DNA of 64,000 bases from Leptolyngbyaceae cyanobacterium (GCA_965263355.1 CBDHHL010000032.1:832001-896000), one strand, 5' to 3'. Shown: positions 1 through 64,000, counted from the stretch's first letter. Numbers and translations: made by a program. The notes: a model not told the origin generated them from the letters alone.

Positions 1-14881: not shown

Positions 14882-15787
14882 ATGATTCTAAATCGTCGAT
14901 TTTGCATTGCCATTACTTTGTTGTTTACAGCTTCAATAACACAATCGTGTGTTGGCAGATTGTTTTCAACTCATCCAACAATAAAGATTGGATCAAAAGA
15001 GTTTACTGAACAGTATTTACTGGGTCACATGTTTGAAATTGCTCTTGATAATGCTGGCTACGTTGCTGATTATCAGTCTGTCGGCAGTAGTGAGGAAAAC
15101 CACAACGCTTTAGTTTCGGGCGAAATCGATTTGTACCCTGAATATACTGGAACAGCATTTATAGTTCATTTAAAGCAAACCTATAAGTCCACAATGTCCG
15201 CAGCAGATGTGTATGAAAAGGTAGCGTCTGAGTATGCCAAACAATTCAATATAGTTCTACTAGCACCCGCCTCTTTTAACAATACATATGCTCTAGTAAT
15301 GCGAAAAGATAAAGCTCAAAAATTAAACGTTGCCACAATAAGTGAGCTTTCTGATAAAACTGACAAACTTACTTTAGGTACCGACCTGGAATTTCTTGAT
15401 CGCAATGATGGCCTATCTGCATTGCAGGAGTTTTACGGAGGGCTTGATTTTGAAAAAGTTAAATCTCTAACACCTGATTTGCTCTATACCGGACTTGATA
15501 GCGGTGAATTTGATGTAACTACAGGTTATACAACTGATGGTCAGATTTCTGCGCTAGATCTACTAGTACTTGAAGACAATAAACAGTTCTGGCCACCCTA
15601 CAGAGTTGCTCCTTTTATTCGCCAAGAGGTCATAGACACCAACCCAGAAATAATTAACGTGATTAACAGTGTCACTAGCCTTTTAGATGACAAAACTATG
15701 AGTGTCCTTAATTGGGAAGTAGCAGGAAATGGTCGTGATCCAGAAGAAGTAGCTCGTGACTTCTTGGAGGAGCAGGGGATACTGTAA
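14882..15787 (+). CDS. Glycine betaine/osmoprotectant ABC substrate-binding lipoprotein (OsmF/OpuCC-like), orphan
   Basis: IGSKEFTEQ, DLYPEYTGT, FNNTYAL, EFLDRNDG, YTTDG, LEDNKQFWPPY; lipobox-like TQSC. Confidence 0.9.
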   Translation: MILNRRFCIAITLLFTASITQSCVGRLFSTHPTIKIGSKEFTEQYLLGHMFEIALDNAGYVADYQSVGSSEENHNALVSGEIDLYPEYTGTAFIVHLKQTYKSTMSAADVYEKVASEYAKQFNIVLLAPASFNNTYALVMRKDKAQKLNVATISELSDKTDKLTLGTDLEFLDRNDGLSALQEFYGGLDFEKVKSLTPDLLYTGLDSGEFDVTTGYTTDGQISALDLLVLEDNKQFWPPYRVAPFIRQEVIDTNPEIINVINSVTSLLDDKTMSVLNWEVAGNGRDPEEVARDFLEEQGIL

Positions 15788-15982
15788 AGGTGATTTTAAG
15801 CCTTACCTAGGAAAGTTAATAAATTTGTTCTTTGTAGGAAATCAGATATTTATCTCAGCAATCTAACCTGGACGAAGACGTCATTGCACATGAAATGACT
15901 AGTGTTTCAATGAATTAATTGCATACCTTGATAAAAGGTCGAGACTCGATTGTCCTACAAGAAATTAGGTAAATTCAAATGT

Positions 15983-16330
15983 TCAAATGTTCGATTTTTC
16001 GTCCTGCGCAAAATACTTTACCAGCACCTTCATCAACTCCCCAGGCTTACACTGCAAAGGTCGCTCAGGAGTAGGCGCAGGCATAAAATCAGTCCACTCA
16101 AAAACTTCAGCAAACCCACACATATGCAATGTCTGCACAATCGCCTGTACAGCCTGCTTAGAACCAATCACCAGAAGTTTAACCGGCTCCTTATCCTCCT
16201 TAGGAAAATTCCCAAGCCTCTGCTTAATTTCAATACTGACCACCACATCAGCCTTACCACCAGCAACCTCTGAACCAACGAAAGCACTAGGATTTCCCAC
16301 AACACACCCTCCAAAATAATCCAGCACCAC
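15983..16330 (-). CDS. Small hypothetical protein, paralog of 49370-49615
   Basis: Shares V..IGS..AVQ....LH...A....W...P...E.M..L.K with 49370-49615; GGAGG RBS suggests a GTG start near 16300. Confidence 0.7.
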   Translation of the reverse strand: MVLDYFGGCVVGNPSAFVGSEVAGGKADVVVSIEIKQRLGNFPKEDKEPVKLLVIGSKQAVQAIVQTLHMCGFAEVFEWTDFMPAPTPERPLQCKPGELMKVLVKYFAQDEKSNI

Positions 16331-16334
16331 TTTA

Positions 16335-16367
16335 GTGTCACATATGAAACGTTAGCACATGTGACAC
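16335..16367. promoter_or_regulatory. Putative Xre operator overlapping the promoter of the small gene
   Basis: Perfect inverted repeat GTGTCACAT-N15-ATGTGACAC enclosing a minus-strand extended -10 TG-C-TAACGT. Confidence 0.55.
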
Positions 16368-16400
16368 GGTTTGCAGCTCATCCTTTGAAATGATGAGGAC

Positions 16401-16634
16401 ATGGGCAAAGCAGGCGATACCCTGAAACAGGTACTAGATAAATACGACATCACCCAATACCGCTTCGCAGCAACGATGGGGGTTGAGCGCACCAGCGTCG
16501 CCCGTTGGTGTAAAGGCAAAATCGACCCAACTGGCGACTCAATCATCGAAATCGTTCGCACCCTAAAAATCCTCAATCAGGATGCGGCCACTGAGTTCGT
16601 AACTACATACCTGGGCAGCGAATTAGATCCGTGA
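16401..16634 (+). CDS. Xre/Cro-like HTH regulator
   Basis: LKQVLDKYDITQYRFAATMGVERTSVARWCKGKIDP. Confidence 0.85.
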   Translation: MGKAGDTLKQVLDKYDITQYRFAATMGVERTSVARWCKGKIDPTGDSIIEIVRTLKILNQDAATEFVTTYLGSELDP

Positions 16635-16978
16635 GCTAAATCTGTGAGCTAAAAAGTAGGGGCTAATTCAATCAGACTTTGCTATGAAAATTTTCAAGCA
16701 GTAGCATGTAGCGTCTCAAAATAGTTCATTTGAACTTGTGCCAATTCAGTGTATTTGCCTTCAATCCACTCAAATTTCCTGTATGAAAGCCGTTCACTCA
16801 AAAAAGTACTGCTTCCCTTACAGAGAAAGGATTTCAGGTATTTTTACTCTTAAAAAATTCGGTACCCAAATGGGTAATTAGTCCAAAAGCCTATACAATT
16901 ACTGGACGACTACGCAGAGGGCAAAAATTAGCTCAGAATTAGCTCACTAAATTTTGGCTAAACCCTCAAACCCCCACT

Positions 16979-17065
16979 GGAGAGGTGGCAGAGTGGTTGA
17001 ATGCGGCAGACTCGAAATCTGTTATGGGCTTCGGTTCATCGGGGGTTCGAATCCCCCCCTCTCCG
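16979..17065 (+). tRNA. trnS: tRNA-Ser(CGA), intact
   Basis: GGAGAGG/CCTCTCC acceptor stem, GCAGA-CTCGAAA-TCTGT anticodon arm, long variable arm, GGTTCGAATCC. Confidence 0.95.
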
Positions 17066-17523
17066 TTTAATAGTAAGGCATTTAGCCTTTGACAATAACC
17101 TGAGAAAAGCGTCCTTAACGCAGCTTTTTTAAGCTGCAAACAGGTGATTGATACCCTGTTATGGGTGCCGTTCCAGGGCACGCTTGAGAAAGCAAGAAAA
17201 CTACATAACCCTTTACATGTAAAGGGTTAACCAACAGCTAAAAAAGGTAAGTTTACGCAGCGTCAGGGAAACTCTATATCCGAGGCAAGGCTGAGGATTT
17301 GTTTCCGCCTAAACCGGGGGAACAGAAACAGCAGCGTAGTGAACTGACGCTGCAATGTAATGCTTTGATAGCAGCGCTCAAGGTAGCGAAAACCAAAAAC
17401 TCAGGAAATAGATAATCAGCATTTGAAGGGAAAGCAGAAGCTAGTGCAAACAGTGGCAGAGTGGCTCAGGGTGAGATCGCATCCCCAAATCAAACCACCG
17501 TTCAAAGGGGTTCATACCTCTAA

Positions 17524-18372
17524 TCAATTAGTCGTTTTTATTCGACAGAGATAATAAAGCCATAAATCTGAACTTATTAAAAGCGTATCCATATCCAAAA
17601 CCTTCTCCGTACTTTGCCATGGATAAATTTCCACCTGGTTAAAATCTTTAGAAAGCTGTTTAATCTGTTGCGCGGCACGGATATAGTAAGTACTCAAACG
17701 AAAATTATGGGATTCATCACGGACGATTAGATGATCCGCTTCAGCCAAGGTTGCCCGCGTCATGGGACGATTAAATAACCAAAACAGACCCAGCATGACT
17801 AAGTTTTCATAGGTCTTGAGAGGATTAGAGCCAATCTGCTTTTGCCAGGTGAGTTCGTTTTCTAACGCCTGGAGGTTATGACTAGAAAAGAAAAAATAAC
17901 AACCTTGTTTACCCACTCGCTTAATCTCTTGGAAAATTTTCAGCCTATCTTGGTGGGAAACGTAATCAATACCATTGAAGCTAAATAAAATAAAGTCAAA
18001 CGAGTTGTTGCCAAACTGACTCAAATCTCTGGCATCAGAGACTTCAAAACTCATAGAAGGGGCCAGTTTACCAAACCGTTTTCGGCAGGCTGCCACCATT
18101 TCAGGCGAATAGTCAATCCCAATATATTGTTTCACCAGGGGGGCAAAATGCTGTGCTGTGCGACCACCACCTACCCCCATATCCAACATTTTCATAGTTG
18201 GCAGCTGGTCCCGAAGCCGCTCTAAAAGAGCAGCTTCTGCTGGCTGCAAGCGATTAAGTTGTGAATAATATCTGACAATATCTGCGGCAGCGTAAGTGGT
18301 TGAGTTTCTATCACCCATGAAGGCCATCGTGGCTAAGATTACTACGAACACCCATGGCAACCTCTTTTGCAC
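17524..18372 (-). CDS. Class I SAM-dependent methyltransferase
   Basis: MLDMGVGGGRT, GIDYSPEM, DARDL, FDFILFSFNGIDY; likely start is the later MGDRN. Confidence 0.85.
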   Translation of the reverse strand: MQKRLPWVFVVILATMAFMGDRNSTTYAAADIVRYYSQLNRLQPAEAALLERLRDQLPTMKMLDMGVGGGRTAQHFAPLVKQYIGIDYSPEMVAACRKRFGKLAPSMSFEVSDARDLSQFGNNSFDFILFSFNGIDYVSHQDRLKIFQEIKRVGKQGCYFFFSSHNLQALENELTWQKQIGSNPLKTYENLVMLGLFWLFNRPMTRATLAEADHLIVRDESHNFRLSTYYIRAAQQIKQLSKDFNQVEIYPWQSTEKVLDMDTLLISSDLWLYYLCRIKTTN

Positions 18373-18567
18373 CCTGGCAGATATGGCAATGTGTTACATG
18401 CCATAAATTACGCCACCCACAGCTGCTGTAATCTCAAGCGTTTAGCGATCGCAAAAAGCTATGGACAGAGCGCTACGGAAGACAAAAAAGGGATTGCCAA
18501 ACAATCGATTGTGAATTTTGTGTAAGTAGTGATGAATAGCCTGAGGCTTTGTGGAAGCGATGCTTAA

Positions 18568-21501
18568 CTAAGCTTCGTATGCATCCATGGGAAGACAGGA
18601 ACAAACCAGGTTGCGATCGCCATAGGCCTGATCAATCCGATTAACCGTAGGCCAGAACTTACGCTCCTTGGTCCACTGGGTCGGATGTACCGCTTGCTCA
18701 CGGCTGTAGGGCCGCTCCCACTCTGCGGTCAAGTCAACCGTCGTATGGGGTGCATTGACCAACGGATTATTATCCTGGGGCAGCTCACCCGCTTCGATTT
18801 GACGAATCTCATCGCGAATAGCAATCATCGCATCACAGAAACGGTCTAGCTCTGCCAACGACTCACTCTCAGTGGGCTCCACCATGATGGTGCCCGCCAC
18901 CGGCCAGGACATAGTAGGCGGATGAAAGCCATAGTCAATCATGCGTTTAGCAATGTCATCCACATTCACATTGGCCGAATTCTTAAAGCTGCGTAGGTCA
19001 ACAATACATTCGTGGGCCACCAGCCCCGCATTGCCCTTGTAAAGGATGTCGTAATGCCCTTCCAACCGCTTAGCAATGTAGTTAGCGCTAAGAATCGCTG
19101 TCTTAGTGGCATGGGTCAGACCAGTTGCCCCCATCATCTGAATGTACATCCAGGAAATCGGCAGAATACTGGCACTGCCCCAGGGCGCAGCGGATATGGC
19201 CCCGACGGACTGCTCAGTGCCCAGGGTGGGGGTGAGGCTATGGCCCGGTAAGAACGGTACCAGATGCTGTTGTACACCGATGGGACCAACGCCAGGACCA
19301 CCACCACCGTGGGGAATACAGAAAGTTTTATGGAGGTTCAGATGGCAGACATCAGCGCCAATGTCCCCAGGGCTGCATAGACCCACCTGGGCATTCATGT
19401 TGGCCCCATCCATATACACCTGGCCGCCATGGTGGTGAATCAGGTCACATACCGTGCGAATAGTGGCCTCAAATACCCCATGGGTAGAGGGGTAGGTGAT
19501 CATTAAGGCAGCTAGATTATCGCTATGCTTCTCCGCTTTAGCCGTTAAGTCAGCCACATCGATGTTGCCATCGTCGTCACACTTAACACCCACCACTTTC
19601 ATCCCAGCCATGACAGCACTGGCAGGGTTAGTACCGTGGGCCGACTGAGGAATCAAACAAATATTGCGATGCTCATCCCCCCGTGCCTGGTGGTACTGAC
19701 GAATGACGAGTAATCCGGCATATTCCCCCTGAGAACCAGCATTGGGTTGTAACGAAATGCCAGCAAACCCGGTGATTTCAGATAGCCAGGTTTCTAGCTG
19801 CTCAAATAGCACCTGATATCCTTTGGTTTGATCCAATGGTGCAAATGGATGAATCTGACCAAATTCGGGCCATGTCACCGGCATCATCTCAGCAGTGGCA
19901 TTTAGCTTCATGGTGCAGGAACCAAGGGGAATCATGGCGGACGCCAGGGACAGATCCTTCATTTGTAGCGCGTACATATAGCGCAGCATCTCGGTTTCTG
20001 AATGATAGCTATTAAAGACCGAATGGGTGAGGTACTCGCTAGTGCGGACTAATTCTGTCGGAATAGTGGGCTCAGACGCAAGCATTTCTACGGCTGGCAT
20101 TGGTAGTTCACCAGCAAACACCTGCAGCAGTTGCACCACAGACTCAGGGGTGGTGGTTTCATCTAGGGAAATGCCAATGGTGGTGGCATCGATGCGGCGC
20201 AGGTTAATGCCTTGGATGAGGGCGCGATCGCAAATCTCCCCGGCCTGCTCCCCAGCATCCACCGCCAACGTGTCAAAAAATGGTGCTTCAGGCAAACCAA
20301 AGCCTAGCTTACTCAGCCCCTCGGCCAGCACAACGGTTAGTCGGTGCACTCGCGTAGCAATTGCCTTCAGACCTGCCGGGCCGTGGTAAACCGCATACAT
20401 ACTGGCCATCACCGCCAGCAGTACCTGGGCCGTACAAATATTGCTTGTCGCTGAGTCCCGCCGAATGTGTTGTTCGCGGGTCTGTAGCGTCAGTCGCAGT
20501 GCCGGTCTGCCCTTACTATCTTTGGATACACCGATCAGACGACCCGGTAACTTCCGAGCATAGGCGGTCTTGGTGGCAAAGTAGGCCGCATGGGGGCCGC
20601 CATAGCCCAGGGGCACACCAAAGCGCTGGGTATTGCCCACTGCAATATCTGCCCCCATCTCCCCTGGAGCCTTGAGTAATGTCAGACTGAGTAAATCTGC
20701 TGCCACTGTCACCAGGGCACCTGCCCCGTGGGCAGTCGCAATTACATCGGTATAGTCGTGAATTGCGCCCGTACTGGCTGGGTACTGCAGCAGTAAGCCA
20801 AATAAAGGCTGACTAAAATCAGGGGCATCACTAACAACGACCTTGATGCCTAACGGCAGGGCACGGGTCTGAATTACCTCAATGGTCTGGGGATGACAGT
20901 CCGCCGATACCCAAAAGATTTTGGCCTTTTTGGCATCCTTATTTTTGCAAACCCCCAAACTCATGGTCATGGCTTCAGCGGCAGCGGTACCTTCGTCTAA
21001 AAGCGATGCGTTGGTAATTTCCAGCCCTGTTAGGTCGCTGACCATGGTCTGATAATTGAGCAGTGCCTCTAAACGGCCCTGGGAAATTTCTGGCTGATAA
21101 GGAGTGTACTGGGTGTACCAACCAGGATTTTCTAAAATATTGCGCTGGATGACGGGGGGCGTGATGCAGTTGTAATAGCCCAGGCCGATATAGCTGGTGA
21201 GCACCTGGTTTTGGGTTGCGATCGCATGAATGCTCTGTAAAGCCCCATGCTCACTCATTCCCTCACCCATAGATAGGGATTCAGCTAACCGAATTTCACC
21301 TGGCACCGCAGTATCAATCAACGCAGATAGATCGTCATAGCCCAGCGCACTTAGCATATAGACAATGTCCTTGTCCGTCAGACCGATGTGGCGTTGGGCA
21401 AAATCATTGGGCACGGCTAACTCATTAGCCCAGGTGGTAGAAAGGGTTGCAGACATCGGTTCAGACTTTTCGTAGGACATTAAGGGCGCCAAAGCGGCCA
21501 C
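18568..21501 (-). CDS. gcvP: Glycine dehydrogenase (glycine cleavage P protein)
   Basis: [51 protein letters not shown]; start may be 21456. Confidence 0.97.
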
Positions 21502-21712
21502 AAATCAAAGGCTACTGTTAGCCAGCTTATTACCAGCTAACGACAGAAGCAAAAGCCACCAGGGTACGTCTGATGGCTATAAATACTTATTCTTACCTAT
21601 TTCTTTAAGGATTTCACTTTCAATTCATAACCAGTCCTTGCTCAAATCGGCTCAATTTATCCCAAAATCATTGATAAACAAGCAATACAATAAACAGGCA
21701 GCGGGGGGCCGT

Positions 21713-21740
21713 GTAGGGACATTGCATGCAATGCCCCTAC
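21713..21740. repeat. GTAG-type REP-like palindrome (copy 1)
   Basis: GTAGGGACATTGCATGCAATGCCCCTAC; near-identical copy at 49632-49659. Confidence 0.8.
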
Positions 21741-21747
21741 ACGGCCC

Positions 21748-22140
21748 CTATGTGCCTTCGACCTGTTCAGCATATTCCTCTGCGGTCATCGTATCGTCAT
21801 CGATATTATCCAAATCATCGGCCTTGACTTTGATTAGCCAGCCGTCACCGTAGGGATCATCAGCAATTTGCTCTGGAGAATCCAGCAGCTGATCATTACG
21901 TTCAAGCACCTCACCATCTATGGGAGATTTCAGATCCTCTACCGCCTTGACAGACTCAATGGTGCCAAACGTTTCACCAGACTCTACGTTGTCACCTAGC
22001 TCTGGCAATTCTAAAAACACCACATCACCCAATTGGTCAATGGCAAATTCTGTAATGCCGATGGTGACAATATCACCGTCGATTCTCAGATACTCGTGGG
22101 TATCGGTGTACTGCAAATTGTCAGGATATTCAAAGGCCAT
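21748..22140 (-). CDS. gcvH: Glycine cleavage H protein
   Basis: GITEFAIDQLGDVVFLELP, lipoyl motif ESVKAV, DPYGDGW. Confidence 0.97.
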   Translation of the reverse strand: MAFEYPDNLQYTDTHEYLRIDGDIVTIGITEFAIDQLGDVVFLELPELGDNVESGETFGTIESVKAVEDLKSPIDGEVLERNDQLLDSPEQIADDPYGDGWLIKVKADDLDNIDDDTMTAEEYAEQVEGT

Positions 22141-22409
22141 GGGGGTTCCTCAACAGGTCCATAACTTGTGAACAATAAGCTGTTACTGAATCATTTATCA
22201 GCAACACCAACAATGAGCCGCCCAGTGCCTGTGATCACAAGCCTTAAGCATGCTGCTCCCTGATGGATAGCATTCGTTGATGAAAGTTTGCCACGGAAGT
22301 TGGACCAATAGATAGGGGGGTTAGACTTTTTTCCCGGTTTTTATCGGAAATTTTTGCTAACTTGCCTTAAAAAAACATTGATGCCATAAACTAACCGCAG
22401 AACGTATGA

Positions 22410-23264
22410 GTGATCCAATTCCCTCGGCAATCCATGGCAAATTTCATTGACGATATTCCTGAAGCTAGGCGCGAAACCCTGATTACGAGTACCGAACCAG
22501 CAGCCAAGTCTTCATCAAGCGTCACACCCTGGGTGCTGTTGGGGCTTGCCATCTTAGCAGTAGGCGGGATGGGCATCTGGTGGCTGAGACCCACCGCCCC
22601 CCAAGCAGATATCCCTGAGGTTGAGCCAACTGCTACCGCAACGATAGACTCTGCTGTGGCTGCAGAAGCCACTGAGGGAGCAAAAACAACCAACGTAAAT
22701 CTTGAAAACACCTCAGATAACGCCCCCACGAGCAGCTTGGGTTCTACTGAATCAAGTACGTCGGACAGTCTTTTGGGTCATCGCCCCTATCCAATTGCTG
22801 ATATTAATAATCTGATTGCCCTATCGACCAATTCTATGGTCCTACTCAAGCCCGAAGTTGCTCAGAAAGTAGAATTAATGATGGCTGACGCCGGGGCAGT
22901 GGGTGTGCCTTTGGACGTCATCTCTGGTTTTCGTTCCTTGGAAGATCAACGATATCTGTTTTTTGATCTCAAAGCAGAGCGGGGACAGACGCCCCAGACT
23001 CGGGCCGAGGTCAGTGCCCCTCCTGGATACAGCGAACATCATACGGGCTATGCCGTCGATTTTATTGACCCGTCTCAACCGGCCACTGATTTAAATGCCT
23101 CCTTTGAACAGACCCAAGCCTTTCGCTGGTTAGACGAAAATGCTGCCTACTATGGCTTTGAAATGTCATTTACTAAGGACAACCAACAGAATGTTGCCTA
23201 TGAACCCTGGCACTGGCGCTATGTGGGTAATCAGGAAAGTTTAGAACTGTTTTATCAGGATTAG
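22410..23264 (+). CDS. D-Ala-D-Ala carboxypeptidase (VanY/M15B), membrane anchored
   Basis: SGFRS, SAPPGYSEHHTGYAVD, YEPWHWRY; N-terminal TM helix. Confidence 0.9.
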   Translation: MIQFPRQSMANFIDDIPEARRETLITSTEPAAKSSSSVTPWVLLGLAILAVGGMGIWWLRPTAPQADIPEVEPTATATIDSAVAAEATEGAKTTNVNLENTSDNAPTSSLGSTESSTSDSLLGHRPYPIADINNLIALSTNSMVLLKPEVAQKVELMMADAGAVGVPLDVISGFRSLEDQRYLFFDLKAERGQTPQTRAEVSAPPGYSEHHTGYAVDFIDPSQPATDLNASFEQTQAFRWLDENAAYYGFEMSFTKDNQQNVAYEPWHWRYVGNQESLELFYQD

Positions 23265-23332
23265 TGGGCTGTCAAAGTTTAGAAGTTTGGGTTGGTCGGT
23301 GAGTTGTGAATCGTGAACAGTTTTTCAACTTA

Positions 23333-24351
23333 ACGCATTATGTGAGTCTTCTCTAGCTTAGGTTAGGAGTGTGTTTCTGAAAGGTCAGCACATCAATATC
23401 AAAGCGCTTTCGTAACAGGAGCCTTAACGTATGGCTAGCCATCTTAGCCGCCACATGGACACACAAGCCTATTCGTGTTTTCCTGAGCAAGTTCTCCAGA
23501 TGTCGTCCCGTATTTTGGACCTCATGAAAGACGCCTTCAATCCGCTCTCGGAAATGTCCTAACAACCGTGCGAAGGCAGGTGGAGTTTGCTCATGCTGAT
23601 TATCTCGTTTGACGGTAAACACCCGGTTTCCAGTTGTTCTAGAGATATCCGCTTGCCAGTCATCGCCAATAAACCCTTTGTCGGCTAGGATGTCACACCC
23701 GGAGACAGCCGTCAGAACGGCTTCGGCTGCTTCACGTTCATCAGTGTGAGCGGGCACTAACGCATACACCACTGGAATACCGTTCAAGGTACTCAAAACC
23801 ACCAGTTTGTAGCCAAAATACTTCAGGTTTCGACTGGCACAATGTCCATAACTGGCACTCCCGAGAAAATCACTATGGCGCTTGCTTCGCTTATAGCCAA
23901 TGACAGGGACGGGCTTGGTATCAAGGAGCAACGTCGTCTCAAAGACTCCGTCGAGTTCCTTTACCCAGAATCGACGCATTTCTTCGAGCATGGCTTCTAG
24001 ACGACGGGCACGTCGATTGAACTGACTTTGGTCCAACAAGTTGGGAAATAGGCTCAAGTAATTTGCCCGAATAAATCCCAGAAACTGCGTCTCTCCAGGA
24101 AACGGAAAGTAATCCATCGCCAGCAGTAAGGTTAATATCTCGCTCTCACTGAACGTGGGTTGAGGTCCCGGTAACTTAGGCTTGAGTTGATGACCATAGG
24201 CTTGATACCAATCATCGACCAGTACAAAGATAATCGTCAGCAGGGTCGGGGCGTCTATCATAGTCATGAGGAGGCATCAGGCTTTGGTGTGGTTACCAGA
24301 TATCTTGATATCTCCTCGCCTATTCGGCGATTTTTAACTCACATAATCCGT
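23333..24351 (-). mobile_element. IS982-family insertion sequence
   Basis: Terminal inverted repeats ACGCATTATGTGAGT (23333-23347) and ACTCACATAATCCGT (24337-24351), 14/15 match; no clear target duplication. Confidence 0.85.
23353..24267 (-). CDS. IS982-family DDE transposase, intact ORF
   Basis: FSESEILT, SQFNRR, LLDTKPVP, YFGYKL, LADKGF, RERIEGVF. Confidence 0.88.
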   Translation of the reverse strand: MTMIDAPTLLTIIFVLVDDWYQAYGHQLKPKLPGPQPTFSESEILTLLLAMDYFPFPGETQFLGFIRANYLSLFPNLLDQSQFNRRARRLEAMLEEMRRFWVKELDGVFETTLLLDTKPVPVIGYKRSKRHSDFLGSASYGHCASRNLKYFGYKLVVLSTLNGIPVVYALVPAHTDEREAAEAVLTAVSGCDILADKGFIGDDWQADISRTTGNRVFTVKRDNQHEQTPPAFARLLGHFRERIEGVFHEVQNTGRHLENLLRKTRIGLCVHVAAKMASHTLRLLLRKRFDIDVLTFQKHTPNLS

Positions 24352-24645
24352 ATACTTTAAATTCTATACTAAATCGGGTTTGACTTTGCTCAGTTCTCTA
24401 ATAATGGATCTGAGGATTAGATTTTATTGATTTCTCTGTCCTAGGAGTGAGGGTTTAATAACTTCTGCAATTTCGTTTGAGTTGAGGCAAAGTGAGATAT
24501 CCTTTCTCTTCCCGAGAGGGGAAAAATCGGCACATTATTAAATTCCTGATTTGATTTTAGTCAAAAGTGTTAAGGATTTCTTGTGCGAAGGCAGTCAGAA
24601 GCTTCAGCACAAGTTCTGAATGCTAACGCTGACAACACTATTTTT

Positions 24646-24885
24646 TTACTGAACGTCAGATCCTGGAGTTGGCAGGGTAATTGTCTTATCCACTTCAACA
24701 GAGTCTACACCAGTGACTTCAGAGAGTGAAGACATTTTATCTGAGTCAATTGAGCCGGTAACAATACCGAGGGTGGACATCGTTTGAGCCACATCTAAAC
24801 CAGCTGCTTTTAGCTGGTCAGCTACCTGATCAATCTGTTCTAGATGGGCATCATCGATTGAGATTGTTACTTGTACCTTGCTCAT
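24646..24885 (-). CDS. Small alpha/beta protein (I9-propeptide/ACT-like) downstream of the subtilase
   Basis: MSKVQVTISIDDAHLEQ..LKAAGLDV..LGIVTGSI..LSEVTGVDSVEVD; ATG 24885 preferred over the longer track ORF. Confidence 0.55.
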   Translation of the reverse strand: MSKVQVTISIDDAHLEQIDQVADQLKAAGLDVAQTMSTLGIVTGSIDSDKMSSLSEVTGVDSVEVDKTITLPTPGSDVQ

Positions 24886-25092
24886 ATCTACTCCTGGGGT
24901 TGTATTAACAACGTCTGAGCCATCAGGCGCACAGTCCATCAAGCCCACGGCTAAGATGACAACAAGAAACCAGCGAGTTAGTTTTCTAAGCCACCTAGAG
25001 TGTCTCATAGTCTTAAGGCCATTGTGGATCTTTGCCAAGAGTAACGCAAAGATCCACAACGAACCTTTAAATGAGCATTTAAACGGACATCT

Positions 25093-26358
25093 CTAACCCT
25101 GGGGTGCCTGTGCCAAGCCAATGCCAACATCAGTACCAGGTAGACCCAGGCGCAGCGCATCACGCATTAGCCAGGCCCATAGTTCCATGCCCCGTGCCCC
25201 AGTGGCCTCAGCATAGAGGGCAGCAATCCCAGCTACGTGGGGGGTGGCCATACTAGTACCGCTGATTGACTTGTACCGCTCAGGCATGGGCCATGCGGAG
25301 TAAACACTCACACCAGGTGCAGCAATATCCACCTGGCCACCGTCCAGGTTGACGCTGCCATTAGAGAAGAAGCCCATCTGTAGCTTATTGTCCAGGGCTC
25401 CAACTGCCATTAGGGTAGGCGCATTAGCCGGATAGCCGACGGGATTGATCTGACCATTCTGGCGTCTGCTCTCATTACCTGCAGCGGCAATAATCAGAGA
25501 CCCACGCTGTAACGCTCGCTGGCCTACTTTTTCATAAATGCGTGAGTAGGTGTCCCCTGGACGGGTGGGGGCTCCCAACGACATAGAAATAATTGCGCAG
25601 CCATTATTAACGGCCCATTCAATGCCAGCCAAAATGCCGCTATCGGAACCGGAACCTCGGTTGCTCAGCACCTTACCTGCATAAATGTCAGCATTATAAG
25701 CGACACCATAACGAGGCAGTTCAACGGGATCCATTGGACCGCAGGCAGTACCAATACAGTGGGTGCCGTGGCCATTCTTATCTTGAACGTCTTCACCCAG
25801 AATAAAGGACCGACTGCGAATAATACGGCCAGCAAAGTCGGGATGATTTAGGTCCATGCCTGTATCCAGCACAGCGATCTTAATACCGAGACCGCTACAG
25901 GATGAATCGACCACCTTAGTTGCCTGTAGGCCCCAAGTATTCTGACCGTCCTTAAACTCAGGGGTTTCACCCTTTTGCCCAAGGGGAGGAGCCAGTCCTT
26001 CACTGGGTTCGGCTTGCTCATATAGGTGGCTGGCAGCGTCACTATATCCCCGTAGGTACTCGCTGGATAAACCGACTTGACCGATAGCGTAAACTACCCG
26101 CTCTGGATAAATGGCTAGGTTAGTCATGCGAACGGATTGTGCCTGTTCGGGGTCAAGGGGTACGACAGCTACGCCTAGGTCATCAAATACTGATGCGTTG
26201 GCACTTTCTAATTCTGCTGTGGTAAAAGCATGTTCCTCAAAATCGGCAGCCCTGGCTACACCCTGAATACCAGTAGCGTTGGATAGTGTTTGAATGCCTG
26301 TGCCTAGATCGTCATCAGGTAACAGTACAAGATAGCGCCCTGTGGTTTCGATAGACAT
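25093..26358 (-). CDS. S8 subtilisin-like serine protease, no signal peptide
   Basis: Triad motifs AVLDTG, NGHGTH, SGTSMATPHV and oxyanion AAAGN; likely start MSIETTGRYLV at 26358. Confidence 0.92.
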   Translation of the reverse strand: MSIETTGRYLVLLPDDDLGTGIQTLSNATGIQGVARAADFEEHAFTTAELESANASVFDDLGVAVVPLDPEQAQSVRMTNLAIYPERVVYAIGQVGLSSEYLRGYSDAASHLYEQAEPSEGLAPPLGQKGETPEFKDGQNTWGLQATKVVDSSCSGLGIKIAVLDTGMDLNHPDFAGRIIRSRSFILGEDVQDKNGHGTHCIGTACGPMDPVELPRYGVAYNADIYAGKVLSNRGSGSDSGILAGIEWAVNNGCAIISMSLGAPTRPGDTYSRIYEKVGQRALQRGSLIIAAAGNESRRQNGQINPVGYPANAPTLMAVGALDNKLQMGFFSNGSVNLDGGQVDIAAPGVSVYSAWPMPERYKSISGTSMATPHVAGIAALYAEATGARGMELWAWLMRDALRLGLPGTDVGIGLAQAPQG

Positions 26359-26734
26359 AATTATTCGTTTGATTCTATATAAGTGATCTTGCTTGATGTT
26401 GAGAGTCGATTCACGATGCAATCTGTTACATCGAAGTGCACACCTACCTCCATACAAGGTGCCAAGAAATGATTACGGAACCCATTAAATAAAATCTAAA
26501 TTTAAGAAAGATGCGCATATCTAGCTGAATATGAGACGTTCTTCTAGAAATAGAAGCTAGGATGTAGAAATCAGTGAAGGGCTAATCCCTCACCCGTGAT
26601 TTTTGACTTCTGACTCCTGATTCCCCCTCTTAACGAGCTTTTCTGCTGAAAGGGTATTTTCCTTGTTAAGCAGGATTAATAGTTGTCTGAATTCGCTTCA
26701 CTACTCGCTACCTTATGTTGTTTGCCTCTATTGT

Positions 26735-27334
26735 CTACAACAGGTTTTTGAGATGCTTGATTGTCCATCTCCATTGACGATAGGTCCATCGCAATGCGCG
26801 TTGTGTAAACCACAGATAGAGTCCGGTCAATAGACCCAGCCCCAATGCTAGGTCCCAGCGTTGAACCTTTACAGCGGCTAAGGTCCAGGTGCTTAAACCA
26901 AAGGCGGCACCATAGGCACACAAACTACTCATAATTGCGATCGCACCCTGCCAAAACCCACGACGATTTGCGCTCCAGGTGCCTAAGCTACCGCCAATGA
27001 TCAGGCCCACGATGGCCCCACTGATGGCCCATGTAGGTTGTTGGCCGCTGAGTTGGCCAATGCTGTAAAACAGCAGGAGTGCCATGGAAAATGCACCGCT
27101 CACTAGTCCGGTCAGTCGCTGGGGTATTTGTTGGTAAGGCTGTAGTCCTACAGCGATGCCAGCTACTGCTAAGAATCCGCCCAGGGTTAGGGTCAGGCTC
27201 CATTTTGGGTTGCCAGGGGCCAGATCTACGACACTAAAGACAAGGCTACTCAGGGCATGGAATGTAAAGAGTGCGATCGCAATTAAGCCAAGGGTGTACA
27301 CTGCTGGCTGCCAGTATCGAGAAAGACGGCTCAT
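26735..27334 (-). CDS. Hypothetical multi-pass membrane protein
   Basis: About six hydrophobic Gly-rich segments. Confidence 0.65.
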   Translation of the reverse strand: MSRLSRYWQPAVYTLGLIAIALFTFHALSSLVFSVVDLAPGNPKWSLTLTLGGFLAVAGIAVGLQPYQQIPQRLTGLVSGAFSMALLLFYSIGQLSGQQPTWAISGAIVGLIIGGSLGTWSANRRGFWQGAIAIMSSLCAYGAAFGLSTWTLAAVKVQRWDLALGLGLLTGLYLWFTQRALRWTYRQWRWTIKHLKNLL

Positions 27335-27632
27335 ATTGATGTTTAATGACTTTTTTTGCGTAGCTACAGCCTAACGTAAAGGAATAAAACTGCTGTTTTC
27401 TTATTGTTATTTTTGAGAAGACAATATGTTTATAAACATTAGCTTTGTTTTTAGATGATAGCTTGGGTGACTGGTGTGGAGTTTAAAGATGTTGCTTGGG
27501 GTCCCTCCGTGTTCCCTTTCCGGAAACAACAGTTGTGAAATAAATTGCTTCATGGGTCTTTGACGTGCGAAATTTGGTGTCATGGTGTTGAAGCAACAAC
27601 CTTGGGGGTAAGCTATTTTTCGAGTTGTTGAA

Positions 27633-28580
27633 TTGTTGGATCAAAGGGTTATGTTCCGTTGGTGTCAAATAAGACAATGGTTGCTTTGGGTTGGGGTATT
27701 GATGCCATTGGTTTTCTATGGGGCCAGTAGTTTACGTCGTCCGAGTCGTGCCAACATTGATTCACAACCGTTGTTTCAGGGCATTGTTTACAGTCGGCGG
27801 GTAATGGATCAACCGCGTCCTCAAATTGTTCATATTGTCGATATTGATCTGACAACGCCTGGGTTAAAGCCGTTTGTTCCTCCAGGCTATAAGGAAACAG
27901 CCATAAGCAATCCGATAGAACTGAAAAAATGGGAATCTGTGGCTAAAAAAACATCAGAGGTGATTGAAGCAGAAGGGTTACAGCTGGCGATCAACGCGAA
28001 CTTTTTTTATCCATTTCGAGAAGTGGCCCTATGGAACTATCGTCCCCGGTCTGGGCAGTTGGTTAATATGGCCGGCTTGGGAATCTCTAATGGTAAGATT
28101 GTGTCCCGTGCCAATGACGAACGTCCAGCGCTTTGTTTTGTGGAGCAGCGGGCTATGATTGATAATGCTGGAGCTTGCCCCAAGGCAACACAGCAGGCTG
28201 TTGCTGGCAATTTGATGTTGCTTGACCAGGGTCGGCTCACTCAAAACGTGCAAAATCAAATTACCAATGAAGGGGATAAGCCCTATTCGTTTACCATTAC
28301 GGCGTTAAATGCCGATGGCACACGATTGTGGTTAGTGCTGGTTGATGGTAAACAACCGCTTTACAGTGAGGGGATGACTCTGGCTGAGGTGACAGAATTG
28401 GTGCAAACCCTGGGGGCGGATACGGCATTGCGGTTAGATGGGGGTGGGTCAACGACTGTTGCGATCTCATCTCCCCAAGGCCCCCAGGTATTAAATGTTC
28501 CTATGCATGCCAAAATCCCCAGACAAGAACGCCCCGTAGCAAATCATTTAGGCTTTTTCGCCCAACCATTAACCCCTTAA
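27633..28580 (+). CDS. Phosphodiester glycosidase (NAGPA-like) family protein
   Basis: LAINANFF, VDGKQP.YSEG, ALRLDGGGST, RPVANHLG. Confidence 0.85.
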   Translation: MLDQRVMFRWCQIRQWLLWVGVLMPLVFYGASSLRRPSRANIDSQPLFQGIVYSRRVMDQPRPQIVHIVDIDLTTPGLKPFVPPGYKETAISNPIELKKWESVAKKTSEVIEAEGLQLAINANFFYPFREVALWNYRPRSGQLVNMAGLGISNGKIVSRANDERPALCFVEQRAMIDNAGACPKATQQAVAGNLMLLDQGRLTQNVQNQITNEGDKPYSFTITALNADGTRLWLVLVDGKQPLYSEGMTLAEVTELVQTLGADTALRLDGGGSTTVAISSPQGPQVLNVPMHAKIPRQERPVANHLGFFAQPLTP

Positions 28581-28707
28581 AATTTCCAGTTAAATATAAA
28601 ACACCATTGCCCATTCCCCACCATTAGTTCTTAAAACTTTCTTCAGCCTATTTTTGTTTGCCAATATCTCTTATTACACTGAAGAGTCGTCTAAAAGACT
28701 CAGCCCT

Positions 28708-29244
28708 ATGTTCTTGAAAGTAATCGGTGGTTTGATAACGGCAATATTCGTGGCGTTTATTGCCGGGTTTGCGTTACCCAGTCAGGTGCATGTTGAACGT
28801 AGTTTACTGATCAGTGCTGCCCCAGCGGAAATTTTTCCGTTAGTTAGCGATCTTCATCAGTGGGATGCCTGGTCTCCCTGGGCGGAGATGGATCCTGACG
28901 CCGAGATGACCATTAGTGGTACTGGTGTGGGCCAGACCATGGAATGGCGTAGTGAAGACCCCCAGGTGGGCAATGGTACTCAGGAGATTACAGCGTTGGA
29001 ACCACCTAACCAGATAACCACCCATCTGGAGTTTGGGGATCAGGGTATGGCCGATGCTACATTACAGCTAACGTCTCAGGATGATGGCACTGTAGTCTCC
29101 TGGACATTGGATACCGATATGCGAGCAGGGGTGCCAACGTTGATGCAGCCTATCAGCACGTATTTTGGTTTCTTTATGGATGGCATGATTGGCAAAGACT
29201 ATGAAAAAGGGTTAGGCAACCTGAAGAATCTCGTAGAGAGTTAA
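28708..29244 (+). CDS. SRPBCC/polyketide-cyclase-like protein
   Basis: VHVERSLLISA..IFPLV.DL..W..WSPW, MDGMIGKDYEKGL.NLK; ATG 28708 (MFLKVIGG). Confidence 0.85.
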   Translation: MFLKVIGGLITAIFVAFIAGFALPSQVHVERSLLISAAPAEIFPLVSDLHQWDAWSPWAEMDPDAEMTISGTGVGQTMEWRSEDPQVGNGTQEITALEPPNQITTHLEFGDQGMADATLQLTSQDDGTVVSWTLDTDMRAGVPTLMQPISTYFGFFMDGMIGKDYEKGLGNLKNLVES

Positions 29245-29306
29245 AGAGCAAAACTTTATATTCTCCAAACCCTTTTTTCTAAGAGAGAAGAAGGGCGCTA
29301 GCCTCA

Positions 29307-29335
29307 AAATCCTTCTCCCTGAGGGAGAAGGATTT
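29307..29335. repeat. Cyanobacterial intergenic palindromic repeat
   Basis: AAATCCTTCTCCCT-G-AGGGAGAAGGATTT; related purine/pyrimidine palindromes at ~24503-24522 and 33210-33230. Confidence 0.55.
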
Positions 29336-29575
29336 AGGATATAGACGCTAAAGCGGCTTCTCACAAAGGGAGTAAATCTAAAAGCGTAAGTAAGTCCTTT
29401 TAAGTAATTATCTTCTAAATACAGTTGGCTCAGCCAAGTCGCAGAGGACGTCGCCTGAAATAGTTGCCTGAGCGAAATTGACGCCAACTGACCATAGGAG
29501 GCACTTATGTAAAAGATAAATGTCTTAACTTATGTCAGGGAGTATTTTAGAGTCTAAAAATAACGTCTTAAATGT

Positions 29576-32482
29576 GTGGTGTGCTTTGTTATGACTTGGA
29601 ATAAACTCAAGAAAATATCTGTATATACCGTTTTAGCCCTATTACTATCCCCCACCGTTGTGAATGCCCAGGAAACTGAGCTGACTGAAACGGCTGTAGA
29701 TAACGCAATTGAGCCTCGGGTTGGGGTTGATTTCAATACCCCCCGCAATGGCGATGATGAACGCAGTTTTGGTCGAGTTACCGGCTTTATTCCCCTATGG
29801 CAAACACCTGGAAAGGGGTTAACGTTCCTAGATACCGGCCTCCGCATAAATAGCACAGGTGAACTGGGCGGCACAGTCACTGTCGGGCAACGATTTTTGC
29901 AAGGTGGTGTAGTACTAGGTGGTCACCTTTCCTACGACGTTCGTGATACTGGCAATAATACCTTTAATCAGCTGGGTCTAGGCATCGAGGCCTTTGGCGA
30001 TAAATGGGACGTCCACTTAAATGGCTATTTACCCATCGGCGATACCCAACAGTCAGCCGGGAGTAGCGGTAGTACCAGCCAGGTGACCGATACACAATTC
30101 CAAGGCAATCAACTGGTATTTATTACAACGGGGGGTGGCTCAGACTTTCTAGAAAGTGCTTGGGGTGGTGTTGATTTAGATGCAGGTATACAGCTAATCG
30201 ATTTAGCGGATGGGGGACAACTCTGGGGGTACGGAGGCGTCTATTACCATGGGGATGCCATCGGCGGACGTGTGCGTTTGGATCATCGGATACAGGACCG
30301 AATGCGTTTGGGTCTAGGTGTGCAAAGTGACGATAACTTTGGCACCCAAGGATTCTTTTCTATCGGGTTTAGCTGGGGTGGAGAAAGGAGTGACAGCTCT
30401 GATACGGAGTCACTATGGGCGCGGATATCGGAAAGTGTTACTCGCAATAGTTCCATTGTTGTCAAAGAAAGTGAAGTGGTTACCTCAGTAAGTGGGACTG
30501 AAGTTGCCATTAACCCGGCGACAGGGCAAACCTATTCTTTTCAGCATGTTATTCCTGATTCCACATCCACAGCGGGGGATGGCACGATTGAAAATCCCGC
30601 AGCAAATGCCAATTTAATCAATGCCCAAACCGGTGACATCATCTATGTCCGAGAAGGCGATAGTCGGACCAATCCCCTGGCTCCCTTTACTGTGCCAGCA
30701 GGTGTGATAGCGATTTCAGATGCAAACCTGGAAACCATCGTGACCCAGAACGGGACTGTTACTTTACCGGGTTCAGGAACCGGCATTTTACCCCTGGTGG
30801 ATGCCACAGGTAGCACTGTTGGCATTACGCTCACTGGCAGCAACAACCGCCTCTCTGGGTTTGAGATCACTGGAGCGACCGATGCGAATATCCTTGTCAA
30901 TGGTTCTAATAACGCATTAGTAGAAAACAATTTTAGTCGCGACGATCTAGATGATGGGATTGAGGTCTTTAATTCTAGCAATGTGACAGTGACCAATAAC
31001 ATCTTTAGTAACAGTGGTGACGATGCTATAGATATTGAAAGCTCAGCCAATGCAGTTATTAGCAATAATACGATTAGTGGCAGTGCTGACGATGGCATAG
31101 ATGTCCTCACCTCAGCCAGCCCAGTCATCAGTGGCAACACAATTAGTGATAGCGGCGACGAGGGCATAGTTCTCGAAAGCTCTGACAATGCGTCGATTCA
31201 GAACAATACCATCACTAATGCTTTTGACTCAGGCATTGATCTACTGACATCGGCCAGTGCAACTGTAGATGGCAATGCCATTGATGGGGGTGACTTTGGC
31301 ATATTTGTGGGTGAATCCGACAATGCATCAATTCAGAACAATAGCGTCGCCAATGTTGTATTTTCGGGGGTAGAAATCGCTAATTCAAACAATGTAACTG
31401 TTGCAGGTAACGCAATTAGTAACAGCGATGAGTTCGGTATATTTGTTGATACCTCAGATAGTACTTTGGTCCAAAATAACCAAATTGCTAACAGTACCCT
31501 TTCCGCTATCGAGTTAACCGCTGCAACCAATGCTAGTTTAACTGGCAATACCATCAGTAATAGCGGCAGCGGCGCTATTGTCGCTTTTGACAGTGATACT
31601 ATCACGATTCAAAATAACCAGGTGGCAACCACAGCTACTGACATTAATGGGGATCAAATTGTTGGTGCTATTTTCCTACAGGAAGTTATTGGCACAGTTG
31701 ATATCAGTGGCAATATGATTACTGGCACCACTGGCACCAATGCATTTGATGGTCAGGGGATTACAATCGGCAACTCCACAGGGGATATTGCCCTAACCAT
31801 TGATGACAATGATATTGATAACAATCAAGGCGACGGTGTTAGCATCGTCCTGTTTAATGTATTTACGATTGCACCTTCAGATGCTACGGCTGATATTACC
31901 ATTACCAATAACAGAATTGAAAACAATGGCGTAGCCACTCCTTTACGGGGAGATGGCATCAGGATAGCGGTAGAAGAAGATACTGTTATCAATAGTCTTT
32001 TAATTGAAGACAATACACTGACCAGCAACTTTGATGATGGCATTGATATTAGTCTGGGGCAACTTCAATTTTTAGGGCTAGTTCCCACCATTGCTACTAG
32101 CAATGCTGAGATACTAAATGCGACTATTCGCAATAACACCATTACCAATAGTCAGGATGGGAATGGCATCCTACTACGAAGTTTTGGAGATAATAGCAAC
32201 CTGGTCATATTGGTGGATACTAATACGCTGACTAATAACGCATCGGTTGGTTTCAGTGCGACATCCCTCGATACTGATGGGAATGAAAGCACCCGGCTAT
32301 GTTTAGAACTGACTAATAACAACAGTGATAATGGCTACTCGCTAAACGAAGTAGTGGGTAGTACCTTTACTGTTGTCGATTTAGGGACGGTAGATGGCGA
32401 TAATGCAGGTACGGTCAACTTTAATATATTACCTGCAAACCTTAACTTTGGTGACGTTACAAGTTTGGCTGATTGTCCCTAA
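29576..32482 (+). CDS. Inverse-autotransporter-like protein: N-terminal beta-barrel + parallel beta-helix passenger
   Basis: Signal peptide, barrel strands (FNQLGLGIEAFGDKWDVHLNGYLPIG), then many ~22-aa DGI....S....I.NN.I repeats; very acidic. Confidence 0.8.
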   Translation: MVCFVMTWNKLKKISVYTVLALLLSPTVVNAQETELTETAVDNAIEPRVGVDFNTPRNGDDERSFGRVTGFIPLWQTPGKGLTFLDTGLRINSTGELGGTVTVGQRFLQGGVVLGGHLSYDVRDTGNNTFNQLGLGIEAFGDKWDVHLNGYLPIGDTQQSAGSSGSTSQVTDTQFQGNQLVFITTGGGSDFLESAWGGVDLDAGIQLIDLADGGQLWGYGGVYYHGDAIGGRVRLDHRIQDRMRLGLGVQSDDNFGTQGFFSIGFSWGGERSDSSDTESLWARISESVTRNSSIVVKESEVVTSVSGTEVAINPATGQTYSFQHVIPDSTSTAGDGTIENPAANANLINAQTGDIIYVREGDSRTNPLAPFTVPAGVIAISDANLETIVTQNGTVTLPGSGTGILPLVDATGSTVGITLTGSNNRLSGFEITGATDANILVNGSNNALVENNFSRDDLDDGIEVFNSSNVTVTNNIFSNSGDDAIDIESSANAVISNNTISGSADDGIDVLTSASPVISGNTISDSGDEGIVLESSDNASIQNNTITNAFDSGIDLLTSASATVDGNAIDGGDFGIFVGESDNASIQNNSVANVVFSGVEIANSNNVTVAGNAISNSDEFGIFVDTSDSTLVQNNQIANSTLSAIELTAATNASLTGNTISNSGSGAIVAFDSDTITIQNNQVATTATDINGDQIVGAIFLQEVIGTVDISGNMITGTTGTNAFDGQGITIGNSTGDIALTIDDNDIDNNQGDGVSIVLFNVFTIAPSDATADITITNNRIENNGVATPLRGDGIRIAVEEDTVINSLLIEDNTLTSNFDDGIDISLGQLQFLGLVPTIATSNAEILNATIRNNTITNSQDGNGILLRSFGDNSNLVILVDTNTLTNNASVGFSATSLDTDGNESTRLCLELTNNNSDNGYSLNEVVGSTFTVVDLGTVDGDNAGTVNFNILPANLNFGDVTSLADCP

Positions 32483-32609
32483 GTCCTGGAACGACGCCCC
32501 ATGGGTTAATGTCCAAATAACGTGATTACATTGGGCGTAGCATTTTGCTTATATCATCTGCTCACTGCCGCTCATTATTTGGGATTTTATTTTTGCACAG
32601 GTCCCTAAT

Positions 32610-32655
32610 AAAAAAACTTCCAAATGTTATGACTAGCCCGCACAACATTTGGAAG
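32610..32655 (-). terminator. Intrinsic terminator on the minus strand
   Basis: CTTCCAAATGTT...AACATTTGGAAG stem followed by T7 on the minus strand. Confidence 0.75.
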
Positions 32656-32660
32656 AACAT

Positions 32661-32765
32661 TTAACAGGATATTTGAAATAAGTCTAAATTCCTACAAGCA
32701 CTACTTCGCCCAAAGAGTGCTTGTAAAAGCTGTTTTTCTAGATTTATTTCGGGGGTCGTGTTCAT
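32661..32765 (-). CDS. Candidate 34-aa small ORF (or sRNA)
   Basis: MNTTPEINLEKQLLQALFGRSSACRNLDLFQISC*, lying between a TAGACC-N18-TAAAAT promoter-like site and the terminator. Confidence 0.35.
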   Translation of the reverse strand: MNTTPEINLEKQLLQALFGRSSACRNLDLFQISC

Positions 32766-32846
32766 ACATTAAATTAACTAAATACATTGATGTTCATAAC
32801 CGTAATTTTATCTATTTTGGTGGGAAAAGGTCTATATGACCATGTA

Positions 32847-32953
32847 ATACCAAATCCGAATTTATTAAACCCGATTAAAAATGGACAATCCTGTAGGGAC
32901 AATCCCTTGTGGATGCCCTTCGATACCGGGTGCTATTAGTCAGGATTTCGTAT
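32847..32953. mobile_element. MITE-like 107-bp element with an internal GTAG hairpin
   Basis: Termini ATACCAAATCC / GGATTTCGTAT; partial copies from 44948 and at 52954-53014. Confidence 0.65.
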
Positions 32954-33279
32954 ATGGCGATGATGCACGATCAGTGAGTGGTAAGTAATGGTACGCGTAA
33001 GTGCATGGCCTTGTTTTTTTGGTAAATGAGGTTTTACCGATAACAGCTATCTTGCTAAAGCGTCAGCATGAAAATAATGTACCGTTTTGAAACATGTTTG
33101 AGATCTGCTGTCCCCTTACGTTGGTGAAGCCTGCCCTTCGGGCTTAGGGGGACTTATAGGGGGTTATTGACAGTTAGCATTATCGGTCAAAACCCCTCCG
33201 CCTACGGCACCTCCCCTTAAAAAGGGGAGGAAAGTCTGAAGCATAATTTCAAGCTGGTATTTTATTTGGCTGCTAGCCC

Positions 33280-34377
33280 CTAAGCACTGGTTTTACATTG
33301 TTTTGCTTGGTGATCGATTAACTGCTGTACCTTGACTATGGTCTGGTTAAACTCTGGCCCTTTGCGCTGGGGCATGGTTTCAAATGCTCGCTGTTCGTCT
33401 TCCATCATCAGGACATCTTGCTCTACCAAACCTGCTAGTAAGCCACGGGCGGCATTAAACAGCCGATTTTTTATAAACCGTCGAAACCCCATGGGTAACT
33501 TATGTAATCGATGAAAGGCAGCTAAGGAAACGAAGTGAACCAAATAGGCCTTAGTCTGGGTTTCACTGACAGGGCAAAAGAGACAGTAAATCTTAAAGTC
33601 GCTACCCAGGACAGACTGCCAGTGGGGATAAATATAGCTAACGTCCAGATTAGTGGGGCGTAGCTTACGCATGGCCGGGATAAACAGTTGGCCCACGGAG
33701 TAAATTTTGTCGATTTTGTAATAACTTTCGGCATCGTAGTGGGCATCTACCCGCACTGGACTCGTGTCAATGGCATTGAGCACAGGGTTTGCCCAAGCTT
33801 GTAAGTCATCGTGTAGTCGCCCATGGTACATGTCCATTAGGTTCTCGATCAGAAATGAGAAGTGTGAACGGGTGTCGATCACCGTATAGGAAGCGATGTA
33901 GTTAATATGGTCCCATTCAGGTAATCCCATCAAGGGTACGGTATCTGCATTGTCTGCATCGCCTGGAAATAACCAGATAAAACCATCCTGTTCCTTGACT
34001 GGATAAGTACGCAGACGACAGTTGGGCAGTTTTTGTTGTTTGCTCAAGTAGGGGACATTTACACAGGTACCCGCTGCATCGAACTGCCAGCCATGGTAAA
34101 TACATTCCAACCGATTATCCTGCACCTGACCGTGGCTCAGTCGCACCTGACGATGGGGACAGCGGTCTTCAAGGGCATGGACAGTGTGGTTACTGTCGCG
34201 GTAAAGCACTATCTGCTGATGCCACAGCACTACTCCCAGAGGTTTATCCGTTAACTCGCTACTTTGAGCAACCACATACCAGTGGTTAGGGTTAATGGGG
34301 GCACAACGAATGGCCTCAAGCGATGCAAACGATTGACGAGGTGGGGAAAAAACGGGCTGAACCGTTGAAATATCCAT
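33280..34377 (-). CDS. Rieske non-heme iron oxygenase, CruH-like (synechoxanthin pathway, tentative)
   Basis: DRCPHR..CIYHGW Rieske motif, ENLMDMYHGRLH iron motif; same strand as and near the cruE-like gene. Confidence 0.75.
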   Translation of the reverse strand: MDISTVQPVFSPPRQSFASLEAIRCAPINPNHWYVVAQSSELTDKPLGVVLWHQQIVLYRDSNHTVHALEDRCPHRQVRLSHGQVQDNRLECIYHGWQFDAAGTCVNVPYLSKQQKLPNCRLRTYPVKEQDGFIWLFPGDADNADTVPLMGLPEWDHINYIASYTVIDTRSHFSFLIENLMDMYHGRLHDDLQAWANPVLNAIDTSPVRVDAHYDAESYYKIDKIYSVGQLFIPAMRKLRPTNLDVSYIYPHWQSVLGSDFKIYCLFCPVSETQTKAYLVHFVSLAAFHRLHKLPMGFRRFIKNRLFNAARGLLAGLVEQDVLMMEDEQRAFETMPQRKGPEFNQTIVKVQQLIDHQAKQCKTSA

Positions 34378-34515
34378 GGAGACATCAAGGATTCGGACTA
34401 ATTAGATTACACCCTAACGCGCCAATGCCAGAAGAGAAACCATAAAATGGAAAAATCCGAGGTAAGACAAACGAATGGAATTAGTTAGATAATTGATGAT
34501 CTGTGCGAGGTTGCC

Positions 34516-35400
34516 ATGTCAGTGGATAAATTGATAGTCAAATTAACTCTGACGCTAGGGACTACGGCTCTGCTTAGCTGTCAGTCTCCCGCATCGACAT
34601 CGGTGCCGGTGGAATCATCTGATGTTGGCCCGTCTAATGGCCCGTCTGAAATCACCTTAGCTGATTCGGCAGCTCCGCTTTGGGAAAGTGATTTGAGTCA
34701 GCCTGATTGGATGAACCATTGGCAACCTCGCAATGATAAGTCCTGGGGATTTGATAACTTTGAATTGCTTCCTATGGCTGACGGTCCCTTTGACCATGTG
34801 CTCAGGGTTCACTATCCAGTGGGAACCGCCAGTCCATCGGTCTCACGGCAGACGGATACTCCCCTTGGGGGGGCTCAGTTTTATGGCGACCTGTTTCTCC
34901 CGGCTCGCACCCAGCTACGGCTCAGCTACTATGTTCGTTTTGCTGAAGGGTTTGATTTTGTTAAAGGAGGAAAATTGCCTGGTTTATTTGGTGGTATCGG
35001 GGCCAGCGGTGGCAACGTTCCCGACGGGACCGATGGGTTTTCGGCCCGGCTGATGTGGCGAAAAAATGGTCAGGGTGAAGTGTATGCTTATTTACCCACC
35101 AGTGACGCCCATGGCACGTCCATTGGCCGAGGTGCCTGGCGGTTTCAGTCAGGTATCTGGTACAAGCTAGAGCAAGAAATCAAGCTCAATACCCCCGATC
35201 AGGCAGACGGTGAAATTCGTATTTGGGTGAATGACAACTTGGTGCTTGAACAATCAGAGATTGTCTTTCGGACAGCAAACTCGTTAGAAATTGACGGGAT
35301 ATTTTTCTCCACCTTTTTTGGGGGTGGGGATCCCTCCTGGGCCACCCCTAAAGATACCTACGTTGATTTTGCTAATTTCTCGGTATCGGCAGGAAATTGA
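34516..35400 (+). CDS. Polysaccharide lyase lipoprotein, PL14-like (putative alginate lyase)
   Basis: Lipobox ALLSC; FDFVKGGKLPGL, GFSARLMWR, EVYAYLP, FFSTFFGG. Confidence 0.8.
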   Translation: MSVDKLIVKLTLTLGTTALLSCQSPASTSVPVESSDVGPSNGPSEITLADSAAPLWESDLSQPDWMNHWQPRNDKSWGFDNFELLPMADGPFDHVLRVHYPVGTASPSVSRQTDTPLGGAQFYGDLFLPARTQLRLSYYVRFAEGFDFVKGGKLPGLFGGIGASGGNVPDGTDGFSARLMWRKNGQGEVYAYLPTSDAHGTSIGRGAWRFQSGIWYKLEQEIKLNTPDQADGEIRIWVNDNLVLEQSEIVFRTANSLEIDGIFFSTFFGGGDPSWATPKDTYVDFANFSVSAGN

Positions 35401-37460
35401 ATTGGTCGCCCCTGTACAACCACATGTTCAACTTTGATGTTGTTGGTTTGTTTGAGCATTAGGGGTTCGCGGAGACCGGTTGCGATCGCAAGATTACTCA
35501 ACGAACTATCCACCACCTGCTGCAGGCTAATTCCATTTAACCGTGCGATCGCAGCCGTATCCGTAGGCTGTAGTGTAAACCCAACAAAGTGAACATTGGC
35601 TAACGCCTCTGAGCGGTTGGGCTGGACCTGTAAAACCGTATCAGCTTTGGAGCGATCAAAGCGAACGGCCAGGACTGTACGTCCGGGGCCTTGCCCTTTA
35701 AGGGTTAGCTGTCCTCGGTTAATGGTGACAGGCTGCAACAGATCCAATTCCCCAATGGGCAAGCGCAGCTCTACGGGTTGATTATCTGCCGACTCTGTTG
35801 AGAGGGTATCGATCAAAGCCTGTAGTGCCTTGCCATCGTCCTGACCATCATTAGGCCAGATACCATGATCCATCACCTCAATCACCTGGATAGGGTTAGC
35901 AGATCTTACCTGATGGCTTAGTCTCAGTCCGGCAATATCCCAAGCAGGGTTGAGAGTCCCCATGAGCCAACACAGACATATGCCAAAAACAAACAATTGC
36001 ACATACAGTAGCAACCGAGATGTTCCCAGTTTCATTACCCGTTCTACCCCCTGACCATGGGCCGAAATACTCTGAGATCCGCGATTGGTCCACTTTTGTT
36101 GGGCTAGGTTCATTTGGGTCCAAATTTTAACTAGAGATCCCCCCCACTGGGATAACAACAACAATGGTAAATGAATTAGTTTCAAGGTTGAGCTACGTCC
36201 CCAAAAGGTAAGCATCAACATCAACGAACGGCTAGCAACAACCCAGCAGATAACCACTGCAGTTGCTCTCCAATGACCTTGGAGTAAGGATAACAACAAA
36301 AATCCAGGAGTAATCAAACAGGTCCAAAAACTGATGCGCTGGTCACACAGACTCCACCAAGTAAACCAGCCTGTAGTAACAGGTCCCAGGCTGATGGCTC
36401 GACCATTATTGCGCAACATGTTGCCATACCAGCGGCGCATATTGTTATAAGCACGATCCACCACTGACCCTGACAGCGTCTCGATAGAATTTACAATGGC
36501 ATCAGGGACATAGAACATGTCATATTTATGACGCAACAGCCAGAACCAGGTACTCTTGTCGTCTCCAGACAAAAACTTAAACCGCCCCCAAAGCCAATCA
36601 TTGAGATAATCTTGCTCTAATTGATCCGCAAATGATGGCTGTAGTGCAGCGTGAGCCCGAAATAATGAAAAGCGCCCAGTGAGACACATCACCTTGTGAG
36701 AGAGTGAGTCAGAACACATTTGCATTTGTCGCTGGGCAAACCGCAAATGAAACCACTCAGAAAAGAAATAGGATCCTTTCACCACCGGTAGCTCGTCAGT
36801 CGTTAAAGCCCCCATTTTAGGCAATAATCGGAAAAAGGGTAGACAGTGCCGCAGGGTACCTGGCAGTAATTCCGAATCCCCATCCATTAGGGCAACCACC
36901 GTATCAGCCGGTAAATCTAGCTGGGCCAGGTGACGCAAACTATCGGCCATGGCCTTGCGCTTACCGTCTTTCTGCGTCATCTGGATCAGGCGAATCCATT
37001 TGAGACCTGGATCTTCCTGTTCCACAATGTCACGAATGGCAGCATTCTCGTCATCGCTACTACTATTAACCAGAACAGTCGTCGGCTGAGCCAGGGTTTT
37101 TGCCTCACTGACAATGGCCTTAAAGACGCGTTCTGAAATCCAGAGCTGTTCTTTATAGGTGGGAACCAAAAAACACATATGGGGCAACTCTGTCACCGGT
37201 ACTGCATCGGCCCGACGACGCCAGCGAGGAAAGACCCGATGCAAGTAGTAGCGCGCCCGTAACATGCGCAACAAAAACCAGGACCAGCGCCAAATGCCAA
37301 CGGCCCCGAGACTAACCAGACCAAAAATATTCCAGATCGCCAAGTTTCCAGAATTTTGCAATAGATAGAGACCGCCTAATCCACAGCTAAACAATGCCCA
37401 AAACATAGCTGTGCTGATATAAGCGCTCATAGAGCGTTGCTGGGTCAAAGAGGTAGTCAT
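35358..37460 (-). CDS. alg8: Alg8-like GT2 polymerase fused to a C-terminal beta-helix start domain
   Basis: GKRKAMA, LMDGDS, EWFHLRFAQRQ..CS..LS.KV.CLTGR.S.FRA, FLSGDDKSTW, RWYGNMLR, DQRISFWT; C-terminus PNDGQDDGKALQALID..LP.G..TLKGQG. Confidence 0.85.
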   Translation of the reverse strand: MTTSLTQQRSMSAYISTAMFWALFSCGLGGLYLLQNSGNLAIWNIFGLVSLGAVGIWRWSWFLLRMLRARYYLHRVFPRWRRRADAVPVTELPHMCFLVPTYKEQLWISERVFKAIVSEAKTLAQPTTVLVNSSSDDENAAIRDIVEQEDPGLKWIRLIQMTQKDGKRKAMADSLRHLAQLDLPADTVVALMDGDSELLPGTLRHCLPFFRLLPKMGALTTDELPVVKGSYFFSEWFHLRFAQRQMQMCSDSLSHKVMCLTGRFSLFRAHAALQPSFADQLEQDYLNDWLWGRFKFLSGDDKSTWFWLLRHKYDMFYVPDAIVNSIETLSGSVVDRAYNNMRRWYGNMLRNNGRAISLGPVTTGWFTWWSLCDQRISFWTCLITPGFLLLSLLQGHWRATAVVICWVVASRSLMLMLTFWGRSSTLKLIHLPLLLLSQWGGSLVKIWTQMNLAQQKWTNRGSQSISAHGQGVERVMKLGTSRLLLYVQLFVFGICLCWLMGTLNPAWDIAGLRLSHQVRSANPIQVIEVMDHGIWPNDGQDDGKALQALIDTLSTESADNQPVELRLPIGELDLLQPVTINRGQLTLKGQGPGRTVLAVRFDRSKADTVLQVQPNRSEALANVHFVGFTLQPTDTAAIARLNGISLQQVVDSSLSNLAIATGLREPLMLKQTNNIKVEHVVVQGRPIQFPADTEKLAKST

Positions 37461-37536
37461 AATCCTGCCCTAAAAACGAGATATAGGTAATAAGAAAATA
37501 GAAATTTGCTCGAAATTTGTTGCAGCGTCGACGGTA

Positions 37537-38907
37537 TTAAAACAACCTGCTCAGAAATGCTATCGGATTTCTCTGGGTGCTAAAGGTAAGGGAGGCAGAG
37601 TCGCCAACACCACAGAATCGAGAGGCTTGGCCTTGAGCCTGGGTAGGGGGCATGCTAACGCGTACACGGGCTAAGGATTGCCCCACCAAATTAGCTGGAA
37701 CAGTCGGCACTAGGGCTTCAGCTCGAGCTTTAGTAATTTCACCAGCACTAATGGCGGTAACAAAATCGACGTTGCCAACAATGGTGCCAGCATTACCATG
37801 TTTAATGCGCACGGGTTTATTAGTGTCAATACGTCTTGCTTGGTCGGTGCTAACTAAGGCTTCCACCCAAAGCTGATTGCAGTCTAAAAGTGACAACAGT
37901 GCTGTAGGACGATTAACTTGTTCGCCCGCATCATGATTTGTTGCATAGACTACACCCTCAAAGGGAGCAAGCAGGGGGATCAAAGAAGAATCGTCAGAGA
38001 GGCTGGCGTTAACGGTTGTTTGCTTGGCAAGTTTTGCCTGAGAAGGTTGCGCCTCTAACTCGATTGCCAGCAGAGCAATTTGACTATTCTGACGTTGAAT
38101 TTCTTCCATCAGCCGACGTCGTTGGGATTGTAAGTCCTTAAGGTTTGACTGAATTGGGGCTTGTTGAGCCAATGCATCGGCATTGAGCCGAGCGATATTT
38201 TGCTCAGATTGAGCCTGTTCTACAGCCGCTTGACTAGAGCGCCAGTTGGCTTCGAGTTCATCTACTTCCTGTTGCGACACAGCGCCTTTGGCTAGAAGCG
38301 TGTTAAACCGCTCATACTTGTTCTGGGCAGCGTTTTCTTGGGAAATGGCTGCCGTTAGTGCCGCATCAGAATAATCAACGGTTTCAGCGGCAACATCTAC
38401 AGTAACAGATCGTATTAACTCTTCCTGACGATTCAATTCCTGTAACTGCTGATTTAACAATTCTAATGCTTGCTGAGCTGACGTTAATTGAATCTCTATT
38501 GTCTGATTAGTGAGTTGTGCATTATTTGTTGCGATCGCTACAAAATTTTCGCTTGATGGTTGTTGTGTAAACGGAGTTAACTGTGCCAACACCTGTCCTG
38601 CTTTTACCCGTGCTCCTGGCCGAGCATAAAAATTTTTGATTTTGCCATCCACCGGAGCCTGAATTCGCACGGATCGACCATTAACCAAACCATAATCAAC
38701 GCTTAAATGAGTTAATCGATAAGCAATCGACGCCACACCAATACTTGTTGCCACTACCCCTAGAGAGACATAAGCTAAACCAACTAAGCCACGCCGCCAA
38801 ACGGGAATCGCTTCCTTGGGAAGAGATAATTTGTACTGAGATGCACCAGGAGAAAAAACCTTGGGCTCAGAAGCCCCAGACATAGAATCAACCATGAACC
38901 CCAACAA
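37537..38907 (-). CDS. Alg44-like membrane fusion (HlyD-type) protein lacking PilZ
   Basis: One N-terminal TM helix, IQAPVDG..V..GQVLA hybrid motif, coiled coil, LAPFEGVV; directly upstream of alg8. Confidence 0.75.
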   Translation of the reverse strand: MLGFMVDSMSGASEPKVFSPGASQYKLSLPKEAIPVWRRGLVGLAYVSLGVVATSIGVASIAYRLTHLSVDYGLVNGRSVRIQAPVDGKIKNFYARPGARVKAGQVLAQLTPFTQQPSSENFVAIATNNAQLTNQTIEIQLTSAQQALELLNQQLQELNRQEELIRSVTVDVAAETVDYSDAALTAAISQENAAQNKYERFNTLLAKGAVSQQEVDELEANWRSSQAAVEQAQSEQNIARLNADALAQQAPIQSNLKDLQSQRRRLMEEIQRQNSQIALLAIELEAQPSQAKLAKQTTVNASLSDDSSLIPLLAPFEGVVYATNHDAGEQVNRPTALLSLLDCNQLWVEALVSTDQARRIDTNKPVRIKHGNAGTIVGNVDFVTAISAGEITKARAEALVPTVPANLVGQSLARVRVSMPPTQAQGQASRFCGVGDSASLTFSTQRNPIAFLSRLF

Positions 38908-38917
38908 TTTAACTATG

Positions 38918-38979
38918 ATTAATGACCTAAACAGAAATGCATTAATGACCTAAACAGAAATGCATTAATGACCTAAACA
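38918..38979. repeat. 23-bp tandem repeat x2.7
   Basis: ATTAATGACCTAAACAGAAATGC twice plus a 16-bp partial copy, just upstream of the alg44-like start. Confidence 0.9.
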
Positions 38980-39714
38980 AGTAGGCATGAAAGTTTATGC
39001 GTTCGCTCATCAAAAATATTACATACAATCCTGGAGTTCTCATCAGCTAAAATTGCGGACTTCACACAAGCAGATGCGACCATAGCTATTAGTCGAATAC
39101 GTATTCTCACGTATATGCGTATAACTTTTTAAAAAAAATCATAGATGTATAAAATGTCTATCAAGGCGTCTTAAGTAATTGATATAAAAAGGATAGAGCG
39201 CCTAAATCTTTCAGACATCAAATAACGAACATAATGATTATGTATAAAAAAGTTCCTCCCATTTTTATCAGGCACTTTTTTAAAGAAAAAATATAAAGTT
39301 TACACAATCTTTATCTAAGTGATTTTTTACGTGAATATACGCATACTAAAAACGTATTTAAATCACATACCGAGTAAGTGTTTTAACTGTAAAAATCTGC
39401 GTTTAGTTATCTCAATATTTCAATATATTTAGGGGGTATGGACCAGATTCTAGATTGTCATAGCACTGTCTAAAACACTGATTTTCCTAAACATACGACA
39501 AATTGCGTAGACCATATGAAAAACTGGCACAGCAAGTGATAAGTAATTTCCGGTAGATTGCTTTTTGTATGCAACAAGCATTTCAATGCATAAAGACGTT
39601 TACGTCCAAAAATAGCTATTAATATCGAGATTTTTCGCTCACAAACCGCTTTAGTCAATTTGACAAATCTGCATCTGTTGAGTTTCCTTGGTTGGGTCCT
39701 GCTTGCTAATCTTG

Positions 39715-41673
39715 TTAGACCTTAAAGACACCTTCAGGATTTACCGACATGAGCGGACGACGGGCACTACCTTCCTTGTGTAACACCTCGTTGGCAGCGA
39801 GCAAACCACTGCTAATCGCCCGTTCCATTAAGCCGCAGGGGAATGGCATTTTGACCCAGTCTCCAGCAAACATGAGGTTGGGCACAGCGGTAGCGCTACT
39901 GGGGCGATTGGGATAGCTGCCCGGAGGGAATCCGGCAAAGTTCTTTTGGTTTACCAACTCCTGGTGCAAAATATTAGCACCTTCAAGTGCAGGAACAATT
40001 TTCCAAAGTTCTTGTTTAAACGTATCCAAAAGAGCTTGTTGGGTGGGAAAATCACTCTCTTTATAGCAGTAGGCATGAAGCTCAACAACGCTGCCACCAG
40101 TCTCTTCTGCCCACTTAGTATAATCTCCTTGCACCTTATGATAGAGAGTGATGCTGTCAGTAAGGTCATATCCAGAGAGGGAAGTAAACCAGCTGTATTC
40201 CCAGTCAAAATCACGATCTAACCAAAACCGTCCAACGGCAAATGGGTCGGCCACTTGCAGCCCATTTATCTGAGCCATAACGGTCGGATGGGGATCTCCT
40301 TGGGAGAGGGAAAAGAGATTTTTGATACCAGGAATATCAGCGGCAAAAATAAAGTAGTCAGCGGTTAGATTGTTTACCAGTGTATCGGTATTTTTGACAG
40401 TGGGAGCAGCAATCAACTGGATACGGTTGTGCTCCCGCCTAAGCACCTTAAAGTGGGCTAAATCCTCTTGAGCAGGACCGCTCATCACCTTGCCATCAGT
40501 ATCGTAGGCAGCCCCGTGACAGGGACAGATAAACCCTTTGCCATCGGCGGCAACTGTTTTGTTGACGCTACAGCCTTGATGGGTACAGGTGAGGGAGATC
40601 GCTTGATCGCTGTTGTTTTCTACGACAAATAATCGGTCACCTGCACCATAGTAATTGGTAGTATCGGTGCTGAGGAGGGGGTTGCGATCGCACCAAAATG
40701 GCACCGGATTCACCGCAATATTGCCGTTCTGATAATCAACGCTAGCAATTTTGCCATCGTCCCAATTAATTTGACTGACGGTTACGCCAGTGAGAATGCG
40801 ACCGCCATTGGCCTCAATGGCGGCACTCAGCGGCTCCACCAGACAGCGCCCCATATCTTCACAGGTGCCGTTAAAGGCTAACCCCTCGGGATTACCAAAA
40901 AAGTAAAAATGGAAAAACTGCATTAGCTCACCGGCACTAAGGACATCCGGCGCATTTAAGCTGGACTTAGCAAAGGGCAAAAAGTATAGATCGTACAGCC
41001 CCTTAGGAAACTGACCCTGGCCCCATTCATCCACTGAAAGATGGTCTAGCCGCTCATAGGTCTGGGGCATGCGGAAACTGGTAATCTCCCGAAACACCTC
41101 CAGATGCTTCAAATTGGTCAAATTAATCCCCCAGGTCAGGCGATTTTCTGACGAAACCGCCAGGTCCACAATATTCCAGGGGAAGGACGCGTTACTAGGA
41201 TAGAATGCCTCAGGTTTATAGCCATTTTTGTAGAGAACGGCATAGAAATTAAGGGACCGAAAATTATCCTGGACCTGCAGTTCATCCACCAAACTAAACA
41301 GGTTGTAATACTGGGGAAAAAAGCCATGGAAGCCATGTTCCATTCGCAGCTCATGCTCCCCCACCTGGATCGGCCAGCTAGCAATTTTACCGCCTAATTG
41401 GGGGGCACGCTCCAGCAGGGTAACCGCCACCCCGCGTTTGCTCAGTTCATAGGCAGTGGCCAAACCGGCCAATCCTCCGCCAACGATAACGGCTGTGGTA
41501 GAACGCCCTACTTTGTGAGGTAAATCAAGCCGATCAACTTGATGGAGTGTAGGTTGGGGTTTAGTAAAGCGAGTATAGCCAAGGGTACCGCCAACGGCTC
41601 CAACTCCCAATAGCTTAAGCGCACTCCGTCTTGAGATATCAGAGGTTAGCAGGGTGTCAGGGAATAGATTCAT
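39715..41673 (-). CDS. cruE: FAD-dependent carotenoid desaturase with inserted Rieske domain, CruE/CrtU-like
   Basis: Tat-like SRRSALKLL, GGGLAGL, EHGFHGFFPQYYN, CTHQGC..CPCHG, FAGDWV..LMERA; ATG 41673 preferred. Confidence 0.75.
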   Translation of the reverse strand: MNLFPDTLLTSDISRRSALKLLGVGAVGGTLGYTRFTKPQPTLHQVDRLDLPHKVGRSTTAVIVGGGLAGLATAYELSKRGVAVTLLERAPQLGGKIASWPIQVGEHELRMEHGFHGFFPQYYNLFSLVDELQVQDNFRSLNFYAVLYKNGYKPEAFYPSNASFPWNIVDLAVSSENRLTWGINLTNLKHLEVFREITSFRMPQTYERLDHLSVDEWGQGQFPKGLYDLYFLPFAKSSLNAPDVLSAGELMQFFHFYFFGNPEGLAFNGTCEDMGRCLVEPLSAAIEANGGRILTGVTVSQINWDDGKIASVDYQNGNIAVNPVPFWCDRNPLLSTDTTNYYGAGDRLFVVENNSDQAISLTCTHQGCSVNKTVAADGKGFICPCHGAAYDTDGKVMSGPAQEDLAHFKVLRREHNRIQLIAAPTVKNTDTLVNNLTADYFIFAADIPGIKNLFSLSQGDPHPTVMAQINGLQVADPFAVGRFWLDRDFDWEYSWFTSLSGYDLTDSITLYHKVQGDYTKWAEETGGSVVELHAYCYKESDFPTQQALLDTFKQELWKIVPALEGANILHQELVNQKNFAGFPPGSYPNRPSSATAVPNLMFAGDWVKMPFPCGLMERAISSGLLAANEVLHKEGSARRPLMSVNPEGVFKV

Positions 41674-41915
41674 TAAGGAAATAAACGTAATCGGTGAGCG
41701 ATTGGGGTCAATAAAACTGGCCAATAGTGCGGCCATCAACTATACGGATACCTCAGGTCGGATGGATTGTCCGTATTTAATTTGCTTAAAGAGAATCAAC
41801 GTTAGCCAGGTGTTCAATAAATAAGTATGGTTAGCAGTGCCTTGAGAAGATAGCTATGATAAATCAATTTTGGTACAAATCCTAAACCATAAAGGACGGC
41901 AGCCGTAAAACACTT

Positions 41916-42701
41916 ATGGTCTATTTAATGGCTCAAATTAACCGGTATTGGCAGGAAATTCTAGCCGTTGCTGAGCGTATTCTACTAGAGCTGGTAAGAC
42001 GGCGACGTAGTTTGATTTTTTGGGCCATTTTCCCCACCTTGCTGTTATTTCTCAATGGGGCGATCACGGCGGAGCGGGCTCAGCTAGAACTGGCAGAGGC
42101 CTTGGCGATTGTTGCACCCCCCACGCTGGTGGGGGCGGCACTATTTTTTAGCTGCTTAGGGGGTAGTGTGGCGACGGTCGTCGCTGAGCGTGAGCAAAAT
42201 ACGCTGAAACGGTTATTTCTTTCGCCGCTGCGGGGGGTGTCCTATTTTCTGGGCATTGTGCTTGCCCATAGTGCCATTGGATTGGGGCAGACGTTACTGG
42301 TGTTTGCGATCGCACTCTTCTGGGGCGCTACATTTCCCGGTTCATGGCCCCTGGCGATGCTAATCATTTTGCTGAGTATTCTTACCTATGTGGGGGTGGG
42401 GTTTATCTTGGGCACCCAGTTTGCCCGCCGCACCGAGGATGTCAATGCATTGGTCGCGGCCTTTGGGGTGCCGTTGTTGATTTTGGGCGGTGCCTTTATG
42501 CCCACGTCTATTTTTCCTGACTCCTTGCTACGGCTGGCCCGGTTTAACCCTATTTTTCATATGACCGAAGCGTTAACCTTAACCATGGCCGGTGAACCGG
42601 CAGGGGAACATCTGGGTTTTCTGAGCTTATTTGCCTTAGCGATGGTGGTTAGTGGCTGGTTGTCCTATCGGCGTATGCTGCGTCTGGAGCGGCAGCTTTA
42701 A
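41916..42701 (+). CDS. ABC-2 type transporter permease
   Basis: EREQNTLKRL..SPL, GGAFMP, FNP motifs; six TM segments. Confidence 0.88.
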   Translation: MVYLMAQINRYWQEILAVAERILLELVRRRRSLIFWAIFPTLLLFLNGAITAERAQLELAEALAIVAPPTLVGAALFFSCLGGSVATVVAEREQNTLKRLFLSPLRGVSYFLGIVLAHSAIGLGQTLLVFAIALFWGATFPGSWPLAMLIILLSILTYVGVGFILGTQFARRTEDVNALVAAFGVPLLILGGAFMPTSIFPDSLLRLARFNPIFHMTEALTLTMAGEPAGEHLGFLSLFALAMVVSGWLSYRRMLRLERQL

Positions 42702-42776
42702 CAAACGGCGAGTTAAGGCACTGCCCTTACATCAGCCTTGATGTTATAACCAAACTGTTGCCCTAAATCTTGCAAT

Positions 42777-43382
42777 TTGGTTATGCCTAAGGTTTTAGAT
42801 CCCCAAGCGAGTTATACCTTCCACTCATATTTCGAGATGCGGTACAACGTTGCTGATATCCTGGCAGATTTGGGGTTTAACTATGATCGACGTTATCTGA
42901 ATTTGCCTCAAAACGGACGTTCTCTTAATACCACACGCATTGAAGAAACTTTACAGCGTAATCTCCGCTATGCCGAACCGTCTAGCGAAGCAGCACGGCG
43001 CGAATTGTTGATTGCACCTGTTTTGGTAGAGCTGTGTGAACTGTTGGATGCCCGTTTGGATATTGAATACCCGATTAAGGTATCCAATTGGTTAAAGGGG
43101 TCAATTGATTATCGGGTAGTGACGGCCAATACGATCACGATTGTTGAAGCAAAGCAGGCAGACTTAACCCATGGGTTTGTACAACTGGCGGCGGAGTTGA
43201 TTGCGCTAGATAAGTGGATTGATGAAGATTTGCCGTTGTTGTATGGGGCAGTGACCACAGGAGAAGATTGGCGGTTTGGAATTTTAGATCGCGAAGCGAA
43301 ACAGGTCACCCAGGATATTGCCTTGTATCGTGCGCCTGAAAATGTAGAGACGTTATTGCGAGTATTGATGGCGGTTGCTTAG
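42777..43382 (+). CDS. PD-(D/E)XK-like / HsdR-N-like protein (paralog 1)
   Basis: EAARRELLIAPVL, GSIDY..IVEAKQ, QLAAELIALD, YGAVTTGEDWRFG. Confidence 0.7.
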   Translation: MVMPKVLDPQASYTFHSYFEMRYNVADILADLGFNYDRRYLNLPQNGRSLNTTRIEETLQRNLRYAEPSSEAARRELLIAPVLVELCELLDARLDIEYPIKVSNWLKGSIDYRVVTANTITIVEAKQADLTHGFVQLAAELIALDKWIDEDLPLLYGAVTTGEDWRFGILDREAKQVTQDIALYRAPENVETLLRVLMAVA

Positions 43383-43458
43383 ATTTGTGCATCCTACCCA
43401 ACTTCGACAGCTAAAATATGCCTGGAGCTAATCTATGACCTAGAGCAGTAGCAATCCC

Positions 43459-44085
43459 ATGACACGTCCGCCAATTTTAGATAAAACTCAAAGCTATACA
43501 TTTAGCAAGTATTTTGAGCTAATGGCTGATCCGGAGGATATTTTTGCGGAGTTAGGGGCTAGCTTTAAAAAACAAGCCTTGCAATTACCGACTGCATCGG
43601 AGAAATTAGATTTCTTACCAGCTCTCGAAAAGAGACTTTTACAGACGCTTGAGTTGGTTGATTTAACGAGTGAAATGGCACGTCGTGAGACTCTGATTGC
43701 GCCTGTTTTATTAGAGGTTTGCGCACAAACCCATCAGCCGTTAAAAATTGAGTATGCAGTCGATGTCAGCAAATGGCTACGGGGTAGCTTGGATTATTTT
43801 ATTCCCGGTGCGCAAAATCTATTAATTATTGAGGCGAAACAGGCAGATTTGGCGCGAGGGTTTGTGCAACTAGGGGCAGAGTTGATTGCGCTAGATCAGT
43901 GGACGACATCGAATCAGCCTTTGCTGTACGGGGCGATTACAACGGGAGATGCCTGGAAATTTGGCTGTTTTGAACGGGCAGATAAAATACTACGGCAAGA
44001 TATTGGTTTGTATGCAGTCCCATCTGACTTAAAGCAGGTGGTGGCTATTTTACTCGGGATTATTCAAGGTCATGCGTCAGCGTAA
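43459..44085 (+). CDS. PD-(D/E)XK-like / HsdR-N-like protein (paralog 2)
   Basis: EMARRETLIAPVL, GSLDY..IIEAKQ, QLGAELIALD, YGAITTGDAWKFG. Confidence 0.7.
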   Translation: MTRPPILDKTQSYTFSKYFELMADPEDIFAELGASFKKQALQLPTASEKLDFLPALEKRLLQTLELVDLTSEMARRETLIAPVLLEVCAQTHQPLKIEYAVDVSKWLRGSLDYFIPGAQNLLIIEAKQADLARGFVQLGAELIALDQWTTSNQPLLYGAITTGDAWKFGCFERADKILRQDIGLYAVPSDLKQVVAILLGIIQGHASA

Positions 44086-44135
44086 TCATGTCCACAGGTA
44101 ATATTATCTCCTACCCAATGGCTAAAGTTGTTTAT

Positions 44136-44534
44136 CTACACCCAATTTTCAACAGTTAGTCCAGGTACACGGAGAAACTCTTTTTCATTGTTGGTAATCA
44201 AGTTAATACCTAGACTGAGTGCTTGAGCGGCGATCAGAAAATCTAAGGGGCCAATAGGTGTACCCTTTTTCTCAAGTTGAGCACGAATCGAGCCATAGGT
44301 TTGCGCAGCAGCCATGTCGAAATCGATGATTTCTAACGGTAGTAAAAACTGATCTAACGCAGCTTGATTTTTGTCTGGTTGCTGACTTTTTTGAGTGCCA
44401 TGGGTGAGTTCAGAGACGGTAATAGTAGACACGCCAATATCCCCAACTTCACAGGCTCGAAAACGGTCAAAAACTTCAGGTGGTTTACGTTTGATGATGT
44501 AGATGCAAATGTTGGTGTCGAGTAGATATTTCAT
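44136..44534 (-). CDS. vapC: VapC PIN-domain toxin
   Basis: YLLDTNICI, SEL, IGPLDFLIAAQA, TNNEKEF.RV.GL..ENW. Confidence 0.93.
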   Translation of the reverse strand: MKYLLDTNICIYIIKRKPPEVFDRFRACEVGDIGVSTITVSELTHGTQKSQQPDKNQAALDQFLLPLEIIDFDMAAAQTYGSIRAQLEKKGTPIGPLDFLIAAQALSLGINLITNNEKEFLRVPGLTVENWV

Positions 44535-44657
44535 ACACCGTCTAAGTAGAAATGATGTGTCAGGCGTACCCTAGCCCCTCTGGGGCGACCGTGCCAACGA
44601 CTCCGCTCGGTAGTACGTTGGTTGCTAGCTTTGACTCCGCTCAGCTAGCAGACTTAT

Positions 44658-44891
44658 CTATTCAAATAGGTCTTCGCGTTCTTGATGTTCAGGCTGTTCT
44701 CGGTCTTCCATAAAGTCATCGGAAAATTGCTCGACGCTATCGATCAGTAACTGCCAGGGATTTTGGTAGGGCAGGAGTACTACGGCATTACCTACTCGTT
44801 TGATGTAAACCTGATCGCCTTCAAATCGAAATGATTTGGGTAACCGAACGGCTTGACTTTGACCATTTTGAAATAGTTTTGCTGTGTTCAT
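44658..44891 (-). CDS. vapB: VapB AbrB-type antitoxin
   Basis: AKLFQNGQSQAVRLPKSFRF, FSDDFMEDREQP. Confidence 0.93.
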   Translation of the reverse strand: MNTAKLFQNGQSQAVRLPKSFRFEGDQVYIKRVGNAVVLLPYQNPWQLLIDSVEQFSDDFMEDREQPEHQEREDLFE

Positions 44892-45118
44892 AGTTGGGCT
44901 GAGTATATATTTTAAGTGTATATTTTCTATGGGTATTTGGTGTTTGAATACCAGATCCGAGTTTATTAAACCCGATTAAAGATAGCCAACCCTGTGGGGG
45001 CATTGGGGATGCTCCATTTCTGTGTGGCTCTAATATTATGTGCCTGTAGGGGCATTGGGGATATCCTGAAATATAGGCTTAAATAGAGGAAAATTGATGG
45101 TTCTTTTCCTGGAAAGTC

Positions 45119-48100
45119 GTGTCCCAATCTTTTTTTCTCGGTCGTACTCAAGAGCAAGATCAGTTTCGGCGGGTGCTGGAGCAATATGTGCCGCTGTCAT
45201 GGGCGCAGCGGCAGTTGCCAACCCTTTCGCGTCCCTTTACTAAGGTCCGTAGTCTGCCGGAGCACCCCTATATTTTCTTAGTGTACGGCCCAGGTGGTAT
45301 GGGTAAGACTACGTTGACCAAACGATTAACTTGGCTCGCGGATAAAGAATTTAAGCACCAATTTCAAACTGTTTTTCTAGACTGGGAGCGCGAACAAGGG
45401 CTAGAGCCACGGTTGCGGGAGGGATATGACAATATTCAGCCAGAAACAATACTTGATATTCTGCACAAGCAACTGGAAAAACAGCTTTCTAATTATACGG
45501 GTAAGACCTATAGTACAGCCCGTGAGAAGTTACGCGAAGTTGAAAGCAAGGTGGAAAAGGCACTACAAAGTCAGACACCAGAGCAGGGGCTGAATAATGA
45601 TGTACTGAAGTTAGGTGGAAAAGGCATTGCCTGGATTATTCGCCAGCAGACAGGGCTAAATCTGGTCAAACCAGAGGATATTGAACGGGTTCTTAAAGTA
45701 AGTGCTGAGGGACTACACCAGATAACACGATTTGTTGATAAAGCATTAGATTCAGAGGAGCGCATCTTATATCAACAACCCCATGAGCAGCTGGCTGAGA
45801 CCTTGGGGAAAGAAATTCAGAAAATTAGTCAGCGGCAATCACTTGTATTATTTCTGGATACTTACGAAATTGTAGATCGCCGAGCCTGTGACTATACGCT
45901 GCGTCAGGTGATCCGCACAGCTGGTAATAGAGCGATTTGGGTAATTTCAGGGCGTTCAAATTTAGCAGAGAGTGGGCGACGGGGAGATCGACCATTTAAT
46001 GGCTACAGTCGTGATTTTTCAGGAGATTGTTTATCGGTCAATAAACTAAACGAGTTTAGTCGTCAGGAGGTGAATGACTATTTTAACCATATGGTGCCAG
46101 ATAAACCTCTAGATGACGACCAAGCTCAAGCAGTTGCTGACTTTAGCCAAGGCATCCCATTTGTGGTGGATAGAGCGGCTGTGATGTATCGTGAAGGCAA
46201 GCCAATTGAAGAGATCGTTGAACCTGTTACCGCTGAGCTAGGAAAGACGACTGCCCGAGATGCAGTGATTCGAGCGACGTGTGAGCGTTTTTTAGTGCAT
46301 TGCTTTGAGCAATCAGATGAGGCAAATAAACAAAACGATCTGCGGGTAATTTATGCCTTAGCGATGATGCGTCGTCCCTATGCGGAGCTGCTGCGGGAGA
46401 TGGTAGACGAGGCGAACAGCCTGGAAAATCGACTGGAAATATTGCAGGAACGGTATGGATTTTTAGAAGTGGAAGAAATTCATCTAGATGAAAAGCTGGC
46501 TAACTTTTTGCGAGATTATTTGCGTCAAGAGGTCCGACGAACTGATCCATTAGTACAAGCAATTAATGAGACTGCCATCGCATGGTTAGATTTAAAGCTT
46601 GAGTCTACCAGTAAAGGCATTACGGATACGGCTGATTTATATACGGAAGAAAGTTTGTCCGAGCTGATGCTGGATCGGGTGCATCATGCATTTTGGCAAG
46701 GAGAAGAGACCTTTTGGCGTTATTTTGTACCTCGATTTATTGAGGCGTGGCAGTACAGCCAGACTTGGGCGCAGCGGGCACTAGAGGTGGCAGATACATT
46801 TGCGCTAAACAATAAAGATGGTCAAAAAAGGCTGCAGTGGATGGCGGCTGTCTTAAACAAGGAAACACGATTAGAGGCGACACCTAAATTATTAGATGAC
46901 CTGGTAAGAGTAGAACGCCGTCAATGGTTGCAGCCTGAACACAGTCTAATTTTGCAGTTTCAGCACGGGCGTTTGTATTACTTGCAAGATCAAAATCAGC
47001 TTGCTTTGAACAGCTACTCTAGTCTAGAAAATAAGTTGTTGTCAGACACCCAACAATTGAAACAAGATTTAGCTGAGGCACTCTATTTTCTTAGTGGAGA
47101 ATTTATTTGGCCGAATGGGGCTACAGACGCCGTTTATTCAGAACCTGGAGAAATTGCTATTCGAAACTCATTAGCATTGCATCCTAAGCCAATGAGTTCT
47201 TATTACTATCGTCAGGCAGCAGTTTTACATAGTGCAAAACGCTATACAGAGGCAGTTTCAAGTTTTAAACAAGCGATTCAAATTGATCCATCTGATGCAC
47301 AAAGCTACTATGGTTTGGGTGTAACGTACAACGCTCAGAAACGCTATGACGACGCGATCGCAAGTTACCAGAAAGCGATTGAGATAGACCCGTCCTATGC
47401 AACGGCTCACAACAATTTGGGGAGTACGTACAACGATCAGAAACGCTATGACGACGCGATCGCAAGTTACCAGAAAGCGATTGAGATAGACCCGTCCGAT
47501 GCAATGGCTCACAACAATTTGGGGAATACGTACAACGATCAGAAACGCTATGACGACGCGATCGCAAGTTACCAGAAAGCGATTGAGCTAGACCCGTCCT
47601 ATGCAACGGCTCACAACAATTTGGGGATTACGTACAACGCTCAGAAACGCTATGACGACGCGATCGCAAGTTACCAGAAAGCGATTGAGATAGACCCGTC
47701 CGATGCAAAGGCTCACTACAATTTGGGGATTACGTACAAAGCTCAGAAACGCTATGACGACGCGATCGCAAGTTACCAGAAAGCGATTGAGATAGACCCG
47801 TCCGATGCAATGGCTCACAACAATTTGGGGATTACGTACAATGATCAGAAACGCTATGACGACGCGATCGCAAGTTACCAGAAAGCGATTGAGCTAGACC
47901 CGTCCGATGCAAAGGCTCACAACAATTTGGGGATACGTACAACGCTCAGAAACGCTATGACGACGCGATCGCAAGTTACCAGAAAGCGATTGAGATAGAC
48001 CCGTCCGATGCAACGGCTCACAACAATTTGGGGATTACGTACAACGCTCAGAAACGCTATGACGACGCGATCGCAAGTTACCAGAAAGCGATTGAGATAG

Positions 48101-48947
48101 ACCCGTCCGATGCAACGGCTCACAACAATTTGGGGATTACGTACAACGCTCAGAAACGCTATGACGACGCGATCGCAAGTTACCAGAAAGCGATTGAGAT
48201 AGACCCGTCCGATGCAACGGCTCACAACAATTTGGGGAGTACGTATGAAGACGCTATGACGAAGCGATCGCTACCAAAAATTGAAGCTTATTGATTGAGC
48301 TCCCTATGCCTATCCTCATCGTAATTTAGGGGATGTTTATAAGGCACTTGAACAATATGAGGATGCGATCTCAAGTTACCAGAAAGCGATTGACTTAGAC
48401 CCTGACAAGCCTATTTTGAACTAGAATTAGGTAATGTATTGACCTATCACGGACAGTATGAGGATGCGATCTCAAGCTACCAAAAAGCCATTGAACTCAA
48501 TCCAGAATATGATTATGCCCATGATCGACTCGGCTGGGTTTCCTGTTAGATAATCAACTAGACAAGGCTAAACAAAGCTTTTGAGAAAGCTATTGAGATA
48601 GATGACAACAGATGTTAGTTCAAATTCAACTTAGTTATTTACCTACGACAAAACAATAACAATCTTGAAAAAGCACATGAACTATGGCAACAAGGCTTAG
48701 AATTAGTTGATGAAGATAGAGATTGGATAAAGCTCGTTCCCGTGCACTTTTACACATTTATCCTAGGCAAAAACAGAACAAGGCATGACTCATATGCAAT
48801 CCTAATAGTGCTAAGGTAGACATTGCAGCCTTAGAAAATGCCCTTGGCGATGCAGAAATCCTTGCCACCTGTCCTCAGCCCCCTGACCGCATCCAAGATA
48901 TGATTACCCTCCTCCGCAATGCCATCGCCCAACCATCAACCCAATAA
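45119..48947 (+). pseudogene. STAND-like P-loop ATPase + TPR protein, frameshifted in this sequence (true pseudogene or assembly error)
   Basis: FLGR, Walker A GPGGMGKT, Walker B LVLFLDTYE, GIP; 1-nt loss at ~47934 (GGATACG vs GGATTACG), more indels after 48240; broken TPR coding continues to ..LLRNAIAQPSTQ* at 48947. Confidence 0.8.
47324..48250 (+). repeat. Nine near-identical 102-bp TPR-coding tandem repeats plus a decayed tenth
   Basis: Units start ~47324, 47426, 47528, 47630, 47732, 47834, 47935, 48037, 48139; each has a HIP1 GCGATCGC. Confidence 0.95.
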
Positions 48948-49101
48948 AACGATGAATGTCGAATTCATTGGGTTGATCAAAGCACAGGCAACAGCAAAGA
49001 TTTTGGTAGGGTAGCAACCCAACCTACACATACTGCATTCTAAATTCCCATCTGTTAAAATTACCGATTACCCCTCCCCCCAACATTTCACAATTTGTTT
49101 C

Positions 49102-49130
49102 TTGACTCCCTAGATCAACTGCTCTACCGT
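49102..49130 (+). promoter_or_regulatory. Sense promoter of the leader/small-protein unit
   Basis: TTGACT-N17-TACCGT. Confidence 0.55.
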
Positions 49131-49159
49131 AAACAACAGGTCCACGAGACCTTCAGAAC

Positions 49160-49244
49160 TCAACCCCTTAGCGCTATCGACAGGTGCTACCAACACCCAC
49201 CGACAGCTAACCTAGCAAGCTGAACCAGCCAGCTTGAAGGCTAA
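49160..49244 (-). ncRNA. Candidate cis-antisense RNA (~80 nt, two hairpins)
   Basis: Minus-strand 14-bp stem GCUGUCGGUGGGUG/CACCUGUCGAUAGC, complete only through four G-U pairs; second stem CAAGCUG/CAGCUUG; promoter TTGCAA-N16-TACATT at 49277-49250. Confidence 0.55.
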
Positions 49245-49369
49245 TGTTAAATGTACCTTAGCCCTTCCAGTTTGCAACCCTTGCAGGACGGCTAAGGCTT
49301 GAGTTTTGGTCCATAGGCCAGGTAAACCATTACCTGGCCACCTATCCACCTACAAAAACGACCAAAACC

Positions 49370-49615
49370 ATGTTCCAAGACAACACCCAGGGCGCAGACG
49401 CGGCCAACATCCCCCCTGCCGCCAATACTCTCCCCGACCACCAGTTTGACATCGTCCGACACACCCTGTTCGGCACCCTAGACGCCGTCCAAAACACCAT
49501 CAAACTCCTCCACAAACTCAACTACGCCGACCCCAACGACTGGAGCCGCCCCCTACCCACCGGACGCGTCAACGAAGTCATGGCCATCTTGACCAAACGC
49601 GTCCGCGTAGACTAA
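49370..49615 (+). CDS. Small hypothetical protein, paralog of 15983-16330
   Basis: VRHTLFGTLDAVQNTIKLLHKLNYADPNDWSRPLP..EVMAILTK. Confidence 0.75.
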   Translation: MFQDNTQGADAANIPPAANTLPDHQFDIVRHTLFGTLDAVQNTIKLLHKLNYADPNDWSRPLPTGRVNEVMAILTKRVRVD

Positions 49616-49628
49616 TTCAAGACCTATC

Positions 49629-49662
49629 CCAGTAGGGACATTGCCTGCAATGCCCCTACTGG
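49629..49662. repeat. GTAG-type REP-like palindrome (copy 2)
   Basis: CCAGTAGGGACATTGC-CT-GCAATGCCCCTACTGG. Confidence 0.8.
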
Positions 49663-49738
49663 CAAACCCGTGGCATAGCCCCAGTAGCACGCCTATCCCT
49701 CACATTCGCCCAGATCGCTCTGAACGATTACCTGAGGC

Positions 49739-50539
49739 CTAAATCGCCTGCACAATTAAATCAACCGCACGCGGCTTACCAAAGGCAGCATGGTATCGGG
49801 TATAGTCCCCCGGCTGCTCGATGGTGCCCAGTTCTCGGTAAGTACCGCCAGCCCCTTCAATCAGCGCCTTAGTCGCAGCAATATCCCAAATCTTGAGGTT
49901 ATATTCGACCATTACCGCAACAGCACCGCGAATAGCGAGACCATGGGCATAAACATCGTAGTAAATGCGAGAATGAGGGTGAAACCGCAGAACCTTCCAT
50001 AAAACATCCGTATTGCCCCCGCGCTCAAACGTCGCTGGACAGTTGGTGGCAATAATATCCGTCGATGTTAGGGCAGGGCTTTCAAGATCGAGCAGTTGAA
50101 TCTGTTTACCATTGCGATAAGTGCCACAGGGTAAGCCCCCACGAAAACTCTCGCCCAATACCGGAAAATCAATCCACCCGAGGACAGGGTTACCTTGGTA
50201 CAACAGACCGATAATGGTGCCAAAGGTGGGAATCCGATTGATGAGATTTTGCGTGCCATCAATCGGATCAATGGTCCAAACAAACTCGGCGTCGCCATTT
50301 TCAGTGCCGTATTCTTCGCCAATGATGCCATGGTGCGGATAATGTTTACGGATTAGCGTCCGGGCTAATTCTTCGCACTTGAGGTCAACTTCACTGACTG
50401 GGGTGTTGTCCGCTTTGATTTGGGTACTAAAAGAGTTATCTTGCCACAACGTCAGAATCAGCTCACGGGTCTGGCTAAGCAGATCATCACCGACGCTCAG
50501 CAACTCCTGGTAGAAATCGTTTCCTGGTTGGTCCTTCAT
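49739..50539 (-). CDS. Inositol monophosphatase family (HisN-like)
   Basis: KADNTPVSEVD, GIIGEEYG, WTIDPIDGT, WDIAA. Confidence 0.85.
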   Translation of the reverse strand: MKDQPGNDFYQELLSVGDDLLSQTRELILTLWQDNSFSTQIKADNTPVSEVDLKCEELARTLIRKHYPHHGIIGEEYGTENGDAEFVWTIDPIDGTQNLINRIPTFGTIIGLLYQGNPVLGWIDFPVLGESFRGGLPCGTYRNGKQIQLLDLESPALTSTDIIATNCPATFERGGNTDVLWKVLRFHPHSRIYYDVYAHGLAIRGAVAVMVEYNLKIWDIAATKALIEGAGGTYRELGTIEQPGDYTRYHAAFGKPRAVDLIVQAI

Positions 50540-50687
50540 GGGCGGATATTCAGCGTGATTTAGGGTACTGCCAAAGGCTTATAGATACCAGCCTACCTGG
50601 GTATAACCCGAAAAAGACAATTATGTTTTCTCGGCAGCTAGGACGTTTACTTTATGATAAATTGACTCCCCCAATCCCCACTAAATA

Positions 50688-51716
50688 ATGCAAACGCTTA
50701 CCATCACCCGACCCGACGACTGGCATCTGCATGTGCGTGACGGGGCCATGCTAAAAGCGGTGTTGCCCCATACGGTGCGCCAGTTTGCCCGCGCCATCAT
50801 CATGCCAAACTTAAAGCCGCCAGTGCGGTCGGTGGCCGATGCAGCGGCCTATCGCGATCGCATCATCGCCGCCATGCCAATGGGCTCCCGGTTTGAGCCC
50901 TTGATGACCCTCTACCTCACCGATAACACAGACCCCTCAGAAATTATTGCGGCCAAGGCATCCCAGTTTGTCAAAGCGGTTAAGTATTACCCAGCTGGGG
51001 CAACCACCAATTCAGACTCTGGGGTAACGGATATTCGGAAATGCGATCGCGTCTTTGAGGCAATGCAACAGGCCAACTTACCGCTGTTACTCCATGGGGA
51101 AGTCACCGATAAACAGGTGGATGTGTTTGATCGCGAGAAACAATTTATCGAGCAACATTTAATTCCCCTGAGACAGCGATTTCCCAACCTACGTATTGTG
51201 CTTGAGCACATTACCACCTCAGATGCCGTAGCGTTTGTCCTGGCTAATAACAATATTGCAGCGACGATCACACCGCAGCATCTGTTGTTTAACCGCAATG
51301 TTCTCTTTCAGGGCGGTATTCGCCCCCATTTTTATTGTCTGCCAATTTTGAAACATGAGCACCATCGTCAGGCAATTTTGCAAGCCGCCACCTCCGGTAA
51401 TCCTAAGTTTTTTCTAGGGACCGATAGTGCGCCCCATGATCGCGATCGCAAAGAAACCGCCTGTGGCTGTGCAGGCTGCTACTCTGCTCTACATGCCATA
51501 GAGTTGTATGCAGAAGCGTTTGAGAGCGCTGATGCCCTCGATAAACTAGAGGCCTTTGCCAGTTTTCACGGCCCAGACTTTTACCAACTCCCCCGCAATA
51601 CTGAGCAAATCACCCTGGTCAAAACAACCTGGCGCATTCCTGAGCAATTGTCCCTGACCGACTCTCAACTTGTCCCCTTACGGGCAGGTGAAGAACTCCC
51701 ATGGCAGATGGTATAA
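50688..51716 (+). CDS. pyrC: Dihydroorotase (type II)
   Basis: [37 protein letters not shown]. Confidence 0.96.
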
Positions 51717-51755
51717 CTGAACATATGCCATGCCTACAAATTTGTAAATTCAGCT

Positions 51756-52388
51756 ATGCTCCAAAGTCTAGCCATTTCTAAGAATATTCTGACAATGGCA
51801 GCTGTCCAAAAGCGGTTTGGCATAGTACCCAGTCCAGACCCAAAATTCTTTGCAGAATGGGTAAACGATTTACCTGAATTAACGTCTTTGGAAATAGATA
51901 CCCTTGACCAAATTAAGGCTAGATTTGATCGCCACAGAAATCAGGGACCGCTTGCCGAAGGCACGATTAATCAACTCCTGATTTCCCCTCTTCTTACCTT
52001 GGCCGCTCTGTACGATGAACCCTTTTTTGTCTCCACAGAGCCGAGTTTAGCAATCGAACTAAAAGACCAGGACGAAATCCTACGCGGACGGATTGATACG
52101 CTGATTGTTCAGCATCAGTTTTGGGTACTGGTGATTGAGTCTAAGTCAACCATTGCGTTTTCAATCGCCCTTCCTCAAGCAATGACGTATATGATGGCTA
52201 ACCCTCATCCAGAGCGTCCAGTTTATGGCCTCATTACCAATGGTGATGAGTTTATGTTTATTAAAATGTTGACCCAAGGGTTGCCTCAATACGATCTCTC
52301 TAATGTCTTCTCGTTAATCATCCCGCGCCGTAATCAACTGTATGAGATTCTCCAAATTCTCAAGCAAATTTGTCAGGTTATGAGTTAG
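51756..52388 (+). CDS. HsdR-N-like PD-(D/E)XK protein
   Basis: EGTINQLLISPLL, RGRIDTL..VIESK, PQAMTYM, YGLITNG..F.F.K. Confidence 0.7.
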   Translation: MLQSLAISKNILTMAAVQKRFGIVPSPDPKFFAEWVNDLPELTSLEIDTLDQIKARFDRHRNQGPLAEGTINQLLISPLLTLAALYDEPFFVSTEPSLAIELKDQDEILRGRIDTLIVQHQFWVLVIESKSTIAFSIALPQAMTYMMANPHPERPVYGLITNGDEFMFIKMLTQGLPQYDLSNVFSLIIPRRNQLYEILQILKQICQVMS

Positions 52389-52403
52389 TCAGGTAACAGT
52401 AAA

Positions 52404-52958
52404 ATGAACAATACCAATGTCCAACGTCTACCCAATTATATGTCCCAATTGCAGTGCGGATTGGGATGGGATGCTCAAGCCGAGATAGAACTAGATTTGG
52501 ATATGGCTGTTTTAGCCCTGGCCAGTAATGGGAAATTAGCCGCTGGGAAAGAAGGATTTATCTATGCAGGACATCCACGCCACCAATCAGGTGCAATCCA
52601 GCTACTTAATGACAATATTACGGGTGAAGGGGAGGGCGATGACGAGCAATTGCTGATCAGTTTATCAAGATTATCCACTGATATTACAAAACTTATGTTT
52701 GTTGTCAATATCGATTTTGGTGAAGAGCAGCAACAAGATTTTAGCCAGACCCAAAATGCGTTCTGGCGTCTCATAGATTGTTCTAGTCGACAGACCTTAC
52801 TACACCAGTCTTTGTCTAATGCCCAATGGCAAGGTATTACAACGCTTTTGGTCGCTGAGTTAGACCGTATAGATGATCATTGGCAACTTATCCCGTCTCT
52901 AGAACCCAGCCCCCAGAAAAATCTCAATGAACTCCTAAATGAATATAGTGAACAATGA
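52404..52958 (+). CDS. TerD-family stress protein
   Basis: GLGWD, DLD, DNITGEGEGDDE. Confidence 0.85.
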   Translation: MNNTNVQRLPNYMSQLQCGLGWDAQAEIELDLDMAVLALASNGKLAAGKEGFIYAGHPRHQSGAIQLLNDNITGEGEGDDEQLLISLSRLSTDITKLMFVVNIDFGEEQQQDFSQTQNAFWRLIDCSSRQTLLHQSLSNAQWQGITTLLVAELDRIDDHWQLIPSLEPSPQKNLNELLNEYSEQ

Positions 52959-53009
52959 ACAACTCTGTAGGGGCACTCCCTTGTGGATACCCTTCTATAC
53001 CGGGTGCTA

Positions 53010-53276
53010 TCAGTTCTGTTCCCATTCTCTTCTAGTGAGTTCACTAGGATTGCACGAATCGGCAATAACGTCTATTCCTAGCCGTAGATTGTCGGCTGCG
53101 ATTCGGTAAGCTAATCGATATCCCCCGCCTTCAACCTTTACACCACACAAGTCCCTAAGCCCTTGTTCAAGGGTATCAATCCGTAAGTGAACCGCATTGA
53201 TCCGCTGAGCAAGTCGTTTAGATAATGTGGTCTTGCCAGTTCCTGGTAATCCTGGAAATATGAATAATTTGGCCAT
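53010..53276 (-). pseudogene. Truncated AAA_33-type kinase
   Basis: GLPGTGKTT and DVIADSCNP present; ends after 88 aa where the repeat fragment 52954-53014 begins. Confidence 0.7.
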
Positions 53277-53491
53277 AGATTGTATCTGTCAGGAAAATTT
53301 AGTAAAAAAATATATTTAACCTCATCGTGACTTGGTATTCCTGGTCTTATCTGCCTGGAATTTAGCTAGATAGGATTGAGGTTATATTGAGGAGCTGTTT
53401 TGGGTTATTTAGCGTCTAGTTGAACAGCTCTTACCGGTGTGACGGTATGCTCCGTCAATCTTTAACGTTAAAAAATTATAAGGAAACACAA

Positions 53492-54214
53492 ATGCAAGTT
53501 CTTTCTCGTTTGCTGACGTCTACAAGCTGTGCGTTACTTGCGATCGCACCAGCCCTGCTGAGTCAGGCCGCTTTTCCCCAAGCTGCGTCAGCGACACCGG
53601 CTCAGTCAGCTGAGACCAACACTTCAGTACAGCTGGCTCAAAATACCCGACCAAAAATTACTGTTTTGCCCCTATCCCACGGTGACGTTAGTTCCGACTA
53701 TTGGTGGTACTACAGCTACTATCGCGGTCAGGGCGCTGCTCGTGGCATTAGCGAATTGCTGATCAACGAGCTGGTTAACGACGGTGCTTACTCAGTGGTT
53801 GACAGCAGTCAGTTTACAGTGCAGTCCGGCAATATTGTGGATGAAGGTGCAGCCTTAGACCAGGCTCAAGCCATGAATATCGATGCTGTGGTTGCTGGAA
53901 CCATCACCCAGTTTGACCTGCAAGATAACGAAAAATGTGTCAGAGTTCCCTTTGTAGGCCGTACCTGCAGTAGTGAAACCAATGCCACCGTTCAGCTCAA
54001 TGTGCGTTTAATTGATCCCGTTACCCGAGAGATTATTGCCACAGCCGAAGGGGAAGGTGCAGCCTCCCAAAGCGGCGGTTCCATTGACCTATACCGGGGT
54101 CCCGATGCCAGCTCTGATGACAATCGCGCCCTCGATGAATTGTTGACAGAAGCCACAGAGCAGGCCATCGACAAAATCGTACCTGAAATTACAGCCGCTG
54201 AATCCCGCTTTTAG
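53492..54214 (+). CDS. CsgG/HfaB-family secreted or outer-membrane protein
   Basis: Signal peptide from MQVL; ISELLINELV...YSVVD, VAGTITQF, VQLNVRLIDPVTREIIATAEGEG. Confidence 0.8.
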   Translation: MQVLSRLLTSTSCALLAIAPALLSQAAFPQAASATPAQSAETNTSVQLAQNTRPKITVLPLSHGDVSSDYWWYYSYYRGQGAARGISELLINELVNDGAYSVVDSSQFTVQSGNIVDEGAALDQAQAMNIDAVVAGTITQFDLQDNEKCVRVPFVGRTCSSETNATVQLNVRLIDPVTREIIATAEGEGAASQSGGSIDLYRGPDASSDDNRALDELLTEATEQAIDKIVPEITAAESRF

Positions 54215-54310
54215 GGTATCAGCGCAAAGCGAGACGCCCCCCTCGCCTTGCGAAACGACTCCCTTAAGAATGTAAAGTTCGGCATACTCTGCGAGAAGCG
54301 CAAAGCTCTA

Positions 54311-54392
54311 CGGAGTTCGGAATTCGGAGTACTTTTCGAGAAGGGCAAGCTCTAAAGAATGCGCTTCCCTTCCGAATTCCGAATTCCGAATT
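54311..54392. repeat. Heptamer tandem repeats in inverted arrangement (STRR-like)
   Basis: CGGAGTT CGGAATT CGGAGT ... TTCCGAA TTCCGAA TTCCGAA between convergent genes; other heptamer runs at ~2000, ~26605 and ~58405-58460. Confidence 0.7.
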
Positions 54393-54400
54393 TCTACCAA

Positions 54401-55993
54401 CTATCGAGCCATTACCCGCATGGTACCAGGATTACCTGGATTCCCATCAATGGCAACCATACGACCATTGGCATCCAGGTGTCGCACAATTTTATAGATC
54501 TCCTCCACCGCATCAGGACGACCCACCTTATCAGCAACCTCTGTCAGGGTGAGGGAGCCACCAGTTTTACTGAGCACATCCACCACCATGTTTTGTAAAT
54601 TCAGAATGCTAGCCGCTGCTTTTTTACCTGCTTCCACACCAGGCTGATGGTAAGCATTAATGTTGACCACCGCTGCGTATAGACTGACTGCCCGCTCATA
54701 TAGGGCAATTAGTGCACCCACTACAGTTGGTGTTACCTCAGGAATGGTAATCGTGATGGACTGCCGGTTGTTTTCAAACAAGGCCTTACGAGTACCTTGC
54801 AAAAAGCCTGAAAGATAATCACCAGATGTCACACCTGGATCAATTTCTGTCGAGTTACCGTCGCGATCCTTGAGCACCTCAATCAGGGTCACAAAGAAGT
54901 TATTCACCCCTTCACGCAGCTGCTGTACATAGGCATGCTGGTCAGTTGAGCCCTTATTGCCGTATACCGCAATCCCCTGAAATACCTGATTGCCATCTAG
55001 ATCAGTTTCTTTGCCCAAAGATTCCATAATCAGCTGCTGTAGATAGCGGCTAAACAGCAACAAACTGTCTTTATAGGGCAAAATCACCATGTCTTTCTCA
55101 CCCTTGCCATTGCCTGCGTGATACCAGGCTAACGCCATTAATGCCGCTGGGTTATTTTTGAGATCATGCACCCGTGTTGCCGCATCCATTTGCTTGGCAC
55201 CCGCTAGAATGGCACGAATATCAATACCCTGTAGCGCCGCAGGCAGCAACCCTACGGAAGATAGTTCAGAGGTGCGTCCACCCACCCAGTCTTGCATGGG
55301 AAACATGGCTAACCAATTGGCATCTTTGGCAACTTTATCCAGCTTACTGCCCCGCCCGGTGGTAGCTACTGCGTACTTTGAGAAGTCCAAACCGCGTTTT
55401 TCATAGGCGGCTTTGACCTCAAGCATGCCGTTGCGAGTTTCCGGAGTACCTCCAGATTTAGAAATGACCAATACCAAGGTGGTCTTTAGTCGGTCACCTA
55501 GCTTGGCTAAGGTCTTATCTACACCAGCTGGGTCTGTATTATCGATAAAGTTGATGGTTAACGACGGGTTTACTGCGCCGAGTGCTTCGGCAACAAACTC
55601 TGGCCCTAGGGCCGAACCACCAATGCCGATGGACAAGATATCGGTAAAGCGTTCCTCGCCAGGGGGCGTAATCGTAGCTGTATGAATTTGCTGGGTAAAA
55701 TTTTCTATATCGCGCAGGGTATTAACAATTTCGCTACGAAGATCATCATTGGGAGCCAGATCGGGATCCCGTAGCCAATAGTGACCGACCATGCGGTTTT
55801 CATCTGGATTTGCGATCGCACCTCCTTCCAATGCATCTATCGATTCAAACGCCTTTGCAAACCGAGGCGTCATCTCAGCTACAAAGGCATCGTCGAACGT
55901 TACACGACTGACATCCAAGTAGAATCCTAGGTCCTCATTGAAATAGAGCCAGTCTTGATATCGTTGCCACAACGCGGTCGCATCCATAGTCAC
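54401..55993 (-). CDS. pgi: Glucose-6-phosphate isomerase
   Basis: [45 protein letters not shown]. Confidence 0.96.
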
Positions 55994-56106
55994 CTCTCTA
56001 AGGCTGCAATTTTTTTTGTCACTAAACTATATTCACATTCAGCGCTGTCGTTTTTCGTATTGGAGAATTCAGAGTTTATGGCTTGAATGTGGTTTGAACC
56101 AAATGA

Positions 56107-56135
56107 ACTTAATGCACCGACTTAATGCACCGACT
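56107..56135. repeat. 13-bp tandem duplication
   Basis: ACTTAATGCACCG twice, in the pgi/ccs divergent intergenic region. Confidence 0.7.
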
Positions 56136-56347
56136 GTCAGTGTAGTGATCATTCCTCCTTAAGACCCCAAAATTCTTGAAGGATTTCACGATTCGTTGTG
56201 GAAACTGTAAACCACGTAACAGTCGAGTATCTTGTTTAGCCACACTTCTTGAGTAAAATTGTAATAACCGTCACACTCATGCACACTCATGGTTATTACA
56301 CAGCAAACTGCCCCCGTTAAACGACAGGGTCTTTAATCATCGTCATA

Positions 56348-57340
56348 ATGGATCTAGTTACCCTTCAAGGACTGCTCGATAACATTTCCTTTGCGGTCCT
56401 CTTCATTACGATGCTCCTTTACTGGAGTAGCCTCGCCTTTGATCAAGCTACCTGGCTTCAAACCCTGGGTACGACTGGTATGGCTATTGCTAATCTCTGC
56501 ACGGCAGCGTTGCTAATAGCTCGATGGATTGAAGGCGGGTATTTCCCCCTCAGCAATCTCTACGAATCTCTCTTCTTTATTGCCTGGGGGATTACGGCTA
56601 TTCACTTTGTGGCCGAGCGTATGAGTAATAGCCGTTGGGTAGGTGCTATGACGGCCCCAGCTGCCATGGGGATTACCGCCTTTGCCACCCTTACCCTACC
56701 TAGCAATATGCAGGTTTCCGAGCCGTTGGTACCCGCCCTTAAGTCTAATTGGCTGATGATGCATGTCAGTGTGATGTTGCTGAGTTATTCAGCCCTGATG
56801 GTGGGTTCTTTGGTTGCGATCGCATTCCTGGTGGTCACCCGTGGTCAGGCGGTTGAACTCAAAGGGAGTTCTGTGGGGACCGGGGGATTTCGCGATCGCA
56901 AATACATTCTCAAACGTGCCCCTGAAGCAACACCTGAACCCACCTTATCCACCGTAGGTGGAGGCACTGCAGTGCTAGAAAAACCTGCTAAGGAAACAGC
57001 AGCCCTGTCAATGCAGCGCCTTACCTTGGCCGACACCCTAGACAACATCAGCTACCGCATCATCGGTCTTGGCTTCCCCTTACTCACCATCGGCATCATT
57101 TCTGGTGGTGTTTGGGCCAACGAAGCCTGGGGCTCCTACTGGAGTTGGGATCCCAAAGAAACCTGGGCATTAATTACCTGGCTCGTATTTGCCGCCTATC
57201 TCCACTCCCGCATTACCAAAGGTTGGCAAGGCCGCAAGCCCGCCTTTATCGCTGCCACCGGTTTTATGGTGGTTTGGGTCTGCTACCTGGGCGTGAATTT
57301 ATTAGGTAAAGGGTTACACAGCTACGGTTGGTTCTTTTAA
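56348..57340 (+). CDS. ccsA: System II cytochrome c biogenesis protein CcsA (often annotated CcsB)
   Basis: [48 protein letters not shown]. Confidence 0.95.
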
Positions 57341-57484
57341 TCGAATTATTCTTGCTCCCAAAAGACGGTGGGCAATGCCAAGGTCGACGCCATAAATCGT
57401 GGCCCCTAGCAGACGGTGGGCAGTGCCCAACCTACGGTTCAAAACGTTTGCATAGCAGCAACTACAGGCAATAACCTATGCCCT

Positions 57485-57520
57485 TTCCAAATTTCTGGAA
57501 AGCCTTCCAGAAATTTGGAA
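57485..57520. terminator. Perfect 16-bp hairpin between convergent genes
   Basis: TTCCAAATTTCTGGAA-AGCC-TTCCAGAAATTTGGAA. Confidence 0.6.
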
Positions 57521-57579
57521 TTCACCCCGCCATAACCCCAAACCCTACAATTAGGGATAACTCGGTATGAGGGAAGCCC

Positions 57580-58236
57580 CTACGTCGCCACTCCTGCAAA
57601 TAAATTTCCAAACGACTGCTCCTGTGCATCCGCACTCGTCACAATCTCCACAACCTTATTATCAGCCGCAGGCTCGCTCAGAGCTGCAATACATACCTGA
57701 GCCACCTTCTGCCGAGCAATTCCCCCCTCAAACAACGTATCTGCCCCAGACATCACAATTGCCTCTTTGCTATCCTCACTCCGCAATCCACCAGGCCGAA
57801 CAATCGTATACGTCAAACCACTTTTGATGATGTACCCCTCTGCCTGCTTCTTCCAAAACAGCACCAACCAGAATAGGTTAAGCGGATGAAAAAACTTAGA
57901 AACACATAGCGAAGACACAATCACAAACCGCTTAACACCGTTTGCCTTAGCTGCATCCACCAAATTCTTAGTCCCCTCAAAATCCACCCGATAAGGACCT
58001 GTTACATCAAAACTAGGAGCCGCTCCCGTAGCGCAAATAACAGCATCACATCCTGCTATGGCGGCCCTAATGGTGTCTGGCTTCAACACATCCCCAACCA
58101 CCACCTCAACAGCATCTACAAAATTAGCGTTTGTACGATCCCGCACCATAGCTCTAACGGCATTACCCGAACTGCTTAGCTGATTAGTCACATGCAGCCC
58201 TGTCTTCCCAGTCGCACCCACAACCAATACCTTCAT
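57580..58236 (-). CDS. Atypical SDR / NAD(P)H-binding protein
   Basis: VLVVGATGKTG, VD..GT.NL..AA, YTIVRPGGL. Confidence 0.88.
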   Translation of the reverse strand: MKVLVVGATGKTGLHVTNQLSSSGNAVRAMVRDRTNANFVDAVEVVVGDVLKPDTIRAAIAGCDAVICATGAAPSFDVTGPYRVDFEGTKNLVDAAKANGVKRFVIVSSLCVSKFFHPLNLFWLVLFWKKQAEGYIIKSGLTYTIVRPGGLRSEDSKEAIVMSGADTLFEGGIARQKVAQVCIAALSEPAADNKVVEIVTSADAQEQSFGNLFAGVAT

Positions 58237-58870
58237 CCGTTTCTTCTGCAGTCGTCACTACAGCTATTACCAACACGATCAAACTACCAAACTGTAACGA
58301 TGGCTTCACTATATAAAGAAGCGGTTGGCTACAACTTACAAAGTCGTCAACTAATCTATCGGGGTATCCACTCAAGCCGGGAAATTCTGGTTAAGTAGGA
58401 ATCTAGAATCCAGGAGCCAGAATTTAGAAGGGATATGGCTTCTGGCTCCTGACTTCTGACGTCTACCCTGAGGAAAACTTCCCGCTTTAAGTTGGTACCC
58501 ATCTATCGTTTATCCCAGGCTTATATAAACCGTCCGTATCTTTGAAAATCATTAAGCCATTATCGAAAAAATCTTCATCCCTGAAAAATCGATTAAACTT
58601 AATAAATCACAAAGTAACTTAAGTGAAAGGCTAAAATTACTTTTTATATATAGAGGAGTTAATATTGTTCATAAGTTCATACCCGTGGTTTGCCGATGGT
58701 AGCTTGTTTTTTTAACTCGGTAACCTAGTAACCATAACGATATATCCTTTGGCTTCTTCCATTAGCCTGGTTATCATAGAGGCGACTCAAAGTCACCATT
58801 AATCGTTAGCAAGTATGCCCTGTATCCTGATCTTTCATCTGTAGGTTACCTTTGAGTGTTTCTTAGCTTT

Positions 58871-59548
58871 ATGAACGTGTCCTCTACGCAGTACCCTCAG
58901 CCAGGAGTTTCAAGCGCTTCACAGGTGTCTATTAATCCAGAGCAATCGGCACTAGGTGATAGCAAAGAGTGGCAGACACCGGAAACTATTGTTTTTGAGG
59001 GCTATTACGTCGGCAACATGGAGATGTTTGCTGATATTGATACCGTTGCTGACTATCTGAACGCCCACCAAGGCTGGTTTACTCGCTGCGCGCAGCCTAT
59101 GGATGTCAAGCCCATCGGACATAATGGGTATGCCATTTCACTAGGTCGTTTTGGTAGCCTCAATTTTCAGATTCAACCTAAAATTGGTCTGCATTTGCTG
59201 CCTCAGAATAAGGGCGTTTATCGGATTGAGACCATTCCTGTGCCAGGGTATGAGCCCGAAGGGTACGATGTTGATTTCCGTGCTGCTATGTCTTTGGCTG
59301 AAAAACGGCAGGAAAAGCTACCCGTGAAACAGTCAACCCAGGTAGAATGGGAGCTTAACTTACAGACTAAAGTACAAATGCCAAGGTTTATCCAGGCATT
59401 ACCTCAATCTTTGGTCAAAGCATCTGGTGATAAGCTGCTCAATCAAATTGTGCGTCAGATATCCAGACGACTTACTCGTAAGGTACAAGAAGATTTTCAT
59501 AAAATGATGAATCTGCCATTACCAGGTCGAAAGGCAAGGCACCAATAA
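58871..59548 (+). CDS. DUF1997-like cyanobacterial protein
   Basis: YLNAHQGWFTRCAQPM, PKIGLHLLP, LLNQIVRQISRRLT.KVQEDFH. Confidence 0.75.
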   Translation: MNVSSTQYPQPGVSSASQVSINPEQSALGDSKEWQTPETIVFEGYYVGNMEMFADIDTVADYLNAHQGWFTRCAQPMDVKPIGHNGYAISLGRFGSLNFQIQPKIGLHLLPQNKGVYRIETIPVPGYEPEGYDVDFRAAMSLAEKRQEKLPVKQSTQVEWELNLQTKVQMPRFIQALPQSLVKASGDKLLNQIVRQISRRLTRKVQEDFHKMMNLPLPGRKARHQ

Positions 59549-59558
59549 CGTTTCTGAC

Positions 59559-60668
59559 ATGACCTTTACGGTAATAACCCGCGGTTTCAAACAAGAATTT
59601 GAACGGTGGACTGATGCGCTTGAGACTGCAAATGGTCTAAGACCCCAGCTCAAAAGCTGGTTCGTTGACATTCGGATCTTTGATGGCAGAGACTTGGTCT
59701 GGATGTATAGCAAATTACGCGCTCACCCAGAGTACATTGGACCTGGCACCTACGATCGATTGGCACGGTTATTTATGGCCGAAGGTCGCAGGTCAGCAGC
59801 GAGTCGTCAACCTTGGGATATTCGGGGACATCAGTTTAACTGGGGTGAACGTACGTACCTGATGGGCGTTATTAATGTCACGCCCGATAGTTTTAGTGAT
59901 GGTGGTCAGTTTAATTCTGTAGAAGCGGCGCTAAGTCAGGCGCAACTATTGTTAGATGCCAATGTTGACATTTTAGATATTGGCGGTCAGTCTACTCGAC
60001 CAGGGGCTGAGCAAATTTCCCTTGATGAGGAACTTAATCGGCTGATCCCGGTGATTGAAGCTATTCGCCGGACTGACGCCTTAAAACAGGCAGTGATTTC
60101 GGTGGATACGACTCGGGCCACTGTGGCCCGTGCTGCTGTTGATGCTGGGGCAGATATTATTAACGACATTTCAGGTGCTACCTATGAGCCCAACATCCTT
60201 AAGGTCGCCGCTGATCAAGAAGTGCCAATAATTCTGATGCATCTCCGGGGGACTCCCGAAACGATGCAACAGATGACAGACTATGAAGATCTGATGGTGG
60301 AAATTTCCAAATTTTTGCGTCAGCAGATAGCGCAAGCGCTATCTGCGGGTATTCCCATCCAGAATGTGTGTATTGATCCAGGCATTGGTTTTGCTAAGAC
60401 CTATCCCCAAAACCTGGAGATTTTGCGGAATTTGTCAGACTTAACAGAGCTGGGGTGTCCAATTTTAGTAGGAGTATCTCGTAAAAGCTTTATTGGTTGG
60501 ATTTTGGAGCAGCCGGATCCGCAACAGCGTGAATGGGGAACAGCTGCAGCTTGTACGGCAGCTATTGCTGGAGGGGCTGATATTTTACGAGTGCATAACG
60601 GCATAGCAATGGCAGATGTGACCCGTGTGGCAGACGCTATCTGGCGAAAAAATGAGTCGCCATCATAG
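59559..60668 (+). CDS. folP: Dihydropteroate synthase with a ~72-aa N-terminal extension
   Basis: MGVINVTPDSFSDGG, GGQSTRPG, DPGIGF, SRKSF, LRVH; alternative start at 59775. Confidence 0.93.
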   Translation: MTFTVITRGFKQEFERWTDALETANGLRPQLKSWFVDIRIFDGRDLVWMYSKLRAHPEYIGPGTYDRLARLFMAEGRRSAASRQPWDIRGHQFNWGERTYLMGVINVTPDSFSDGGQFNSVEAALSQAQLLLDANVDILDIGGQSTRPGAEQISLDEELNRLIPVIEAIRRTDALKQAVISVDTTRATVARAAVDAGADIINDISGATYEPNILKVAADQEVPIILMHLRGTPETMQQMTDYEDLMVEISKFLRQQIAQALSAGIPIQNVCIDPGIGFAKTYPQNLEILRNLSDLTELGCPILVGVSRKSFIGWILEQPDPQQREWGTAAACTAAIAGGADILRVHNGIAMADVTRVADAIWRKNESPS

Positions 60669-60977
60669 CTACAAAAATCAGGATAAAGAATGGTTCAGGC
60701 ATGAGATGTGATTACCTGGGAATTCTTATAAGTGAATATTGATACTGAAACGGCTAAAAGTTACCGGAGATCTATGTAAATTTCGGTAGGGAGTAGGTTG
60801 TAAAGACCAATCAGCACAGTCTACGGTTAATGGAACCTGGGTATAGCATTGGTACTTTAATATTAAGGCCTTAGGCTGTGATACAGTCGGCACGGGGAAA
60901 TCAGGACTTGTAACCGGCATGATTGAGTCCAATTGCTGGTGACAATACAACTATCTGGTGGATAAAAGAGGAAACCT

Positions 60978-62903
60978 ATGCAACAGAAATTAACAACACT
61001 TATGTTGTTGAGTACCGTTATCGGTATCGGTGCAACCGCCTCTGCGGAAGCAAGTGGTTCTTCATTGGTTGATCTACCAACACAAGTTTCTCTAAATAGC
61101 CCTTTACTACCAGGGGTTGAGCCAGTAGTCGCTACTGCACTTAGTACTTCAATTAGCCCCCCAACAAGGCGTGATAATGCCCCATCTAATCCGCCATCTT
61201 CCAAAGAAGTAGCTCAGGTTAACAGTATTTTCCCAGTAGCTACAGCTCGTGAAGAGATTGATAGCCTCAACTTACGACGTCAATCGGGAATCGCTATTAG
61301 TCAACAAGTACCGACGACAGCTCCACCGCCTGCGGATAGTTTGCCAGAAACACTACCAGAACCGGAGCCAGAGCCACCAGAGTCGGAACCTGTACTGCCA
61401 CCTGTGACGCCTCAACCACCGACTGATCCTGCTTCAGAAACAGGACCTACAGTTATGGTGCAAAGGTTTGAAGCTTTAGGCAGTACCGTATTTGATCAGT
61501 CAGACTTTAATCAAGTGCTGGATTCCTTTGTTGGTCGTGCGTTAAGTATTGATGAGTTACGCCAAGCTGCGGATTCGATTACTCAGCTCTACCTCAACGA
61601 GGGATTTATTACCTCACGGGCAGTACTTCCTAATCAGCCGATTACGGATGGGGTGGTTAAGTTGCAAATTATTGAGGGCAGCTTAGAGGAGATTCGCATA
61701 GAGGACACTGATCGGTTAGCTAACTATGTGCGATCGCGAGTAAATTTGGGAGCTAAAACCCCTCTTAACCAATTTGATCTCGAAGATCAGCTGCGGTTAC
61801 TACGAGCCGATCCGCTAATTGATAATATTGAAGCCAGCTTACGTGCTGGGACAGGGCTAGGACAAAGTATTTTGATTGTGCGTATTGATGAGGCCGAGCC
61901 GATTGAAGCGCACCTTACCCTTGACACTGATTCGCCCGTCAGTGTTGGCGTCGTTCGTATGGGTGCCAATGTTACTTATCGCAATCCTTTTGGCATTGGC
62001 GATCAAATCCGAGCGGCGGCTTATCGTGCCACCACAGGTGGCTCTCATCTTTACGAGCTTAGCTACAGTGCTCCTATTAACGCCATGAACGGTACTATCT
62101 CAGCTCGTTTTTTACCCAGTGAGTTTGAGATTGTCTCTCCCCAAGAGCTGGCTTCTTTGGACATTGAAGGTGATGCCCAAGTTTATGAATTGACCTATCG
62201 TCAGCCCCTGGTACGCACCCCCCGTGAAGAATTTGCCCTTACTTTAGGTTTTCGTCACCGAGATGGCGAAACTCGTATTGCCTCCACAGATCTTCCGAGT
62301 AATAGCGCTAGTGTGCTCCAGTTTAGCCAAGATTATTTACGTCGCGATCCCCAAGGTGCTTGGGCGTTACGCTCTCAATTTAGTTTAGGTGTCGACTGGT
62401 TGGATGCAACTAATGCGCCCTCCCCTGACCCAGATAGTCAGTTCGTCGGGTGGCTGGGTCAGGTGCAGCGGGCTCAGGTTCTGAATCAGGATCATTTGTT
62501 AATTGTTCAGGCTGATCTGCAACTAGCAAGTGACACCTTGCTGGGGTCAGAACAATTTGTTATCGGTGGGCGTCAATCGGTACGAGGCTATAGTCAAAAT
62601 GCTCGTTTTGGGGACAATGGTGTGCGTCTATCCATTGAAGATCGTATTACACTTCAGCGGAATGAGTCTGGTGCACCCATAATGTTGTTGAGCCCATTTA
62701 TAGATATGGCAGCGGTTTGGAATACAAAATCCGGAACTACTGTCAACGATGATCGTTTTCTTCTCGGTACCGGGTTGGGCTTTACCTATCGTCCACTTGA
62801 AAACGTGGATTTGCGTTTAGATTTGGGTGTACCGCTGGTGGATATTGACGATAGTGCTCCCCAAGATGTGTTCATCTATTTAGATTTTGACCTTGAACTT
62901 TAA
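60978..62903 (+). CDS. ShlB/FhaC/HecB (TpsB-type) outer-membrane transporter
   Basis: Signal peptide, Pro-rich linker, POTRA (ITQLYLNEGFITSRA), VRGY motif, barrel C-terminus. Confidence 0.9.
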   Translation: MQQKLTTLMLLSTVIGIGATASAEASGSSLVDLPTQVSLNSPLLPGVEPVVATALSTSISPPTRRDNAPSNPPSSKEVAQVNSIFPVATAREEIDSLNLRRQSGIAISQQVPTTAPPPADSLPETLPEPEPEPPESEPVLPPVTPQPPTDPASETGPTVMVQRFEALGSTVFDQSDFNQVLDSFVGRALSIDELRQAADSITQLYLNEGFITSRAVLPNQPITDGVVKLQIIEGSLEEIRIEDTDRLANYVRSRVNLGAKTPLNQFDLEDQLRLLRADPLIDNIEASLRAGTGLGQSILIVRIDEAEPIEAHLTLDTDSPVSVGVVRMGANVTYRNPFGIGDQIRAAAYRATTGGSHLYELSYSAPINAMNGTISARFLPSEFEIVSPQELASLDIEGDAQVYELTYRQPLVRTPREEFALTLGFRHRDGETRIASTDLPSNSASVLQFSQDYLRRDPQGAWALRSQFSLGVDWLDATNAPSPDPDSQFVGWLGQVQRAQVLNQDHLLIVQADLQLASDTLLGSEQFVIGGRQSVRGYSQNARFGDNGVRLSIEDRITLQRNESGAPIMLLSPFIDMAAVWNTKSGTTVNDDRFLLGTGLGFTYRPLENVDLRLDLGVPLVDIDDSAPQDVFIYLDFDLEL

Positions 62904-62979
62904 GCTATGTTCAAGGGTTAGCCCATCATTGTCCTAGGTTAAAGAGACGATTCAATACTTAGAAAGATTCAATGAGGAG

Positions 62980-64000
62980 CTATTGTATTGTCGCCTGTAG
63001 AGATATTTTATTCTCTATAGGGTTCGTGGGATGCCCTTTAGAAGACTCCAATAAAAGTTTTTCAAAATCTTGGGCCGCCAGTGCAGGACTAAAGAGATAC
63101 CCTTGCATACTCTGACAATTAAGCTGTTTGAGAATTGAGAGTTCTCTGGCGGTTTCCACCCCACTGGCAATGGTAGAAATATTCAGACCTTGAGCCATTT
63201 CTATAATTGCTCTAACAATCACTTGATTACTTCTGTTGTTATGTAGGTCACGAACAAAACATTTATCTAACTTGAGAATATTAACTGGCAAATACTGTAA
63301 ATGGCTCAAGGAGCCAGAGCCAAAGTCATCAATAGCTGTACTAAAACCTTTGTCTTGAAGCTCAGTTAGCAGATATTTAGTCCGATTTAAGTCCTCCATA
63401 ATTAGCTGTTCGGGAAGTTCTAAATCCACCATTACTGGACTGACTTGAGCAGTCTCGACTATGCCCATCAGTCGGTCTATAAAGTGGAGGTCGCGCAATT
63501 GATAAGCCGACAGATTAACGGCAATACTAATACCGGATAATTTCATTTTTTGCCAATGGGCTAGCTGTCTCAGGGCTGTTTCCAAAATCCATTCGCCTAA
63601 GGGCAGCATGAGTCCATGCTCCTCTGCTACAGGAATGAATTGTACTGGTAACACCGGAAACTCACCAGGTACAAGCCAACGGACAAGGGCTTCTGCACCA
63701 ATAATCTGACCGCTATCTAAATCAACTTGGGGCTGAAAGTAAAGCTGTAATTGGTCCCGTTGCATAGCTCGTCTTAGTCGTTCTGCTAAGGACAATTGAT
63801 TGACAGCTGAGTCTGCTTTTGCCAGGTGGTTTCCTGTTGCTACCAATGTTCTGATAGTAGCTAATTCTAGATGGTGGATGGCCTCAATATAAATATCTGG
63901 TATCAGGTGATGATTATTCATCACCATAGGTTGTTGCAAATCTGCTTTAAGCTTGGCAATGGCTATTTCACAGATAGTTTTGTTAGGTATGCAGGGTGCA
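62980..64000 (-). CDS. EAL-domain protein, 5' part outside the window; catalytic motifs partly degenerate
   Basis: YFQPQV, AEALVRW, AVNLS, DDFGSG, LKLDK, QGYLF; frame stays open to the window edge. Confidence 0.88.
   Translation of the reverse strand, partial: APCIPNKTICEIAIAKLKADLQQPMVMNNHHLIPDIYIEAIHHLELATIRTLVATGNHLAKADSAVNQLSLAERLRRAMQRDQLQLYFQPQVDLDSGQIIGAEALVRWLVPGEFPVLPVQFIPVAEEHGLMLPLGEWILETALRQLAHWQKMKLSGISIAVNLSAYQLRDLHFIDRLMGIVETAQVSPVMVDLELPEQLIMEDLNRTKYLLTELQDKGFSTAIDDFGSGSLSHLQYLPVNILKLDKCFVRDLHNNRSNQVIVRAIIEMAQGLNISTIASGVETARELSILKQLNCQSMQGYLFSPALAAQDFEKLLLESSKGHPTNPIENKISLQATIQ

Follow-up and report, generated by a model that had tools for sequence, protein, structure and literature searches.

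A multicopy cassette of marine Leptolyngbyaceae combines a two-state leader, a predicted antisense RNA and an unnamed small protein gene

We analyzed a 64,000-nucleotide stretch of DNA (hereafter, the window) from a Leptolyngbyaceae cyanobacterium (GCA_965263355.1 CBDHHL010000032.1:832001-896000). By sequence comparison, the locus at 49102-49615 is one copy of a self-contained cassette that is present many-fold in marine Leptolyngbyaceae and in fewer copies in other cyanobacteria. The cassette comprises a promoter, a leader of ~230 nt, and an ORF encoding an 81-aa protein, and is ~580 bp in length. Comparison among the copies establishes the helices of the leader, two competing pairings, a strand-specific constraint on the helices P2 and P3, and loops that are specific to each copy. 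Beyond these features, minus-strand transcription and the direction of its effect are inferred, as any toxicity of the protein would be. With moderate confidence, we favor the explanation that the leader is a bistable junction switched by a predicted antisense RNA, by which translation of the 81-aa protein would be shut.

Within one genome, the DNA homology among paralogs extends from approximately −336 to +245 relative to the ATG, with nothing common beyond these limits; the cassette therefore spans from ~65 nt upstream of the −35 element through the stop codon. The upstream edge (49034-49101, plus strand) is kept among close paralogs and contains an imperfect inverted repeat (AAATTGTG..CACAATTT in relatives). 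A palindrome past the stop codon (49629-49662, plus strand), found as a self-match, is specific to this locus and lies outside the repeated cassette; it is possibly the end of the transcript.

In five related genomes, 4.8-8.1 Mb in size, the protein profile matched 89, 67, 18, 37, and 21 times, and few of the protein matches listed contained internal stops. With scoring restricted to 150 candidates per genome, the covariance model of the leader, R1, matched 81, 14, 24, and 24 times in four of these genomes, directly upstream of the ORFs; in the window it found a single copy (157 bits). The flanks of the cassette vary by copy; they include housekeeping genes at some loci and toxin-antitoxin or nuclease genes at others. 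A gene for a TPR-repeat protein lies directly upstream on the same strand at 8 of the 35 loci with an upstream ORF, and also in the window. Many copies are found at contig ends, and paralogs mostly have a DNA identity of 81-93% or none that is detectable outside the ORF. Different species carry copies at the same sites, with common flanks for the window and locus L001 and for the locus pairs L002/L006, L003/L009, L004/L005, and L017/L019, which argues against recent transposition.

Among 151 sampled cyanobacterial genomes, the R1 leader was detected in 11 and the protein profile in 16, and all 11 R1-bearing genomes also carried the protein. Cultured carriers of the family include Leptolyngbya sp. 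PCC 7375, Leptolyngbya sp. Heron Island J, Leptolyngbya cf. ectocarpi LEGE 11479, and Leptothoe spongobia TAU-MAC 1115. Sixteen very diverged leaders were inspected by eye for the following ORF, which was recognized as a family member in 12 cases; one of the other four was followed by an unrelated ORF, one was cut by a contig end, and two had no ATG ORF of at least 50 aa. More distant relatives are without this leader. One of them, on the minus strand of the window at 15983-16330, was recognized with an hhalign probability of 95% and is arranged head to head with an HTH gene; the same layout is found on a Scytonema plasmid.

The 81-aa ORF (49370-49615, plus strand) is, judging from its homologues, a genuine gene of a cyanobacterial family without a name. 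The homologue search returned 319 of 320 candidates at E ≤ 0.001, and the profile search returned 621 clusters (50% identity). All matches were small proteins, and the named ones were cyanobacterial 'hypothetical proteins'; the ESM Atlas likewise contained only unnamed cyanobacterial clusters for the protein. Pfam contained no matching family at E ≤ 0.1 for the 81-aa protein, and none for 32 distant members. PADLOC and PHROGs each gave 0 families for the 81-aa protein, and the sequence profile of the family had no match to solved-structure sequences at E up to 10. A similarity to PatB/AcyB/McaB (TIGR04220, NCBIfam; E 0.038, with 13.7 bits where the cut-off is 55) was seen in one of 46 family members and was judged to be due to chance. 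No relative of the family was found in the viral contigs searched. Longer or fused forms were limited to two proteins, with a Pfam domain in neither. In two database proteins, a match to the family is joined to the end of an unrelated domain.

The family has a disordered and variable N-terminal tail followed by a conserved beta-alpha-beta core containing the motif YA(E/D)PNDWS. In the AlphaFold model of the 81-aa protein, residues 1-24 were disordered, and the core was composed of a strand (25-35), a helix (37-49), the conserved YA(E/D)PNDWS loop, and a second strand (70-80); the pLDDT was 88-96 in the core blocks, with a mean of 78. Foldseek with this model gave a best E of 0.58, and VIA-align gave a best Z of 4.7 with generic beta-alpha-beta proteins (dodecin, MinE, CutA1, and ACT domains); no fold was assigned by either search. 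The sequence contains no hydrophobic stretch. Based on the model, the protein is a soluble beta-alpha-beta protein without a known fold or family. It lacks the features of known type I toxins, with neither a hydrophobic stretch nor a toxin family nor a toxin fold, and it is not a small hydrophobic membrane peptide (< ~60 aa) such as is typical of these toxins. Soluble exceptions among type I toxins include SymE and RalR. A first-pass annotation of the locus, made from the sequence alone, had described the protein as unlike Hok or SymE, and the lack of a Pfam family and of a fold match bore out this description.

The sense promoter, TTGACT-17 nt-TACCGT (49102-49107 and 49125-49130, plus strand), was identified by direct reading and comparison. 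It had been proposed together with a leader of the present length, and both are in place: TTGAC, followed 17-18 nt on by TAnnnT, is found upstream of 67 of 72 leaders. By consensus alone, this promoter and the minus-strand promoter-like motif described below are unremarkable, and a generic promoter scan of 48500-50000 reported neither, giving one promoter-like site against 2.0 ± 1.5 expected from shuffles. The first-pass annotation had suggested an Rfam search. Over 48000-50500 at E up to 10, this search gave no match in the leader, and the only two matches (48172-48250 and 50207-50253) lay elsewhere and far below the gathering thresholds. As neither the generic scan nor Rfam reported these elements, the case rests on comparison with other copies. 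The sense promoter, the helices, and the anti-start pairing recur in dozens of diverged copies, and it is this conservation that sets the features above chance.

The predicted 5' end of the mRNA carries the hairpin P0, AGGTC-CACGA-GACCT (49138-49152, plus strand), whose sequence differs among copies. The stability of P0 showed no strand preference (34 vs 33 of 67). Read on the minus strand (49152-49138), P0 was flagged as terminator-like in a scan of the window.

We compared the leaders in three alignments, namely A1 (35 leaders), A3 (the core of 37), and A6 (91 distinct leaders). The helices P1b, P2, P3, P4, and P5 join at a junction that is closed by P1a. The 5' arm of P1a (CAGAACTCA, 49154-49162, plus strand) pairs with 49300-49308, and that of P1b (CCTTAGC, 49166-49172, plus strand) pairs with 49291-49297; both 3' arms, assigned by alignment pairing, are contained in 49291-49308 on the plus strand. 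P1a was paired in 98.8% of cells, with changes on both sides in 4 of 9 pairs and 69 G.U against 4 A.C cells, and P1b was paired in 91.3% of cells, with changes on both sides in 4 of 7 pairs. P2 (49173-49207) would form in both transcripts. P2 and P3 (49216-49236) both have a copy-specific loop and are constrained as minus-strand helices. P4 (49239-49263, plus strand) has an A+T-rich loop containing a minus-strand −10-like hexamer (49255-49250), and P5 (49265-49288, plus strand) contains in its loop TTTGCA, the minus-strand reading of which is a −35-like hexamer.

This structure is strongly supported by covariation, which the first-pass annotation had named as a check on leaders collected from homologues. 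In the full leader structure, 87.8% of cells were paired, compared with 27-47% when the partners were slid, and 26 of 46 pairs had changes on both sides. Compensatory cells numbered 151 against 63.6 ± 7.6 in shuffles, and none of 500 shuffles gave a value as high. RNAalifold recovered P1a, P2, P3, and P5 unaided, with 18 of 31 pairs compensated, and the window copy folded alone gave the same junction. All features listed in the first-pass annotation are in the window at the positions given, and most of them were conserved across copies. An alternative topology, in which pairing of 49257-49263 with 49290-49296 replaces P4 and P1b, is also possible, both topologies being well paired. We rejected a helix between 49166-49172 and 49240-49246 that would close the antisense RNA, as it was 73% paired with 52 G.U cells on the plus strand.

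The start region of the ORF can take part in a second pairing. A sequestor helix is formed by GTTTTGGTC (49303-49311, plus strand), which overlaps the 3' arm of P1a by 6 nt, and GACCAAAAC (49360-49368, plus strand), which stops 1 nt before the ATG at 49370. This pairing around an inner stem had been predicted from the single copy and holds across the leaders, with 85.7% of cells paired, compared with 23-54% when the partner was slid. Changes on both sides were found in 4 of 12 pairs, for example from C-G to U-A in 10 of 35 leaders. In most clades the sequestor helix covers the GGAG ribosome-binding motif too. It encloses the hairpin P6 (49316-49339, plus strand), which is variable or missing in other copies.

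Because six bases of the P1a 3' arm are common to both helices, the P1a state and the sequestor state exclude each other. Their predicted energies are almost equal: when either P1a or the sequestor was enforced, the best folds differed by a mean of 0.32 kcal/mol, and among the 35 leaders the fold energies favored P1a in 23 and the sequestor in 12. When alignment columns 32-106 (P2 to the P4 5' arm) were barred from pairing, the sequestor fold was obtained in 33 of 35 leaders, and a wider block of the antisense footprint gave this fold in 34 of 35. These models suggest that binding of an antisense RNA would lead to the start-occluded fold.

The strongest evidence for the predicted antisense RNA is a strand test, which uses the fact that a G.U pair on one strand is an A.C mismatch on the other. 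In the window, the plus-strand reading of the P2 stem combines 10 Watson-Crick pairs with 4 A.C/C.A mismatches, and the minus-strand reading has 14 pairs, including four G.U, exactly as the first-pass annotation had stated for a 14-bp stem complete only on the minus strand. Across the 91 leaders, the cells of which come from related sequences so that Fisher p-values overstate independence and are indicative only, P1a, P1b, P4, and P5 contained 259 G.U against 52 A.C cells, whereas P2 and P3 contained 5 G.U against 149 A.C cells. Reducing the set to a single leader from each cluster at 80% identity, 33 in all, gave corresponding values of 77 against 31 and 1 against 60. By helix, G.U and A.C cells numbered 2 and 113 in P2 (P2a and P2b), 3 and 36 in P3, 50 and 17 in P4, and 43 and 14 in P5. 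The pattern was first seen in 35 leaders and recurred in 40 paralogs of a single genome. The fold stabilities have the same orientation: of the 73 copies, 69 had the more stable P2 fold on the minus strand, with a mean difference of 5.8 kcal/mol, and 54 did so for P3, and the plus-strand fold was the more stable one for P4 in 56 and for P5 in 62.

P2 and P3 are exactly the two stems downstream of a minus-strand promoter-like motif, TTGCAA-16 nt-TACATT (49277-49272 and 49255-49250, minus strand), which occupies one aligned place in the leaders. This convergent motif, which had been noted in the window, is present and conserved in position; with relaxed criteria, all 35 leaders of the alignment had it in this place. 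In 54 of 73 copies the motif reached 8 or more of the 12 consensus matches, compared with 29% of shuffles; the threshold of 9 or more was reached by 21 of 73 copies and by 6% of shuffles. The motif is weak by consensus, with 8 of 12 matches in the window and fewer than 8 in 19 of 73 copies. TAnnnT in the P4 hairpin was found on the minus strand in 69 of 89 leaders (CATAAT or CACAAT in the other 20) and on the plus strand in 65 of 89; being about equally common on both strands, the −10 element alone carries no strand information. The sense promoter and the minus-strand promoter-like motif face each other at a distance of ~120 bp.

The predicted antisense RNA (49138-49243, minus strand) would start at ~49243 and run through P3' and P2', with its 3' end between ~49172 and 49138. 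No conserved antisense terminator was found by eye after P2' and P0' in the alignments. A minus-strand RNA across the two stems at 49173-49243 had been proposed before; the promoter-like motif and the strand-specific wobble of P2 and P3 speak for such an RNA.

The loops of P2 and P3 distinguish the copies from one another. In 40 paralogs of one genome, the entropy was 1.30 bits per column in the P2 loop and 1.56 in the P3 loop, the latter being the highest of all regions, against 0.04-0.93 bits in the stem segments. The 40 copies had 35 distinct P2 loops, and every copy had a unique pair of P2 and P3 loops (40/40), compared with only 18 distinct stems for P2 and 23 for P3. Such unique loop pairs are as expected if an antisense RNA meets its own mRNA by loop-loop contacts and ignores the other copies.

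The first-pass annotation had also called a 22-codon leader ORF starting with TTG at 49234-49302 and had likened the locus to hok/mok/sok. The ORF is present at these positions in the window, but it is not conserved. Among the 12 closest leaders, it had the same start and stop in six, was extended upstream in one, and had 8 codons or a different stop in five; it was missing from the other 23 of 35 leaders. Its stop codon lies inside the conserved arm of P1a. Control by hok/mok-style coupling was rejected because of this lack of conservation. The comparison with SymE/SymR, in which a short RNA lies opposite the toxin leader, did not hold either: the predicted antisense RNA would end up over 120 nt away from the ATG at 49370, on its upstream side, and would leave the start uncovered. 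An RNA in this position would act by refolding of the leader rather than by covering of the start.

The features described above would be accounted for as follows. A sigma-70-type promoter would give an mRNA beginning with P0, followed by the five-helix junction closed by P1a. The start region would be free when P1a is formed and occluded when the sequestor is formed. On the opposite strand, a short RNA would begin in the P4 loop and fold into the complements of P3 and P2, with two copy-specific loops. This antisense RNA may meet the matching loops of its own mRNA and pair across P2-P3. The pairing would break the junction and allow the 3' arm of P1a to pass to the sequestor, and translation of the 81-aa protein would be shut. 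Perhaps the sense/antisense duplex would also be cut.

We weighed this mechanism against three other explanations. A purely cis-acting sensor, in which a riboswitch-like aptamer or a binding site for the encoded protein or another factor stabilizes P1a and opens the start while the minus-strand signals are by-products, appears unlikely to us. The conserved multi-helix junction with its invariant junction bases is in line with such a sensor, as are the closing helix whose 3' arm competes with an anti-start helix, the near-isoenergetic states expected of a switch poised for an effector, and the −10-like hexamer that is found on the plus strand too. However, a cis-acting sensor leaves unexplained why, on the plus strand, P2 and P3 have many A.C but hardly any G.U cells (149 against 5) and the reverse is true of the other helices. 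It also leaves unexplained the hypervariability and copy-uniqueness of the P2 and P3 loops, since the contact loops of aptamers are normally conserved. The empty Rfam search, with E up to 10, speaks against it as well, and tens of copies before one small protein family would be unlike the known riboswitch regulons. We consider it slightly less likely that the minus-strand RNA is real and yet no repressor of its own mRNA, acting by protection or activation, by transcriptional interference, or in trans on other copies or targets. In favor of this explanation, nothing more follows from the strand-specific constraint than that a folded minus-strand RNA is of importance, and the two promoters are opposed. 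Furthermore, the antisense RNA would have a UUGAGUUCUG-type sequence as in the P1a 3' arm, and therefore could also contact CCAGAAC ahead of the start codon in any copy. It is opposed by the modeled occupation of P2-P3, after which the start was occluded in nearly all leaders (33/35), and by the unique loop pair of each copy, which favors cognate over general action.

We assign very little probability to the third explanation, that the cassette is a mobile or selfish element in which the structured RNA serves spread and the small protein is a mobility factor. Its high copy number, its sharp boundaries, the many copies at contig ends, and the two database proteins in which a family match is joined to the end of an unrelated domain would be compatible with mobility. 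In contrast, the unit edges carry no terminal repeats, and transposase, reverse transcriptase, and integrase are all missing inside the unit. The copies have the identities of old paralogs and occupy the same sites in different species, and the family had no relative in viral contigs. Repression of the cognate mRNA by refolding of its leader thus remains the mechanism that we prefer.

Among the papers listed on cyanobacterial type I toxin-antitoxin systems and antisense RNAs, on family expansion in Leptothoe/Leptolyngbya, and on the transcriptome and antisense RNAs of PCC 7375, none was seen to describe the 81-aa family or the leader. It is possible, although we lean against it, that the locus represents an undescribed cassette with structured RNAs on both strands and ~40-90 copies in some marine Leptolyngbyaceae, each with its own loop pair, that together form an array of small genes for effectors or toxins, each gated on its own. 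To our knowledge, no type I toxin-antitoxin family of such scale and design is known. If this is true, the array could serve defense, genome stabilization, or stress-induced growth arrest. The locus would add an RNA motif that is new to Rfam and a protein family that is new to Pfam, as well as an example of antisense action at a distance by flipping of a riboswitch-like leader. The ~90 natural variants in one genome would be a data set on the avoidance of sense/antisense cross-talk, and if the protein is toxic or regulatory, a function would be suggested for hundreds of 'hypothetical' cyanobacterial genes. The strand-specific wobble test may also be a general way to find antisense RNAs from sequence alone.

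As in a translational riboswitch, the junction of the leader is closed by a P1 helix, the 3' strand of which can be drawn into an anti-start helix instead, and the leader has the conserved, covarying structure and the exclusive pairings over the start that characterize riboswitches. It differs from them in having no Rfam match, in its hypervariable loops, and in two helices constrained on the opposite strand; no metabolic gene context pointing to a riboswitch ligand was found at the cassette loci.

According to a report on Microcystis aeruginosa, type I toxin-antitoxin systems had been known from no groups other than Proteobacteria, Firmicutes, and Tenericutes until a first cyanobacterial candidate, MsoT1/MsoA1, was proposed in 2025 (PMC12390103). 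In the same report, the toxin MsoT1 is a 63-residue protein with a pI of 11 for which two membrane helices are predicted, and MsoA1 is a cis-encoded RNA of two hairpins that is complementary to the mRNA at the 3' end of the coding region and in the 3' UTR (PMC12390103). It is the sole cyanobacterial candidate for a type I system that we found in print. MsoT1/MsoA1 and the present locus have in common their cyanobacterial origin and a cis-encoded RNA with two hairpins, which at the locus is predicted, but the two are unrelated in sequence and layout.

SymE, the toxin of the type I system SymE/SymR, is a soluble protein and not a membrane peptide, in which respect it is similar to the 81-aa protein. 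SymR extends over the start region of symE, whereas the predicted antisense RNA lies upstream of the start, and the 81-aa protein has no match to the SymE family. Ibs/Sib and AapA/IsoA share with the system proposed here multiple sense/antisense pairs per genome, short variable recognition stretches, and control of translation by mRNA folding. They have very short hydrophobic toxins and an antisense RNA over the coding region or the start, whereas the locus has an 81-aa soluble domain and a predicted antisense footprint far upstream (> 120 nt) of the ATG. In hok/sok/mok of plasmid R1, as proposed for the locus, an antisense promoter inside the leader faces the mRNA promoter, the antisense RNA is complementary to the leader and not to the toxin start, long-range mRNA pairings set access to the start, and several copies occur per genome. 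The locus differs from hok/sok/mok in lacking a conserved overlapping leader ORF, in its soluble, non-Hok protein, which falls outside the Hok/Gef family with 0 Pfam families at E ≤ 0.1, in its five-helix junction, and in a copy number that is ten-fold higher. The logic proposed here comes closest to that of the type I toxin-antitoxin systems whose mRNAs are structured and which are present in several copies, namely hok/sok, Ibs/Sib, and AapA/IsoA.

The small ORF of the cassette (the unit of sense promoter, structured leader and ORF) lies downstream of a gene for a P-loop ATPase that carries a long array of TPR repeats (45119–48550 of the window, + strand; 959-aa ORF). The TPR array runs on in other frames at 48028–48294 and 48439–48549, indicating either frameshifts within the repeats or assembly errors at that place. 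Besides the window, a TPR-repeat gene was located directly 5′ of the cassette on the same strand at 8 of the 35 loci having an upstream ORF (L001, L004, L005, L010, L014, L016, L021, and L024), and these loci are not all separate, as some represent orthologous sites. At another cassette locus, L035, a NACHT-type helical domain is encoded upstream. Just 3′ of the 81-aa ORF, we found a 34-nt palindrome (49629–49662). Its second copy, 28 nt long and 96% identical, was detected about 28 kb away at 21713–21740, and the palindrome may be a small dispersed repeat.

Some copies of the cassette look broken. Codon 3 is a stop codon in L009:1501–1743, and the N-terminal part of L038:1436–1650, from a long-read bin, is frameshifted. 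In genome G002, TAA was present within three of the listed family matches. At two loci from the same metagenome bin, foreign sequence occupies the place of the leader (L007:1–150 and L013:1–140) and terminates in identical 17 bases, where both contigs stop; the leader appears to have been hit by an insertion sequence. Two predicted database proteins, P0154 and P0186, carry the family match at the C-terminus, joined to a nucleotidyltransferase domain or an integrase SAM-like domain. These fusions may reflect errors of gene calling, or else the insertion of a cassette into another gene.

Relatives of the 81-aa family also occur without the leader. A 115-aa ORF on the − strand of the window (15983–16330) is a distant relative (hhalign probability 95%) at which the structured leader is absent. 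This ORF and an XRE-type HTH gene (16401–16634, + strand) are arranged head to head, and the same pairing was observed on a Scytonema plasmid (L084). Genome G149 lacks the leader RNA and contains three family members (L104, L105, and L109), each preceded by two conserved unknown genes encoding proteins of approximately 175 aa and 90 aa, with which it apparently forms a three-gene operon. The C-terminal portion of phrog_2554 (function unknown) is matched by the 175-aa protein.
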